Part shown: piece by piece, positions 1 to 64,000 of the stretch | Numbering within the stretch: the stretch's first letter is position 1 | Layout: every line of letters begins with the position of its first letter | NCBI GenBank assembly: GCA_965202805.1 | Contig: OZ241869.1 | Coordinates: forward strand, 2,752,001-2,816,000 | Source: Longimicrobiales bacterium | GTDB lineage: Bacteria; Gemmatimonadota; Gemmatimonadetes; Longimicrobiales; Gaopeijiaceae | Direction: 5' to 3' | Length of the DNA stretch: 64,000 nucleotides | Notes under the pieces: model-generated | Seen by the model: the letters and a program-made list of their open reading frames with translations, nothing else | What the model was told of the DNA's origin: nothing | Databases searched by the model: none | Program-made: the position numbers and the translations under genes

Positions 1-66
1 CGCGCCGGGATGAGCCGCGCGCGGGAGCGCGAGGTTCTGGATGCCTGGAGAGCGGCGGGCGCGTAA
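1..66 (+). CDS. 3' end of a gene entering from the left edge (partial, unknown product)
   Basis: Open frame 1 reads RAGMSRAREREVLDAWRAAGA and ends in TAA at 64-66, converging on the next gene. Confidence 0.35.
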   Translation, partial: RAGMSRAREREVLDAWRAAGA

Positions 67-75
67 CCCGGGCTG

Positions 76-696
76 CTAACAGAGAGCCCGTTCGTCGCTG
101 GCCACCTGATCCAGCCGTTGGGCGCGCGCGCTGTCCCCGAGCGCCAGAGCCGCGATGATCCCGCGCCGGGCCAGGGCTGGCCCGAAACATCGGGCCTCCA
201 GCTGATCCACGAAGGCGTCCACCTGCGCCCGGTATTCGCCGGGGCGCCAGGCCTCCGCCCAGATCCCGAGCGGCTCCATCAACTCCGCGACCCGCGGGGC
301 GTAGAGGTCCGCGAGCTCCCGGGACTCCTGCGAGAGCAGTTCGATGGCCCAGGTCGCGTCGTAGTGATTCGACAGCAGGAGCGCCACGGAGTAGAACCCG
401 GCGCTCGCGCAGTCCTGCGGCACGCAGGTCGCGACCGCCACCACCGACAGCGCATCCGGCTGCGCCGTGGCGAGCAGGTTGATGCCCATCCGCCGTCCGA
501 GCGACTCCTGAAACGCCGCTTCCAGCACGCGATTGGCGGTGGGGTCGTCGAAGGCCAGGACGACATCGATGCCCTCGAGATGCTCGAAGCCCATCTCCGG
601 CTCCTGGGCATGCACCGCGCCCGGCATGCCGAAGGCGAGCCCGCACGCGAGAAGCAACCCCGAAGCGAGTGCGGACACCGGCGAAGTGCACTTCAT
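76..696 (-). CDS. Hypothetical exported protein
   Basis: Signal-peptide-like N-terminus (MKCTSPVSALASGLLLACGLAFGMPGAVHA-QEP) and a CxxxxC pair. Start is uncertain (696 or 717). Confidence 0.6.
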   Translation of the reverse strand: MKCTSPVSALASGLLLACGLAFGMPGAVHAQEPEMGFEHLEGIDVVLAFDDPTANRVLEAAFQESLGRRMGINLLATAQPDALSVVAVATCVPQDCASAGFYSVALLLSNHYDATWAIELLSQESRELADLYAPRVAELMEPLGIWAEAWRPGEYRAQVDAFVDQLEARCFGPALARRGIIAALALGDSARAQRLDQVASDERALC

Positions 697-818
697 CGAC
701 CTGGAATCGCAGTTCATCGATTGTTCCCGTTTGCGTGGACCCGGCTTCATCCCGAAGCTAGTAGCCTGCGCGCGTTCCGGCACCGCATCCAGCAGCAACA
801 CTTCCCCTGGAGAACCCC

Positions 819-3125
819 ATGCGCCTCATCCGTATCTCCGGATTCGCCCGGCACCCCGGCACCACCGCCGCCACACTCGGCTTTCTCGCGTTCATCTGCG
901 CGTGCGCTGAAGGACCCACCGCAAGCTTCGAAGAGCTGGCACAGGCGCAGCTGCCCCAAATCGATGGCCGCATCGAAGTTCCGGGGCTCGCGGGCGAAGT
1001 CGAAGTGCTGCGCGACCCCTGGGGCATCCCCCACATCTATGCCTCGGGCCTCGACGACCTCTTCTTCGCACAGGGCTTCGTCCAGGCCCAGGACCGTCTC
1101 TGGCAGATGGAGATGTACCGGCGGGCCGGCGAGGGGCGGCTGAGCGAGGTGCTGGGCGCGGAGGCCCTGCAGCACGACCGCGTTGCGCGCCTGCTCATGT
1201 TCCGCGGCCCGTTCGACGACGCGGAGTTCACCACCTACCACCCCGAGGGCCGGCGCATCCTGGAAGCCTTCGCGTCGGGCATCAACGCCTACATCGATCA
1301 CGCGACGGCGGCTGGAGAGCTGCCCGTGGAGTTCCTGCTGACGGGTCTCGAACCCGAGCACTGGAGCGCCGAGACGCCTTTGCTGCGCATGCAGACGGCG
1401 ATGCCGCTGGCGGATGTGCGGCGCGAGCTGCAACTGGCGCTGCGGGTGGCCGAGCTGGGGGCGGAGGAAGCCAACCGACAGGCGAATCCGACTCCGTGGC
1501 GGGAACTCGAGGTGCCCGCGGGCGTCGACATGGCTCTGATCCCGGGCGAGGTGCTGGCCGGCGTGACGGGGTTCCGCAACGCGATGAGCAGTCCGCCCCT
1601 GGTCGCGCCCTACGATGGCTGGACGGGGTCGGAGATGGCGCTCAACCTGGGCGCGCGCGAGACCTCCCCGGGGAGCAACAACTGGGCGATCCACGGAAGC
1701 CGGACCGCGAGCGGCCATGCGATCGTGGCCAACGATCCGCACCGCGGGGTGACCAACCCGTCGCTCCGCTACGTCGTGCACCTGGACGCGCCCGGCTGGA
1801 CCACCATCGGTTCGACCGAGCCGGTGCTTCCCGGGGTGGCCATCGGGCACAACGGGCGCATCGCCTGGGGGCTGACCATCGTCGGCACCGACCAGTCCGA
1901 CGTGTACGTCGAGCAGGTGAACCCGGACAACCCGAAGCAGGTGCGCTGGGGCGACGGCTGGGAGGAGGTGCGGACCATCACGGAAACCGTTCAGGTCAGG
2001 GACGCTGACCCCGTGACCCTGGAACTCGAGTTCTCCCGGCACGGCCCCATCTTCCACCGGGATCCCGCAAACAACCTCGCCTACGCCATGCGCTCGACCA
2101 TGCACGAACCCGGAACCACGGGATATCTGGCGGGCCTGCGGCTCAACGTGGTCTCCGACTGCAGCGGCTTCCTGGAGGAGATGCGCTACTGGCTGGCTCC
2201 GACCGAGAACATGATCTGCGGGGACGCGGACGGGAACATCGCCTGGCAGGCCGCCGCGCTCTCGCCCAGCCGCCCCAACTGGCACGGGCGGCTGCCGGTG
2301 CCCGGGACCGGGGAATTCGAATGGGATGGCTTCCGCGACGATCTGCCCACCGAGTACAACCCGGAGCGCGGCTGGGTAGGGACGGCCAACCACGACATTC
2401 ATCCGCCCGGTTACGACCCGCCGCTCTTCTTCAAGACCGCCGGACCCTTCGCCCGCTTCGCGCGCGTGCAGGAGGTGCTGAACGCGGGCAGCGACTTCAC
2501 GCCCGAGGACTCCCGGGTGCTCCAGCAGGACGCGTATTCGGCGTCGGGCGCGGCCCACGCGGCGCTCTTCGGCGGATGGACGGCGAGTGACGCCGACGTG
2601 GAGTCGTACCGGGCCGAACTGGCCGCCTGGAACGGCCTCTTCGACCGCGACAGCCGGGCGGCGGCGATCTACCGCCGTCTCGACGGGGACGTGCTCGACG
2701 GGGCGGCGGGAGGTGCGGGCGGGGACGCGTCGGCAGCGCTGGAGGCGGCCCTGTCCGCCGCCCTGGACCTGATCGCGCGCGACCAGGGCGACGACCCCGC
2801 CGAGTGGCGCTGGGGACGCGACCACCGCAACGAGTTCCCGCACGCGCTGGTCACCGCCTACGACCTTCCGTCGGCGGAGCGCTCCGGGGGCGCGGGCACG
2901 GTGGCGGCGACGGGGGCCACCTACCGCCACATCGTGGACTTCGGCGACCTGGACGGGTCGCTGTTCACCAACGCGCCGGGACAATCCGGCCGGCCGGGAA
3001 GCCCCTACTACGGCAACCTCACCGAGGACTGGGCCAACCGGGAGTACTTCCCGATGCTCTTCTCGCGGGAGGCGGTGGAGGCGCAGGCAGAGAACCGGCT
3101 GGTGCTGGCTCCGGGAGGGTCGTAA
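819..3125 (+). CDS. Penicillin acylase family protein (Ntn hydrolase, peptidase S45), probable lipoprotein
   Basis: RDPWGIPHIYA, AQDRLWQM, beta-chain start GSNNW with nucleophile Ser, NDPH and PGQSGRPGSPYY motifs. Confidence 0.93.
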   Translation: MRLIRISGFARHPGTTAATLGFLAFICACAEGPTASFEELAQAQLPQIDGRIEVPGLAGEVEVLRDPWGIPHIYASGLDDLFFAQGFVQAQDRLWQMEMYRRAGEGRLSEVLGAEALQHDRVARLLMFRGPFDDAEFTTYHPEGRRILEAFASGINAYIDHATAAGELPVEFLLTGLEPEHWSAETPLLRMQTAMPLADVRRELQLALRVAELGAEEANRQANPTPWRELEVPAGVDMALIPGEVLAGVTGFRNAMSSPPLVAPYDGWTGSEMALNLGARETSPGSNNWAIHGSRTASGHAIVANDPHRGVTNPSLRYVVHLDAPGWTTIGSTEPVLPGVAIGHNGRIAWGLTIVGTDQSDVYVEQVNPDNPKQVRWGDGWEEVRTITETVQVRDADPVTLELEFSRHGPIFHRDPANNLAYAMRSTMHEPGTTGYLAGLRLNVVSDCSGFLEEMRYWLAPTENMICGDADGNIAWQAAALSPSRPNWHGRLPVPGTGEFEWDGFRDDLPTEYNPERGWVGTANHDIHPPGYDPPLFFKTAGPFARFARVQEVLNAGSDFTPEDSRVLQQDAYSASGAAHAALFGGWTASDADVESYRAELAAWNGLFDRDSRAAAIYRRLDGDVLDGAAGGAGGDASAALEAALSAALDLIARDQGDDPAEWRWGRDHRNEFPHALVTAYDLPSAERSGGAGTVAATGATYRHIVDFGDLDGSLFTNAPGQSGRPGSPYYGNLTEDWANREYFPMLFSREAVEAQAENRLVLAPGGS

Positions 3126-3131
3126 ACCAGC

Positions 3132-3173
3132 TAGTTGCCAGCAGATGTCAGTGTAGTTGTCAGTAGATGTCAG
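3132..3173. repeat. Four degenerate 10-bp direct repeats (YAGWTGYCAG) between convergent genes
   Basis: TAGTTGCCAG 3132, CAGATGTCAG 3142, TAGTTGTCAG 3154, TAGATGTCAG 3164. Confidence 0.7.
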
Positions 3174-3190
3174 GACCGGGGCAAGGCGCG

Positions 3191-4111
3191 TCAGTCCCGC
3201 CCCATCCAGTCGATGTCGGACAGATGAGCCAGCGCGAGCTGGAGCGCGTGGGTTCCCCTGTGTCCCTTCCCCTGCGCCCGAAGGGCGTTATACAACTGAT
3301 GCGCCAGCGCCAGTCCCGGCAGCGCCAGCTTCATGCGGCCCGCCTCGGCGAGCGCGATCTCCATGTCCTTGACGAAGTGCTCGACAAAGAAGCCGGGATC
3401 GAAGTCGTTGGCGATCACGCGCGGGCCGTAGTTGGATAGCGACCAGCTGCCGCCGGCCCCGGGAGCGACCGACTTCATGACGGTCTCCAGGTCGAGCCCT
3501 GACCTGTAGGCGTAGAGCAGGCCCTCGCACATCCCGATCATCAGCGGGCCGATCAGCACCTGGTTGACCATCTTGGTGTGCTGTCCCGCTCCCGGTCCTC
3601 CCTGGCGCACGACGGCCTTCCCCATCGCCCGCCAGCACGGCCCGAGCGCCTCCACCACGTCCTCGTCCCCCCCGATCATGATGGACAGGCGCCCCTCGCG
3701 GGCCCCCACGTCCCCCCCCGACACCGGGGCATCCACGCTGGCCACCCCCTTCGCGCGCGCCGCCTGGTAGATCTCGACCGCGAGCGAAGGCTCACTTGTG
3801 GTCATGTCCACGAGGATGTTCCCGGGCTCGCATCCCGCCAGCGCGCCATCCTCGCCCAGGATCACCTCGCGCACGTCGCGCGGGAAGCCGACGATGCTGA
3901 AGACCACGTCGCTCTGCTCGGCCACCGCACGGGGGCTCTCCGCCCACACCGCGCCCTTCTCCAGCACCGACGCCGCCGTTGCGCGGGTCCGGGTGAAGAC
4001 CGTGGCCGAAAACCCGTGGTCCATCACGTGCGCGCACATGCTGCGCCCCATGACGCCCAGCCCGATCCAGCCGATGCGGGTCCTGCCTGGTTGAATGTCG
4101 AGATCTGCCAT
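3191..4111 (-). CDS. NAD(P)-dependent oxidoreductase, 3-hydroxyisobutyrate dehydrogenase/tartronate semialdehyde reductase family
   Basis: GWIGLGVMG Rossmann motif, DAPVSGG, catalytic KMVNQ and FxPGF motifs. Confidence 0.92.
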
Positions 4112-4229
4112 GTTTGCCGGTCTCTGCGATGTTGTGGAGGATGCGTGATGGACACGATAGTGTTGGAGCCGGGTGCCCGGGGCAATCACCATCGCCTCGC
4201 GACGCCGACAATCTCCGCTTCCACCCCCC

Positions 4230-4269
4230 TTCTTCCGCCGCGCGACCCGGTTCTTCCGCCGCGCGACCC
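4230..4269. repeat. Tandem 19-bp duplication (period 21) in a divergent intergenic region
   Basis: TTCTTCCGCCGCGCGACCC at 4230-4248 and 4251-4269. Confidence 0.8.
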
Positions 4270-4284
4270 AGCAGGAGAACGCCG

Positions 4285-5901
4285 ATGAATCCCGGATGGC
4301 TTCCTATGACACGGACGACCCACTCCCGCTCTCGCACCCTGCGCCCGACCAGGCTCCTGCTGGCCGCCAGCCTGCTCCTGGCCACCCCGGCCAGTGCGTT
4401 CGCCCAGGACTTCGAGCTCGCGGAAGCAACCATCGCGGAGGTGCACGCCGCGTTTCTCGCCGGGCAGCTGACCTGCGTCGACCTGGTGCAGGGCTACCTC
4501 GACCGCATCGAGGCCTACGACCAGCAGGGACCGCGGCTCAACACCATCGCCAACCTGAACCCCGCCGCCCTCGACGAGGCTGCCCGCCTCGACCAGGCGC
4601 TCGCGTCCGGCGGACTCAGCGGGCCGCTGCACTGCATCCCGGTCCTCCTCAAGGACCAGGTCGAGACCCGCGACCTGCCCACCACCTACGGATCGGCGCT
4701 CTTTGCGGACTTCGTGTCCTCCCGGGATGCCACCATCGTCATCCGCATGAAGGACGCGGGCGCGCTCATCATCGCCAAGACCAACATGGGCGAGTTCGCA
4801 TCGCGCTACGTGGGCTCCGGTTTCGGCTTCATCCGCAACCCCTACGACCCGCAACGGAACCCGAGCGGCTCTTCCGGTGGCACCGGCGCGGGAGTGGCCG
4901 CGAACCTGGGCATGATCGGCATCGGGGAGGATACCGGCGGCTCCATCCGCGGGCCGTCGGCCGTGCATTCGCTGGTGGGGCTCAGGCCCACCCTGCCGCT
5001 GGTCAGCCGCTACGGCATGATGCCCGCCAACCCCACCACCGACACCATGGGGCCGATGACCCGCACGGTCATGGACGCGGCCATCCTGCTCGACGCCATC
5101 GCCGGGTACGACCCCAACGACCCGGTGACCGCCCGTTCCTTCGACCAGGTCCCGGACTCCTACAGCGACGGGCTCTCCGAGGATGGGCTCGACGGGGCCC
5201 GCATCGGCATCATCCGCGATCCCATGGACCAGGCGCTGGACACGGACTCGGAGGGATACCGGCAGGCGCGCGCCATCGTCGACGACGCCGTCGAGCAGTT
5301 GCGTGCGCTGGGAGCCGAGGTGGTGGACAACGTGGCCATCCCGGGAGTAGACGGGATCAACGCCATCTACTCCATGAACTCCCACGAGACCGAGGCCGCC
5401 ACCAACGCCTATCTGGCGGAACTCGACGACCCGCCCTACACGACGCTGCGCTCCATCCTGCTCAGCGGGCGGGTGACGCCCTGGCGGGCGACCGGGCTGG
5501 CGGGCTCACTCGGAAAGACCACCAGCGACCCCGGTTATCTGGCCTATCTGCTGGCCCGCGACCAGCTCCGGCAGGACGTCTACCAGGTCATGGCCGACCA
5601 CGACCTCGACGCGCTGGTGCACACCACCTTCGACCACCCGCCGTCCCTCATCGCCCCGGACGTCGAGACCAATCCCTCCCCGGCCGACGACTATGGCCTC
5701 GGCGACAACCGCCTCATCAGCCCGGTGACGGGCTGGCCCGCGCTCACGGTCCCCGCCGGCTTCACCCCGGACGGCCTGCCCATCGGCATCGAGTTCCTGG
5801 GCCGCCCCTTTACTGAAGGGATGCTGATTCGCTTCGGTTACGCTTTCGAGCAAGCCACGGGGCACCGGCGCCCGCCCGAAAGCGCGCCGCCGCTGCGCTA
5901 G
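4285..5901 (+). CDS. Amidase signature family protein, exported
   Basis: AGGAGA RBS, signal peptide (ASAFA-Q), LLKD, GSSGG and DTGGSIR, so the Lys-cisSer-Ser triad is intact. Alternative start at 4306. Confidence 0.92.
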
Positions 5902-5938
5902 CGACTCGACACGCAGCTGGGCTGCCCGTGGCGCCGGG

Positions 5939-6412
5939 CTAACGCCCGCCGATCCCCGTCGCCCTCGACCGGCAGTTCGCCATGGTGGCCAGCGTGGAAT
6001 CGATGCTGAGGAAGAGCGCCTCGCCGGGGTCGACGATCAGCTCTTCCGTCGTGCAGGTCCCGCCCGCGAGCAGCGAGATCTCGATCGAGAGCGTCTGCGA
6101 GATGTCCCAGTCGAGGGTGTAGTTGGCTTCGGTCTTGCCGGTGAGCATGCCGATGTACTCCCGTCCACGGGGGTGCACCGCGTACATCCGGGCGTCGCTG
6201 AAGTTGTTGTTGATGATGCGGATCTCGATCTGATCCTCGAGGCCGGGCGTGATGGCCGGGTTCCCCTCCCCGGCACGCGCGGCGCAGGCGGTGGCGAGCG
6301 CGGTCACCGCAGCGACCAGCACGGCCCGCATGAACAGCAACGCCGCCCCGCGGACCCTCCCGGGTGCGGCACCGTCCACCACGGTGGACACTCCCGCTCC
6401 CCCCGTCGTCAT
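5939..6412 (-). CDS. Hypothetical lipoprotein
   Basis: Hydrophobic stretch with lipobox-like LATAC, followed by a small beta-rich domain (IEIRIINNNFSDARMY). Start is 6412 or 6331. Confidence 0.65.
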   Translation of the reverse strand: MTTGGAGVSTVVDGAAPGRVRGAALLFMRAVLVAAVTALATACAARAGEGNPAITPGLEDQIEIRIINNNFSDARMYAVHPRGREYIGMLTGKTEANYTLDWDISQTLSIEISLLAGGTCTTEELIVDPGEALFLSIDSTLATMANCRSRATGIGGR

Positions 6413-6567
6413 CGCTCCCCCCACGCGCCCCGGGCGCACAGCGGATACGGGTCGCGCCCCCCGTTCCCTCGCTGTTATTCTTGCGTGCGCTCGAATTCCC
6501 CTGGCTCCATCACTCATCTTCGCCCCCTCTCAGTCAGGATCATTACTCATCGGTTCAGGAGTTCATC

Positions 6568-8607
6568 ATGAAGGCTCTCGTAACGACGGCCCTCGGGTTC
6601 GCGCTGTCCGCGGCGGCGCTCGCGCCCACGGCCGCCCTCGCGCAGGAGCGGCGCAACATCACGGTCGACGATCTGTTCGAGCTGGAGAACGTCGGCACGC
6701 CGGTAGTCAGCCCTGAGGGCGACTGGGTCGCGTACACCGTCTCTCGCACCTCCCTGGAGGATGAACGCTCCTACACCCGCATCTACATGGCGCCGGTCGC
6801 GGGCGGCGACCCGGTCCCGCTTACGCGCGACAAGCAGTCTGCCGGCTCTCCCGCCTGGAGCCCGGATGGCCGGTACCTCACCTTCACCGCAGCGCGCGAC
6901 GGCGACGCGACCCAGGTGTGGGCGCTGGACCGGCGCGGCGGCGAGGCCTTTCCCCTGACCGACGTCGAGCAGGGCGTCAGCGGATACCGCTGGTCCCCCG
7001 ACGGCACCCGTCTCCTCCTCACCATCCGCGATGCCGAGGAGGAGGACGAGGATGCGAAGCCCAACGCTCCGCAGGATCCGTGGGTCATCGACCGCATCCA
7101 GTTCAAGCGGGACGGAGCCGGCTACCTGACCGGCTCACGCATGACGCACCTGTATGTCTACAAGATCGATGCCAGAGAGTTGCGGCAGCTCACCACGGGG
7201 CGCTGGAACGAGTCCCTGGGCGTCTGGAGCCCGGACGGCACCCGGGTCGCGTTCGTCTCCAACCGCACGGAAGACCCGGACCTGAACGCCAACAACGACA
7301 TCTGGGTGGTCTCCGCGGATCTGGAGGAGCCCACCGACTCGCCGCGGCAGCTCACCACCAACCCCGGCTCCGACGGCTCACCGCAGTGGAGCCCCGACGG
7401 GCGCTGGATCGCCTACACCACCGGCATCCGCCCCGACCTGATCTGGTACGCCACCACGCACCTCGCCGTGGTCTCGGCGGACGGAGGCGAGCCCCGGCTG
7501 CTCACCACCGAGCTTGACCGAAACGTGCGCTCCCCCCGCTTCTCCCCGGACGGCGAATGGATCTGGTTCGGGCTCGAGGACTCGTCGGAAAACCACATCG
7601 CGCGCATCCGCCCGGACGGCTCGGAGCTGGAGCGGCCGGTGTCCGGGGGGCTTTCCGCCTCCGGCTTCGACTGGAACGGCGACACCTTCGCGGCCCGCGT
7701 CAACTACCTGGACCGCCCCGGCGAGATCTACGCCGTGGAGGACCACGCGGACGGCGAAGCGGCGCTACGGCGCATCACGGGCCACAACGACGACTTCCTC
7801 GCGTCGTTCAACATCGCCGAAACCCGCAACATACAGTTTCCCTCCGAAGGCGGGATCGAGGTCGAAGGCTTCGTCACCTTCCCGCCCGACCACGAGGACG
7901 GCCGCGCCTACCCCACAATCCTGCGCATCCATGGGGGCCCCGTCTCGCAGTACAGCCACTCCTTCCAGTTCGAGTCGCAGCTCTTCGCGGCCCACGGCTA
8001 CGTGGTCGTGCGCACCAACCCGCGCGGCTCGTCGGGTTACGGACAGGACTTCTCGGCGGCGCTGTGGGCGGACTGGGGCAACCCCGACTTCAAGGACGTG
8101 ATGGCGGGCATCGACTACGCCATCGAACAGGGCTGGACCGACCCCGACCGCCTGGGCGTGGGCGGCTGGTCGTACGGCGGCATCCTCACCAACTACGTCA
8201 TCACCCAGACCGACCGCTTCGAGGGCGCCATCACCGGAGCGAGTGAAGTGCTCTACATCGCCAACTACGGCCACGACCACTACCAGCGGCAGTGGGAGGC
8301 CGAGCTGGGGCTTCCCTGGGAGGGCGACAACCGCGACAACTGGGAGCGCATCAGCCCCTTCAACAAGGTGCACGAGGTCACCACCCCGACCCTCATCATG
8401 GGCGGCGAGGACGACTGGAACGTGCCCATCCTCAACTCCGAGCAGCTCTACCAGGCGCTGCGCCGGCGCGGCGTGCCCACCCAGCTCGTGGTCTACCCCG
8501 GCCAGAGCCACGGCCTGCGCGTCCCCAGCTACCAGAAGGACCGCTACGAGCGCTACCTCGCCTGGTACGACCGCTGGGTCATGAACGCCGACCGACCCGT
8601 GAGCTGA
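6568..8607 (+). CDS. S9 family peptidase (prolyl oligopeptidase/acylaminoacyl peptidase) with PD40 repeats
   Basis: CAGGAG RBS, signal peptide, repeated WSPDG, HGGP, GWSYGG nucleophile, and catalytic Asp (DWNVP) and His (QSHG). Confidence 0.94.
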   Translation: MKALVTTALGFALSAAALAPTAALAQERRNITVDDLFELENVGTPVVSPEGDWVAYTVSRTSLEDERSYTRIYMAPVAGGDPVPLTRDKQSAGSPAWSPDGRYLTFTAARDGDATQVWALDRRGGEAFPLTDVEQGVSGYRWSPDGTRLLLTIRDAEEEDEDAKPNAPQDPWVIDRIQFKRDGAGYLTGSRMTHLYVYKIDARELRQLTTGRWNESLGVWSPDGTRVAFVSNRTEDPDLNANNDIWVVSADLEEPTDSPRQLTTNPGSDGSPQWSPDGRWIAYTTGIRPDLIWYATTHLAVVSADGGEPRLLTTELDRNVRSPRFSPDGEWIWFGLEDSSENHIARIRPDGSELERPVSGGLSASGFDWNGDTFAARVNYLDRPGEIYAVEDHADGEAALRRITGHNDDFLASFNIAETRNIQFPSEGGIEVEGFVTFPPDHEDGRAYPTILRIHGGPVSQYSHSFQFESQLFAAHGYVVVRTNPRGSSGYGQDFSAALWADWGNPDFKDVMAGIDYAIEQGWTDPDRLGVGGWSYGGILTNYVITQTDRFEGAITGASEVLYIANYGHDHYQRQWEAELGLPWEGDNRDNWERISPFNKVHEVTTPTLIMGGEDDWNVPILNSEQLYQALRRRGVPTQLVVYPGQSHGLRVPSYQKDRYERYLAWYDRWVMNADRPVS

Positions 8608-8610
8608 GGG

Positions 8611-9525
8611 ATGAGAATCATCGTCAACGGCCAGCAGGCCTTCGGCGCGAGCGTCCTCAAGGCGCTGGTGGAGCGCGGCGAGGACATCGTCGGCGTCTAC
8701 ACCCGTCCCGAAAAGCCCGGTCAGCGCCCCGATCCGCTCGCGGACGCGGCCCGCGCACACGGCCTGCCCCTCTTCCAGCCCTCCTCCTTCAAGAGCGAGG
8801 ACACCTGGCAGCAGATGAAGTCGCTCCGTCCCGATCTGGGCGTGATGGCCTACGTCACCCTCTTCGTGCCCGAGCAGGCGCTGAACATCCCGACCCGCGG
8901 GACCATCCAGTATCATCCCTCGCTGCTCCCGCTCCACCGCGGCCCCAGCTCCATCAACTGGCCCATCATCTGGGGGAGGGAGAAGACGGGACTCTCGATC
9001 TTCTGGCCCGACGACGGCCTGGACGAGGGGCCGATTCTCCTGCAGAAGGAAGTCGACATCGGGGATCACACCCTGGGCAGCCTCTACTTCAACCACCTCT
9101 TCCCGATGGGGGTCGACGCCATGCTCGAGGGCGTGGACCTGGTGCGCGCGGGCCAGGCGCCGAAGATCGCGCAGGACCATTCCGCGGCCACCTACGAGGG
9201 CTGGTGCAGGCACGAGCACGTGCGGGTGGGCTGGAACCGGCCGCTGCGGCAGACATGGAACCTCGTGCGCGGCGCGGATCCGCAGCCGGGGGCATGGAGT
9301 ACGTTCAACGGCGCCTGGGTCAAGCTCTACGGCGCTTCGCGGATCGATGAGGCGCTCTCGATTCGCCCGGGGCAGGTGACCGGCATAGGCGCGGAGGGGA
9401 TTCGTATCTCGGCCCCCGATGGACAGCTGCGGGTCGGCAAGGTGCGGCCCGAAGGGGGCAGGAAGATGGCTGCGGGCGAGTGGGCGGAGTCGGTCGGGCT
9501 GAAGAAGGGCGTGTTCTTCGTATAG
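8611..9525 (+). CDS. Formyltransferase-family protein resembling the N-terminal 10-formyl-THF hydrolase domain of ALDH1L1 (Fmt superfamily)
   Basis: HPSLLPLHRG folate-binding motif, IFWPDDGLDEG, LYFNHLFP and ATYEG. Confidence 0.85.
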   Translation: MRIIVNGQQAFGASVLKALVERGEDIVGVYTRPEKPGQRPDPLADAARAHGLPLFQPSSFKSEDTWQQMKSLRPDLGVMAYVTLFVPEQALNIPTRGTIQYHPSLLPLHRGPSSINWPIIWGREKTGLSIFWPDDGLDEGPILLQKEVDIGDHTLGSLYFNHLFPMGVDAMLEGVDLVRAGQAPKIAQDHSAATYEGWCRHEHVRVGWNRPLRQTWNLVRGADPQPGAWSTFNGAWVKLYGASRIDEALSIRPGQVTGIGAEGIRISAPDGQLRVGKVRPEGGRKMAAGEWAESVGLKKGVFFV

Positions 9526-9526
9526 G

Positions 9527-9982
9527 GTGAACAGGATGGCATCGCAGGACGAAAGGCGGGGTACGCTGGAGGGGATGGTTGCGCGGGTTGGCCGCCGCTT
9601 TCCGGATGTGAAGACCATCAGTGCGGCGGCGTTGCGCGAGCGCCTGCCCGACGACGACACCGTTCTCGTCGATGTCCGGTCTCCCGCCGAGCGGGCGGTG
9701 TCCACGCTGCCCGGCGCCATCACCCCTGAGGAATTCGAGGACCGGCTCGACGATCTGGGGGACTGTACCGTGGTCGCCTACTGCACTCTGGGAGCGCGTA
9801 GTTCAAGGTACGCCCGCCGCATGGGCAGGAAGGGCGTGCCGGTGCTGAACCTGAAGGGAAGCCTGCTTGCATGGACGCACGCGGGCGGAGAGCTCGTCGA
9901 TGGCCCGTCGCCGACGAAGCGGGTCCACGTCTTCGGGCCCAGGTGGAATCTGGCCGCGGACGGATACGAGGGCGTTTGGTAG
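9527..9982 (+). CDS. Rhodanese-like domain protein
   Basis: LVDVRSPAE, PGA, active-site loop YCTLGARS and NLKGSLLAW. Confidence 0.85.
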   Translation: MNRMASQDERRGTLEGMVARVGRRFPDVKTISAAALRERLPDDDTVLVDVRSPAERAVSTLPGAITPEEFEDRLDDLGDCTVVAYCTLGARSSRYARRMGRKGVPVLNLKGSLLAWTHAGGELVDGPSPTKRVHVFGPRWNLAADGYEGVW

Positions 9983-10893
9983 CACGAGAGCGCCTGGCTG
10001 CCAGGCACCCGTCGGACGCGCGCGCCTCGGGCGCCGTCGTTCCTTTCTCCCTGGTCCTCGCGCTTCTTCTGGGCACCGGTGTCGAGGCGAGCGCGCAGCT
10101 CCCGCAAGTCTCCCTCCCCCCCGAGTGGTCCAACTCCAGCGAGTTCAGCTTCATCCAGACCCGCGGCAACACCGAATCGACGACCTTCGGGCTCGCCAAC
10201 GAGCTGATCACGGAGTGGGAGCGGACCGAGACCAAACTGGAGGTTGGAGCCCTGCGCACCAACACCACCCGCTTCAGGCGCGCCGCCATCGGCACCGCCG
10301 ACGATTATCGGATCGAAGAGGAGAGCGAGACCCGGGTTTCGGCGGAGAACTACCACATCCGCTTCCGCGGCGACCGGGAGTTCTCGGAGCGGTCGTCGGT
10401 GTTCGGCCAGCTGGGATGGGCCCGAAACACCTTCACCGGCATCGATGGCCGCTACGTGCTGGTCGCCGGCATGTCGACGCGGTGGATGGAGGATGAAGTA
10501 CACCAGCTGCGCAGCTCATACGGGCTCACCTTCACCGCGCAGGACGACGTCGTGCCCAATCCGGACGTGCGCGGCACCTTCATCGGACTCCAGGTCTCCG
10601 GCGAATACGAGATTCAGCTGACCGACAACACGGAGCTCAAGACCACGCTGGTGATCGACGAAAACGGCTTCGACCCGGCCGACCTGCGCGCGGACTGGGT
10701 GAGCACGCTGGGCGTCTCGATGAGCGAGCACTTCGGGCTCCAGGCCAAGTTCCAGTACCTCTTCGACAACCGGCCCTCGCTGGTCGACGTCCCGCTGACC
10801 ACCGCCGCCGGGGAGTCCACGGGCAAGGTGTCCATCCCCCTGGACAAGTCGGACCGGGTGCTGACCATGGCGCTGGTGGTGAATTTCCAATAG
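9976..10893 (+). CDS. DUF481-like outer-membrane beta-barrel protein
   Basis: Signal peptide (VEASA-Q), TRGNTESTT motif, amphipathic beta strands and a near-terminal Phe. Start codon is uncertain; TTG 9976 overlaps the upstream gene. Confidence 0.7.
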   Translation: MVARERLAARHPSDARASGAVVPFSLVLALLLGTGVEASAQLPQVSLPPEWSNSSEFSFIQTRGNTESTTFGLANELITEWERTETKLEVGALRTNTTRFRRAAIGTADDYRIEEESETRVSAENYHIRFRGDREFSERSSVFGQLGWARNTFTGIDGRYVLVAGMSTRWMEDEVHQLRSSYGLTFTAQDDVVPNPDVRGTFIGLQVSGEYEIQLTDNTELKTTLVIDENGFDPADLRADWVSTLGVSMSEHFGLQAKFQYLFDNRPSLVDVPLTTAAGESTGKVSIPLDKSDRVLTMALVVNFQ

Positions 10894-10908
10894 TCCGTGG
10901 ATGAATCC
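10892..10908 (+). repeat. Dispersed post-stop-codon motif AGTCCGTGGATGAATCC, copy 1
   Basis: Exact 17-nt match to the reverse complement of 33717-33733, and a 14/15 match to 16576-16590. Confidence 0.65.
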
Positions 10909-11061
10909 GCGTGGGCACCGAGAGCCGCGCGACCTCGTCCTCCATGGGGGCGAATGATCCCGACGGCGCGTTGGGCACCCCGGATTTCCAATTGCGCGAA
11001 ACCGCCGTTGGCTCAAGTTTTCAGGGCTCGCCGAAGTATCCGCTGCATGGAGTCAAGAGAG

Positions 11062-13047
11062 ATGAAGATTCGTCCCGTCGCCGCCCTCTGGTCCCTCGCC
11101 CTGCTCGCGCTCGGCGCGTCGTCCCTCGCCGCCCAGGAACCCGCGCGCATCGTCGTGGAGGAAGGGGTGCTCACCCTCCAGCCCGGTGAGAGCGGACAGA
11201 TCACGGCCAGCGTTGTCGATGCCGACGGGAACGCCGTCGATGCCCCGATCATGTACATGGCCCGGGGCGCGCGCGGGCGTCTGGACGTGAACAGAACCAC
11301 CGGCGCGGTCGAGGCCGTGTACGGGGGTGACTACCTGGTCACCCTGATGGTCGCCACCGACCGCAACATCCGCGCGGAGATGACCGTCTCGGTGCCGTAC
11401 CCGGCCCTCGACCGGGTCGAGATCTCGCCGGGCGAGAGCGGGCGCTTCTACGTGGGTACGGTGATGCGCCACCGCGCCGCCGTGTACGACGCGGTCGACG
11501 ACGTTCGCGGCGACGTGGAGCTGGGCTGGAGCACCAGCGACGAGTCGGTGGCCACCGTTGACCGTTTCGGTGTGTTCAGCGCGCACGCGCCCGGCCGGGT
11601 CACCCTGACCGCCGAGGCCGAAGGGGTCGCGGGAGAGGTGGCCTACGATGTGGTCGCGAGCCCGGTCACCTCGATTTCGCTGTCGGGGAGCCAGGAGGTG
11701 GGCCGCACCGGCGACGTGATCCGCTTCGAGGCCGCGCCCATGGCCGGCGACGAGGCCAGCGACATCCCCGTGACCTGGTCCGTCGTGCCCTACGCGGACA
11801 TCGAGGCCACCGCGGACTTCGCGCCCGCCGAGATCGACCAGCAGGGCCGCTTCGTGGCGTATCGGCCGGGCGTGTACACCGTCATGGCCACAGTGCCGGG
11901 CCACTCGGCCAACCAGACCATCCGCATCGAGCCGCGCAACGTAAGCGAGACGGTGGAGTTCATCGGCCAGGGCGCGGTGCAGGACGTTCCCACCTCCGAC
12001 CTGTGGGTGTGGGAAGGCATCGACGGCCGCGACTACGCCATCACCGGCACCTGGGGCGCCTACGGCGCGACCTACTGGTGGGACGTGACCGACCCCGCCG
12101 CCCCGGTCATGACCGATTCGCTGGTGGTGGACGCGCGCACCACCAACGACGTGAAGGTCTCCGAGGACGGCCGCATCTGCGTGATCTCGCGCGAGGGCGC
12201 CTCCAACCGGCGCAACGGCATCGTCATCGTGGACTGCTCGGACCCGCGCAACGTCGAAATCCTCTCCACCTTCGACGACGAGCTGACCGGGGGCGTGCAC
12301 AACGTCTTCGTATACGACAACCACGTGTATGCCGTGAACAACGGCGTCCGCTTCGACGTGATCAACATCGAGGACCCGACCAGCCCCCACCGGGTGGGCC
12401 GCTTCGAGCTGGACACCCCCGGCCACGGCATTCACGACATCTGGATCGTCGACGGGATCGCCTACACCTCCAACTGGGCCGACGGGGTGGCGGTCATCGA
12501 CGTGGGCGGCGGCGACCGGGGCGGCAGCCCGTCGAACCCGGTGCTCATGACCAGTTTCGCCGATATCGGCGGGGCGACCCACGCGGCCTTCCCGTACTGG
12601 AGCCCGACCGGACGCTTCTACATCTTCATGGGCGACGAGATCGGCCGCCCCGGCTTCAACGACCTGGACGCCGAGCGCACGCCCCCGCGCATGGCAGGCT
12701 ACATCCACGTCGTCGACTTCACCGACCCCAACAACCCCGAAGAGGTCGCGCGCTACGAGATCCCGGAGGCCGGGTCGCACAACATGTGGATCGACGGCGA
12801 CCGCCTCTACGCGGCTTTCTACAACGGCGGCACCCGCGTCATCGACATCTCCGGGGAACTCAAGGGCAACCTGGGGCTGCAGGGTCGCGAGATCGCCCAC
12901 TACGCCGCCAACGACCCGGACGCCTTCGTGCCCAACGCGCCCTTCAGCTGGGGCCCGCAGATCCACAAGGGCCACCTGTTCATCGCCGAGCACCACTCGG
13001 GGCTCTGGTCGGTGAGGCTGCAGCCGAGGAGGACGCTGGTTCCGTGA
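11062..13047 (+). CDS. Exported protein with N-terminal Ig-like domains and a C-terminal LVIVD-repeat beta-propeller
   Basis: Signal peptide, Big_2-like WSTSDESVATVD, and blades such as GIVIVDCSDP, GVAVIDV, GVHNVF, GIHDIW and GSHNMW. Confidence 0.8.
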   Translation: MKIRPVAALWSLALLALGASSLAAQEPARIVVEEGVLTLQPGESGQITASVVDADGNAVDAPIMYMARGARGRLDVNRTTGAVEAVYGGDYLVTLMVATDRNIRAEMTVSVPYPALDRVEISPGESGRFYVGTVMRHRAAVYDAVDDVRGDVELGWSTSDESVATVDRFGVFSAHAPGRVTLTAEAEGVAGEVAYDVVASPVTSISLSGSQEVGRTGDVIRFEAAPMAGDEASDIPVTWSVVPYADIEATADFAPAEIDQQGRFVAYRPGVYTVMATVPGHSANQTIRIEPRNVSETVEFIGQGAVQDVPTSDLWVWEGIDGRDYAITGTWGAYGATYWWDVTDPAAPVMTDSLVVDARTTNDVKVSEDGRICVISREGASNRRNGIVIVDCSDPRNVEILSTFDDELTGGVHNVFVYDNHVYAVNNGVRFDVINIEDPTSPHRVGRFELDTPGHGIHDIWIVDGIAYTSNWADGVAVIDVGGGDRGGSPSNPVLMTSFADIGGATHAAFPYWSPTGRFYIFMGDEIGRPGFNDLDAERTPPRMAGYIHVVDFTDPNNPEEVARYEIPEAGSHNMWIDGDRLYAAFYNGGTRVIDISGELKGNLGLQGREIAHYAANDPDAFVPNAPFSWGPQIHKGHLFIAEHHSGLWSVRLQPRRTLVP

Positions 13048-13150
13048 GGGACGCGGGAGGCGGTCGGCGCGCCGGCTGCGACGCCGCCGGGCGTACGGGC
13101 GACGCATCGGGCTCCCGCCGCTGGCTGCAGAGGTTCCCCGTGAGGGCGGC

Positions 13151-14296
13151 ATGATGTCGCGCCGGCTCGCAACCCTGGCCGCGGTCGCTGCCGCTCTGTC
13201 GGCCGTCGTCGCCTCCGCCTCCGGGCCGAAAATGGCCCACGCACAGTCCTACCGTGCGTACGTGGCCGCCGAGTCGGAGGACGAGGTCGCGGTGCTCGAG
13301 TTCACCCCCGAAGGCGGGCTCTCGGTGCAGAAGACGATCCGGGTTGGCCGCTGGCCCGCCGAGATCGAGGGCCCGCACGGGATGTTCTTCGACCCGTCCG
13401 GCGAATACTGGTACCTGACGCTCGGGCACGGCTTCCCGAACGGCTACCTGCTCAAGTACGAGACCGGCCCCGACACCGTCGTGGCCGCCACCGAACTCGG
13501 CTTCTTCCCGGCGACCGTGTCGCTCACCCCCGACGGTGTGCTGGCCTTCGCGGTCAACTCGAACTTCTACGGGGACCACGTCCCGAGCACGGTGTCGGTG
13601 GTGGACACCGAGGAGATGTACGTGATCGAGGAGGTCACCACGTGCACCATGCCGCACGGGTCGCGCATGTCGCCGGACGGCATGCACAACTACTCCGCCT
13701 GCATGATGGACGACCAGCTGGTCGAGATGTCCACGTTCTCGCTGGAGGTGACCCGGCGGCTGAACCTGGTGACCGGCGAGCTGGTCGCGGATCCGGTGGC
13801 GCACGGCGCGGGGATGGGCGGCGGGGGGATGAGCGGCGCCATGGGCTCCGGCATGGCCGCCTGCTCCCCGACCTGGACCACCCTCTCGGGCGACGGACGC
13901 TTCGTCTACGTCGCCTGCAACCGCGGCAACGAGATCGTCCAGGTGGACGTCGAGTCGTGGAGCGTGGCCCGGCGCATCCCCGCCGACGGCGCGCCCTACA
14001 ACCTGGCTCTCACCCGCGACGGATCCCGCCTGCTCGCGACCCTCAAGGGAAGCGGCCATCTGGCGGTGTGGGATCTCGACACCGGCGAGCAACTGGCGAA
14101 GATCGAAAACACCCAGGAGGTTACCCACGGGGTCGCCGTGACCTCGGACAACCGCTTCGCCTTCGTCACCGTCGAAGGGATCGGGGGGCAGCCGGGCATC
14201 GTCGAGGTGATCGACCTCGCGAACTACAAGCGCGTCGGGATGGCGGAGATAGGCAAGCAGGCCGGCGGCATCACCCTGGTTCCCGGAGCCGGCTAG
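13151..14296 (+). CDS. YncE/YVTN-type beta-propeller protein with a Met/Gly-rich insert
   Basis: Signal peptide, AYVAAESED, repeated PHG/TPDG/VSVVD blades and HGAGMGGGGMSGAMGSGM. Confidence 0.8.
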   Translation: MMSRRLATLAAVAAALSAVVASASGPKMAHAQSYRAYVAAESEDEVAVLEFTPEGGLSVQKTIRVGRWPAEIEGPHGMFFDPSGEYWYLTLGHGFPNGYLLKYETGPDTVVAATELGFFPATVSLTPDGVLAFAVNSNFYGDHVPSTVSVVDTEEMYVIEEVTTCTMPHGSRMSPDGMHNYSACMMDDQLVEMSTFSLEVTRRLNLVTGELVADPVAHGAGMGGGGMSGAMGSGMAACSPTWTTLSGDGRFVYVACNRGNEIVQVDVESWSVARRIPADGAPYNLALTRDGSRLLATLKGSGHLAVWDLDTGEQLAKIENTQEVTHGVAVTSDNRFAFVTVEGIGGQPGIVEVIDLANYKRVGMAEIGKQAGGITLVPGAG

Positions 14297-16566
14297 TGGC
14301 CGACAACACCACACCTCCCTACCGCTGGGCGGCCGGGGTGGCGGGGGCCGTGTTCCTCCTCTACGCGGCGACCGTGGCTCCCACCACGGCGTTCTGGGAC
14401 ACGAGCGAGTACATCGCCACCGGGCACATGCTGGGCATCCCCCACCCCCCGGGGAACCCGCTCTTCGTCGTGCTGGCCCGCGCCTGGGACATCCTGCTGG
14501 CTCCGCTCGGCCTCTCGACCGCGGTCCGCATCAACCTCTTCTCGGCAGCGGTGAGCGCGGCCGCCCACGGGTTCTGGTTCCTCGTCGTCCATCACATCCT
14601 GCGCTTCTTCTCCTCCGACCGGCGCTTCCGGCTGGTGGGGGCGTGCGCGGCGGTCCTCATCAGCGCGACGGCGTTCACGGTCTGGAACCAGTCGAACGTG
14701 AACGAGAAGGTCTACACGGTCTCCCTCCTTACCATCGCCCTCCTTACCTGGCTCACCTTCCGCTGGCAGGAAAACCTCGGAAAGGGAAGGGAAGACAACC
14801 TGTTGGTATTGATGGCGTTCATCATGGCGCTCTCGGTGGGCAACCACCTCATGGCGCTGCTGGTGCTGCCGTCCCTCTTCCTCTTCATTCTCGCCGTGCG
14901 CGCACGCACGCTGCTCAACCCGCGCCTGTACGCGACCTCGCTGGTGGCGGTCCTCCTCGGGCTGAGCATCCACCTCTTCCTCCCGATCCGCTCCGGGCTG
15001 GACCCGGTCATCAACGAAGGGCAGCCGACCTGCGAAGGGGTCTCCGACGCGCTGGTGAGCATCGCCACCTACGGCAACGCGGGATGCGAGGAGCTGTCGT
15101 CGGCGCTCAAGCGGGAGCAGTACGCCAAGCCGCCGCTCGTTCCGCGACAGGCGCCGCTCTTCGCCCAGTACGGCAACTGGATGCAGTACTTCGACTGGCA
15201 GTGGGCCCGGGGCGTGGCCTTCGCGGACAACCGGTTCCCGTTTCGCCGGCTCGTCTTCACGCTGATCTTCCTGGCTTTGGGGGCCTTCGGCCTGCGCGAG
15301 CACTATCGGAAGGACCGTGCCAGCTGGCTCTATCTGGCTTCACTCTTCGGCATCCTCTCCGTCGGGCTGGTCTACTATCTGAACTTCAAGCTCGGCTATT
15401 CCTTCCCCGACCAGGGGATCGAGAAGGAGGTGCGCGAGCGCGACTACTTCTTCATCGTCGGCTTCTCGGTCTGGGGCCTCATCTCGGGGATCGGCCTCGC
15501 GGGCCTGTGGAGGTCGCTGTCGAGAAACCTGGGGTCGATGAAGATGGCCTCGCCGGTGCTCCTGCTGGCGCTGGTGCCGCTGGTCCTCAACTTCCAGCGC
15601 GCGAGCCGGACGGACGATTACTCCGCGCGCGACTGGGCCTATAATCTGCTCATGAGCGTGGAGCCGTACGCGCTCATCTTCACCAACGGCGACAACGACA
15701 CCTTCCCGCTCTGGTACCTGCAGGAGGTGGAGGGCATCCGGCGCGACGTCGTCGTGGCGGTGACGTCGTACCTGAACACCGACTGGTACGTGAAGCAGTT
15801 GCGGGGCCTGAGCCGTCCCTGCGGTCCCGGCGAGGACCCGGACGCGGACCCGACCCGCATCGTCTGCCAGCGTCCCTACACGCCGGTGGGCACGGCGGCA
15901 CTGTACACCGACAACCCGGCCTCGGCGCAGGCCGCGGGGCTGGTGCCGCTGGTCCTGCGCGAACCGATCTCGCCCCCGGCGCTACCGGTGGTCAGTCCGC
16001 AACTGACCGACGACATGATCGACCAGGTCGTCATGACCGGTGTCGCGCCGCTTGCCGAGGATCGCAGTTTTCGCCTGGGTCCGGTCACGGCCACGGTCGC
16101 GCAAGGCCGCCTGATGCAGCCGTGGATGCAGTTCGCGCTGTCCTTCATCGCCAACTCCATCGAGGACCGGCCCATCTACTTCGCCTCCGCCGTCGGCGCC
16201 CCGGAGAACATGGGGCTGCGCAGGTACATCGTCAGGCAGGGGGTGGCCTACAGACTCTGGCCCGGAGACCCGGCGCCGCTCCAGGGCCAGGGGATCGCCC
16301 AGGTCGGCGACCCGAACCGGCTGTCGGGGATCGGCGTCTGGGTAGACACCGAGCGCACGCGAACGCTGGTGGACGAGGTGTACGTGCACCGGAGCGGCCT
16401 TCCAGACGGATGGGACTACTGGCGCGATCCCAGCAGCCTGGGGATTCCCACCTACTACGCCCTCGCCTACTTCGCCCTCTACCGCGAAGCCGGCCTGCGC
16501 GGCGACTCGGCAACCGCCGCCAGGATGCTGGAGCGGATGGAGGCCTGGAACGAGCTGGGGCTCTAG
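14296..16566 (+). CDS. DUF2723/TMEM260-like multi-pass membrane glycosyltransferase (GT-C fold)
   Basis: GTG overlaps the upstream TAG. FWDTSEY, HPPGNP, EVRERDYF and FTNGDNDTFPLWYLQEVEG motifs, with many TM segments. Confidence 0.88.
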   Translation: MADNTTPPYRWAAGVAGAVFLLYAATVAPTTAFWDTSEYIATGHMLGIPHPPGNPLFVVLARAWDILLAPLGLSTAVRINLFSAAVSAAAHGFWFLVVHHILRFFSSDRRFRLVGACAAVLISATAFTVWNQSNVNEKVYTVSLLTIALLTWLTFRWQENLGKGREDNLLVLMAFIMALSVGNHLMALLVLPSLFLFILAVRARTLLNPRLYATSLVAVLLGLSIHLFLPIRSGLDPVINEGQPTCEGVSDALVSIATYGNAGCEELSSALKREQYAKPPLVPRQAPLFAQYGNWMQYFDWQWARGVAFADNRFPFRRLVFTLIFLALGAFGLREHYRKDRASWLYLASLFGILSVGLVYYLNFKLGYSFPDQGIEKEVRERDYFFIVGFSVWGLISGIGLAGLWRSLSRNLGSMKMASPVLLLALVPLVLNFQRASRTDDYSARDWAYNLLMSVEPYALIFTNGDNDTFPLWYLQEVEGIRRDVVVAVTSYLNTDWYVKQLRGLSRPCGPGEDPDADPTRIVCQRPYTPVGTAALYTDNPASAQAAGLVPLVLREPISPPALPVVSPQLTDDMIDQVVMTGVAPLAEDRSFRLGPVTATVAQGRLMQPWMQFALSFIANSIEDRPIYFASAVGAPENMGLRRYIVRQGVAYRLWPGDPAPLQGQGIAQVGDPNRLSGIGVWVDTERTRTLVDEVYVHRSGLPDGWDYWRDPSSLGIPTYYALAYFALYREAGLRGDSATAARMLERMEAWNELGL

Positions 16567-16653
16567 CGGCCGCCGGTGGCTGAATCCGCGCGCGCGCCCG
16601 CCCCTGCCATCACAGCCTGCTCCCTACCCAGGGTCTCGAGGCGGTCAGGAGCG

Positions 16654-16676
16654 GACTTAGTTCGGTGGACTAAGTC
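16654..16676. repeat. AT-rich inverted repeat GACTTAGT-N7-ACTAAGTC between convergent genes
   Basis: Perfect 8-bp arms with spacer TCGGTGG; related to 40306-40332. Confidence 0.75.
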
Positions 16677-16682
16677 TATTCT

Positions 16683-17666
16683 CTAGACCGTTCCCTCCCG
16701 CACCCCCTTGTCGAGCAGCGCCACCAGCGCCTGGATGGCGTCCACGCTCGGAGTCGGCACCCCCACCAGCCGGCCGAGCTCACCCACCACGCCGATGATG
16801 GCGTCGATCTCGAGCGAGCGGCCCGCCTCGACGTCCTGGAGCATCGAGGTCTTGTGCGCGCCCACGCGCTCCGCGCCCGCGATGCGCCGGTCGATCCCGA
16901 CCCGGAAGGTGATCCCGAGCTCGCCCGCCACCTCCTGCGCCTCCTCCATCAGCGTGCGCGCCAGTTGCCGTGTGAGCGGGTATTGACAGATGTCCACCAG
17001 CGTCGCGCGGGTGAGGGCGCTGATGGGGTTGAACGAGAGGTTGCCCCACAGCTTGAGCCACATCTCGGCGCGGATGTCCTCGATGACGAACGACTTGAAG
17101 CCGGCGCGCCTGAGCGTGTCCACCAGCAGCTGCGCGCGCTCCGTCCGCGAGCCGTCGAGCTCGCCGATGGGGAAGCGGTTGCCCTCGGTGTGGCGCACCA
17201 CCCCGGGCGCGGCGATCTCGCCCGCCGGGAAGGTCACGGTGCCCACGATGTGATCGACGTCGATGCTCTCGGCGAGGATGCCGTCGGGGTCCAGCGTCTG
17301 CAGCCGGTGCCCGGCGAACGGGCCGCCGTGCTTCTCGAAGTACCACCAGGGAAGCCCGTTCTGAACCGGGACGACCATGGTCCCGGAACCGAGCATGCCG
17401 CGGACCCCCGGAGCCACCGCCGACAGCACCTGCGCCTTCACCGCCAGAATGACGAGGTCCTGCTCGCCCACCCCGTCCATGTCGCCGCGGGCGTCGAGTT
17501 CGGCATGATGCTCCGACCTGTCGGCCATGATCAGCTTGAGCCCGCTCCGCTGGATGGCCTCCAGGTGCGGGCCCTGATCGATGACCGTCACATCCTCCCC
17601 CGCATTCGCGAGCTTCACGGCGAGCAGCCCGCCGATGGCTCCCGCGCCCACCACGCAGATCTTCAT
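16683..17666 (-). CDS. Ketopantoate reductase (PanE/ApbA) family oxidoreductase
   Basis: GAGAIGG, LAVKA, QNGLPWWYF, WLKLWGNLSFN and TSMLQD motifs. Confidence 0.9.
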   Translation of the reverse strand: MKICVVGAGAIGGLLAVKLANAGEDVTVIDQGPHLEAIQRSGLKLIMADRSEHHAELDARGDMDGVGEQDLVILAVKAQVLSAVAPGVRGMLGSGTMVVPVQNGLPWWYFEKHGGPFAGHRLQTLDPDGILAESIDVDHIVGTVTFPAGEIAAPGVVRHTEGNRFPIGELDGSRTERAQLLVDTLRRAGFKSFVIEDIRAEMWLKLWGNLSFNPISALTRATLVDICQYPLTRQLARTLMEEAQEVAGELGITFRVGIDRRIAGAERVGAHKTSMLQDVEAGRSLEIDAIIGVVGELGRLVGVPTPSVDAIQALVALLDKGVREGTV

Positions 17667-17748
17667 TCGGTCGTTTCCATGTTGGGGTTGTGCGTGCACG
17701 CGCTCTGCCGGCGCGCGCTTCGTCTTCGTCGCCCGTCTTCGTCGCTTC

Positions 17749-20370
17749 TCAGCGCCCCGGTCCGAGCAGCACCGCGTTCATGAACAGCAGCTGGGTCGCC
17801 TCCGCGTAGGCACGGTAGTTGGGATCCTCCGCGAAGGCCACGATCTGGCCGCTGCCCACCGGCTGATGGATCAGGAAGGCCTTGTTGGCCAGCTGGGGCC
17901 GGGATTCCTCCCAGACGATCCCGCCCAGAAGGAGATCGCTCTCGTCCGCGTAGCGTCCGACGTTGGTGCCGTCGTCCAGGGTCACCGGCCGAAATACCCG
18001 CGATCCCACCACCAGCACCCCGATTTCGCCGTCGGTGCCGGAGGCGAGCCAGTGGTCGTCGTCGAGCAGCACCCTGATGATGGCGCCGGGCACGGATGCC
18101 GGAGCCTCGTCCGCGGGCACGATGGCGTCCAGGTATTCGATGGGCTGGTCGGGGGTGCCGGGATCCGGGGGATCGTCGGCTTCGGCGCGGCCCCCGCGGC
18201 GCTCGGCGGTGGTGGCCAGCAACCCCGCTCGAGCTGCCCAGCGCGTCGACTCGGCCATGGTGATCAGGGTGCCGCCGCCGCGCATCCACTCGCTCAGCCG
18301 GTCCTGCAGGCCGCCGCCGACGGCGCCCGAGTAGCTGCCGCTGGGGAAGACGATGACGTCGTAGCGGTTCAGGTCCGCGCGGCCCAGGCTGGAGGCGCGC
18401 ACGACCGTGGTAGCCTGGGCGTAGCGGCGCTCCAGGACGTAGCGGGTCCAGCCCACCGAGTAGGTCTGGCCGGGCTCGTCGTAGACCAGCAGCACCCTCG
18501 GCTCGCGCAACCCCCGTGTGGCGTTGCTGCCCAGCGACGTCCCTTCGGTCACGTAGGCGCCGTCGATGGGAACGACTTCGGCTCCGTGGGCGCCGGCGAT
18601 GCGCCCCAGCGTCTCGCGCAGGTCCGGTCCGTTCTCCGTGGTACGCACGATCGCGGTGCCCATCGGGTACTCGCGGCCCTCCAGCGTGAAACGGGCGCCG
18701 GCGGCCCGCACGCGGACGCCTTCGCGCAGGGCTTCCACGACCGCACCGGCCGCGTTCGTGCCCCACGGCAGGAGGTAGCCGACGGTTGCCTCCGGGAGCG
18801 CGAGAGCTTCCGCCTCGCGGGTGGCGGCGACCGGGGCGCCGGCCGCTCCGGTCGGCCGGTCGACGGTGATGGCCTCCACATCCCACAAGAGCGCCTGGCT
18901 CCACGCGGTAATGTCGTAGATCTGGTCGGGCTCCCGCCGGGCGCGCCGGTCGATCTGCTCCTGGACGAAGTCCTCCGCCATGGGCACGTGCGCGTCGAGC
19001 AGGTTGCGCGCGAACCGGTGCGTCGGCTGGTCCATGGGGACAATGAAGGTCCCCTCGGCCGGGAGCTGGCGACCCTGGACGCTGACCGGTCCGGCGGCCT
19101 CACGCACCTCGATGCCGTTGCGCACCAGCATGCGCGCCAGCCGCTCCGCCATCCCCGGGTCGTGGGCGGAGTGAAGAACGTACTCGGCGACGCCCTGGCC
19201 GCCCAGTTCGATCCCCTCCCGGCGGAAGGCCAGGTAGTCGGTGAGGATGCGCTCGCGGTTGACGGCGGAGGTGTGCGCCGTGGCCATGGCTGCGGTGAAC
19301 TGGTGCAGGACTCCGTCGCCGTAGGTAAGCACATCGCCGTCGGACTGCTCGAGCACCAGCGCCCGCGCCGACGCCTGTTCGTAGGTCATGCCGAGCGCCC
19401 CGTGGTTCATCGGCCACATGTCCACGTAGCCCGGATAGAAGAGGTCGAAGACTTCGCGGTTGAAGTAGGCGAAGCCCCGCGCGTCGAACGCAGCGGCGTT
19501 GGCGCGCCCGAAAACATCCATCAGCGCGATCTGGCGCTCACCGTACCAGGGATTCTCCGGGGGTGCCGTGGGCGGAAAGAAATAGGTGGCGTCGCCGCCC
19601 ATCTCATGCAGATCGGCCACGATGTGCGGCCAGTACTCCAGGAAGATCTCCACCTTGCCCCGCGTCTCCACCTGGCTCTGGATGAAGAGGTCGCGGTTCA
19701 GGTCGAACAGGTAGTGGTTGACGCGCCCGCCCGGCCAGCGCTCGTCGTGCTCCGCCGAGTACGCCTCGACGTTGGGCGTGACCGCCGCCGTCATCGTGTT
19801 TTCCTGGACGAAGCGGTTGCGTCCGTCCGGGTTCTCCACCGGATCGATGAGCACCAGCGACTCGGCGAAGATGAGGTCGACGTTCGGGTCGTTCTCCGCG
19901 GCCAGCAGGTGGTAGGCCTCCATCATGGCCGCCCCGGAGGGACTGATCTCGTTCCCGTGGATGCTGTGCATGAGCGCGGTGACCACCGGCAGCCCTGCGA
20001 TGAGCTCCTCCGCCTCGGCGTCCGACAGTCCCTCCGGATGGGCCAGCCGCGCCAGCCCCGCCTTGATCTCCTCCAGCGACGCGATCCGCTCCGGCGTCCC
20101 GATCACCATGATCACCAGCGGCCGCCCCTCCCAGCTGTCGGCGTAGTGGATCAGGCGCGTCCGGTCCGGAGCCGCTTCGGCCAGCGCCTCGAAGTAGCGA
20201 ACGAGCTGGTCGGGCGGCGTGACCACCTCCCAGACCTCGTGCCCCACCACGGACTGTATCGTGGGGATGGCGGGATTGTACGTCGTACCGGGAACGAACT
20301 CGCCCGGCGAGGCGGGAGCCTGGGGACCGGGGAGCTGCAGCAGGGCGGCGAGAGCGATGGTGGCAAACAT
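17749..20370 (-). CDS. M14 family zinc carboxypeptidase-like protein with a C-terminal GAT-like domain, exported
   Basis: HGNE zinc ligands, NPDG, DLNRD and DLHEM motifs, plus an N-terminal signal. Confidence 0.9.
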   Translation of the reverse strand: MFATIALAALLQLPGPQAPASPGEFVPGTTYNPAIPTIQSVVGHEVWEVVTPPDQLVRYFEALAEAAPDRTRLIHYADSWEGRPLVIMVIGTPERIASLEEIKAGLARLAHPEGLSDAEAEELIAGLPVVTALMHSIHGNEISPSGAAMMEAYHLLAAENDPNVDLIFAESLVLIDPVENPDGRNRFVQENTMTAAVTPNVEAYSAEHDERWPGGRVNHYLFDLNRDLFIQSQVETRGKVEIFLEYWPHIVADLHEMGGDATYFFPPTAPPENPWYGERQIALMDVFGRANAAAFDARGFAYFNREVFDLFYPGYVDMWPMNHGALGMTYEQASARALVLEQSDGDVLTYGDGVLHQFTAAMATAHTSAVNRERILTDYLAFRREGIELGGQGVAEYVLHSAHDPGMAERLARMLVRNGIEVREAAGPVSVQGRQLPAEGTFIVPMDQPTHRFARNLLDAHVPMAEDFVQEQIDRRARREPDQIYDITAWSQALLWDVEAITVDRPTGAAGAPVAATREAEALALPEATVGYLLPWGTNAAGAVVEALREGVRVRAAGARFTLEGREYPMGTAIVRTTENGPDLRETLGRIAGAHGAEVVPIDGAYVTEGTSLGSNATRGLREPRVLLVYDEPGQTYSVGWTRYVLERRYAQATTVVRASSLGRADLNRYDVIVFPSGSYSGAVGGGLQDRLSEWMRGGGTLITMAESTRWAARAGLLATTAERRGGRAEADDPPDPGTPDQPIEYLDAIVPADEAPASVPGAIIRVLLDDDHWLASGTDGEIGVLVVGSRVFRPVTLDDGTNVGRYADESDLLLGGIVWEESRPQLANKAFLIHQPVGSGQIVAFAEDPNYRAYAEATQLLFMNAVLLGPGR

Positions 20371-20670
20371 GATTCTCGTGCGGGATGAGGGGACGAACGG
20401 CGTTCAGCGCCGGAGGGATGCGGACCGGAACCGGATGATACTAAGGAGGCGGCGGGGTTACCGGAACATGCGGGAGCCCGAGTGGGCGATGCCGGGCCAA
20501 CGCGTTGGTGGCAGATCGGGCATCCGCCATGATGCCGCCCATCTGCGCGTGAGGCTCATGCGTGTAGGTTGTTCGAGGGCCGTTGCCCAACGGCTTGGGG
20601 AGAGCAGGGGCTCCGGCCTTCCCCGCATTCCATAGACTCCCGCCATTCAGCACATCTCCCAACAACTCCC

Positions 20671-21729
20671 ATGACTCCGAAATCCCTCAACATCTTCATC
20701 GCCAGCCCGCTCGAGCCCGAACAGGTGGAGCGCATCCGGGCCGTCGACCCCGAGCGCCTCGAGGTCGTCCACGACCCGGACGTCCTTCCGCCCAAGCGCT
20801 ACGAAGCCGACCACACCGGCCCCGCCGACTTCCGCCGCACGCCCGAGCAGCAGGCGCGCTGGAAGGCGTACCTCGGGCGCGCCGACATCCTCTGGGACTT
20901 CCCGCCGCGAAACCCCGACGGCACCGGAGGGCTCGCGTACGCGCCCAATGTGCGCTGGATCCAGGGGACGAGTTCAGGCGTGGGCCGGACGGTCGAGGCG
21001 TTGGGGCTGCTGGACTCGGATCTGCTCATCACGACCGCGCGCGGCGTGCACGGCGGCGCCCTGGCCGAGTTCGTCTTCCTGATCCTGCTCGCGCACGTGC
21101 GCAAGTTCGCGCATCTCGCCGACCTCCAGCGCCGGCGCCTGTGGGAGCGCTTCTGCGGAGAAGAACTGGAGGGCAGGACGCTGGCGATCATCGGGACGGG
21201 CGCGGTGGGCCGCCAGGTCGCCTTGGTGGGCAGATGCTTCGGGATGCGCGTCGTTGCACTGGCCAGCCCGAAATCGCGCCGCACGGCCGAGGAGCTGGGC
21301 GCGGACGCGCTTTATGCCAACGACGACATGCACCGGATGCTCGCTGAAACCGACGCGTTGGTCCTCAGCGTCCCCCACACGCCGGCGACCGACGGGCTCA
21401 TCGACAGCGCCGCGTTGCGAGCCCTGAAACCGGGCGCGATCCTGGTGAACGTGGCGCGGGGCGGAGTGGTGGACGAGCCCGCCCTCCTCGAGGCACTGCG
21501 CGAGGGACGCATCGCTCTCGCGGGCCTCGACGTGTTCGCCGACGAGCCGCTCCCGGCCGACAGCCCCTTCTGGGACATGCCCAACGTGATCGTCAGCCCT
21601 CACTCATCGGCGAATGCCGCAAGCGAGAACCGGAAGATCACGGACATCTTCCGCCACAACCTGCGCTGCTACCTGGACGGGCGCCCGGGCGACATGCGCA
21701 ACATCTTTCAGAGCAAGAGGATGTATTAG
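20671..21729 (+). CDS. D-isomer-specific 2-hydroxyacid dehydrogenase
   Basis: GTGAVG, NVARG, LDVFADEP and SPH catalytic motifs. Confidence 0.9.
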   Translation: MTPKSLNIFIASPLEPEQVERIRAVDPERLEVVHDPDVLPPKRYEADHTGPADFRRTPEQQARWKAYLGRADILWDFPPRNPDGTGGLAYAPNVRWIQGTSSGVGRTVEALGLLDSDLLITTARGVHGGALAEFVFLILLAHVRKFAHLADLQRRRLWERFCGEELEGRTLAIIGTGAVGRQVALVGRCFGMRVVALASPKSRRTAEELGADALYANDDMHRMLAETDALVLSVPHTPATDGLIDSAALRALKPGAILVNVARGGVVDEPALLEALREGRIALAGLDVFADEPLPADSPFWDMPNVIVSPHSSANAASENRKITDIFRHNLRCYLDGRPGDMRNIFQSKRMY

Positions 21730-21733
21730 GCCG

Positions 21734-22225
21734 ATGCCCGTCGTGAGCGCCGTTCCCTTCACCCTCAAACGCAGCTCCGACCTCCACACATCCGGCTGGG
21801 GATACGAATCCACCACGGAGACGGCACATGGGCTCGTGCGGCTGGAGGAGGACCGCCTGGTAATCCAGTGGCGCGTTGCGGTGGTGACCGAATCGGTGGA
21901 AGGCAGCGGGTACGAGACCCGGGAAGAGATCGAGCCCGTAAGGGAGATCGTGATCCCGCTCGCCAAGGTGGCGGGTGCCGTCGTGACTCGGCGGAAATGG
22001 TGGAGGCTGGCTGGCCCGAGGCTCACCATCACCGCTGCGGACCTCCTTGCCTTCGAAAAGATCGCCGGACCCCAGGGCCTCAAGCTCAAGCATCCCTCGA
22101 AGCTCGTGCTGAGGATTAAACGGGCCGACCGGCTGATCGCGGAAGAGTTTGCCGCCGAACTGGCGCTCACGCTGACGCGGTTGCCGGAGGACGAGCGGCG
22201 GGCGCAGTTGCCGGAGTCGTCCTAA
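21734..22225 (+). CDS. Hypothetical protein (163 aa)
   Basis: ATG 4 nt after the upstream stop, globular composition, fills the gap, and its stop overlaps the convergent gene. Confidence 0.6.
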   Translation: MPVVSAVPFTLKRSSDLHTSGWGYESTTETAHGLVRLEEDRLVIQWRVAVVTESVEGSGYETREEIEPVREIVIPLAKVAGAVVTRRKWWRLAGPRLTITAADLLAFEKIAGPQGLKLKHPSKLVLRIKRADRLIAEEFAAELALTLTRLPEDERRAQLPESS

Positions 22226-23172
22226 GCCCGAGCGCACATCTCCACGGCCTCCCTCAGCGAGCGCAGGGGGTCGCCGCTCTGCGGGATGAACTCGTGGGCC
22301 ATGTAGCCGGTGAAGCCTGTGTCCCGGATCGCGCGCACGATGGCGGGATAGTTGAGTTCCTGCGACTCGTCGATCTCCGCGCGCCCGGGGACGCCGCCGG
22401 TGTGGTAGTGGCCGATCCAGTCGCGGGCGTCGGTCAGGGTGCGGATGATGTCGCCCTCCATGATCTGCATGTGGTAGATGTCGTAGAGGATGCGCACGCG
22501 GGGAGAGTCGACGGCGCGGATGATCTCGAGGGCGTAGGACATGTGGTCGCCGATGTAGTCGACGTGTCCGCCCGGCTTGGAGTTGAGCGCCTCCACGAGG
22601 ATCGTGACGTCCTCGGCCTCGGCGATCGGGGCGCATTCGCGCAGGCACCGGATCGAGTTGTCGATGGCCGGCGCGTCCGGCATTCCGCGGCGGTTGCCGA
22701 AGAAGCAGATCACGTTGGGCACGCCCTCGCGCGCGGCCCGCGGGATGTGCTCCTCGAAGGCGCGGATGATGCCGGCGTGGTTGCGGGGTTCGTTGAGCCC
22801 GTCCTCGATGGTGCCCGCGCCGACGTCACCGCATGAGACCACCAGGCCGTGGTCGTGCGCGACCGCCCATTCGTCCACGAGCAGGAGGTCGATTGCGGGC
22901 AGCCCCATCTCCGCGACCGCGGCGCAGAAGGGGCGCAGCGGGATGTCCTCGAAGCACCAGCGGGCGACCGACTGGGTGATGCCGGTCTGGAGGGCCGCGC
23001 CGGTGCCTGCGTCGTCCCGGGGATGCGGGGCATGAGAATCGCTGTCCGGGCCGCCGGCCGGCTCCGCTGCTCCCGGCTCCGCGTGGACCCGCCCACCGGC
23101 TCCCGGAATCATCAGCCCCAGAGAGGCGGCGCCGGTTGCTTTCAGGACTTCGCGACGTGTAAGGTTGGGCAT
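22222..23172 (-). CDS. Tat-exported TIM-barrel protein, hydroxypyruvate isomerase/sugar phosphate isomerase family
   Basis: TRREVLK Tat motif, EALNS, LYDIYHMQIMEGD, HYHTGGVPGRAE and HEF. Confidence 0.88.
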   Translation of the reverse strand: MPNLTRREVLKATGAASLGLMIPGAGGRVHAEPGAAEPAGGPDSDSHAPHPRDDAGTGAALQTGITQSVARWCFEDIPLRPFCAAVAEMGLPAIDLLLVDEWAVAHDHGLVVSCGDVGAGTIEDGLNEPRNHAGIIRAFEEHIPRAAREGVPNVICFFGNRRGMPDAPAIDNSIRCLRECAPIAEAEDVTILVEALNSKPGGHVDYIGDHMSYALEIIRAVDSPRVRILYDIYHMQIMEGDIIRTLTDARDWIGHYHTGGVPGRAEIDESQELNYPAIVRAIRDTGFTGYMAHEFIPQSGDPLRSLREAVEMCARA

Positions 23173-23247
23173 CTTTCCCAAGCCTCCTTTTCGTTCGGAG
23201 CAACCTCCTCCCGACACGGCCGCGTCAGGCGGCGGAAACGGTAACCC

Positions 23248-23928
23248 ATGAAACGAAGGCGGGCCATCGGCGTGCTGGGCGGGATGGTGGGTGGTCCGCT
23301 GCTCGCGCCGGAAGGCGCCTTCGCGGAGCTGGTCGCCTGGGCGGAACGGGTCCGCGCTTCCGCCGGGGAAGCCGGCGGCTCGGTTCACGACGCCAGCCAG
23401 GTGGCGCCCAGCCTCCTCACCCCACCCCGCACGCGCGTCATGGCCGCGCTGGCCGAGGCGATCATCCCCGTGACCGACACCCCGGGTGCATCGGAGGCCG
23501 GGGTGACGGAATTCGTGGCCGCCCTGGTGGACGGGTGGCTGGACGACGACGACCGCGACCGCTTCCTCACGGGCCTGGACTCGGTGAATCCGGCGGCCCG
23601 CGACCGCTTCGGGGCCGACTTCGCCGACTGCACCGCGGACGAACAGGCGGCGCTGGTGGGCGACCTCGACGCCGACCTGACCCGCCTCCGCGACGACCCG
23701 GATGCCGACGAGACCCGGCACTTCTTCCACGACGTGAAGCGGTTCACCCTGACCGCGTACTTCACCTCGGAGGTCGGCCTGGAGGCCATCGGCTACCGCA
23801 CCACCTTCCGCGCCTTCGAGGGGTGCGCGCCGCTGACCGACGCGGAGGCCGGCCGGTCTCCCGGTGCGGACACCGGCGCGCAAGGCCCCTCACCCGCCGC
23901 AACGCCCGCTCCGGGGGCGTACGCATGA
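23248..23928 (+). CDS. Gluconate 2-dehydrogenase subunit 3 family protein
   Basis: KRRRAI Tat-like leader, IIPVTDTPGA and AYFTSEVG; ATGA overlap with the GMC gene. Confidence 0.85.
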   Translation: MKRRRAIGVLGGMVGGPLLAPEGAFAELVAWAERVRASAGEAGGSVHDASQVAPSLLTPPRTRVMAALAEAIIPVTDTPGASEAGVTEFVAALVDGWLDDDDRDRFLTGLDSVNPAARDRFGADFADCTADEQAALVGDLDADLTRLRDDPDADETRHFFHDVKRFTLTAYFTSEVGLEAIGYRTTFRAFEGCAPLTDAEAGRSPGADTGAQGPSPAATPAPGAYA

Positions 23929-25622
23929 ACATCCGCCGCCGCCGCCAGGAATACGACGCCATCATCGTCGGCTCGGGGATGTCCGGCGGATGGGCGGCCA
24001 AGGAACTCACCGAGCTGGGGGCAACCGTCCTCGTCCTCGAAGCCGGCCCGATGATCGTGCCCGAACGGGACTACGGCGAGCACACCCGTACATCGGAAAT
24101 GCCCTACCGGGGCTGGAACGACCGCAAGGCCCTGGCCGCCGACCAGCCCATCCAGAGCCAGTGCTACGCCTGCGACGAAGTGGCGCGCAAGTTCTTCGTC
24201 AACGACAACGAGCATCCCTACACCAGCGACTCCGAGGAGCCCTTCCTGTGGATCCGCGGGCGCCAGGTGGGGGGCCGCTCGATCATGTGGGCGCGGCAGT
24301 GCTACCGGCTGAGCGACCTCGACTTCGAGGCCAACGCCCGCGACGGACACGGCATCGACTGGCCCATCCGCTACGCCGACATCGCCCCCTGGTACGACCA
24401 CGTCGACGCCTTCGTCGGCATCAGCGGGCAGGCGGAGGGGCTGCCCCAGGTGCCGGACGGCGTCTTCCTCCCGCCCATGCCGATGTCGTGTGTCGAGGAG
24501 CACATGCGCGACTCGATCGAGCGCGCGTACGGCGGTACCCGGCGCATGACCATCGGGCGCACCGCCGTGCTCACCCGCGACCACAGGGGACGCCGCGCCT
24601 GCCACTACTGCGGCCCCTGCCACCGCGGCTGCCGCACCCGCAGCTACTTCAGCTCCATCAACGCGACCCTGCCCGCCGCGGAGGCGACCGGCCGCCTGAC
24701 CCTGCGTCCCAACAGCGTGGTGCCCGGCGTCATCTGGGATCCGGGGCGGGGACGCGTGACCGGCGTGCGCGTCATCGACCGCGAGAGCCACGAGGAGCTG
24801 GAGTTCCACGCGCGCACCGTCTTCCTCGGGGCCTCCGCCCTCGAATCGACGCGCATCCTCCTCAACTCGACGTCATCCGACTTCCCGGACGGCCTCGCCA
24901 ACTCGAGCGGCGTGCTCGGCAAGTACCTCATGGATCACGCCATGTGCGACGATACGCGCGCCATCTTCGACGGCTGGGAGGACCGCACGACCCGCGGCAG
25001 GCGTCCCAACGGCATCTACATCGCCCGCTTCGCCAACGTCACCGAGCCATCCTCCGATTTCGTGCGCGGCTACGGGTTCCAGGGCGCGGCGGAGCGCCTG
25101 GGATGGGGACGCGGCATTTCCATGCCGGGCTTCGGAGCCGGCTACAAGCGCGAGCTCGCGCGCCCGGGCCCCTGGGAGTTCCGGCTGCACGCATTCGGCG
25201 AGTGCCTGCCGCGCGAGGAGAACCAAGTGGCCCTCGACCCGGACCAGGTCGACGCCTGGCGCATCCCCACGCTGCGCATCAGTTGCGAATGGAGCGAAAA
25301 CGAGCGCGCGATGATGCGCGAGGCCGTCAACCAGGCCGCCGAAATGCTCGAAGCGGCCGGCGCGCGCGACATCGTCCCCCAGCCGGTGGTCTCGCCTCCC
25401 GGGCTGGCCATCCACGAGATGGGGACTGCGCGCATGGGCCGCGATCCGGCCACGTCCGTGTTGAACGGCTTCAACCAAACCTGGGACGTGCCCAACCTCT
25501 TCGTCATCGACGGCGCGGCCATGACCTCGTCCGGTTGTCAGAACCCGTCGCTGACCTACATGGCGCTCGCGGCGCGGGCGAGCCACTACGCGGTGTGGGC
25601 CTCGAGGCGGGGCGAGATCTAG
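23925..25622 (+). CDS. GMC family FAD oxidoreductase (glycoside 3-dehydrogenase type)
   Basis: GSGMSGG, GGRSIMW, CHYCGPCHRGC Fe-S motif, HEMGTARMG and NPSLT. Confidence 0.92.
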   Translation: MNIRRRRQEYDAIIVGSGMSGGWAAKELTELGATVLVLEAGPMIVPERDYGEHTRTSEMPYRGWNDRKALAADQPIQSQCYACDEVARKFFVNDNEHPYTSDSEEPFLWIRGRQVGGRSIMWARQCYRLSDLDFEANARDGHGIDWPIRYADIAPWYDHVDAFVGISGQAEGLPQVPDGVFLPPMPMSCVEEHMRDSIERAYGGTRRMTIGRTAVLTRDHRGRRACHYCGPCHRGCRTRSYFSSINATLPAAEATGRLTLRPNSVVPGVIWDPGRGRVTGVRVIDRESHEELEFHARTVFLGASALESTRILLNSTSSDFPDGLANSSGVLGKYLMDHAMCDDTRAIFDGWEDRTTRGRRPNGIYIARFANVTEPSSDFVRGYGFQGAAERLGWGRGISMPGFGAGYKRELARPGPWEFRLHAFGECLPREENQVALDPDQVDAWRIPTLRISCEWSENERAMMREAVNQAAEMLEAAGARDIVPQPVVSPPGLAIHEMGTARMGRDPATSVLNGFNQTWDVPNLFVIDGAAMTSSGCQNPSLTYMALAARASHYAVWASRRGEI

Positions 25623-25628
25623 CGACTC

Positions 25629-26225
25629 GTGGCAGACATGGAAGACACCACCCCTCTCTTTTTTCCCACTCCTCACGACCTGCGCGCCTGGTTCGCGGCG
25701 AACCACGACAAGGTCGACGTGATGTGGGTGGGCTACTACAAGAAGGCCACGAAGCTCCCCACCGTCACCCTCGGGGAATCCGTGGACACCGCCCTCTGCT
25801 TCGGCTGGATCGACGGCCTGAAGCGCACCGTCGACGACAAGGCCTACAAGATCCGTTTCACGCCACGGCGCCGCCGGAGCCATTGGAGCGCCCGCAATCT
25901 GGCGCGCATGAAGCAGTTGCTCGCCCAGGGAGTCGTGGCCGAACCGGGGCTGGCGGCATACGAAAGGCGCGACAAGAGCAAGGACCGGGCGGCGTACGAA
26001 CCGGATGTCACCGCGCTACCTCCCGAGTACGAACGCCGGATCAGGGCCGAGCCCGAAGCCTGGAAGTACTTCCGGAACACGCGCCCTTCCTACCGCAAGC
26101 AGGTGGCTCGCTGGGTTGTGAGCGCGAAGCGGGAGGAGACGCGCCTGCGGCGTCTTGGAATCCTCATCGACTCCAGCGCCAGCGGGAGAGTGATCCCGCC
26201 GATGCGCTGGATGGAGAAGAGCTAG
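25629..26225 (+). CDS. YdeI/OmpD-associated (bacteriocin-protection) family protein
   Basis: ALCFGWIDG, FTPRRxxSHWS and SAKREETRLRRL motifs. Confidence 0.88.
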   Translation: MADMEDTTPLFFPTPHDLRAWFAANHDKVDVMWVGYYKKATKLPTVTLGESVDTALCFGWIDGLKRTVDDKAYKIRFTPRRRRSHWSARNLARMKQLLAQGVVAEPGLAAYERRDKSKDRAAYEPDVTALPPEYERRIRAEPEAWKYFRNTRPSYRKQVARWVVSAKREETRLRRLGILIDSSASGRVIPPMRWMEKS

Positions 26226-29200
26226 CGCCCCACCCCCGGCACCCCCTCCGGCTCGTCGTCCCACCACCACAGCGGCGCCAGCGGCCGCTCGCGCGGATAG
26301 AGCTCGTCGAGTGTGTCGCCATCGTAGAGGCGGCCGTTCAGCATCACCCGGTCGATGGTGTTGGTGTTGCGCAGGTCGTCCAGCGGATTGGCGTCCAGGA
26401 TGACCAGGTCGGCCAGCTTGCCGGCCTCAATGGTGCCCAGGTCCTGGTCCAGCCCGATCGCCTCGGCCCCGAAGATGGTGGCCATGCGCAGGGCGTCGTG
26501 CTCGTCCATGTCCGCGGCCGCCATGGCCCACAGCTCCCAGTGGTATCCGAGCCCCTGGAGCTGCCCGTGGCTTCCGACACCCGCCTTGCCCCCGCCGTCG
26601 ACGAGGTCCTTCACGAACTCGCCGTGACGCGAGAAGGTGTGCTGGTCGCCGCGGAACCACTGCGGGCGGCGCAGGGTGCGGCTGTCGACTTCGTCGTGGG
26701 GGGTGAAGCGGCGAAGCTTGGGGTCGTCGTGCGGGTTCTCGCGGCTGTAGAAGTAGTTCTCCGCCCAGGGACCGCCGTAGGTCACCAGCAGTGTCGGCGT
26801 GTAGACCCGGCCGGTCTCGGCGAACAGCCGCACGTAGTCGTCATATACCGGAAAAATCGGGATGGAATGCTCCAGCCCCGGATATCCATCGAGGGTCTCG
26901 GTGAGGTTCTGGCGGATGTTGAGCGAGCCCTCGGTGGTGGGCATGAGCCCCAGCTCGCGCGCCGCCATGATGATGTGCTGGCGGCCCTTCCGCGCGGCCG
27001 CCACGTACATCTTGATGGTCTTGGTGTCGAAGTAGTCGGAATAGCGCCTGAGGACATCGTGCGCTTCCTCGGCGGTGTCGATCTGGTCCTGCCAGAAGAC
27101 ACCCGGCCCCGTCGAGTAGACGCGCGGCCCGAGTATCGAGCCGGTGCGGACCATGTCGGCGTACGAAAGGACCTCCGTGTTGCCGGTCTGCGGGTCGCGG
27201 GTGGTGGTCACGCCGTAGGCCAGGTTGGCCAGGTAGGGCCACACGTCCGTCCGGTGCAACTGGTCGCGCGCCCGCAGGTGCGCGTGCGTGTCCACGAAGC
27301 CGGGCACGATGGTGCGCCCCCTGACGTCGATCATGGTTGCACCATCCGGGACCATCACCGAACCGCTCCGGCCCACGGCGTCGATCCGGTTGTTGCGCAC
27401 CACGATGTCGGCGTTTTCGATGACCTCGTCGCCGTTCATCGTAATCGCGCGCGCCCCACGGAGCACTGCCAAGCCCTCGGGAATGTCCCGGGGCGCATCG
27501 ATGAGCACCCGGAACTCCGCCGCGCGGTACTCGTCATCGCCCTGTTCTTCGTCCTCGTCCTCCGCTTCCGTCTCGGCTTCCGGTTCCTCGGCCTCCTCCG
27601 CTTCCGCCTCTTCCTCGCCTTCTTCCTCCTCCGCGGCCGCCACGCTGTCCTCGAAGGCCTCGGCGGCATCCAGGTCGTAGGCGAAGTGCGCGTTGCCCAG
27701 CGACCAGTGCACCGAGCGGCCGTCGCCGCTCCAGGCCGGGAACTCGCCGCCGATGTCGGTCAGCTGGCGCGCGGGGAAGGCCGCGTTGTCGGGGTTGGAG
27801 ACGTTGATGGTGGGCGTGATGCCGATCCGGGGTACGGTCACGCTGTAGATCTGGCGCTGCAGCTCCACCAGCGCCTGGTCCCCGCGCGGCGCCATCCGGA
27901 CAGTCGTGGGCGCGAGCCCCTGGGTCGCGCCGGTCAGGGTGGCGCCCCGTACCCGCACGTGCTCCTTCTCGTCGCTGCCGTCCCAGCGAATCGACACCAG
28001 CAGGTCGGGCGGGCGGAACATGTAGATGCGGTCGTCGCCCTCCACGAAGTGCAGGTCGCGCCGCCCGTCGCTGGGCGCGATCACGGTCAACGGGCTTCCG
28101 TCATCGCCATCGGGCTCCGTCGACACCTGGACGATCTCGTTGCCGGGGGTACCGCCCTCGCCCTGGCTCTCGTAGGCGCGGATGAAGCCCCGGAGCGCCA
28201 CGAGGCGATCCCCCGGTCCCCACGCGGGCGAGAAGTAGGCGGCCGCGTCCCGGGTCAGGCGCTCGGGCTGTCCCCCACCGTCCACCCGGGACTTGTACAT
28301 GTGTCCGACCTCCCCATCCCAGGTCGCGTACGCGATCCACTCCCCGTCCGGGGACCAGGCCGGAAAGTGCTCGGAGCGGTCGGCGTCGGTGAGCCGCCTC
28401 GGGTTGGAGCCGTCGGCATCGGAGACCCACAGCCGGTCGAGCGCCGTAAACGCGAGCATGCCGCCGTCGGGCGACGGCGCCGCGTCGCGAATCTGCCGCA
28501 CGGTGAAGGTGGGCGTGTCCTCGATGGGGTAGTCGAAGTCGACCCGCGCTCCGAGCGTCAAATCCATCTGCACCCGGAACGGGATCTCCTCGGCGCCTCC
28601 ACCTTCGACCGGCAGCTTCCACATCCTGCCGCCGTAGGAAACCACCAGGTAGCGCGAGTCCGGAGTGAAGGACATGCCCGGCAGCACATCCAGCGTCGCG
28701 CGCGACTCCTGGTCGTCGTGCTGCACCGGATGCGCGAGCCAGCGCTCCTCGCTCGTCTCCAGGTCCCGGATCAGGAGCCCGGTCTGGTCGTCGTGGCGGG
28801 TCCCGAACACCAGCCAGCGTCCGTCGGGCGAGAGCGTGGGCCGCACCGCCGAGCCGTAACGTGACGACTTCGGGTAGCGCTCGCCGTCCTCGCGGTCGTA
28901 GGCCTCGAGCTGGTACTGCGGGAACTGGGCGTTGTACTGCCAGTCGCCGGTGCGGCGCGCGTACCACACGTGGCGTCCGTCGGGCGAGACCGCCGGCCCC
29001 GTCACCTTCATGTTGTCGGGCTCGGAGACGAGTTCGATGCCGCCGCCCCCGTCGACGTGGAACATCTTGAGCTTGGGCAGGTTTCCGCCCCGGAAGTTGC
29101 CGACCGCCGCGACCACGTAGTCCCCGTCCGGCATCCACTCCGGCGACTCGGTGCGATTCGACGCGCCGCGGGACACCTGCACGGTGTCCGAGCCGTCCAG

Positions 29201-29605
29201 AGACATGATCCAGACGTTCTGGCCCCCGTCGTAGTCCGAGGTGTAGACGATGCGCGTGCCGTCGGGCGAGAAGCGGGGCTGGGCGTCGAAGGCCATCCCG
29301 GAAGTCAGCTGCGTCGCGGTGCCTCCGGAGATTGGGATGGTGAAAAGGTCGCCCAGGAAGTCGAAGACGATGGTCTGCCCGTCGGGGCTCACGTCCAGCG
29401 AGATCCAGCTGCCCTCCGTCATGTCGATGGACACGGTCCGGTCGACAGGGAGGGGCAGGTTCTCGTTCTCGGGGGCGTCGTCGTCCTCTTCCGCGGCGGG
29501 CGGCTCCTGAGCGAGCGCACCTGGCGTGACCAGGAATGGAACGCCGGCGAAGACCAGCGCGAGGAGAACTGCGCGAGGGAGCGAAACGAGGCGACAGCTG
29601 TGCAT
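26222..29605 (-). CDS. Exported amidohydrolase with TolB/PD40 beta-propeller domains
   Basis: Signal peptide, many SPDG repeats, acidic linker, PGFVDTHAH, HGQLQGLG and GKLADL. Confidence 0.92.
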   Translation of the reverse strand: MHSCRLVSLPRAVLLALVFAGVPFLVTPGALAQEPPAAEEDDDAPENENLPLPVDRTVSIDMTEGSWISLDVSPDGQTIVFDFLGDLFTIPISGGTATQLTSGMAFDAQPRFSPDGTRIVYTSDYDGGQNVWIMSLDGSDTVQVSRGASNRTESPEWMPDGDYVVAAVGNFRGGNLPKLKMFHVDGGGGIELVSEPDNMKVTGPAVSPDGRHVWYARRTGDWQYNAQFPQYQLEAYDREDGERYPKSSRYGSAVRPTLSPDGRWLVFGTRHDDQTGLLIRDLETSEERWLAHPVQHDDQESRATLDVLPGMSFTPDSRYLVVSYGGRMWKLPVEGGGAEEIPFRVQMDLTLGARVDFDYPIEDTPTFTVRQIRDAAPSPDGGMLAFTALDRLWVSDADGSNPRRLTDADRSEHFPAWSPDGEWIAYATWDGEVGHMYKSRVDGGGQPERLTRDAAAYFSPAWGPGDRLVALRGFIRAYESQGEGGTPGNEIVQVSTEPDGDDGSPLTVIAPSDGRRDLHFVEGDDRIYMFRPPDLLVSIRWDGSDEKEHVRVRGATLTGATQGLAPTTVRMAPRGDQALVELQRQIYSVTVPRIGITPTINVSNPDNAAFPARQLTDIGGEFPAWSGDGRSVHWSLGNAHFAYDLDAAEAFEDSVAAAEEEEGEEEAEAEEAEEPEAETEAEDEDEEQGDDEYRAAEFRVLIDAPRDIPEGLAVLRGARAITMNGDEVIENADIVVRNNRIDAVGRSGSVMVPDGATMIDVRGRTIVPGFVDTHAHLRARDQLHRTDVWPYLANLAYGVTTTRDPQTGNTEVLSYADMVRTGSILGPRVYSTGPGVFWQDQIDTAEEAHDVLRRYSDYFDTKTIKMYVAAARKGRQHIIMAARELGLMPTTEGSLNIRQNLTETLDGYPGLEHSIPIFPVYDDYVRLFAETGRVYTPTLLVTYGGPWAENYFYSRENPHDDPKLRRFTPHDEVDSRTLRRPQWFRGDQHTFSRHGEFVKDLVDGGGKAGVGSHGQLQGLGYHWELWAMAAADMDEHDALRMATIFGAEAIGLDQDLGTIEAGKLADLVILDANPLDDLRNTNTIDRVMLNGRLYDGDTLDELYPRERPLAPLWWWDDEPEGVPGVGR

Positions 29606-29699
29606 CTGGTGTCTTCCTTAAGGGAGTTCGCGAACGGGACAGACGGGCGGGCGGTCCGGAACTCACGAAGTGAACGCGCATAGAGCGCAGATGCAACGC

Positions 29700-30060
29700 A
29701 TGAATCGACGGGATTTCCTCCGCCGCGCCGGCGGGCGGCGGCTTCGACTGCCAGAGCGCGACGCGCGTCTTCGTCCGCTTCCGGAGGCGGTTCTGGGAAG
29801 CCGAGGGAATGAACGGATGGGGGACTACCGCCTCCAGCCACCTGGCCTCCGGGACATCCTACTCCTGGCAGCGGGACCCCTGGAGCCGGGCCGCGAGGGC
29901 CGAGCCGACGCCGGAACAGGACCGCGAACTCGGGAGCGAGCTCGCCATGCCCGAAGGTCCGATTCATTCCGCAGGCGAGCAGATCTCCGGCGCCCGCGGA
30001 TGGATGAACGGCGCCCTCGAGTCGGGTCTCCGCGCCGCGGCGGAGATTCACGGAGGATGA
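29700..30060 (+). pseudogene. Collapsed remnant of a Tat-exported flavin monoamine oxidase family gene
   Basis: Tat-like MNRRDFLRRAGG at 29700, then in another frame the family C-terminus WQRDPWS...PEGPIHSAGEQ...GWMNGALESGLRAAAEI. The FAD-binding N-terminus and core are absent. Confidence 0.7.
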
Positions 30061-30220
30061 TCGCCCCCGGACGGGCCGGCGACGAACGTTAATCGGCTGT
30101 CCCCTGTCCCTGGATACGCGGGGAACTCGCACCGAAACCACCCATGACGTACGATGTGCTTCTGCCCGTGCACGCGGTTCGTCCAGGCTCGTGCACCCAT
30201 CGGAACCCGGAGGAAGGATC

Positions 30221-32008
30221 ATGAGGACCACCCTGCTCATCGGAGCCCTGCTCGTCACCTCGACCGCCGCCCAGGCCCAGCAACGACCGGAGCGCGACCC
30301 GAACAGCATGGGGGGCGGTGACTGCGCCGCCAACGTCTACAACTGCCGGGATACGCCCAACCCGCTGCCGGCGGCGAACACGGTCTGGATCGAGGAGATG
30401 ACGTGGATGGACGTCCGCGACGCCCTCGCCGACGGTAAGACCACCGCCATCATCCCGACCGGCGGCGTCGAGCCCAACGGCCCCTGGCTGGCCACCGGCA
30501 AGCACAACTTCGTGCTGCGCGCCAACTGCGACGCCATCGCGCGCGAGCTGGGCGACGCTCTGTGCGCTCCGGTCATCAAGCTGGTGCCCGAGGGCAGCAT
30601 CGACCCGCCCAGCGGGCACATGACCAGCCCCGGCACCCTGAGCCTGCGGCAGGAGACCTTCGAGGCGCTGCTCACGGACGTCGCCCACAGCCTGAAGATG
30701 CACGGCTTCCGCAACATCATCTTCATCGGGGACAGCGGCGGGAACCAGGGCGGGCAGCGCGCCGTGGCCGAGAAGCTGAACGAGCAGTTCGCGGGCGCGG
30801 CCGTCGTGGCGCACGTGCAGGAGTACTACGACTACAACTCCGTCACCCGCTACATGGCCTTCCGCGGACTTGAGGACGGCGAGAGCGACAACCTCCACGA
30901 CGATCCGATCATCACCCTCAACATGTTCTACGACGACCCGTTCTCGGTGCGCTACGACGAGCGCATCGCGGCGGGCAAGGCGACCATCAACGGCGTCTCC
31001 ATCGAGGACCGGGTGCAGTCGCTCGAGTGGGCTCGCGAGATCGTGGAGTTCCGCGCCGAGCACACCGCCGGGGCGATCCGCAAGGCGATCGCCAACCGGG
31101 GCACCCTCCCAGCGCCCGACAGGTCCGCGATGCGTGCCCGCTTTGCCGCCATGCGGGCCGCGGGCGGAGGTCCGCCGCAGCGCCCGGCACCCGATCCCCG
31201 CTCCATGGGCGGAGGCAACTGCAGCGCCAACGCCTACAACTGCGCGGACACCCCCAACCCGCTCCCCGAGACGAGCACGCTCTGGATCGAGGAGATGACG
31301 TGGATGGACGTCCGCGACGCGCTCGCCGGCGGCAAGACGACGGCCATCATCTCGACCGGCGGCGTCGAGCCCAACGGCCCCTGGCTGGTCACCGGCAAGC
31401 ACAACTACGTGCTTCGCGCCAACTGCCCCGCGATCGCGAGGAAGCTCGGCAACGCACTCTGCGCCCCCGTGATCGAGACCGTGCCCGAAGGCAACATCGA
31501 TCCACCCAGCGGCCACATGACCAGCCCGGGCACCATCAGCCTGCGCCAGGAGACCTTCGAGGCGGTGCTGACCGATGTCGCACACAGCCTGAAGGTGCAC
31601 GGCTTCGAGAACATCGTCCTGATCGGCGACAGCGGTGGCAACCAGCGCGGCATGGACAACGTGGCCAACGCGCTGAACGAGGCCTGGGGCGATCAGGCCG
31701 CCGTCCACTTCATCCCGGAGTACTACCGGACCCCGCCGGGCACCCCCAACGTGCTGCGCGACCTGGGGATCGTCACCGACGACATGCCGCGCGACGGGCT
31801 GCACGACAGCCCCGGAATCACGTTCAACATGATGCTCGACGACCCGGCCTCGGTGCGCTGGGCGGAGCGGGTGAGGACGGGCCAGGCGGTCATCAACGGC
31901 GTCTCCATCGCCGACTTGGGCGCGTCGCTCGAGATCGCCCGCCAGATCGCCGATGCCCGCACCGAACGTACCGCGCGCCTCATCGAGGAGAGGATCAGGA
32001 ACAGGTAG
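30221..32008 (+). CDS. Exported tandem (two-domain) creatininase-like protein
   Basis: Signal peptide and two near-identical domains (WIEEMTWMDVRDA, TGGVEPNGPW, PGTxSL, GDSGGN), each preceded by SMGGGxCxANxYNCxDTPNPLP. Confidence 0.85.
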   Translation: MRTTLLIGALLVTSTAAQAQQRPERDPNSMGGGDCAANVYNCRDTPNPLPAANTVWIEEMTWMDVRDALADGKTTAIIPTGGVEPNGPWLATGKHNFVLRANCDAIARELGDALCAPVIKLVPEGSIDPPSGHMTSPGTLSLRQETFEALLTDVAHSLKMHGFRNIIFIGDSGGNQGGQRAVAEKLNEQFAGAAVVAHVQEYYDYNSVTRYMAFRGLEDGESDNLHDDPIITLNMFYDDPFSVRYDERIAAGKATINGVSIEDRVQSLEWAREIVEFRAEHTAGAIRKAIANRGTLPAPDRSAMRARFAAMRAAGGGPPQRPAPDPRSMGGGNCSANAYNCADTPNPLPETSTLWIEEMTWMDVRDALAGGKTTAIISTGGVEPNGPWLVTGKHNYVLRANCPAIARKLGNALCAPVIETVPEGNIDPPSGHMTSPGTISLRQETFEAVLTDVAHSLKVHGFENIVLIGDSGGNQRGMDNVANALNEAWGDQAAVHFIPEYYRTPPGTPNVLRDLGIVTDDMPRDGLHDSPGITFNMMLDDPASVRWAERVRTGQAVINGVSIADLGASLEIARQIADARTERTARLIEERIRNR

Positions 32009-32042
32009 GGCAATCGTGGGAGCACGAGGAAGGAGAGCGAGA

Positions 32043-33668
32043 ATGGACCGAAGAACCTTCATAGGGACGACCGCGGCCGGCGGCGCCGGCCTGGCGATGA
32101 CCTCGGCGTGCGCCCCCTCCGCCTCCGACTCGCCCACCGGCGCACAGGCGCCGGACGAGATCCCGCCCTTCGAATTCGACGAAGTCACGGTTGACGATCT
32201 GCAGCGCATGATGGAGGCGGGCGAGCATACGGCCCGCTCCATCACGCAGGCCTACATCGGGCGCATCGAGGCGATGGACCGGCAGGGCCCGGAACTCCGC
32301 TCGATGATCGAGATCAACCCGGACGCGCTCGAGATCGCCGACGAACTCGACGCCGAGCGCCGCGCGAGCGGGCCGCGCGGGCCGTTGCACGGGATCCCGG
32401 TCGCCCTCAAGGACAACCTCGACACCCACGACCGCATGACCACCACGGCCGGGTCGCTCGCGCTCGAGGGTTCCATTCCGCCGCGCGACTCCTTCGTCGT
32501 CGAGCGCCTGCGCGCCGCCGGGGCCATCCTCCTGGGCAAGGCCAACATGAGCGAGTGGGCCTACTTCCGGGGGGAGCGGGCCACCAGCGGCTGGAGCGCC
32601 CGCGGCGGCCAGTGCGTGAACCCCTACGCCCTCAACCGCAACCCCTGCGGCTCCAGCTCCGGATCAGGGGTGGCGGCCTCGGCCAACCTGTGCGCCCTCA
32701 CCGTCGGCACCGAGACCGGGGGCTCCATCATGTGCCCGTCCTCCAGCAACGGCATCGTGGGCATCAAGCCCACGGTGGGGCTGTGGAGCCGCTCCGGCAT
32801 CATCCCCATCTCCCACTCCCAGGACACCGCGGGGCCCATGACCCGAACCGTGCGCGACGCGGCCATCCTGCTGGGCGGAGCCGTGGGCGTGGATCCGCGC
32901 GACGAAGCCACCTCGCGCAGCGAAGGCAACTTCCACACCGACTACACGCAGTTCCTCGATCCCGCCGGGCTCGACGGCGCACGCATCGGCGTGGCGCGCT
33001 CCTTCACCGGCTTCGATCCGCGCGTCATGGCCCTCTTCGAGGACGCCGTCCTCGCGATGCGCGACGCGGGCGCGGTGATCGTGGACCCCGCCAACCTCCC
33101 CGCCGCCAACTGGAGGGACGAGCTTCCCCTCATCGTCCTCGAGTACGAGTTCAAGGCCGACCTGAACGCCTATCTGGCCACGCTGGGGCCGGACGCGCCG
33201 GTGCGCACGCTCGCGGAGATCATCGAGTTCAACGAGCAGAACGCCGCGCTGGAGATGCCCCACTTCGGCCAGCAGCGCATGCTCGCGTCACAGGCGCGCG
33301 GCCCCCTCACGGACGAGGTCTACCTGAACGCGGTGCGCACAATCCAGCGCGGCAACCGCGAAGAGGGCATCGATGCCCTCATGAACGAGCACCGGCTGGA
33401 CGCCATCGTGGCCCCCACCCGCGACCTCCCCTGGACCACCGACCACATCAAGGGGGACCGTCTGGACGGCGGGAGCAGCGCCGGGCCGGCCGCCATCGCG
33501 GGCTATCCGGACATCAGCGTGCCCATGGGGTTCGTGTCCGGGCTGCCGGCGGGCGTCTCGTTCTTCGGGCGCGCCTGGAGCGAGCCCGTGCTCATCCGCA
33601 TCGCCTACGCCTTCGAGCAGGCCACGCAGCACCGGCAGGCGCCGACCTTCGCGCCCACGCTGGGATAG
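32043..33668 (+). CDS. Amidase signature family protein, Tat-lipoprotein
   Basis: MDRRTFIG Tat motif, TSAC lipobox, ALKD, GSSSGS and ETGGSI. Confidence 0.92.
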   Translation: MDRRTFIGTTAAGGAGLAMTSACAPSASDSPTGAQAPDEIPPFEFDEVTVDDLQRMMEAGEHTARSITQAYIGRIEAMDRQGPELRSMIEINPDALEIADELDAERRASGPRGPLHGIPVALKDNLDTHDRMTTTAGSLALEGSIPPRDSFVVERLRAAGAILLGKANMSEWAYFRGERATSGWSARGGQCVNPYALNRNPCGSSSGSGVAASANLCALTVGTETGGSIMCPSSSNGIVGIKPTVGLWSRSGIIPISHSQDTAGPMTRTVRDAAILLGGAVGVDPRDEATSRSEGNFHTDYTQFLDPAGLDGARIGVARSFTGFDPRVMALFEDAVLAMRDAGAVIVDPANLPAANWRDELPLIVLEYEFKADLNAYLATLGPDAPVRTLAEIIEFNEQNAALEMPHFGQQRMLASQARGPLTDEVYLNAVRTIQRGNREEGIDALMNEHRLDAIVAPTRDLPWTTDHIKGDRLDGGSSAGPAAIAGYPDISVPMGFVSGLPAGVSFFGRAWSEPVLIRIAYAFEQATQHRQAPTFAPTLG

Positions 33669-33676
33669 CACCCCAC

Positions 33677-33733
33677 GGACGGACTCCCTGGACGGACTCC
33701 CTCCCGGCATTCGCATGGATTCATCCACGGACT
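33677..33733. repeat. 13-bp tandem duplication plus copy 2 (minus strand) of the AGTCCGTGGATGAATCC motif
   Basis: GGACGGACTCCCT twice (33677-33702) and GGATTCATCCACGGACT at 33717-33733. Confidence 0.65.
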
Positions 33734-33745
33734 GCCCCGGGGATG

Positions 33746-34642
33746 CTACCTCCCCATGCTCTCCCGTATGGCGCGCACCGTGATCCCGGTGCGGTAGGCG
33801 ATCAGAGCTTCGCCGATCTCGAGGGTCCGCTCCACGGGCCCCAGTTCCACTTCGTTGATCGAGTAGAGCCCCGCTGCCATCCGCTGTTGCGCGCGGATGC
33901 GCTCCGGGTCCGTGGTGGCCACGATCGACGAATAGTGCACGTCGTCGTGGTAGATGTCGCGCGTGGCGGAGCAGAAATCGGGCTTCTGGAAAATCCCCAG
34001 TTCCTCCTCGAGGAAGACGCAGCTCCAGATATCCTCCCGATAGTACTCCTCGATATAGTGGGCCTGCGCCGTCCCCCCCCAGTGTTCGTTCAGCCGGTCT
34101 GCGGCCTCCGACATGCCGTTCTGGTTCCCCCCGCTGTCCCCGATGAAGACGACGTCGGTGAACCCCTGGCTCTTCAGGCTGTTGCCCACGTCCTCGAGCA
34201 TCATGCGGAAGGTCTCCTGTCGCACGCTCAGGGTTCCCGGATAGCGGATGTTCTCGGGGTCGCCCTCGGGCACGTACTTCATGACCGGCGCGCACAGCGC
34301 GTTGCCCAGTTCGCGCGCGATCGCATCGCACATGGCCTCCAGGACGTAGTTGTGCTTGCCGCCCGCCATGTAGGGGCCGTTCTGCTCGACCCCGCCGGTC
34401 GCGATGATGCCGATCGTCTTCCCGGAGGCGATCTCGTCGCGCACCTCCATCCAGGTCAGCTCGTCGATCCAGATCGAGTTGATGCCCTCGATGGGCCGCG
34501 GGGCGACTCTCATCTCCTCCATGCGCCGCTGTCGTTCCGCCTGCTCCTCCGGCGTCAGGTTGCGACGGCCCTGCGACTCCGCCGGTGAAGCCGGAAGCAG
34601 GATGACAGCCAGTAATCCGAGTATCCATTTCGCCCGTTTCAT
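33746..34642 (-). CDS. Exported creatininase-like protein
   Basis: Signal peptide, WIDELTWMEVRD, TGGVEQNGPY, YPGTLSV, GDSGGNQ and HDD. Confidence 0.85.
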   Translation of the reverse strand: MKRAKWILGLLAVILLPASPAESQGRRNLTPEEQAERQRRMEEMRVAPRPIEGINSIWIDELTWMEVRDEIASGKTIGIIATGGVEQNGPYMAGGKHNYVLEAMCDAIARELGNALCAPVMKYVPEGDPENIRYPGTLSVRQETFRMMLEDVGNSLKSQGFTDVVFIGDSGGNQNGMSEAADRLNEHWGGTAQAHYIEEYYREDIWSCVFLEEELGIFQKPDFCSATRDIYHDDVHYSSIVATTDPERIRAQQRMAAGLYSINEVELGPVERTLEIGEALIAYRTGITVRAIRESMGR

Positions 34643-34701
34643 TACGTCCGCTCCTCTCAGATGACTCCCTCCCGTCCATCCCCCAAGCCGGGGATTCGGG
34701 T

Positions 34702-34730
34702 ATTGTGGGCCGGATGCCGGCGGGGGTCAA
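34702..34730 (-). promoter_or_regulatory. Putative sigma70 promoter for the creatininase-like gene
   Basis: Minus-strand TTGACC-N17-CACAAT, about 60 nt upstream of the ATG. Confidence 0.45.
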
Positions 34731-34746
34731 ACGACGCGTTCCCGCC

Positions 34747-34775
34747 TTGACACCTTCCGCCACCGAAGGCAGCTT
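34747..34775 (+). promoter_or_regulatory. Putative sigma70 promoter for the leader-ORF/TonB receptor operon
   Basis: Perfect TTGACA, 17-nt spacer and a weak -10 CAGCTT; back-to-back with the previous promoter. Confidence 0.35.
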
Positions 34776-34833
34776 GCTGCATCAGGCCGGAGTGCCCTCC
34801 GGCGGCACCCGGATGTATCCGACCGGCATAGCT

Positions 34834-35187
34834 GTGAAGCCGATTTCTCCTCGATCGCGGGACCTTCGCCGCTTCGGCGTTCTCTCCCTCTCGCTGCTTC
34901 AGCTCGCCGTGTTCGCCGGCCTTCCCACGGCGGATGCGGTGCTCGAAGCGAGGGGGCTGAGCACGGTCGTGCATATTGAAGGGGAGAACAGCGAAGATTG
35001 CGAGACCGGGCACAACCACCTCATGTGCCAGTTGACGCGCACGTTGTCGTCGGGTTTTTCCCCCTTCGCTCTGATCGACCTCCCGCTGGTATTCGAAGCC
35101 AGCATGGACACCCCGACCGCGACCGCCTGGCAAAACCGCCCGATCCCGCCCGGCGGCAGCGGTCCGAGGGCGCCTCCCCGGGCCTGA
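34834..35187 (+). CDS. DUF2946/CruR-like leader protein with a C-terminal RAPP ribosome-arrest motif
   Basis: Hydrophobic N-terminus, HIE..C..GHNH..C cluster and GPRAPPRA-stop, directly upstream of a TonB receptor. Start is 34813 or 34834. Confidence 0.72.
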   Translation: MKPISPRSRDLRRFGVLSLSLLQLAVFAGLPTADAVLEARGLSTVVHIEGENSEDCETGHNHLMCQLTRTLSSGFSPFALIDLPLVFEASMDTPTATAWQNRPIPPGGSGPRAPPRA

Positions 35188-35346
35188 CCCCTTTCCGGGT
35201 TGGTTGTCCGGGCCCCCCTCCGTCCGTTACGCGGCAACAACCCGTCCCGCAATTCGCGCTAACCGCTGAAGCATTTCGGCGAGTCGCACCGCGGAGCCTG
35301 GCGCAGGAGCGAGAGGCTCGCCGGTGGGGCTTGAAGAAGGCTGTCC

Positions 35347-37563
35347 ATGAAACTGAGGCGACTGGCCGGTTCAATTCCGGCAGTTCTGGCAATGGCTCTC
35401 GGGGCCGTCGGCTCGTCCGCGCAGGTCGAGCACGAGGGCGAGATCGAGGGCGTCGTACGCGACGTCGACTCGAGTCAGCCGCTCGCCGGCGCCGTGGTGT
35501 CCATCGATGCCGCGGCGGGGATGGCGGTCTCGCATGGGGACGGCACATTCCACGTCCCGGTGCCGGGTCCGCGCATCTACACGGTGCGGGTCGAACGCCT
35601 GGGCTATCGCACGGTTTCGCTCGAGGTGGACGCGTCGAGCGAGGAGATCGTGACGGTGGAGCTGGAAGCCAATCCGATTCCCCTGCCGCGGGTCGTGGTC
35701 ACCGGATCGCTGGTGGCGCGCGCTGCCAACGAGGTGTTGCGCCCGACCAGCGTATTCGCGGGAGAGGAGCTGCAGCGCCGCCTGGCCGGGACCCTGGCGG
35801 AGACGCTGACCTCCGAGCCGGGACTGGCGGTGAGCACCATGGGGCCGGCTTCCGCGCACCCGGTGATCCGGGGCCTGAGCGGGGACCGCATCCTCATGCT
35901 CGAGGACGGCGAACGGGTGGGCGACCAGTTTGCGAGCGGCCCCGACCACGCCACCGCGATCGACCCGTCGGCCGCGCGCCGGATCGAGGTCATCCGCGGG
36001 CCGGGCGCGATCCTCTATGGAAGCAACGCCCTCGGGGGCATCATCAACGTCGTTCGCGACGACGTGCCTTCCTCCGTGCCCCACCATCTCACCGGAGCGT
36101 TCACTCTTCAGGGACAAAGCGTCAGCAACGCGGCCGGCGGAAGCCTGCACGCCACCTATGGCCTGACCGACCACATTCCGGTGCGGCTGGAACTCGCGCG
36201 TCGTACGAGCAGCGACCTCAAGACCCCGGTCGGCGTTCTTCATAACACCAATTCCGATGTCCTGGAGCTCTCGGGCGGAACATCCTGGGTGGACGACTGG
36301 GGCCACGTCGGCACCACCTTCCGCTACTACGGCAACGACTACGGCATCCCCGGAGGATTCGTCGGGGGTCACGAAGCCGGGGTTCGCATCGAGATGGAGC
36401 GGACCGCAACCCGGCTCAGGAGCCTGATCAGGCCCCAGGGCGTCTTCGAGACCATCGAGATCGACGCAGGGTACACCTGGTACCGACACAAGGAGATCGA
36501 GCCCCCCGACATCCTGGGAACGCTCTTCGAGCGCCAGACGGTGAGCGGTGAACTCCTGGCCCGCCACGCGGACTGGGGACCGTTCTCGTCGGGCGGAGTG
36601 GGAACGCGGGCTTCCTGGGAGGACTTCGGGTTCGGAGGGGGGCTGTACACCCCGAACTCCACGTACACCTCCTTCGCCGCATACGCGCTGGAAGAGATCG
36701 ATCTGGACCCGATTCGCCTCGAAGCCGGCCTTCGCTACGACTGGGCGCACGTACGGCCTGACCGGGAGAATCCCTCATCCGATATCGGCCACATCCGCGC
36801 GAGGTCCTTCGGCGCGGCATCCGGATCACTCGGGGCCCTCGGACGACTGACGCGGAACTTCACGGTGGGCGCCTCGGTCGCCCGAGCCTTCCGCACCCCG
36901 AGCGTCAACGAACTCTTTTCAGAGGGTCCGCACCTGGCGGCCTATGCCTTCGAGGTGGGGAACCCGTCGCTCGAGACCGAGCGCGGCACCGGCATCGATG
37001 CGTTCGTCCGCTTTACGGGAGACCGGCTCAACGCCGAGACGACGGTCTTCCGCAATGCGATCTCGGGGTATGTCTTCCCCCTCGAGACGGGCGAACTGAG
37101 TCGGGTGCGGCTGCCGGTCTTCCAGTTCTACGGAGAGGACGCCGTGCTCGCCGGCTTCGAGAGCGCGCTGGAGTGGGCGGTGGTCGGCGACCTGACCCTG
37201 GAAGCGGTGGTTTCCTACGTCCGCGGCAGGATCGCAGCCACGGACGAACCGCTTCCCCTGATCCCGCCGCTGCAGGGGCGCTTCGCCATCGGTTACGCGC
37301 CCCGCGACTGGTTCGTGGAGGCCGAAACCCGGGTTGCGGCTCGCCAGGACCGGACGGGTCCCTTCGAGAGCGCAACTGATGGATATGCTGTTTTCGATCT
37401 CTCCGCCGGAATCCGGATTACGGTCAGGGGGCGGCTGAACGTGATCACCGTGCGGGGAGAGAATCTTGGCAACGCCGTATACAGGAACCACCTGTCGCGC
37501 GTGAAGGAGATCATGCCCGAGGCGGGAAGATCCGTCAGCGTGGCATACCGGGTCGTCTTCTAG
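35347..37563 (+). CDS. TonB-dependent receptor, probably for a transition metal (ZnuD-like)
   Basis: Signal peptide, N-terminal extension, plug PVIRGL/DHATAID/IEVIRGPGAILYG, EGPHLA and a C-terminal Phe. Confidence 0.9.
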   Translation: MKLRRLAGSIPAVLAMALGAVGSSAQVEHEGEIEGVVRDVDSSQPLAGAVVSIDAAAGMAVSHGDGTFHVPVPGPRIYTVRVERLGYRTVSLEVDASSEEIVTVELEANPIPLPRVVVTGSLVARAANEVLRPTSVFAGEELQRRLAGTLAETLTSEPGLAVSTMGPASAHPVIRGLSGDRILMLEDGERVGDQFASGPDHATAIDPSAARRIEVIRGPGAILYGSNALGGIINVVRDDVPSSVPHHLTGAFTLQGQSVSNAAGGSLHATYGLTDHIPVRLELARRTSSDLKTPVGVLHNTNSDVLELSGGTSWVDDWGHVGTTFRYYGNDYGIPGGFVGGHEAGVRIEMERTATRLRSLIRPQGVFETIEIDAGYTWYRHKEIEPPDILGTLFERQTVSGELLARHADWGPFSSGGVGTRASWEDFGFGGGLYTPNSTYTSFAAYALEEIDLDPIRLEAGLRYDWAHVRPDRENPSSDIGHIRARSFGAASGSLGALGRLTRNFTVGASVARAFRTPSVNELFSEGPHLAAYAFEVGNPSLETERGTGIDAFVRFTGDRLNAETTVFRNAISGYVFPLETGELSRVRLPVFQFYGEDAVLAGFESALEWAVVGDLTLEAVVSYVRGRIAATDEPLPLIPPLQGRFAIGYAPRDWFVEAETRVAARQDRTGPFESATDGYAVFDLSAGIRITVRGRLNVITVRGENLGNAVYRNHLSRVKEIMPEAGRSVSVAYRVVF

Positions 37564-37639
37564 AGCGAGCCGTCCGCGCAGTGCGGAGACGCTTCGCCAC
37601 AGGAACGACCGGAACATCAACACAAACGAGGAAAGAACG

Positions 37640-38119
37640 ATGAGACATTCGAGACTGAAACTGCCGTTCGCCCTGCTGAGCGCGGGCATCCTGGCCCTCT
37701 CGGCGTGCGAGAGCGCAACCGAACCCGAAGAAGACCATGCAGACGAAGTCGAGGGCGTGATCCTGGTGCAGGGCGGCCAGACGATCGCGTCGTACGATGG
37801 CCACGACGGTGAGTGGACCGGCGAACTGGAGGCCGAGCCGGGCGAGGAAGGTCCCCACATCACCGTGCGCTTCGTCAACCACGACATGGACCCGGTCCAG
37901 CTGGACGAGGACTTCTACCTGGAAGTGGAGGTCGAGGACGAGTCCATAGCCGAATTCGAACAGGACACCCCCGGGGAATTCGGGGGACACCTGCACGGAG
38001 GGGCCGAGGGCGACACTGACATCGTTTTCCGCCTGATGCACGGCGCCGTAGGCTCCGGGCACGCCGACTTCGTGACCGCGCCGCTCCATATCCACGTGCA
38101 CGAGCACGACGACGGGTAA
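37640..38119 (+). CDS. His/acid-rich lipoprotein, putative metal-binding
   Basis: LALSAC lipobox, EEDHADE, GHLHG, HGAVGSGHADF and C-terminal HIHVHEHDDG. Confidence 0.8.
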   Translation: MRHSRLKLPFALLSAGILALSACESATEPEEDHADEVEGVILVQGGQTIASYDGHDGEWTGELEAEPGEEGPHITVRFVNHDMDPVQLDEDFYLEVEVEDESIAEFEQDTPGEFGGHLHGGAEGDTDIVFRLMHGAVGSGHADFVTAPLHIHVHEHDDG

Positions 38120-38150
38120 GCCGGGCCCAGCCGGTCGCAGCAGTTCCGCG

Positions 38151-38191
38151 AACCCTCCCCGGGGAGCGATCTCCGGGGAGGGTTGGTCTTT
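38151..38191 (+). terminator. Putative intrinsic terminator
   Basis: AACCCTCCCCGGGGA-GCGA-TCTCCGGGGAGGGTT stem-loop followed by GGTCTTT. Confidence 0.55.
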
Positions 38192-38285
38192 GCGCTCGAC
38201 ATGCGACCGGTCGGGCGGCACGCCCGTGCGCGCACTACAATGACGGGGCATCCTCCATCCCGACCCAGCAATCCGGAACACACAG

Positions 38286-40184
38286 ATGCGCGCATCCAGA
38301 CTCGACCGCTCACCCGGGCGCCCGGGTACCAGCGTCCGGCCATACCGGGCCGGCCCTCCTGCCGCGCTCCTCGCCACCGTCCTGCTGCTCGGCGCAGCCG
38401 CGTGCGGGCAGGGCACGTCCACGAGCGCGGTCACCCCTGACCGCATCCTGCACAACGGCCGGGTCGTCACCGTCGACGACGACTTCTCGGTCGCCCGGGC
38501 CATCGCCTGGCGCCAGGGTCCGAACGGCTCGGAGATCATGCGGGTCGGCAGCGACGAGGAGGTCCTCGCCCTCGCCGGCCCCGACACCCGTACGACCGAT
38601 CTGGAGGGACGCGTCGTCCTGCCCGGCCTGATCGACTCCCACCTCCATTTCTCACAGCTGGGCATCGAAGCGGCGTTCGAGAACGACCTGCGCTACGCGA
38701 TGAGCACCGACGAGATCACTCAGCTTGTCGCCGACCTCATGGAGCGCCTCGACCCCGAGCCGGGCGAGTGGGTCACGAGCCGGGGCTGGGACGAACACAA
38801 GTACGAGAGGCCCTTCACCCGCTGGCAGATCGACGAGCACACCCCCGAAAACCCCGTTCGCCTGGGCCGGGTCTACCGCGGCGTCGCGGTCAATACCGCC
38901 GCCTTCCGCCTCATGGGCATCGACGACTCCGACTCCTCCACCTGGCCCGACTGGTGGCTCCAGGACCTGGACTGGTTCAACTACGAGGACAGGGTCTTCC
39001 GCGAGATGCGCACCCTGACGGTGGACGGCCGGACGCGTGAAGTGGAGGTCCCCACGGGGATGTTCCTGGGCAACGCGACGCGGCTGGTCACGGTGAGCCC
39101 GCCGCAGCGGGACTACGAGGCGCAGGTGCGCGCGGTGGACTACGGCAGCCGCGAGATGACGAGCCTGGGCGTGACCGGCATCGTGGACCCGGGCGGAGGA
39201 GGACGGGTGATGCGCGCCTACCAGGACGCCTATGAACGCGGCATGCTCCACTTCCGCATCCTGCAGGTCTACGAGGGCATGTGGAACACCCAGTCCCCCG
39301 AGGAGATCGACGCCCATTTCGCCACCCTCCCCTTCAACAACATCGGCGACCGCTTCCTGCGCTGGCGCGGCACCAAATGGCAGATCGACGGCGGCGCGGG
39401 CACGCGCAGTTCCTGGGTCTCCGTGCCCTTCGTGGACTGGGAGAGCATCGAGGGCGAGCCCAACTACGGGTACCACTGGGTGGAGGACGACGTGCGCGAG
39501 GCGCAGTTGCGTCCGACCGTCGACCGTGGCTGGGAACCCCACATCCACTCCACCGGCGACCTGGGCATGAAGCAGACGGTGGACATCTTCGCAAAGCTGA
39601 TGGACTCCATATGGGCCGAGGACCCCGACGCCGATCTGCGCTGGAGCGTCATCCACGCCTACCTGCCCATGGAAGACGAGACCAGCGTGCTCGACAAGAT
39701 GGCCGAATACGGCATCATCGCCGCGGTCAACCCGTCCTTCATCTACCACCAGGGCCGCTCATTCTCCGCCAACCTGAGCCCGGGGCGCATGGCCCGCCTG
39801 AAGCCGCTGCGCAGCTACCTGGACTCCGGCGTGCGCCTCGCCGTGGGCTCCGACTACGGCACCTCCCCGTACAGCCCCTGGATCGGACTCCATGCCATGC
39901 TCACGCGCACGGATCTCTGGGGAGACCAGCATGGACCGGAGCAGATCATCACGCTGGAAGAGGCGCTGCGCGCGATGACCATCGACAACGCCTGGCTGAC
40001 CTACTCGGACGACTGGACCGGCAGCCTGGAGCCCGGCAAGGTCGCCGACCTTGTGGTGCTCGACCTCGAGGACCCGTGGGAGCTGGAGCGCGAGCCGGAC
40101 CGGATCCTGGAGATGGGCGACCGCGTCCTGCTCACTCTGGTGGACGGCAACGCCGCCTTCCGGAGGGCGGGGTTCGAATACTGA
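38286..40184 (+). CDS. Amidohydrolase_3 (YtcJ-like) family protein, probable lipoprotein
   Basis: PGLIDSHLH, KWQIDG, HSTGD, VIHA, GSD and GSLEPGKVADL motifs, with a GAAAC lipobox. Confidence 0.9.
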   Translation: MRASRLDRSPGRPGTSVRPYRAGPPAALLATVLLLGAAACGQGTSTSAVTPDRILHNGRVVTVDDDFSVARAIAWRQGPNGSEIMRVGSDEEVLALAGPDTRTTDLEGRVVLPGLIDSHLHFSQLGIEAAFENDLRYAMSTDEITQLVADLMERLDPEPGEWVTSRGWDEHKYERPFTRWQIDEHTPENPVRLGRVYRGVAVNTAAFRLMGIDDSDSSTWPDWWLQDLDWFNYEDRVFREMRTLTVDGRTREVEVPTGMFLGNATRLVTVSPPQRDYEAQVRAVDYGSREMTSLGVTGIVDPGGGGRVMRAYQDAYERGMLHFRILQVYEGMWNTQSPEEIDAHFATLPFNNIGDRFLRWRGTKWQIDGGAGTRSSWVSVPFVDWESIEGEPNYGYHWVEDDVREAQLRPTVDRGWEPHIHSTGDLGMKQTVDIFAKLMDSIWAEDPDADLRWSVIHAYLPMEDETSVLDKMAEYGIIAAVNPSFIYHQGRSFSANLSPGRMARLKPLRSYLDSGVRLAVGSDYGTSPYSPWIGLHAMLTRTDLWGDQHGPEQIITLEEALRAMTIDNAWLTYSDDWTGSLEPGKVADLVVLDLEDPWELEREPDRILEMGDRVLLTLVDGNAAFRRAGFEY

Positions 40185-40305
40185 CCCGCGCCTGCGCCGG
40201 GCACGCACGAACATGGGAGGACCACGTTACTCGTGTGGCCGGAGTTCGGGCGGTCGGCCCTGCAGCCCGGTCCCGCTGTCCCGGAGGAGGGTATCGCTTC
40301 GTTTG

Positions 40306-40332
40306 TTAGCTTAGTCCGATAAACTAAGCTAA
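40306..40332. repeat. AT-rich inverted repeat TTAGCTTAGT-N7-ACTAAGCTAA between convergent genes
   Basis: Perfect 10-bp arms with spacer CCGATAA; related to 16654-16676. Confidence 0.75.
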
Positions 40333-41231
40333 TTCGCTCCGGCGATCGCTTCCCTGATCAGCTCCACGGTCTTGTTGTTGCGCCACTCCATCAGCTGCTC
40401 GCCGAGGGCGATGGTCTCCTCCATTGGGGCGATCGAGACACCGTTGATGGTGGCCTTGCCGGCGGCAACCCGCTCGTCGTAACGCACCGACGAGGGGTCG
40501 ACGGTCATCTGCATCGAGGTCAGCCAGTACGTGTCGTGGTAGCCTTCGCTGGGTCCCTCCTCGACGCCCAGTTCGTTCATGCGCGCCACCACGCCGGCGT
40601 TGTCGTAATAGCCCGCGATGTGGTGCGCCTTGGTCTCGCCCCAGCGCTCGTTCAGGGCGGCGGCCGCGGCAGCCATGCCGGTCTGGTTTCCGCCGCTGTC
40701 GCCGATGTAGATGATGTGCTCGAACCCGTGCACGTGCAGGCTGTGCCCCACGTCCTCGAGCATCATCTGAAAGGTCTCGTCGCGCACGGTGAGCGTACCG
40801 GGATAGCGCATGTGCCCGGTTTTGGGCTCGAATCCGCCCTCCGGCACCAGCTTGATTATCGGCGTGCAGAGCGCGTTGCCGAGTTCGCGCGCTATGGCGT
40901 CGCACGCCCCTTCGAGCACGTAGTTGTGCTTCCCGAGGGCGACGTAGGGCCCGTTCTGCTCGACGCCGCCCGTGGGAATGATGGCGGTGGTCTTCCCGGC
41001 GGCCATCGCGTCTCGCACCTCGATCCAGGTCAGCTCCTCGATCCAGACCGAGTTCAGCGGAGCGATGGGGTTTTCCATGCGGAGCTCGGCCTGGAAAGCG
41101 GCCTCCCGCTCCTCTGGAGTGGGCGCCTGCACGGCGTTGGGAGGCTGCGAATCCGGATCCTGGCCGGGTCGCATGACGAGAAACGCGACCGCCGCCAGGA
41201 TGAGAACCGATATGGCGGACCATGCTTTCAT
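40329..41231 (-). CDS. Exported or membrane-anchored creatininase-like protein
   Basis: AAGGAG RBS, N-terminal hydrophobic helix, WIEELTW, TGGVEQNGPY, GKHN and GDSGGNQ. Confidence 0.85.
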   Translation of the reverse strand: MKAWSAISVLILAAVAFLVMRPGQDPDSQPPNAVQAPTPEEREAAFQAELRMENPIAPLNSVWIEELTWIEVRDAMAAGKTTAIIPTGGVEQNGPYVALGKHNYVLEGACDAIARELGNALCTPIIKLVPEGGFEPKTGHMRYPGTLTVRDETFQMMLEDVGHSLHVHGFEHIIYIGDSGGNQTGMAAAAAALNERWGETKAHHIAGYYDNAGVVARMNELGVEEGPSEGYHDTYWLTSMQMTVDPSSVRYDERVAAGKATINGVSIAPMEETIALGEQLMEWRNNKTVELIREAIAGAN

Positions 41232-41531
41232 CTTGATGCTCCTTGTGCGCGTAAGGCATGCCGGGCCACGTCCTGTCGGCCCGTCCGCCCCTGGTACCGG
41301 AGGGGCGTACCGGCACGTTAGCACACGGCGCTCAATCGTGCGAGACGCCCTCGCGTACGCGCACGCTCGCGCCCGAATCCCGCGCGATTGTTGCGGAACC
41401 GCAACCTGACGCAGTACTGTGTATGCTGGCCAGTCGTCTCCTGGCGCCGTGCGCCGTCCCCGGGCGGCGACGGTGCAGGTCAGGAAGGCCGGTCCGAGTA
41501 CAGCGACGCACAATCCGGAAGGGCAGATGCC

Positions 41532-43982
41532 ATGAGACTCCACTTCGCCAGCGTGTTGGCGCTCGCAGGCCTGGCCGCGGCCGTCGGGCATCAGTCCGGG
41601 ACGGTGCCGGACCAGAACCTCGAGCCCGTCGCACTTTCCTCAGCCGTCGAAGTCGCCCCGGACGCTTCGCCCGAGGACCTGACGGGCGTCGTGCGCATGT
41701 ATTGCCAGGTCTGCCACAACGACGCCCTGCTGACGGGCAATCTCACCCTGGCCGCCTTCCACGTCGAAGACGCCCCGCAGTCTGCCGAGACGGCGGAGAA
41801 GATGATCCGCAAGCTGCGCGCGGGCATGATGCCCCCGCCCGGAATGCCGCGGCCCGCCGGCGACACCCTGGTCATGCTGGTGGAGACGCTCGAACAGCTC
41901 ATCGACGAAGCCGCCGCGGACAACCCGATGCCGGGCAATCGGTCCTTCCAGCGTCTGAACCGGGCGGAGTACGCGGCATCCGTCCGTGACCTGCTCGACC
42001 TCGAAATCGACGGCGGCGACTATCTGCCGCTCGACACCAAGAGCGCGAACTTCGACAACATCGCCGACGTTCAGATGCTCTCCCCGACCAACCTGGACGC
42101 CTACCTGCGCGCCGCCGACGAGATCAGCCGGCTGGCGGTGGGCATACCCGACGCGCCCAGCAATTCGGTGACCTATACCAATTCGGGATACGCATCGCAG
42201 TGGGATCGCGTGCCCGGCGCGCCCCGCGGCACTCGCGGAGGCGTCAGCGTGGTGCACAACTTCCCGGCGGACGGCGAGTACACCTTCCAGCTCTGGTTCG
42301 AGCACACCACGACCGGCGAGATCACCGGCGGCGTGACCCCCGGCGAACAGATCGAGATCTCCCTGGACGGCGAGCCCCTGTTGCTGCTCGAGGTGGATCG
42401 CTGGATGCACGTCGCCGACCCCAACGGCATGAGCTTCACCACCGAGCCCTTCCATGTGACCGCGGGACCGCATCGGGTGAGCGCGGTCTTCATTCGGGCC
42501 ACGGACGGCCCCGTCGAGGACATCCTTTCGCCTCATGACTGGTCGCTCAGCGACCGCAAGATCGGGAGCGGCAGCGGCTACGGCATCACCGTGCTGGCGC
42601 ATCTGAAGGACCTGGTCATCCTGGGCCCCGAGAACCCGACCGGGATTTCGGAAACGCCCAGCCGCCGCGCCATTTTCAGTTGCAGGCCGTCGTCTCCGGC
42701 CGAGACGCGCCCCTGCGCCCGCGAGATCGTGGAACGGCTCGGCAGCAAGGCGTTCCGGCGTCCGCTGGAAGCCTCTGAAGTCGAGTCGCTGATGGCCTTC
42801 TACGACCTGAAGGCCGAAGAGGGGTTCGAGGACGGCGTTCGCACGGCGCTCCAGGCGATTCTGGCCAGCCCCGACTTCGTGTTCCGGGTCGAGGAAACGC
42901 CGGCGGGGGCACGGGCGGGCGACCTGTATCCCATCTCCGATCTCGATCTGGCTTCGCGACTGTCGTACTTCCTGTGGGGGACGCTTCCCGACGAGACGCT
43001 GGTTGACCTGGCCGACCGGGGTCAACTCTCCGATCCGGCCACGTTGCGCGCGCAGCTGAAGCGCATGCTCGCCGATCCGCGTGCCGAGGCGCTCGGCTCG
43101 CGCTTTGCCGCGCAGTGGCTGCGGCTCGAGGACCTGGAGAAAGTCAATCCCGATCGCCTGCTCTTCCCCGATTACCACGAACAGCTCGGCAACGCGATGC
43201 TGGCCGAGACCGAGCTCTTCTTCAACAACATCGTCCAGGAGGACCGCAGCGTCCTGGAGCTCTTCATGGCGGACTACACGTTCGTCAACGAGCGGCTCGC
43301 CAGACACTACGGCATTCCCGGCGTCGCGGGCGAGGCCTTCCGGCGGGTGCAGTATCCCGACGACCGGCGCCGCGGGCTGTTCGGACACGGCAGCATCCTC
43401 ACCCTCACCTCCCACGCCAACCGCACCTCCCCGGTGCTGCGCGGCAAGTGGGTGATGGAGGTGATGCTGGGCACGCCGCCGCCGCCGCCGCCGCCCGGGG
43501 TTCCGGATCTCGATCAGACCGAGAGCAGCGATGGCGGCCGCATGCTCACGACGCGCGAGCGCATGGAGCGGCACCGGGCCAGCCCGGTGTGCGCCGCCTG
43601 CCACCAGTTCATGGACCCGATCGGCCTTGCGCTGGACAACTACGACGTGACCGGCAAGTGGCGCATCCGGGAGAACAGCATGCCGCTGGATACGCGGGGC
43701 ACTCTCTGGGACGGCACCCCGGTGGAGAGCCCGGCCGCGCTTCAGGAAGCGCTCCTCAAGCGCCCGATTCCCCTGATTCGCAACTTCACGGTGAACCTGA
43801 TGGCCTATGGCCTTGGCCGCCGGGTCGAGTATTACGACATGCCCGAGATCCGGGCGATCGTAGCGGCGGCGGAAGCCAACGACTACAGGATGTCCTCTTT
43901 CCTGACCGGTGTCATCGAGAGCGAGGCCTTCCTCTACAGCCAGGTGCCGGATGTCGTCGTCGAGGAGGCGCAGAGCAGATAA
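41532..43982 (+). CDS. DUF1592/DUF1588 (PSD/PSCyt) domain protein with two CxxCH motifs
   Basis: CQVCH, RLNRAEY, LASRLSYFLW, TSPVLRGKWV, CAACH and DPIGLALDNYD. Confidence 0.9.
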   Translation: MRLHFASVLALAGLAAAVGHQSGTVPDQNLEPVALSSAVEVAPDASPEDLTGVVRMYCQVCHNDALLTGNLTLAAFHVEDAPQSAETAEKMIRKLRAGMMPPPGMPRPAGDTLVMLVETLEQLIDEAAADNPMPGNRSFQRLNRAEYAASVRDLLDLEIDGGDYLPLDTKSANFDNIADVQMLSPTNLDAYLRAADEISRLAVGIPDAPSNSVTYTNSGYASQWDRVPGAPRGTRGGVSVVHNFPADGEYTFQLWFEHTTTGEITGGVTPGEQIEISLDGEPLLLLEVDRWMHVADPNGMSFTTEPFHVTAGPHRVSAVFIRATDGPVEDILSPHDWSLSDRKIGSGSGYGITVLAHLKDLVILGPENPTGISETPSRRAIFSCRPSSPAETRPCAREIVERLGSKAFRRPLEASEVESLMAFYDLKAEEGFEDGVRTALQAILASPDFVFRVEETPAGARAGDLYPISDLDLASRLSYFLWGTLPDETLVDLADRGQLSDPATLRAQLKRMLADPRAEALGSRFAAQWLRLEDLEKVNPDRLLFPDYHEQLGNAMLAETELFFNNIVQEDRSVLELFMADYTFVNERLARHYGIPGVAGEAFRRVQYPDDRRRGLFGHGSILTLTSHANRTSPVLRGKWVMEVMLGTPPPPPPPGVPDLDQTESSDGGRMLTTRERMERHRASPVCAACHQFMDPIGLALDNYDVTGKWRIRENSMPLDTRGTLWDGTPVESPAALQEALLKRPIPLIRNFTVNLMAYGLGRRVEYYDMPEIRAIVAAAEANDYRMSSFLTGVIESEAFLYSQVPDVVVEEAQSR

Positions 43983-44104
43983 CCGCGATCGCGATCCGGA
44001 GCGATGAGCCCTGGAGGGCCCAGCCGGGATCGCGCGATACGGATACAGAGAGAGTCGCTTCGCCGACCGCGAAGCTCACATCGCAGGACCGAGGGAGAAA
44101 AACG

Positions 44105-45529
44105 ATGAGACTGATCACGGGCAAGCACATTCCGCGCCGCATCTTCCTGAAAGGCATGGGAGCGACCGTGGCCCTGCCGCTGCTGGATTCCATGATTCCC
44201 GCCGGGCTGCGCGGTGCGGAGGCGGTTCGCGAGCTGGACGCCACACGCCTGATCGCGATGGAGATGTCGCACGGGGCGGCCGGCTGCACCACGTGGGGCG
44301 CGAAGCAGAACTTCTGGAGCCCTTCGACGACCGGCCACGACTTCGACCTGTCGCCGACGTCCCTGCGCAGCCTGGAGCCGTGGCGCAAGTACCTCACCAT
44401 CGTCAGCAACACCGACGTGAAGATGGCCGAGGCCTTCATCCCCGAAGAGATCGGCGGTGACCACTTCCGTTCCACCGCGACCTTCCTGACGCAGGCGCAC
44501 GTCAAGCAGACGGAAGGCTCGGATGTCTACGTGGGCGCGTCGCTGGACCAGATCTACGCGGACCGCTTCGGCCAGGACACGCCCATCCCCTCGATGCAAC
44601 TGTGTATCGAGAACATCAACCAGGCCGGGGGTTGCGCGTACGGCTACACCTGCGTGTACACGGACTCGCTGAGCTGGGCATCCCCGACGGAGCCGCTCCC
44701 GGTGATCCGCGACCCGCGCGTCGCCTTCGAACAGCTCTTCGGGGCCGGCTCGACGGCGGAAGAGCGGCTGGCGCGACGCTCCACCAACCGCAGCATCCTC
44801 GACTGGATCGCGGAGCGGGTGGCGCAGATGCGGCAAACGCTCGGACCCGGCGACCGGCAGCGCATGGACCAGTATCTGGAGAACGTGCGCGAGATCGAGC
44901 GCCGCATCCAGATGGTCGAGGAGCGCAACACCGGCGGCGATCCGCGCGACATGCCGGAGGCGCCCGCCGGCGTGCCGGATTCCTTCAGCGAACACATGCA
45001 GATGATGTTCGACCTGCAGGTGCTGGCGTTCCAGACCGACATGACGCGCGTGTTCTCGTTCAAGCTGTCGCGTGATTCCTCGGCGCGCACCTTCCCGGAG
45101 AGCGGCGTCGACACCCCGTTCCACCCGGCCTCCCACCACGGGGACAGCGAGGAGGCGATCGCGGACTTCGCGGTGATCAACAACTACCACGTCAGCATGC
45201 TCCCGTACCTGATGGAGAAGCTGAACAAGGTCGAGGAGATCGACGGAACCCTGCTCGACAAGAGCATGATCATCTACGGCTCGCCGATGGGCGACCCGAA
45301 CGTGCACAACCACCTGAGGGTGCCGTTCATCGTCCTGGGCGGGGCCAACGGGCAGATGGACGGCAACGTGCACCTGCACGCGCCCGAGGGCACGCCTCTG
45401 GCGAACGTGATGCTCACCCTGCTGCACAAGCTGGGGCACACCGACCTCACCAGCTTCGGCGACAGCACGGGAGCCTTCAGCCTGGGATACTCGGGCGAGC
45501 TGGCCGCCGACGCCGCCTCGTCGAGCTGA
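44105..45529 (+). CDS. DUF1552 domain protein
   Basis: RRIFLKG Tat-like leader, LPLLDSM, GGDH, GCAYGYTCVY, FHPASHH and NVHNH; always found next to DUF1592 genes. Confidence 0.88.
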   Translation: MRLITGKHIPRRIFLKGMGATVALPLLDSMIPAGLRGAEAVRELDATRLIAMEMSHGAAGCTTWGAKQNFWSPSTTGHDFDLSPTSLRSLEPWRKYLTIVSNTDVKMAEAFIPEEIGGDHFRSTATFLTQAHVKQTEGSDVYVGASLDQIYADRFGQDTPIPSMQLCIENINQAGGCAYGYTCVYTDSLSWASPTEPLPVIRDPRVAFEQLFGAGSTAEERLARRSTNRSILDWIAERVAQMRQTLGPGDRQRMDQYLENVREIERRIQMVEERNTGGDPRDMPEAPAGVPDSFSEHMQMMFDLQVLAFQTDMTRVFSFKLSRDSSARTFPESGVDTPFHPASHHGDSEEAIADFAVINNYHVSMLPYLMEKLNKVEEIDGTLLDKSMIIYGSPMGDPNVHNHLRVPFIVLGGANGQMDGNVHLHAPEGTPLANVMLTLLHKLGHTDLTSFGDSTGAFSLGYSGELAADAASSS

Positions 45530-45537
45530 GGCGTCCG

Positions 45538-47340
45538 GTGAGAAGCAAGGCCCATGTGAACGCGTGGCTTCCGGCGGTGATGCTCGCCCTCCTGTGGGCG
45601 GCGCCACCGCCGGAATCACCGGTTGCCGATGCCGCAATGCGCGACGACATCGACGCGGTGCGTTCACTGCTCGAGGAGGGCGCCGAGGTCAACCTGGCCC
45701 AGAGCGACGGCATGACCGCGCTTCACTGGGCCACCGAGCTGGGCAACGTGGAGTTGGTCCGCCTGCTCGTCGACGCGGGAGCCGACCTCGAAGCGCCTAC
45801 CCGCATCGGCGACGTCACTCCACTGCACATCGGCGCTGAACTGGGACACGGCGGCACCGTGCGCGCCCTCCTGGAAGCGGGTGCGAACGCGGAATCGCGC
45901 AACACCAACGGAACCACCCCCCTACATTTCGCGGCCCTGTCCGGGAACGTGGAAATCGTGGCGGCGCTGACCGATCACGGGGCCGACGTCAACGCCCGCG
46001 AGGCCAGGTGGGGCCAGACCCCGCTGATGTTCGCGGCCTCCCGCAACCGCGTGCCCGCGATCGACGCGTTGATCGACCGGGGAGCGGAGGTGGGCATCAC
46101 CAGCAAGGTCGTCCTGTTCCAGGATCTCGCGGACCGCGAGAAGCTCACGGCTGCGGTGCGCGACTCCGTGCTGGAGGTCTACCGGGCCATGTCACCGGAT
46201 CCGGAGACATGGGCGCCGACCCTGGCCCAGACCCAGGAGGCACTGCGCGCCGCGCGCGCCCATGAAGCGGTCGCGCCGGTCGAGGCGTCGGAGGTGGTGC
46301 GCATCGACTGGGATTCCGCGCAGACCGCCGGCAGAGCCCCGACCTCCCAGGAGAGGGCGGGCTATCACGGGGGCCTGACCGCCCTTCTGCACGCCGTGCG
46401 GGAAGGTCACCGCGAAGCTGCAATCACCCTTCTCGAGGGCGGTGCGGACATCAATCAGCCCAGCGGCGGCGACCTGAACACGCCCATCAACAGCGCCATG
46501 ATCAACGGGCACTACGATCTTGGCCTGGAGCTGCTGAAGCGCGGAGCCGACCCGAACGTGGCCAACTACCCGTCGGGCATTACTCCGCTCTACGCGGTCA
46601 TCAACACCCGCTGGGCATCCAAGTCCCGCTACCCGCAGCAGCGTGCCTTCGAGCAGCAGGAGTCGAGCCACATCGAGACGATGAGGGCCCTTCTGGAGGC
46701 GGGGGCGGATGTCAATGCCCGGCTTAGCCTGGATTACTGGTTCCTGGCGTACAACTTCGGCGGGATCGGTGTCAACACCTGGGGCGCCACGCCCTTCTGG
46801 CGGGCGGCGCATGGGCTCGATGTTCCCGCGATGAAACTCCTGGTGGAATTCGGGGCCGATCCGCACATGCCGACCCGGGCGCCGGCCGGAAATCTCTACG
46901 TGGGCCTTGAAATCGAGGCGCCCGAGGAAGACCAGTCCGGCGTTCCGCCCATTCCCCCGGGCGGTCCCGGGACCTACCCGATTCATGCCGCGTCCGGCAA
47001 CTCCGGCGAAGGCGCGGGACGCGCCGGCAACTTCCACCGGCATGTTCCGGACGGCTGGCTGCCCGCGCTGAAGTACCTGGTCGAAGAACTGGGGGCCGAC
47101 GTGACGCTTCGCGACCACCTGGGCTACGGCACCATTCACGGTGCGGCGGGCCGCGGCATGAACGACGTGATCCTCTATCTCGTCGAGCATGGCGCCGATC
47201 CCCTCATCGTGGGACGGTCGGGACGCACGACCGTCGACCTCGCCAACGGCCCCGCAAATGGTCTGACCCCCTTCTATGACACGATCGAATTGCTTGAGGG
47301 CATGGGGGTCATCAACAACCATCTCTGCGTATTCTGCTGA
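45538..47340 (+). CDS. Exported ankyrin-repeat protein
   Basis: Repeated GxT(P/A)LH.A and GADVN motifs, signal-like N-terminus and C-terminal HLCVFC. Confidence 0.9.
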   Translation: MRSKAHVNAWLPAVMLALLWAAPPPESPVADAAMRDDIDAVRSLLEEGAEVNLAQSDGMTALHWATELGNVELVRLLVDAGADLEAPTRIGDVTPLHIGAELGHGGTVRALLEAGANAESRNTNGTTPLHFAALSGNVEIVAALTDHGADVNAREARWGQTPLMFAASRNRVPAIDALIDRGAEVGITSKVVLFQDLADREKLTAAVRDSVLEVYRAMSPDPETWAPTLAQTQEALRAARAHEAVAPVEASEVVRIDWDSAQTAGRAPTSQERAGYHGGLTALLHAVREGHREAAITLLEGGADINQPSGGDLNTPINSAMINGHYDLGLELLKRGADPNVANYPSGITPLYAVINTRWASKSRYPQQRAFEQQESSHIETMRALLEAGADVNARLSLDYWFLAYNFGGIGVNTWGATPFWRAAHGLDVPAMKLLVEFGADPHMPTRAPAGNLYVGLEIEAPEEDQSGVPPIPPGGPGTYPIHAASGNSGEGAGRAGNFHRHVPDGWLPALKYLVEELGADVTLRDHLGYGTIHGAAGRGMNDVILYLVEHGADPLIVGRSGRTTVDLANGPANGLTPFYDTIELLEGMGVINNHLCVFC

Positions 47341-47448
47341 TTCCCCCGCGCGCTCGCGCACGAAACAGAACAAGCGGCCCGTTCGTGCCACCATCCACGA
47401 ACGGGCCCTCTTTCTTGTGAAACTCCGGATCTTCCAATAGGCGCGCGC

Positions 47449-48726
47449 ATGGCTGCTTCGTCTCCCGCTCCGATCCCCTCGCGCCGCCGCGCCATCGTAG
47501 CCGCGAGTGTGGGCAACGCGCTCGAGTGGTTCGACTGGACCGTGTACGCCACGTTCGCGATCTTCTTCAGCAGCCAGTTCTTCCCCCCCGGGAACGAGAC
47601 GACCGCACTGCTGGCCGCGTACGGCATCTTCGCCGTGGGCTTCATCATGCGCCCGCTCGGTGGCTGGATCATCGGTGTCTTCGCGGATCGCCGGGGCCGC
47701 AAGGCCGCGCTCGTTCTGAGCGTCCTCATGATGGCGGGCGGTTCACTGGTGATCGGCCTGTCCCCGACATTCGCCTCGGCAGGAATCGTCGCGCCCGTCA
47801 TCCTGACCCTGGCGCGCCTGGTACAGGGGCTGTCGCTGGGCGGACTTTACGCATCGGCAACCACGCTGCTCGCCGAAATCGCGCCCGCCGGCCGTCGCGG
47901 ATTCTACTCGAGCTTCGTGTTCTTCAGCCTGGCCGCCGGCATCCTGGTCGCGTCCGCGCTGGGCTGGGCTCTCACGACGAACCTCACCGAGGAGGCGATG
48001 CTGTCGTGGGGATGGCGGGTTCCCTTCATACTCGGCGGGGTCGGCGGGCTGGTCGTGCTCTGGATTCGCAGCTCGGTCCCGGAACCGGAAGCGTCGCCGG
48101 TCTCCTCCGGTCAGGACGTCGTCGAGAAGCCGCTCAACGCGCTTCTGCGCGAGCACCCGGTGGCGCTGCTTCGGATCGTGGGCTTTGCCACCCTGACGAC
48201 CTTCGCCTTCTACATCTTCGTCCCCTACCTGCCCACCTACGCGATCCGCGCGGTCGGCGCGGATGCCTCGGTCGCCTTCGCGGCCAACACCGTCGGCCTC
48301 ATCGTGTTCATGCTCGTGCAGCCGCTGTTCGGGGCACTCTCCGACCGCATCGGGCGCAAGCCCCAGCTGATCTTCTTCGCCCTCGGCTACCTCGTCCTCT
48401 TCTATCCCCTGATGTCGGCGATCCAGCCGACCTTCGGTTCGATTCTCATGCTCGAGCTGTTCGGCCTGGGGCTCTACGCGATGTACTCCTCCATCGCGCC
48501 GGCGATCATGTCGGAGCAGTTTCCCGCCAACGTGCGCGCCGTCGGCATCGGCATCCCCTATAACCTGACGGTCGCTCTGCTGGGGGGCCTCACGCCCTAC
48601 CTCCTCACCTGGCTGCAGAGCATCGGGAGGGAGCAGTCGTTCTTCCTGGTGGTGCTGGCAGGGGCGGTCGTCTCGCTCGTGACCTTCGTGCAGATGCCCG
48701 AGAAGGTCGGTCAGCCCCTGGACTGA
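47449..48726 (+). CDS. MFS transporter (metabolite:H+ symporter family)
   Basis: GNALEWFD, RPLGG, DRRGRK, WGWRVPF and SDRIGRK, with about 12 TM segments. Confidence 0.92.
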   Translation: MAASSPAPIPSRRRAIVAASVGNALEWFDWTVYATFAIFFSSQFFPPGNETTALLAAYGIFAVGFIMRPLGGWIIGVFADRRGRKAALVLSVLMMAGGSLVIGLSPTFASAGIVAPVILTLARLVQGLSLGGLYASATTLLAEIAPAGRRGFYSSFVFFSLAAGILVASALGWALTTNLTEEAMLSWGWRVPFILGGVGGLVVLWIRSSVPEPEASPVSSGQDVVEKPLNALLREHPVALLRIVGFATLTTFAFYIFVPYLPTYAIRAVGADASVAFAANTVGLIVFMLVQPLFGALSDRIGRKPQLIFFALGYLVLFYPLMSAIQPTFGSILMLELFGLGLYAMYSSIAPAIMSEQFPANVRAVGIGIPYNLTVALLGGLTPYLLTWLQSIGREQSFFLVVLAGAVVSLVTFVQMPEKVGQPLD

Positions 48727-48739
48727 CGGTTCCTCGCGT

Positions 48740-50149
48740 ATGGTGACAGAGTCGGCGATGCCGCTGCATTACCGCAGCGCCAGGGAGCTTGCCGATGCCA
48801 TTCGGGCAGGCGAAACGGACTCGCGCGCGCTGACCCGGCTGTTTCTGGATCGGATCGAACGCGGCTCGGCGCTGAAGGCCTTCACGCATGTGGCGGCGGA
48901 GCGGGCAGAGGCGCTGGCCGATGCGGCCGACCGGCTTCTTGCCGCGGGAGTCGTGCTGGGACCGCTGCACGGCGTCCCGGTGGCGGTGAAGGACAGCCTC
49001 GCGTGGGCAGGCACGCCGCTATCGGGGGGATCGCTGGCCCGCGCCGACTGTATCAGCGACCGCACCAGCGCCGTGGTCCGCCGCCTGATTGCGGCCGGCA
49101 TGGTCGTGCTCGGAAAGACTGCCATGACCGAGTTCGCCTTCGGCCTGTCCGGGCAGAACCCGACCTGCGGGACGGCCCGCAATCCGTGGGATCCGCTGCA
49201 CGACCGGGCGCCCGGGGGATCGTCCAGCGGTTCCGGAGTGGCCGTCGCCGCGGGCCTGGCGCCGATTGCGATCGGGGGAGACACGGGCGGTTCGGTGCGG
49301 GCGCCCGCGCTCATGAACCACCTGGTCGGGCACAAGCCTTCCTCGGGCCTCATCAGCCGGGCCGGCTGTCTGCCGCTCAGCTCGACGCTGGATGTGCTGG
49401 GTCCCATCGCGCGGACGGTGGAGGATGTGCGCATCATGACCGCCCTGCTCACGGGTCCCGACTTCGACGATCCTGTTACGCTGGCCCCGCAGCGGACTTC
49501 GATCCCCGCCGGCACGCGCAGGCTGGCGGTCCTGGCCGAGGAGGCGTGGCCCTGCCCGATGAGCCCGGAGGCGGCGGAGCACTGGGGGCTGGCGCTGGAG
49601 CGCATCGCCGGTGCCGGCTGGGCTCTGGAGACCTGGTCTCCCCCCGGCATCCTCGACTTCGAAGGCCTGGGAAGGGACAACTCGACGGTCCTCGCCTTCG
49701 AGGCCTGCCAGCACTACGGAGCGCTGGCGAAGGACCGTACCACGCCGCTCTGGAGCGTCATTCGCGATCGGATCCGGGGCGGCGCCGACATCGACGGAAC
49801 GGACTACGAGGCCGCGCTCGAACGCAGGCGGGCGGTCAGGACGCGCTTCGCCCGGGAGATGGACTCCGACGGGCTACTGATGCCCGGCGCGGATCAGAGC
49901 GCCCGGATCCTCGATCCGGAGGATGAGCGCCACGCGGGACTGGGCGCCTTCCTTCGGCCCGCCAATTTCCTCGGGGCAGCGGCGATCGCTCTCCCCACCA
50001 GCCGGGACGCGGAAGGCATGCCTCTCGGGCTTCAACTGCTCGCGCCCCACGGCAGTGACGCGTCGCTGCTGGCGGTCGCCGCCGGGCTGGAGCGTGCGCT
50101 CGGCGCGGGGCGGCCGGTTCCGGATCCGGGGCCGTGGGGGCTGACGTAG
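48740..50149 (+). CDS. Amidase signature family protein, cytoplasmic
   Basis: AVKD, PGGSSSGS and DTGGSVR; no signal peptide. Confidence 0.9.
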   Translation: MVTESAMPLHYRSARELADAIRAGETDSRALTRLFLDRIERGSALKAFTHVAAERAEALADAADRLLAAGVVLGPLHGVPVAVKDSLAWAGTPLSGGSLARADCISDRTSAVVRRLIAAGMVVLGKTAMTEFAFGLSGQNPTCGTARNPWDPLHDRAPGGSSSGSGVAVAAGLAPIAIGGDTGGSVRAPALMNHLVGHKPSSGLISRAGCLPLSSTLDVLGPIARTVEDVRIMTALLTGPDFDDPVTLAPQRTSIPAGTRRLAVLAEEAWPCPMSPEAAEHWGLALERIAGAGWALETWSPPGILDFEGLGRDNSTVLAFEACQHYGALAKDRTTPLWSVIRDRIRGGADIDGTDYEAALERRRAVRTRFAREMDSDGLLMPGADQSARILDPEDERHAGLGAFLRPANFLGAAAIALPTSRDAEGMPLGLQLLAPHGSDASLLAVAAGLERALGAGRPVPDPGPWGLT

Positions 50150-50269
50150 CTTCGCCCGCCGTGCAGACGGCGGCCGGATCCCGGTTACCAGCAGGCTGCT
50201 TGCTGGCAGGCAGGCTGCCGCGTACCTCTAGCAAACCGTCCTCGACGCCCATGAGTGGAGGTTCACAAG

Positions 50270-51925
50270 ATGCTCACCTTGATGCTCACCCATCCGCGTA
50301 TCACGCAGTCGCTCTTCCACGGCTGCGGGTCGGCATTGCTCGCCCTTCTCTTCACGGTGATGCCGGCCCGGGCCCAGACACCCGCGGAGCCGAGCGGGAT
50401 CGGATGGGCCACCATCGAGGACCTGAACGCGGCGTTCGATTCCGGAGAGCTGACTGCGGAACGGCTCGTCGAGATGAGTCTGGCGCGAATCGAGGCCTAC
50501 GACCAGGCGGGTCCCGAACTCCACGCCATGCTGTGGCTGAACGAGAACGCCCTCCAGCGGGCCAGGGAGCTCGACGAGGAGCGCAGGCGAAGCGGGCCGC
50601 GGTCGCTGCTGCACGGCATCCCCGTAGCGCTCAAGGACAACGTCGACACGGGAGACATGCCCACCACGGGCGGGTCGGCCCTGCTGGCCGGCGCGATCCC
50701 CCCCGACGACGCGTTCATCGTGAAGAAGTTGCGCGACGCCGGGGCGATCATCCTCGCCAAGACCGCCCTGAGCGAGCTCGCGTCCGGGGGCATCCTCAGC
50801 TCGGTCGGCAACTATTTCCCCAAGAACCCCCACGACCCCACGCGAACACCTTCCGGATCATCGACCGGGGCGGGCATCGCCGTCGCCGCGTCCATGGCCC
50901 AACTGGGCGTCGGCACCGACACCGGCGGCTCCATCCGGGGCCCCGCGACGGACAATGGCATCGTCGCGCTCCGTCCGACGCACGGCCTGCTCAGTCACGA
51001 CGGGGTCATTCCGCTGTCGATCACGCTCGACATGGCGGGTCCCATGGGTCGTCACGTGTACGATGTCGCGGCGATGCTCGGGGTCATGACCGGCGTCGAT
51101 CCGGCCGACCCCACGACGCAGAAGAGCGAGGACCGATTCGAGAACGACTACACGCAGTTTCTCGACGCCGGTGCGCTCGAGGGTGCCCGCATCGGGATCG
51201 CGCGCGACTTCATGGGGGAGGACGACGGGGTCACCTGGGTCATCGAGGCGGCGCTGGGGACCATGCGCGCCCAGGGAGCGACGGTCGTCGACGTGCGCTT
51301 TCCGCCATGGCTTCTGGCCGTCAAGGGCGACTGGTACACCACGGTCCGCTATCCGGAGTTCCGGTCCCAGATCGAGGATTATCTCGCCACCCTCGGGCCC
51401 GAGTATCCGAAAACGCTGCAGGAGATGATCGAGCGGTCGGACCGGATCGTAGCGCTGATGCCCGACGGATCCCGCCCGAACCCGGTCCGCTGGAACATCT
51501 TCAGGCAGGAGGAGGCCAGCGGCGAGCTCACAGACTACGAGTACGTGGCGATGCGCGAGCACGGCTTCCCGATGGTTCAGGCGATCGTGCACGGAATGCT
51601 GGACGTTCAGGACCTGGACGCCATCGTCTACCCCCCCTCGAACACGCCCCCTGCCCTGCGTTCCGCCATCAACCACTTCGAGGGCATGGTGGGCACCAAC
51701 ATCGCGAGCCTCGCCGGCCTGCCCGACCTCATCGTGCCGGCGGGATTCACCCGAAGGGGTCTGCCCGTGGGGATTTCCTTCCTCGGCCGCGCCTTCAGCG
51801 AGCCCCGGCTGTTCGCCCTGGGCTACGCCTTCGAGCAGGCCGCGCGCGCGCGCCGGGATCCGATCCACACGCCCCCCCTGCCCGGGGAGCATGTGCCGCG
51901 CCCCGCCGGACCCGGAGGACGCTGA
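50270..51925 (+). CDS. Amidase signature family protein, exported
   Basis: GGAGG RBS, signal (ARA-Q), ALKD, GSSTG and DTGGSIR. Start could be 50255, 50270 or 50282. Confidence 0.9.
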   Translation: MLTLMLTHPRITQSLFHGCGSALLALLFTVMPARAQTPAEPSGIGWATIEDLNAAFDSGELTAERLVEMSLARIEAYDQAGPELHAMLWLNENALQRARELDEERRRSGPRSLLHGIPVALKDNVDTGDMPTTGGSALLAGAIPPDDAFIVKKLRDAGAIILAKTALSELASGGILSSVGNYFPKNPHDPTRTPSGSSTGAGIAVAASMAQLGVGTDTGGSIRGPATDNGIVALRPTHGLLSHDGVIPLSITLDMAGPMGRHVYDVAAMLGVMTGVDPADPTTQKSEDRFENDYTQFLDAGALEGARIGIARDFMGEDDGVTWVIEAALGTMRAQGATVVDVRFPPWLLAVKGDWYTTVRYPEFRSQIEDYLATLGPEYPKTLQEMIERSDRIVALMPDGSRPNPVRWNIFRQEEASGELTDYEYVAMREHGFPMVQAIVHGMLDVQDLDAIVYPPSNTPPALRSAINHFEGMVGTNIASLAGLPDLIVPAGFTRRGLPVGISFLGRAFSEPRLFALGYAFEQAARARRDPIHTPPLPGEHVPRPAGPGGR

Positions 51926-51937
51926 AGCAGCCTCCGG
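51857..51937 (+). repeat. 81-bp direct repeat, copy 1 (amidase 3' end)
   Basis: 72/81 identical to 60627-60707 by manual alignment. Confidence 0.9.
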
Positions 51938-51950
51938 CCCGGGAGGCTGC
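51927..51950 (+). terminator. GC-rich hairpin after the amidase stop
   Basis: GCAGCCTCC-GGCCCG-GGAGGCTGC, with no clear U-tract. Confidence 0.45.
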
Positions 51951-51987
51951 CGGACGGTTCTGCCACTGACAGCCTCAAGGAGATCGC

Positions 51988-52016
51988 TTGTGTCGTATCG
52001 CCAAATCCGCTAGAAT
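51988..52016 (+). promoter_or_regulatory. Putative sigma70 promoter of the SusC-like operon
   Basis: TTGTGT-N17-TAGAAT about 100 nt upstream of the GAGGAGG RBS and ATG. Confidence 0.5.
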
Positions 52017-52113
52017 GCTGGATTTAAGTCTGTACGTGGTCCCGCGCTCTTAGGTCATTCCTGTCGACATCCTGTCGATGCCCCCGGGGCCACTCGTTGT
52101 GAGGAGGTGCAGT

Positions 52114-55100
52114 ATGAGTCGTCGCGGGTTCTTCGTTGGTCTCGGTCTGTTTGCGTTCCTCCTCCTCACAGCGACTCCCGCGCTGGCGCAGGGCGGCACC
52201 ATCACCGGCACCGTCGTCCACGGCGAAACGCTTCGCCCGCTGGCCGGCGCACAGGTCTCGATCCCCGAAACCGGAATCGGCGCCGTGGCGAACAGCGAGG
52301 GACGCTACCTCTTCCTCAACGTGCCGGTTGGCATGCACCCGCTTCAGGTCCAGATGATCGGGTACGGCACGCAGCAGACCACGGTTACCGTGGCTTCGGG
52401 GGAAACCGCGACCGTGGACTTCCAACTCGACATCGAAGCTCTCGGTCTGGACGAGATCGTCGTCACCGGCACGGTCGGCACCATTCAACGCCGAGCAGTC
52501 GCCAACGTGGTCGGGACCATGAACGCGGCCGAGGCGCTCGAGACCAGCGCGCCAGCGAACATCCAGCAGATGCTGACCGGACAGATCCCCGGGGTGTCCG
52601 TCCAGGTCGGCAGCGGCTCGGTCGGGTCCGGCAGCGGCATCATCATCCGCGGACGCAGCACGGTGGCGCTTGGCACACAACCCCTGCTGTACATCGATGG
52701 GGTCCGCGCCAACGGTGGCGTTGTCGGCTTCGGTCCCTGGACGAGCGACGGCACTTCCCGTCTCAATGATCTCAACCCGGAGGAAATAGAGCGGATCGAG
52801 ATCATCAAGGGCCCGGCGGCCGCCACCCTCTACGGCACGGAAGCCTCGGCCGGCGTGATCCAGGTCATCACCAAGAAGGGCGTTCCGGGTCGCGCAACGG
52901 TCGAGGTCGTCGCCCGGCAGGGCGCCAACTGGTTCCACAATCCGGGCGGACGGCTCCCGACCAACTACGGGATCGCCTCGGACGGACGGACCATCATCTC
53001 CCAGCATCCCTACCAGGACGAGGCGGCGGCGGGTCGCGACGTCTTCCGCACCGGAATGGTCCAGGGGTATGTGGTGAACGTCAGGGGCGGACGAGACAAT
53101 CTCACGTACTATTTCTCGGGAGCCTTCGACGACGAGGAAGGCTACCTGCCCAACAACGACAAGACCCGGACCAACGTACGGGCGAATGTTCAGGCGGCCG
53201 TGACGGACGAGCTCGACATGGCCGTCGATCTCGGCGTCGTTCGGAGTCTGAGGCACACGGCGAGGGACATCGATTTCGGCCTGATCGCCACCCACCAGTT
53301 CGGTTCTCCCGTCACCCAGGACACGCCGTTGCGGGGGTTCTCCAATGCTCCTCCTGAAATCACCGCGCTGCGCGACTGGCAGGACCGGCTGAACCGGGGC
53401 ACGGTTTCGACCACGATCAACCACCGACCGACCGACTGGTTGAGCCAGAGAGTCGTCTGGGGACTGGACTTCACCGACTCCAGGCTTTCGACCTTCGTGC
53501 CCCGCATGCCGGACACCGAGGAGGCTTCATACTTCGGCTTCCACGGTTCGGAGGGCGGGGGCCAGGGTGCGAAGGGTGTTGAGGAGAAACGCGACGTGAA
53601 CCAGACGTTCGACTACAACCTCACCGCGTCGTTCGAGCCGTTCTCCGAGGTCACCGCGGCATCGTCGTTCGGGATACAGTATTTCACGCGCGAGTTCCGG
53701 GTGACTTCCGCGAGCGCCATCCAGATGCCGACCCCGGCTGTGTCCACGGTCTCTTCCGGATCGGTGGCAACAGGCGGAGAGTCCTACGTCGCGAACAAGA
53801 CCTTTGGCGTCTTCGGCCAGCAGACGGTCGGATGGCGGGAACAGCTGTTCCTTACCGCCGCGTTGCGCGCCGACGCCAACAGCGCCTTTGGCGAATCCTT
53901 CAACGCCGCCTACTACCCCAAGCTGAGTGGAAGCTGGGTGATCAGCGACGCCGAGTTCTTCAACCTTCCAACCGTCGAGACCCTTCGCCTGCGGGCCGCG
54001 TGGGGAAGGTCGGGGATGCAGCCGGACGCGTTCGCGGCGGTCCGGACCTATGTCCCGTCCGTGGGGCCCGGCAACGTGCCCACCGTGAGGCCCGGGGAAG
54101 TGGGCAATCCGGACCTCAAGCCCGAGGTCGGGTCGGAGCTGGAGGTGGGGTTTGATGCCAGCCTTCTCGGGGACCACGTCAACCTTGAGGTGACCCACTA
54201 CCGGCAGACAACGAACGACGCGATCCTGATCGCCGCGTCGGCGCCGTCGGGCGGCTTCTCCAGCAGCCGCTTCGTCAACGCCGGCAGGGTGGAGAACAAC
54301 GGCTGGGAGCTGTCGCTCACCGCGCGCCCCATCCAGACGCGGGCGTTGGGCTTCAGCCTGACCGGCACCGTCTCTCACAACACGAACCTGCTTGCGGACA
54401 ACGGCGGGCTCCCGCCTCTGCAGATCGACCGGCGGGGCCGTTTCCAGCACATCGAGGGCTGGCCCCTCGGCGCAAACTGGAGTCGGCATGTGGCTTCCGC
54501 GCAGTGGGGTGGGCCTCAGGGCCGGAACCTGGTCAACATCATGTGCCATGGAGGGCCGCCGGGCGTCTTCAACATGGACGAGTCCGAGATCGGCCAGCAT
54601 CCGCCGGTCCCCTGCGGAAACGCGCCCTACTTCTTCACCGCCCAGGCTGGACCCGGATGGCTGGGCAGCCTCTCCTCGCAGCTGACGCTCGGCGACAACC
54701 TGACGCTCAATGCACTGTTCACGTGGTACGCGGACCGTACCAGGTTCAGCACCACGCAGTGGAAGCGGGACAACTCGTTCGGGAACTCGCTCCAGGGGGC
54801 CCAGGCCCGCATCGGCGAACTCGATCCGATCCTGGCGGCCTCATTCCTGACGGCTGGAGTGGAGTGGCCGCACCACCAGCGGGAAGACCACATCCGCCTG
54901 CGCGACGTATCTCTCAGCTACAGCCTGCCGACCAGCCTGGTAGAGGGCTTCGGGATGTCGCGGGCAACCCTGACGGTGACCGGGCGAAACCTGTGGACCC
55001 CATATGTTCACGAGAGCTTCACCGATCTCGATCCGGAAGCGAAACACGCGCGGGACCGGGAGTACGGCTGGCAGCTCAATCCCCCACCCCTGCCACACTC

Positions 55101-55131
55101 CGTCATCACCACGCTGAGGGTGAGGTTCTGA
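52114..55131 (+). CDS. SusC/RagA-like TonB-dependent transporter
   Basis: Signal peptide, N-terminal extension, LDEIVVTG TonB box, PLLYIDG, IEIIKGPAAATLYG, GNPDLKPE and a terminal Phe. Confidence 0.93.
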   Translation: MSRRGFFVGLGLFAFLLLTATPALAQGGTITGTVVHGETLRPLAGAQVSIPETGIGAVANSEGRYLFLNVPVGMHPLQVQMIGYGTQQTTVTVASGETATVDFQLDIEALGLDEIVVTGTVGTIQRRAVANVVGTMNAAEALETSAPANIQQMLTGQIPGVSVQVGSGSVGSGSGIIIRGRSTVALGTQPLLYIDGVRANGGVVGFGPWTSDGTSRLNDLNPEEIERIEIIKGPAAATLYGTEASAGVIQVITKKGVPGRATVEVVARQGANWFHNPGGRLPTNYGIASDGRTIISQHPYQDEAAAGRDVFRTGMVQGYVVNVRGGRDNLTYYFSGAFDDEEGYLPNNDKTRTNVRANVQAAVTDELDMAVDLGVVRSLRHTARDIDFGLIATHQFGSPVTQDTPLRGFSNAPPEITALRDWQDRLNRGTVSTTINHRPTDWLSQRVVWGLDFTDSRLSTFVPRMPDTEEASYFGFHGSEGGGQGAKGVEEKRDVNQTFDYNLTASFEPFSEVTAASSFGIQYFTREFRVTSASAIQMPTPAVSTVSSGSVATGGESYVANKTFGVFGQQTVGWREQLFLTAALRADANSAFGESFNAAYYPKLSGSWVISDAEFFNLPTVETLRLRAAWGRSGMQPDAFAAVRTYVPSVGPGNVPTVRPGEVGNPDLKPEVGSELEVGFDASLLGDHVNLEVTHYRQTTNDAILIAASAPSGGFSSSRFVNAGRVENNGWELSLTARPIQTRALGFSLTGTVSHNTNLLADNGGLPPLQIDRRGRFQHIEGWPLGANWSRHVASAQWGGPQGRNLVNIMCHGGPPGVFNMDESEIGQHPPVPCGNAPYFFTAQAGPGWLGSLSSQLTLGDNLTLNALFTWYADRTRFSTTQWKRDNSFGNSLQGAQARIGELDPILAASFLTAGVEWPHHQREDHIRLRDVSLSYSLPTSLVEGFGMSRATLTVTGRNLWTPYVHESFTDLDPEAKHARDREYGWQLNPPPLPHSVITTLRVRF

Positions 55132-55208
55132 TGATCCGCCGTCAGCCGAGTGACCGAGCACGAAACAGTTTCCTGCCCGCGCTGCCGGCAGGAGGAAGAG
55201 GGGGTCGC

Positions 55209-56462
55209 ATGCGCAATCGATTTCAATACCATCGCGGTTATCACCTGAGCGTTGGCGGGCTGACGCTGATTCTGACGCTGTCGCTCCTCGGGTGTGACAA
55301 CCTTCTGGAAGTGGAACTCCCCGGTGCCACGACTGCCGAAGCACTGGACGATCCGGGGTTCGCCACGTTGCTGACCACCAGCGTCCAGGGTGAGTTCGAG
55401 TGTGCGTACTCCAGCTTCATCTGGGGCACATCTCACCTGGGCGGCGAGATCATCGGCGGATTCGTCGAGGCGGGGGGCGCCGAGTGGCTCCAGCGCAACG
55501 TCACGCCGGCGAGCAGTGACTATGTCGGGAGCGGCTGCGGCGGCACCGGCGTGTACGCGCCGATGGCGACGGCTCGCGCACTTGCGGACGACGTCATCGG
55601 GAGGCTCCAAGCCTGGACGGACCAGGAGGTGGCGGGCCGAGGCGAGCTGCTCGCGAAGGCCAACCTGTACGCGGGGTTCAACTACGTCATCTTCGGCGAC
55701 GCAATGTGCACCGCGGCCTTCGACAACGGCCCTGAGCTGCAGCCGGCGGCCATGTTCGAACTGGCGAAGGACCGCTTCAGCGAGGCCACCTCGGCGAGCG
55801 ATGCCCAGATCAGGAATGCCGCCTATGTCGGACTCGCCCGGGCCAATCTCTCGCTGGGAGACAATCAGGCGGCGCTCTCCGCAGCCGAGCAGGTCTCGCG
55901 CGGCTTCAGCTACGACGTGACCCGCTCGTCCGCCAACAACGCCCGCCGGAATATCATCTACCTGAACAACAACCAGAATCGCAGGATTTCCGTCGACCCG
56001 CACTACTGGGACGTGACCTGGATGGGCGTTCCCGATCCCAGGGTGGACGTCACGAACACGGGCGGCAAGACAACCGACGGCGTGACGGACCTGTGGCTCC
56101 AGACCAAATACGGTTCGGATTCGTCGCCTTACCGGCTCGCGAGCCATGTGGAGGCCCAGTTGATCATCGCCGAGGTCGCGGGAGGCCAGAGGGCCGTCGA
56201 CATCATCAACGAGCTGCACGCCGCCGCGGGAATCCCACCCTTTGAGGGCGGTTCAGAGGCCGAGATCCGGGCTCAGGTCATCGAGGAACGGCGGCGCGAG
56301 TTCTTCCTGGAGGGGAGGAGGTTCGGCGACCTGCGCCGCTACGGCGGGTTTGACGAGTGGACCAAGGGCACGCATCCGTTCACCCCCATCACATATGGGG
56401 GCAACGAGTGCATGCCCCTGCCCAATGTGGAGCGATTCAACAATCCCAGCCTCTCGGGCTGA
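55209..56462 (+). CDS. SusD/RagB-like lipoprotein
   Basis: LLGC lipobox, EAQLIIAE, ERRREFFLEGRRFGDLRR and PLPNVERFNNP. Alternative start at 55131. Confidence 0.9.
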   Translation: MRNRFQYHRGYHLSVGGLTLILTLSLLGCDNLLEVELPGATTAEALDDPGFATLLTTSVQGEFECAYSSFIWGTSHLGGEIIGGFVEAGGAEWLQRNVTPASSDYVGSGCGGTGVYAPMATARALADDVIGRLQAWTDQEVAGRGELLAKANLYAGFNYVIFGDAMCTAAFDNGPELQPAAMFELAKDRFSEATSASDAQIRNAAYVGLARANLSLGDNQAALSAAEQVSRGFSYDVTRSSANNARRNIIYLNNNQNRRISVDPHYWDVTWMGVPDPRVDVTNTGGKTTDGVTDLWLQTKYGSDSSPYRLASHVEAQLIIAEVAGGQRAVDIINELHAAAGIPPFEGGSEAEIRAQVIEERRREFFLEGRRFGDLRRYGGFDEWTKGTHPFTPITYGGNECMPLPNVERFNNPSLSG

Positions 56463-56542
56463 AGGGTGAATTGAGACACGCTTCGCGGGCCCCCCGAAAC
56501 CGGGTGCCGGCGGGCGCGCGCGTTTCCCGAGCGATCTGCAGA

Positions 56543-57052
56543 ATGCTGCTCGCAAGAGACTTCCCGATCCGAAAGTACGTCTGCGTGGCTGCCGTCCAGT
56601 TCCTCTGTTCGGGATGCTTCGGCTATGTCACGGCGGAGCGCGGGACCGTGCCGCCTGGCGAGAGGGTGCGTGTACACCTGACGCAGGAAGGGCTTGACGA
56701 CCTGGTGGAGTTCGCTCCTGGCCTCACGATGGACGGCACGCTCGTTCGGGCCGACAGCGACCAGCTCATCCTGCGCGTCTCGGTCGTGGACCAGACGGTC
56801 GGGATCATGACGAGATCCCTGGGGCAGGACCTGACGATCCCGGCCAGCCGTATCGCTCGACTGGAGCAGCGCGAGCTCGACCGCAGGCGAACCTGGCTGA
56901 CCGCCGGGGTCGGCGCCGCCGCCGTGGCCGCGATTCTGACGAGCTTCGGGGAAGGGGTCCCGAACCCCGAGCTTCCACCTGTGGAGGAGGATCCCGCCGG
57001 ATTCACAGCTTTGAGAGCGGCGATCTCGCTGTTTATGATTCGGGCCCGTTAG
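56543..57052 (+). CDS. Hypothetical lipoprotein with a C-terminal hydrophobic segment
   Basis: Lipobox-like CSGC, GERVRVHLT beta domain and WLTAGVGAAAVAAIL; sits inside the operon. Confidence 0.65.
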   Translation: MLLARDFPIRKYVCVAAVQFLCSGCFGYVTAERGTVPPGERVRVHLTQEGLDDLVEFAPGLTMDGTLVRADSDQLILRVSVVDQTVGIMTRSLGQDLTIPASRIARLEQRELDRRRTWLTAGVGAAAVAAILTSFGEGVPNPELPPVEEDPAGFTALRAAISLFMIRAR

Positions 57053-57063
57053 CGCGGAAACCC

Positions 57064-58917
57064 ATGATGAACCCGGAAGCACGTCCGGCAGCGCGCGGCT
57101 CCTCGCCCTCCTTGCGTTCGAGTTGGGCACCAGCGGTTCTCACGACGCTGATCTGCGCGACGGCGGCCAGCGCCCAGGAGCCTCCGTCCGGTTGGGAGGA
57201 GATGGTCGCCTCCGAGGAAGCCATCGTCCAGGTCTCGCCGCACATCAAGCGCCTCGGCCACTCGACCCTGAACCTCCACCTCCCCGACGAGTCCACCCGG
57301 ACGGTGTTCGGAGACGTCGTCAAGGTCGTGGATCTCCTGTCGGTCGAACCCCGAGGCGGGAATGCGCTCGGCGTGGTCGGGGGGGCTTCCCATGAGCCGG
57401 GGGCGCGTGACGTTGCCCGACGGGATCTGGCCCTGTGGCGACCGCTCCTGGACCACGTCGAGTACTTCGACCATGCGAAGTTCGAGGTGATCCGCGGCCA
57501 ACTGCTCGCGGACAACCCGGGACGCCTCGAGACCGACCTGGGCTTCGAAGCCCTGGCACGCGTCCCGGACGGTCGGCTCTGGTTGCGTGGCGACCTGACC
57601 GTCACATGGGCGGCCGGGGCCCCGCTGGAAAAGGACGGGCCGGCCACCTGGAGCATCGTGGAGTGGCGAACCGGAGAGCTGCGGGCCATGGCGGCCGACC
57701 GCCTCCTCTTCGCCGAGATCCTGGATCAGGCCCTGGAGCCCGAAGCGCTGGGCCCGGCCCGTCGCTCGATACACGAGGAGTTCGTCCTCGAGTACCTGCT
57801 CGATCCGGACGGCTTCCAGCGTCCCACGCCCTATTTCGATGTGCAGTCGGCGGATCGGCATCCGGGGATTGCGGTCACGGATGTGAACGGCGACGGCTTC
57901 GACGATGTGTACGTCATGGCACGCTGGGGTCCGAACCAGTTCTTCCAGAACCAGGGCGACGGAACCTTCGAGGAAGTCGCCGCGAGGATCGGCCTCGACG
58001 TGTCCCATTTCACTTCGTCGGCGCTGTTCGCCGACTTCGACAACGACGGCGACCAGGACGTCTTTATCGGCCGGACGCTGCAGCCGAGCGTCTACCTGGT
58101 GAACGAAGGAGGTCGCTTCGTCGATCGTTCGCTCGACCTGTCCGACGACCCGCTGCCGGCACTCGTCTCGTCGGTCTCGGCCGCCGACTACGATGGCGAC
58201 GGCCTGCTCGACCTCTACGTCTCCACCTTCGCCGCCGCCCTGCATCCGATCGAGACGATGGCGTTCCTCGACCAGCTCGACGGACAGCGTCTGTGGGCGC
58301 TCGCGACCGGCGGCGAGAGTCACGTCATCAAGAACAAGTTCGGGCCCCCCAACGTCCTCTTGCGGAACCGGGGCGGCGGCCGGTTCGCACGCGAGGAGAA
58401 CACCGCGCTCAACCTCTTCAGAAACACCTACCAGTCCACCTGGGCCGACTACGACAATGACGGCGACATGGACGTCTACGTCGTGAACGACTTCGCGCCC
58501 AACAACCTCTACCGGAACGACGGCGGGGGCGCGTTCACGGACGTCACGGCGCCGACCGGGACGGCCGACCTCGGCTTCGGCATGGGGGCATCGTGGGGAG
58601 ACTATGACGCCGACGGCCTGCAGGACCTCTATGTGACGAACATGCACAGCAAGGCAGGCCTGCGGATCGCCGCGCGGCTGAACGACGTCGACGGGAACTT
58701 CACGCGGATGGCCCGTGGCAATACTCTGTTCCGAAACCGGATGGACGGGTTCGAGCAGGTCTCCAGCCTCGAGCGACCCGGATTGCCGGTTGAGGCGGCC
58801 GGATGGGGATGGGGAAGCCAGTTTGTCGACCTGGACAACGACTCGGATCTCGACATCCATGCCTTGAGCGGGTTCTATACCGCTCCATCGGCGGTCGAGC
58901 TGCCCATCGACATATGA
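57064..58917 (+). other. FG-GAP/VCBS (CRTAC1-like) repeat segment upstream of the TGA
   Basis: Signal peptide (ASA-Q) and six DxxxDGxxD-type Ca-binding blades, e.g. DVNGDGFDD, DFDNDGDQD and DYDGDGLLD. Confidence 0.88.
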
Positions 58918-60066
58918 ACTGACTACTGGCGCGCAGTTGTGCGCTCGGACGAACATCCAGGGGCGCTTCAGCTCGAAACCGACCTCTATTCGAGAGCGAC
59001 GGAACGGCTCCAGTCGGGAGCATCGTTCAGCGGACACGAGCGCAATCACGTCTTTCTCAACCAGAACGGAGACGACTACGTCGAGGTCTCCGGAATCTCC
59101 GGTCTGGATCATCCCGGAGACAGCAGGGCCTTCGCCGTTCTCGACTTTGATCGGGACGGGTGGCAGGACATCGTGGTGGTCAACGCGAACGCACCGCTGT
59201 TTCAGCTGTTCCGGAACCAGATGGGCGAACGTGGTGATCCGGGAGGAATGGTGGCGATTCGCTTCGAGGGTGGAAACCGGTATGCGTTCCCCACCGGCCA
59301 GTGGAGCAGCCGCGATGCCTATGGCGCCCGGGTAGTCCTCGAGGTCCGGGGCCGCGAACTGCTGCGCGAGCATCGCGCGGGCGAAGGTCTCGCCGCGCAG
59401 AACTCGGCGTCGCTGCACATCGGCATCGGCACCGCGGAAGAGGTCGCCAGGCTCAAAATCGACTGGCCGTCAGGCCGGCGGTCCGACACCACGGCCGTCC
59501 CCGCGGGGACGCTGGTCACCGCCTACGAGGATCCTTCGGCTTCGCCCACGGGGGCTCCGTTCGTCCTGACACCGTACCGGGCACGCGGCCGGCTGCCCAC
59601 GGTGACCTCGCCCGTGAAGGCCGTGGAGACCGTCAATGCCGTGCAAGGGCCGATCCGCGCCGCGCAAGACGTCCTTCCCGGCGAACGCGGCCGTCTCATC
59701 CTGTATTCGACCGTGGCCACATGGTGCGCCCCGTGCCTCGATGAGCTTCCGGGCCTCGACCTCCTCAGAGCCTCCTTCACAGGCGCGGAGCTGGAGATCT
59801 TCGGGGTGCCCTACGACCCGGAAGAGACGCCGGAGATCCTGGCCGCCTGGTCGGAGCGATACGAGCCACCATACCGCATCCTCTCCGAGCTGAACCCCGG
59901 GCAGCGCGATGCGGTGATTCACGGCGCACTCGACGTCTTGCGCATCGATGGGCTTCCCGCAACCGTCGTAACCGATTCGGAGGGCGAGGTACTTGTCGTG
60001 CGCTGGGGACCGCCGTCGGTCTCGGAGCTGCGCGTCCTTCTCGAGAATCAGGAGAACGGCAGGTGA
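57064..60066 (+). CDS. Putative 1000-aa recoded protein (candidate selenoprotein): FG-GAP/VCBS propeller, in-frame TGA, ASPIC/UnbV and TlpA-like thioredoxin
   Basis: ORFs 57064-58917 and 58939-60066 share one frame and are separated only by TGA 58915-58917 (LPIDI*TDYWRAVV). The domain architecture continues across the stop. Confidence 0.65.
58918..60066 (+). other. Last FG-GAP blade, ASPIC/UnbV and thioredoxin-like segment downstream of the TGA
   Basis: SFSGHERN, DFDRDGWQD, RDAYGARV...AQNSASLHIGIG...WPSG, ATWCAPC and cis-Pro GLPAT. Confidence 0.88.
58926..58948 (+). promoter_or_regulatory. Bacterial SECIS-like stem-loop 3' of the in-frame UGA
   Basis: CUGG(C bulge)GCGCA-GUUG-UGCGCUCGG, with the apical loop starting with G at +19 from the UGA. 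Confidence 0.55.
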
Positions 60067-60593
60067 TCGGAGGCACGGCATCCTCGTGGTTCGGACAGAT
60101 TCTGCGGAGGGCTGCTCCGGCGTTCGCAGCTCTCGTCCCGATGCTGACGGCGGCGCCTGTTCAGGCACAGGTGCGCCTGGACGGACCGGGGCCGCGGCGT
60201 CCTTCCGTCTCCGCCGAGGTGGTGCGGGGAAGCACCGTGCGGCGCCCGGATTCCCTGTCGCTCCGGATCTCGGTGGAGGTCCCCGGCGCGCATCATGGGT
60301 ACATCGACAAGGGGGACGACGGGTTTTTCATTCCGTTCTCGTTCTCTTTCCCCGATTTCGAGGGATCCGGGGTCGGGGTCGAGATGACCGACGCGCCAGC
60401 CGGTACGAGAGACGACTCGGTAAGGGCGCAGGTGCTCAGAGGCCGGGCCGAGTTCGGGTTTCTGCTCGTGCCGGCACCGGGACCTGGCACGGAGGCGACT
60501 GCCAACCTTCGATATCAGATCTGCAGCGACTTGACGCAGCGGTGTTATCCGCCCGCAAGGCTGCCCATCCCGATTGTCCTGGACGGGAGGTAG
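60063..60593 (+). CDS. Exported DsbD N-terminal (alpha) domain-like protein
   Basis: GTGA overlap, signal (VQA-Q), Ig-like strands, and YQICSDLTQRCYPP resembling DsbD-alpha YQGC...CYPP. Confidence 0.75.
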   Translation: MIGGTASSWFGQILRRAAPAFAALVPMLTAAPVQAQVRLDGPGPRRPSVSAEVVRGSTVRRPDSLSLRISVEVPGAHHGYIDKGDDGFFIPFSFSFPDFEGSGVGVEMTDAPAGTRDDSVRAQVLRGRAEFGFLLVPAPGPGTEATANLRYQICSDLTQRCYPPARLPIPIVLDGR

Positions 60594-60626
60594 CGGTTGA
60601 CCGTTTATGCGGGCGGCGCGCAGGGC

Positions 60627-60707
60627 GATCCGGTCCACGCGCCGCCCCTGCCGGGAGAGCATGTGCCACGCCCGGCCGGACCCGGAGGACGCTGAAGCCG
60701 GCTCCGG
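60627..60707 (+). repeat. 81-bp direct repeat, copy 2 (orphan amidase C-terminal tail)
   Basis: Encodes DPVHAPPLPGEHVPRPAGPGGR* versus DPIHTPPLPGEHVPRPAGPGGR* in the intact amidase. Confidence 0.9.
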
Positions 60708-60708
60708 T

Positions 60709-61851
60709 TCAGGGAGACCGCACGTACTTGGTCAGCCCTCCGCCCGCGAACGGCCGCGAAATCGGGCCTTCGGCGGCGTAGACATTGCCGTCCGCGTCGA
60801 CTGCGACACCTTCTCCCGCGGCGCCATGAGGCCGGTCGTCCACCGGGTGCGGCGGAATGAACGCCGTGACTCTGTCTTCGCTGGCGTGGCCGACGCGGAT
60901 CCCGGTCATCCAGTCCGGATGGTTGTTCGGGTTCGACTCCGAGTCGATCGCGTACAGCATGTCGTTGTCGTCGATGAAGAGCCCGCTGATCCGGCTGAAC
61001 TGGTGGTAGGTATCGAGCAGGTTGCCTTCCTGGTCGAAGATCTGGATGCGGTGGTTGCCGCGGTCGGCCACGAAGAGGCGTCCCTGGGAGTCCAGCTCGA
61101 GGGCGTGCGGCGTCCGGAATTCTCCGGGTCCGGTACCGATCTGGCCCCACTCCATCATGTACTCGCCCTCGGGGCTGAACTTGATGATGCGCCCGGTCGC
61201 GCCGGGAGGAACGTTCGCGTTCTGGCCGCTGTGGCCGTCGGAGACGAAGATGTAGCCCTCGGGCGTGGTGATGACGTCGCAGGGCTGGTTGAAGTGATCC
61301 GCACCGCTCCCGGCGACACCGGCCGTTCCGAGCGTCATGAGGATCTCGCCCTCGGGGCTGAACTTGAAGACCTGATGGCCCTTGGTCTGCTCCGCGTCGC
61401 CCGATGAGTCGGTGACCCAGACGTTCCCGTCCTGATCCACGTGCAACCCGTGCGGGAGGATGAACAGCCCCGCTCCGAAGCTGGTGAGCACCTCGCCGGT
61501 TTCGCGGTCGAACTTGAGGATGGGATCCACGTCCGAGGTGCCGCAGCCGTCGGTGAGCGCGTTGCCGCCACAGCGGTCGTAGGCCCACAGCTGGCCGTCC
61601 GGCCCGATGTCCACGCCCGCGGTGGACCCCCATTCACGCTCATCCGGCAGCGGTCCGAAGCCGATGACGACCTCGGACGTGGGGTTGGGCAGATCGCCGG
61701 CCATGGCGGGATCGGTCACGTCGGCGGGGTTGGCCATTTCAGCCTCCGCGGATTCGTCCCCTCCGCTGTCGGCCGGAGCACAGGCCCATGCTCCGAGAAC
61801 GAGGACTATGGTGAGGCTGATGGCAAGGTTGGAGTCGTCGGTCGCGAACAT
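60709..61851 (-). CDS. NHL-repeat lipoprotein, peptidyl-alpha-hydroxyglycine alpha-amidating lyase (PAL)-like
   Basis: AWAC lipobox, PHGLHVD..GNVWVTD, FNQPCDV and FRTPHAL..D..GRLFVADRGNHRIQIF. Confidence 0.88.
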   Translation of the reverse strand: MFATDDSNLAISLTIVLVLGAWACAPADSGGDESAEAEMANPADVTDPAMAGDLPNPTSEVVIGFGPLPDEREWGSTAGVDIGPDGQLWAYDRCGGNALTDGCGTSDVDPILKFDRETGEVLTSFGAGLFILPHGLHVDQDGNVWVTDSSGDAEQTKGHQVFKFSPEGEILMTLGTAGVAGSGADHFNQPCDVITTPEGYIFVSDGHSGQNANVPPGATGRIIKFSPEGEYMMEWGQIGTGPGEFRTPHALELDSQGRLFVADRGNHRIQIFDQEGNLLDTYHQFSRISGLFIDDNDMLYAIDSESNPNNHPDWMTGIRVGHASEDRVTAFIPPHPVDDRPHGAAGEGVAVDADGNVYAAEGPISRPFAGGGLTKYVRSP

Positions 61852-62018
61852 GAGGCACCTCCCGGTAACGAATGACCCGAACAGGCAATTTATGCCACGG
61901 GCGTGGGCCGGGCGAGCGAGGGTCCACGCGCGCGGATGGGGGCGTGGGGCGGGCTGACGACGGCGTCAGGGAGTCGGCTTCCTTCCGCTGATTTGCGGGC
62001 GGGGCCCGGCGATTCGAC

Positions 62019-62870
62019 TCAATCCGCGGCGCTTGACCGGTCCTTTCGAGGGAGCGGGATCAGCGCCGGGACCGCTGCCTGGTAGTCACGGTAGCCGGGA
62101 TACTTCGCGGCGGAGATCTCCTCGGTCATGCGCATCGAGGGAATGAACAACAGCGTAAGCCCGATGCAGCCCAACGCAGTCCAATGGAGCCACTCGCCGG
62201 ACGCGGCGACCGCGAACAGGTAGAAGACCCACCACATGGCGATCTCGCAGAAGTAGTTGGGATGCCGGCTGTAGCGAAAGAGCCCGCTGGTCATGAACGG
62301 CTGCCGGACCTCCTCTCCGTTGGCGATCCGCCGCTTCTTGTCCTGCTGGAAGTCCCACATCTGCCGATCGGCGACGGTCTCGCCCGCCAGCAGCGTGAGG
62401 AACAGGGCGGCCGCCAGGAAGTCGAGCCACCCGAGCGGCGCGTCGGGAAACTGCCACGCCCGGTGGATCGGGGAGGTGAACAGCCAGATGAGCAGCATCT
62501 GGCCGGGGTGGACGAAGGTGATGTTGAGCACCTGGAAGCCCAGCGGGCCGTACTGCTTGCGGACGTGCGCCCACCGGTAGTCCTCGCCCCCCGGCCCGTA
62601 CCCGCCCTTGCGGGCGAAGTTGCAGGTCAGGCGGATGCCCCATGCGACCACAAGCGCCGTCATGAGCATCACGCGCGGGGCGTCGAAGCCCGCGGCGGCC
62701 GCGACGATCAGGCAATAGACCGGCGGGCAGACGGACCAGAGGCGATCGATCCAGGAGACCTCGCGGGTGATCACGGACAGGAGCCAGGCCACCAGCGCGA
62801 GCACCAGGCACAACTCGAGCGCGGTCCCGAAGGGTGCGCCGGAGAGGGGATGGTCGATGAAGTCAAACAT
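62019..62870 (-). CDS. DUF1295 family membrane protein (steroid 5-alpha-reductase-like)
   Basis: DRLWS, WGIRL, EDYRW, ETVADRQ and GLFRYSRHPNYF motifs. Confidence 0.9.
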   Translation of the reverse strand: MFDFIDHPLSGAPFGTALELCLVLALVAWLLSVITREVSWIDRLWSVCPPVYCLIVAAAAGFDAPRVMLMTALVVAWGIRLTCNFARKGGYGPGGEDYRWAHVRKQYGPLGFQVLNITFVHPGQMLLIWLFTSPIHRAWQFPDAPLGWLDFLAAALFLTLLAGETVADRQMWDFQQDKKRRIANGEEVRQPFMTSGLFRYSRHPNYFCEIAMWWVFYLFAVAASGEWLHWTALGCIGLTLLFIPSMRMTEEISAAKYPGYRDYQAAVPALIPLPRKDRSSAAD

Positions 62871-63286
62871 CTATGGCTCTGTTTATCGACCTCGGAGTTT
62901 GGCCAAGTCTGGAGGAAACCACTCTACGCCTCCGGACGAACCGGGTCAATCGGCGTCGGGTGCGCGGACCGGTCGCCGCATGCGACGGCTCGAGCTGCCG
63001 CGGTCGTCGTGGAGTCCGCGCGTTTCACCGCTCGCGTCGTCCGATAATGAATCTTTGCGTTCTCCGGCGATTGCATGGTAGTCTCACTTTGGGTCTACGG
63101 TTCGTGCTGCGCGTGTTTCTTCCCGGCGCGGCGCCGTGCGGGGCAAGCAGGTGGACCTGGTCTCCGGCGGCGACTCCGACAAGCATTGCGCACTTCCCTG
63201 AAGTGGCATGCATCTCCCGCGCCGGGACGCTCAGTCGAGTGCCAGTGCGTTTGGGTGTGCTTATCCGCTATTCGCTGGAGGTGATC

Positions 63287-64000
63287 ATGTTGATGACGTT
63301 GCGAACGCTGACCCTCCTTCTGGTCGTCTCCGCGACACCAGCCCTGGCCCAGATCCCGGACGCGCTTCTCGACAACTTCAGGCCCCGGGAAGTCGGACCT
63401 GCCTTCATGGGCGGGCGCACCGTTGACTTGGCGGTTTACGAGGAGGATCCGGCGATCTTCTACGCCGCGACGGCTTCGGGCGGCCTCCTGAAGACCGTGA
63501 ACGGAGGCAACTCCTGGGTGAACGTCTTTGACCGCCAGTCCACGGTGTCCATCGGCGACGTGGCCATCAACCCGACAGATCACAACGTCATCTGGGTTGG
63601 CACGGGCGAAGCCAACAACAGACAGAGCTCCTCGTGGGGCGATGGCATCTACAAGTCGACCGACGGCGGCAGGACCTGGCAACACATGGGGCTTCGCGAG
63701 TCGCACCACATCGGCCGCATCGTCGTCAACCCGCAGGATACCGATATCGTCTACGTAGCCGCGCTCGGACACCTGTGGGGTGCAAACCCGGAGCGTGGAG
63801 TGTTCATGACGATCGACGGCGGACGGAACTGGCAACACGTGCTCAGCTTGAATGAGGACACCGGCGCGGTCGATCTGGCGATGGACCCGGCCAATCCCAA
63901 GGTGCTGTATGCCGCGGCCTATCAGCGCCGACGCAGTGCGTGGGGCTTCAACGGCGGGGGTCCCCATGGCGGGATCTACAAGACCGTCGACGGTGGGCGC
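63287..64000 (+). CDS. Exported VPS10/BNR (Asp-box) repeat beta-propeller protein, partial (runs off the window; absent from the ORF track)
   Basis: GGAGGT RBS, MLMTLRTLTLLLVVSATPALA-Q, GPAFMGGR, WVGTGEANNR and repeated S/T-x-D-GG-x-T/S-W. Confidence 0.88.
   Translation, partial: MLMTLRTLTLLLVVSATPALAQIPDALLDNFRPREVGPAFMGGRTVDLAVYEEDPAIFYAATASGGLLKTVNGGNSWVNVFDRQSTVSIGDVAINPTDHNVIWVGTGEANNRQSSSWGDGIYKSTDGGRTWQHMGLRESHHIGRIVVNPQDTDIVYVAALGHLWGANPERGVFMTIDGGRNWQHVLSLNEDTGAVDLAMDPANPKVLYAAAYQRRRSAWGFNGGGPHGGIYKTVDGGR

Follow-up and report, generated by a model that had tools for sequence, protein, structure and literature searches.

A UGA codon very probably read as selenocysteine in a CRTAC1-like FG-GAP/UnbV protein with a fused TlpA-like domain

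To our knowledge, no biochemical function is known for the CRTAC1/ASPIC family of proteins. Periplasmic thiol-disulfide oxidoreductases of the TlpA/ResA/DsbE type have as their electron donor the N-terminal domain of DsbD (nDsbD).

Four genes with the same domain labels as the gene described here were listed as selenoprotein candidates in Table S9 of Kim et al. 2016 (PLoS One, PMC4807772). Each was annotated as two genes split by a UGA; the closest match lacking selenocysteine (Sec) had a non-Cys residue (Gly), and three of the four were positive in bSECISearch (PMC4807772). The candidates appear as table entries only, and the supplement, as far as it concerns them, holds no conservation, covariation, architecture or mechanism (PMC4807772). 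From the Planctomycetota loci in the present set we presume that the site in the genes of Kim et al. 2016 (PMC4807772) is the one described below. Literature searches found no other paper on the family. Table 1 of a 2026 catalogue (PMC13188914), with 119 prokaryotic selenoprotein families, has no FG-GAP, VCBS, ASPIC or UnbV entry; likewise, the supplements of deep-Sep and BSepDB contain none of the terms FG-GAP, VCBS, ASPIC, UnbV, CRTAC1 and propeller. An earlier note on this DNA had known of no selenoprotein in the family while leaving a prior report possible; Table S9 is such a report.

We analysed a stretch of 64 000 nt from a Longimicrobiales bacterium (hereafter the window). Judging from sequence, positions 57064-60066 very probably are a single gene with an in-frame UGA decoded as selenocysteine. 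The features of the locus are as follows.

52078..57052, + strand: SusC-like TonB-dependent receptor, SusD-like protein and conserved small ORF 56357-57052, upstream (Pfam)
57064..60066, + strand: putative selenoprotein gene, 1000 codons and a terminal TGA (two ORFs under table 11; taken in the read-through frame)
57064..57177, + strand: probable signal peptide, residues 1-38, a hydrophobic stretch ending ASA/QEPP, cleavage after ASA (by eye)
57193..57801, + strand: N-terminal domain, residues 44-246 (confident model; conserved in the long-type family alignment)
57847..59223, + strand: FG-GAP beta-propeller, about residues 262-720 (Pfam FG-GAP_3, AF2 strands, Foldseek)
58915..58917, + strand: UGA putatively read as selenocysteine (U618), motif D-x-U-[ST]-x-[FY]-W-R (conserved TGA column)
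58926..58948, + strand: bSECIS-like hairpin, 5' arm 58926-58934, loop AGUU 58935-58938, 3' arm 58939-58944, bulged U 58945, then 58946-58948
59245..59574, + strand: UnbV/ASPIC beta-sandwich, residues 728-837, Pfam core 752-818 (Pfam UnbV_ASPIC 54.8 bits; AF2)
59647..60063, + strand: TlpA-like thioredoxin-fold domain, residues 862-1000 (Pfam AhpC-TSA; PDB TlpA match)
60063..60593, + strand: stand-alone nDsbD-like gene, 176 aa, exported, Cx6C-YPP (start overlaps the stop of the putative selenoprotein gene, GTGA)

The gene starts with ATG 57064 and ends with TGA 60064-60066. As the earlier note had observed, two ORFs in one frame, 57064..58917 (617 aa) and 58939..60066 (375 aa), are split by a single TGA at 58915-58917 (codon 618, context ELPIDI*TDYWRAVVRS), and read-through joins them into 1000 aa. 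The architecture proposed in that note, i.e. a signal peptide, an FG-GAP propeller, ASPIC/UnbV and a WCAPC thioredoxin, agrees with Pfam and with the AlphaFold model of the read-through protein (pLDDT 86.8, pTM 0.88), the signal peptide being probable; its residues 1-38 have pLDDT < 50 in the model. The product would be an exported 1000-residue protein. The N-terminal domain, modelled as a single long helix followed by long antiparallel strands, had no match in Pfam or NCBIfam scans. FG-GAP_3 was detected by Pfam in 6 stretches (147 bits), and the best Foldseek match was murine CRTAC1 (9etn_A, E 5.9e-26, TMt 0.71). FG-GAP and UnbV_ASPIC exceed their Pfam cut-offs in one chain, with 9etn_A the top match by sequence and by fold, as in members of the CRTAC1 / ASPIC-UnbV family. 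A helical insert (618-649) breaks the propeller after the Sec codon, and the final blade lies 3' of the TGA. The earlier note had placed Sec in a propeller loop; in the model U618 is instead residue 1 of a helix, 618-630.

The TlpA-like domain follows a flexible linker (846-861) and was detected as AhpC-TSA at 876-976 (30.6 bits, cut-off 26), with a PDB match to TlpA (1jfu_A, E 7.1e-7). Its WCAPC motif at 887-891 contains C888 (59725-59727) and C891 (59734-59736), the only Cys residues of the mature protein; the sole other Cys in the 1000 aa is C31, inside the probable signal peptide. An NCBIfam scan that included selenoprotein models gave just weak TlpA-type matches, far below the equivalog level (TlpA 28.9 versus 230, DsbE 21.2 versus 123, ResA 20.1 versus 170).

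Of the 19 genomes examined in the genus, 12 have a full-length orthologue, 80-93% identical and with exactly one in-frame TGA, and in all 12 the TGA stands at column 618; the congener tallies, for the orthologue and for SelA, take in an unpublished genome (G025) with a weak partial match and no SelA, on which no claim rests. As the other 7 of the 19 congeners have no such gene, it is dispensable. Another genus (G249) carries three paralogues in tandem, one TGA being flagged in each, and the column was confirmed in the one that was read (L035). Among 80 loci from named genomes 48 could be aligned at column 618, and 33 of these have TGA. By record title the 33 loci belong to Gemmatimonadetes, Acidobacteriota, Verrucomicrobiota and Planctomycetota, with one MAG labelled Proteobacteria. 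The family is spread over several phyla, and public gene calls truncate it at the Sec codon: 91 of the 120 best database proteins terminate exactly before it, so the true architecture is hidden from annotation and from selenoproteome counts. CRTAC1-like paralogues of 34-39% identity with an in-frame TGA were also seen in the phylum sample; in the three checked the TGA is off column 618 (T in L036, D in L037, a gap in L040), and they were not used.

These gene calls could be taken at face value. The TGA would then be a true stop, ending a 617-aa propeller fragment, and a separate 375-aa UnbV/thioredoxin protein would restart at GTG 58939; table 11 does give two ORFs here, most of the best database entries were called likewise, and a GTG lies 8 codons past the TGA in most loci. 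Neither TAA nor TAG, however, was found at column 618 among the 48 aligned loci or the 12 congener orthologues, whereas the true 3' ends of the 33 TGA-form ORFs use all three (TGA 16, TAG 9, TAA 5, with 3 running off the locus). Homologues with Cys codons in the column also argue against termination, as does the position of the break, inside the propeller and across a conserved motif. The downstream half lacks its own signal peptide. Its first in-frame start is the Val codon of the conserved WRxVV motif; GTG 58939, which the earlier note had correctly located inside the hairpin, is this Val codon in the 3' arm, and four loci have no in-frame start until codon +29 to +31 after the TGA. We regard a true stop as very unlikely.

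A long frame that is intact but for one in-frame stop also resembles a fresh nonsense mutation, i.e. a pseudogene, or a sequencing or assembly error. The codon is, however, shared by species down to ∼26% protein identity. Contigs from four runs, in four studies, span 58600-59300 unbroken with 0, 18, 22 and 25 differences, none of them at 58915-58917 or 58926-58948; the TGA is no assembly error. In 12 comparisons with the window gene, dN/dS ranged over 0.18-0.29 upstream of the TGA and over 0.17-0.37 downstream of it; by these ratios both halves of the gene are under purifying selection, which persists past the TGA. The chance that the codon is a recent mutation or an error is next to negligible.

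Bacterial SECIS elements are described by the following limits: a loop of 3-9 nt, an upper stem of 4-16 bp, G within loop positions 1-2, a spacing of 16-37 nt and MFE <= -7.5 (PMC13188914). With these criteria applied by hand, the window hairpin is within every limit. It begins 11 nt after the UGA, with the apical AGUU loop 17 nt after; G is second in the loop and is followed by U, the stem has 6+3 bp, and the folding energy of 58926-58948 is -13.1 kcal/mol. The hairpin reported in the earlier note is real, with its register corrected by covariation: the note was off by one base and had put G first. An Rfam scan (by E-value) of 58800-59100 returned nothing but a chance match to a miRNA family. 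The conserved WRxVV peptide itself fixes part of the hairpin stem.

The energy of the hairpin alone is unremarkable in GC-rich DNA (z -1.48, equalled or exceeded by 19 of 200 shuffles). When the loci were recoded synonymously, the native fold was stronger than the mean of the recoded ones in 31 of 33 loci, with 5 of 33 individually passing the 5% level; the shuffle and recoding tests are each weak alone. A hairpin is present at the equivalent site in all 33 TGA loci (MFE -7.0 to -13.7 kcal/mol) and is absent from the Cys, Glu and Asp forms folded at the same site; motif regex searches found nothing in L020-L022, hence there is no DNA control for non-Sec forms of the WRQVV type. In the short-type subfamily 93.5% of cells are paired, versus 17-68% with the partner slid, and in the long-type subfamily, to which the window gene belongs, the figures are 92.6% versus 22-66%. 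One short-type pair, at the synonymous third base of an Arg codon, occurs as five pair types (GU 7, AU 5, CG 4, UA 3, GC 2), and the covariation score of this subfamily was reached by 0 of 500 shuffles. Both sides have changed at two hairpin pairs of L035. Base pairs are therefore kept by compensatory change in both subfamilies, while the register varies by lineage (loops of 4 or 5 nt; a 3-nt shift in L061 and L064).

Leaky read-through of UGA is known in bacteria, and the codon might accordingly be read by a near-cognate tRNA (Trp, Cys or Arg), or UGA might be generally reassigned. UGA is, however, an ordinary stop elsewhere, including at the end of the gene itself, and a covarying hairpin occupies the SECIS position. 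The source genome, moreover, has the complete Sec machinery: selA (433 bits), selB (33.5 bits, over the cut-off), selD (302 bits) and the tRNA-SeC gene selC at 987331-987427. SelA was found in 18 of 18 congeners and in four of five other TGA-form genomes, with none seen in the fifth, a MAG (G421). A search gave no SelA in the Cys-form Arenicella genome; alone among the genomes checked in combining a Cys form with no SelA, it fits a switch between Sec and Cys. We consider read-through without Sec extremely unlikely. Each check proposed in the earlier note that was run, on the codon at column 618, on hairpin covariation, on selA, selB, selC and selD and on the TGA in independent contigs, supports the Sec reading.

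Cys codons, which that note had expected to alternate with TGA, do occur: three homologues (L091, L099 and L113) have TGC or TGT at column 618, against TGA in 33 loci. Most non-Sec homologues, however, have D, S, N, E, A or Q, not Cys; among other full-length ones, the three Cys forms apart, this was so in 19 of 19. In a quick tree the Sec forms interleave with the non-Sec forms, with at least 5 changes forced. Such interleaving with mostly non-Cys forms is unusual for an indispensable catalytic Sec.

Sec co-varies with the distal CxxC, an observation new here. CxxC is present in 29 of the 33 Sec-form ORFs versus none of the 19 non-Sec full-length homologues, 7 of which keep a thioredoxin-like domain with a decayed motif, e.g. 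SAPPS, NSADS or WALPC. The correspondence has exceptions: CxxC is missing from 4 of the 33 Sec forms (one of them cut by a contig end), a Glu form (L063) retains it, and none of the three Cys forms has a thioredoxin domain. The co-variation backs the suggestion, made in the earlier note, that Sec may be recycled by the fused CxxC domain, and we give about even chances to an extracytoplasmic Sec/CxxC redox relay.

Sec may also be inserted without being a catalytic redox residue recycled by CxxC. It could bind a metal or a ligand, serve as a regulatory switch on a binding protein or act with an external reductant. The column is variable, with residues of helix N-cap type (D/S/N/T/G/E) in non-Sec relatives, and Sec has been swapped for non-Cys residues several times; the forms with Sec or Cys that have no CxxC domain fit this reading too. 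In addition, the gene stands behind a SusC/SusD-like uptake pair, suggesting a role in substrate binding; the end of the SusD-like gene and the small ORF 56357-57052 are syntenic in congeners. Against a non-catalytic Sec one can set the distribution of CxxC between Sec and non-Sec forms, the lack of any further Cys in the mature protein and the coupled nDsbD-like gene downstream. We take such a role to be quite possible, if somewhat short of probable.

The nDsbD-like protein scores 22.3 bits with Pfam DsbD_N (cut-off 25) and had no sequence match in PDB or NCBIfam searches; its ten best-ranked Foldseek chains are all nDsbD, PF11412 is on record for 52 of its 78 relatives, and C154 and C161 are invariant among them. 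No DsbD membrane domain is fused to it, and a locus-linked one was ruled out, the nearest DsbD_TM gene being ∼67 kb away. The gene lies directly downstream in 11 of 13 other Gemmatimonadota loci (in L013 it is split into two frames, and L009 meets the contig end), and this neighbour was found solely in Gemmatimonadota loci. Complex prediction for the thioredoxin domain with the nDsbD-like protein gave 0.53 versus 0.01 for the best control, with 73% or more of the contacts recurring between runs and partner pLDDT of at least 86. Of 157 solved complexes, 116 attain the mark that this pair passed, as do 2 of 215 mismatched pairs; with scores of 0.60 or under, just 18 of the 157 solved complexes attain it, along with both passing mismatches. 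The prediction lends weak support to a complex of the two proteins; since similar nDsbD complexes have already been solved, the pass may reflect mere likeness.

The relay that we infer, from selenium insertion and export to the chemistry, the substrate and each step of electron transfer, could run as follows. SelB and tRNA-Sec would, very probably, decode the UGA at 58915-58917 as selenocysteine under the direction of the SECIS hairpin. U618 would cap the N-terminus of its helix, where the helix dipole would favour the selenolate, and may provide the nucleophile for a redox reaction outside the cytoplasm, e.g. reducing a peroxide, a disulfide or a comparable oxidised substrate bound by the propeller. 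The CxxC in the fused TlpA-like domain could then resolve the selenenic acid or selenenylsulfide so formed. In the source lineage the electrons that re-reduce this domain may come from the nDsbD-like protein of the next gene downstream, which in turn would take them from a DsbD/CcdA-type membrane protein whose gene lies elsewhere. It is quite possible, if somewhat short of probable, that this is the first exported beta-propeller selenoenzyme, in which a helix-N-cap selenolate and a tethered TlpA-like CxxC form an obligate redox pair, fed in one lineage by a stand-alone nDsbD-like protein, with Sec having arisen at a non-Cys position and CxxC decaying at each loss of Sec.

An obligate U618/CxxC pair, if true, would imply that one branch of the CRTAC1/ASPIC family works catalytically, in a redox-linked role, and would give a redox handle on this fold; the Sec/CxxC co-variation makes a direct, testable prediction. 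The site would be an addition to Sec sites that is extracytoplasmic and outside the thioredoxin fold, and a rare case of Sec alternating with non-Cys residues. With the family split in two by gene callers, selenoproteome counts are affected in Gemmatimonadota, Acidobacteriota, Planctomycetota and Verrucomicrobiota.

Compared with known systems, the locus resembles SelB-decoded bacterial selenoprotein genes (type case E. coli fdhF; PMC13188914) in having a UGA followed, within the limits, by a small-loop stem-loop with G-U, and selA, selB, selC and selD in the genome. It differs from typical ones in its host, an apparently exported beta-propeller rather than a cytoplasmic oxidoreductase or thioredoxin-fold protein, as well as in the mostly non-Cys alternatives to Sec and the lineage-dependent register of the hairpin. 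With murine CRTAC1 (9etn) the protein has in common the FG-GAP propeller and the UnbV/ASPIC sandwich, CRTAC1 being its top PDB sequence match (E 1.8e-13), although identity is just 17%. Among CRTAC1-like paralogues from bacteria the column is filled by D/T/N/Q/G/E/K, and they possess neither Sec nor the fused thioredoxin domain nor the N-terminal 200-residue domain. The thioredoxin fold and WCxPC are shared with TlpA/ResA/DsbE, but here the TlpA-like unit forms the C-terminal part of a large protein, with scores far under the NCBIfam cut-offs. Similarly, the nDsbD-like unit keeps both Cys residues of its DsbD counterpart, but it is a stand-alone protein and not the N-terminus of DsbD.

The frame opened by the ATG at 57064 (coordinates are those of the window) reaches a TGA at 58915-58917, codon 618, in the context ELPIDI*TDYWRAVVRS, and continues past it to a terminal TGA at 60064-60066. 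Gene calling with table 11 gives two ORFs (617 and 375 aa); readthrough gives a single product of 1000 residues, confirming the claim of the earlier note that the two ORFs share a frame and are separated by a single TGA. The readthrough protein contains just three Cys residues: C888, C891 and, within the presumed signal peptide, C31. The gene and the Pfam features of its product are as follows.

57064-60066, forward strand: probable selenoprotein gene
Six stretches of the readthrough protein: FG-GAP repeats
Residues 752-818: UnbV_ASPIC
Residues 876-976: AhpC/TSA-type thioredoxin fold with WCAPC

We also observed a confidently modelled N-terminal domain (residues 44-246, window 57193-57801), a long helix followed by long antiparallel strands, with no match in Pfam or NCBIfam. 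It is conserved among members of the long-type subfamily, to which this gene belongs; NCBIfam has no model for the selenoprotein family.

Contigs from four runs of four studies span 58600-59300 unbroken with 0, 18, 22 and 25 differences, none within the TGA or the hairpin described below. A sequencing error at this codon is contradicted by several results. The same stretch was found in 10 studies; since sponge metagenomes account for nine of the 20 run records (a marine metagenome for one, and coded organism names for 10), the bacterium may be sponge-associated.

In a set of 41 related genomes, including 19 of the same genus, full-length orthologues of 80-93% identity were found in 12 of the 19; all have exactly one in-frame TGA, at the identical column in 12/12. 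Sampling 401 genomes across the phylum brought in one further genus, whose three tandem paralogues are each flagged with one TGA; in L035, the one paralogue read, the TGA is at the Sec column, i.e. the alignment position of U618 in the motif D-x-U-[ST]-x-[FY]-W-R. The trio lies within 10 kb (G249:C1:829224-838727) in a different genus of the same taxonomic family, and L035, the middle copy, has an nDsbD-like gene of its own after it.

A species-level search with one genome per species produced 80 loci, with the Sec column aligned in 48. Tabulation of codon 618, as suggested in the earlier note, gave TGA in 33 of them, TGC/TGT in three (L091, L099, L113), GAG in one and GAC in one; in the remaining 10 the local alignment was misplaced, nine falling on another blade or paralogue and L110 being shifted, with Cys at the equivalent place as judged by eye. 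Going by their record titles, the TGA loci come from Gemmatimonadetes, Acidobacteriota, Verrucomicrobiota and Planctomycetota, with a single further MAG labelled as Proteobacteria.

TAA or TAG never appeared as an internal stop at the Sec column of the TGA loci and aligned homologues; the true 3' ends of the same 33 ORFs are TGA (16), TAG (9) and TAA (5), with three running off the locus. Separate genes split at the TGA would agree with the database records, where 91 of the best 120 proteins terminate exactly before the Sec codon. Still, we saw no conserved restart after the TGA: the nearest in-frame start encodes a Val within the conserved motif WRxVV, and in four loci no start occurs in frame for 29-31 codons. 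In 12 comparisons with the window gene, dN/dS was 0.18-0.29 upstream of the TGA and 0.17-0.37 downstream. Both a gene split and a pseudogene are contradicted by several results.

Predicted folding of the RNA placed a hairpin just 3' of the TGA.

58926-58934: 5' arm
58935-58938: loop AGUU
58939-58944: 3' arm, followed by a bulged U
58946-58948: continuation of the 3' arm

The SECIS-like hairpin proposed in the earlier note is thus present, with its register GCGCA[GUUG]UGCGC off by one base; the arms of the G249 paralogue, GCGUACA/UGUACGC, pair fully only in the corrected register. The folding energy, -13.1 kcal/mol, is unexceptional (z -1.48), and the hairpin lies within the bSECIS limits given in section 5 and the Figure 2 legend of PMC13188914. 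A hairpin occurs at the same place in 33/33 TGA loci (-7.0 to -13.7 kcal/mol), displaced by 3 nt in L061 and L064 (loops GUU and GUA), and the corresponding hairpin is absent from the Cys, Glu and Asp forms. In a synonymous recoding test, 31 of the 33 loci folded better than the mean of their recoded versions, but only five of the 33 passed 5% individually.

Covariation, another check raised in the earlier note, bears the structure out. Among the 23 sequences of the short-type subfamily, 93.5% of cells are paired versus 17-68% with slid partners, and a pair involving a synonymous Arg third base is retained by five pair types (GU 7, AU 5, CG 4, UA 3, GC 2); the covariation score was reached by none of 500 shuffles. 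For the long-type subfamily, with 23 sequences of which 21 are distinct, the values are 92.6% versus 22-66%.

The window's genome has selA, selD and tRNA-Sec, as well as a SelB winged-helix match inside a 659-aa frame, so that all of selA, selB, selC and selD were found. An FdhA-like (formate-dehydrogenase-alpha-like) frame with one in-frame TGA, G000:C1:83769-84506 on the reverse strand, is probably its second selenoprotein. SelA is present in 18/18 congeners, in four of five other TGA-form genomes (the exception is a 12.7-Mb MAG) and in four of five non-TGA-form genomes (the exception is the Cys-form Arenicella). Sec-independent readthrough of the UGA is contradicted by several results. Every test run favours decoding of TGA 58915-58917 as Sec, a reading that we hold with high confidence.

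Congeners also carry short thioredoxin-like frames with one in-frame TGA each, matching query residues 794-988 (e.g. G004:C162:6490-7050, G016:C138:7050-7604, G018:C8:410670-411233 and G017:C127:27768-28328); these are possibly known UxxC-type redoxin selenoproteins. ARAGORN reported 17 tRNA genes in ∼3 kb on one strand (G000:C1:2827836-2830698), ∼12 kb past the window end. Its odder calls elsewhere are a 'tRNA-Stop (tta)' at 502084-502165 and, at 3533314-3533388, a tRNA whose anticodon is unreadable.

Sec and the distal CxxC co-vary across the family. Of 33 Sec-form ORFs, 29 have a CxxC 260-280 residues after Sec; the other four, from Pirellulaceae and Verrucomicrobiales, end after UnbV/ASPIC, one being cut by the contig end. 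No CxxC follows the motif in any of 19 full-length non-Sec homologues, seven of which align across the thioredoxin motif, all degenerate (WSETM, WALPC, SAPPS, NSADS, SAASP, QAPTW, NAAAS), and a thioredoxin domain is missing from all three Cys forms. An exception is the Glu form L063: it retains CxxC, and its sister is a Sec form. In a quick tree, on which these placements rest, non-Sec forms occur in at least three places among Sec forms, forcing at least five Sec-label changes; the relatives counted are not independent.

In the AlphaFold2 model (35 sequences, U618 represented by Cys; mean pLDDT 86.8, pTM 0.88) U618 opens helix 618-630, a helical insert preceding the last propeller blade, and a low-confidence linker (846-861) stands ahead of the thioredoxin domain. 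Non-Sec relatives have D, S, N, T, G, E, Q, A or K at the Sec column, most of which would be typical helix N-cap residues.

The gene neighbourhood is as follows.

52078-57052, immediately upstream: SusC-like TonB-dependent receptor (CarboxypepD_reg, Plug and barrel), SusD-like protein and conserved small ORF
56357-57052: the conserved small ORF, conserved from about residue 50, with lipobox-like LCSGC
60063-60593: stand-alone nDsbD-like exported protein, 176 aa, Cx6C-YPP, with GTG start and GTGA overlap with the selenoprotein stop

Synteny with the selenoprotein gene in congeners extends over the small ORF and the end of the SusD-like gene, suggesting a single gene cluster of uptake type. The nDsbD-like protein scores slightly below the Pfam DsbD_N cut-off; its 78 relatives (at least 58% identical, mostly unnamed in source databases) have PF11412 on record in 52 cases and keep both Cys invariant, and nDsbD accounts for all of the ten best-ranked fold matches to its model. 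Of the 13 other Gemmatimonadota loci, 11 have its gene immediately after the selenoprotein gene; L013 has it split into two frames, and the L009 locus is truncated by the end of its contig. It was not found beside the selenoprotein gene in the loci examined from other phyla.

The predicted complex of the thioredoxin domain with the nDsbD-like protein scored 0.53 versus 0.01 for the best control, with at least 73% of contacts common between runs and partner pLDDT of at least 86. Of 157 solved complexes, 116 reached the mark applied, as against two of 215 mismatched pairs; at scores up to 0.60, only 18 of the 157 passed, as did both mismatches. The prediction hints that the two may pair, although the pass may reflect likeness only, as similar complexes are already solved.

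We propose that the selenolate of U618, at the helix N-cap, would act on a propeller-held substrate, that the tethered CxxC domain would regenerate U618, and that in the window's lineage the nDsbD-like protein would feed the CxxC domain. As a whole, this redox mechanism would be about as likely right as wrong; its main rival is that Sec is inserted and has a binding or regulatory role.

A 2026 review counts 119 prokaryotic selenoprotein families (PMC13188914); no FG-GAP, VCBS, ASPIC or UnbV family appears in its Table 1 or main text, nor do these names appear in the main texts and supplements examined of deep-Sep (PMC12013277) and BSepDB (PMC13326102). Kim et al. (2016; PMC4807772) list four such genes as candidates in their Table S9; the closest hit has Gly at the Sec column, and three of the four are bSECISearch positive. 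Given this entry and the absence from the catalogues examined, the family is a named candidate, neither analysed nor catalogued. The best solved relative of the selenoprotein, by sequence and by fold, is murine CRTAC1 (9etn_A).
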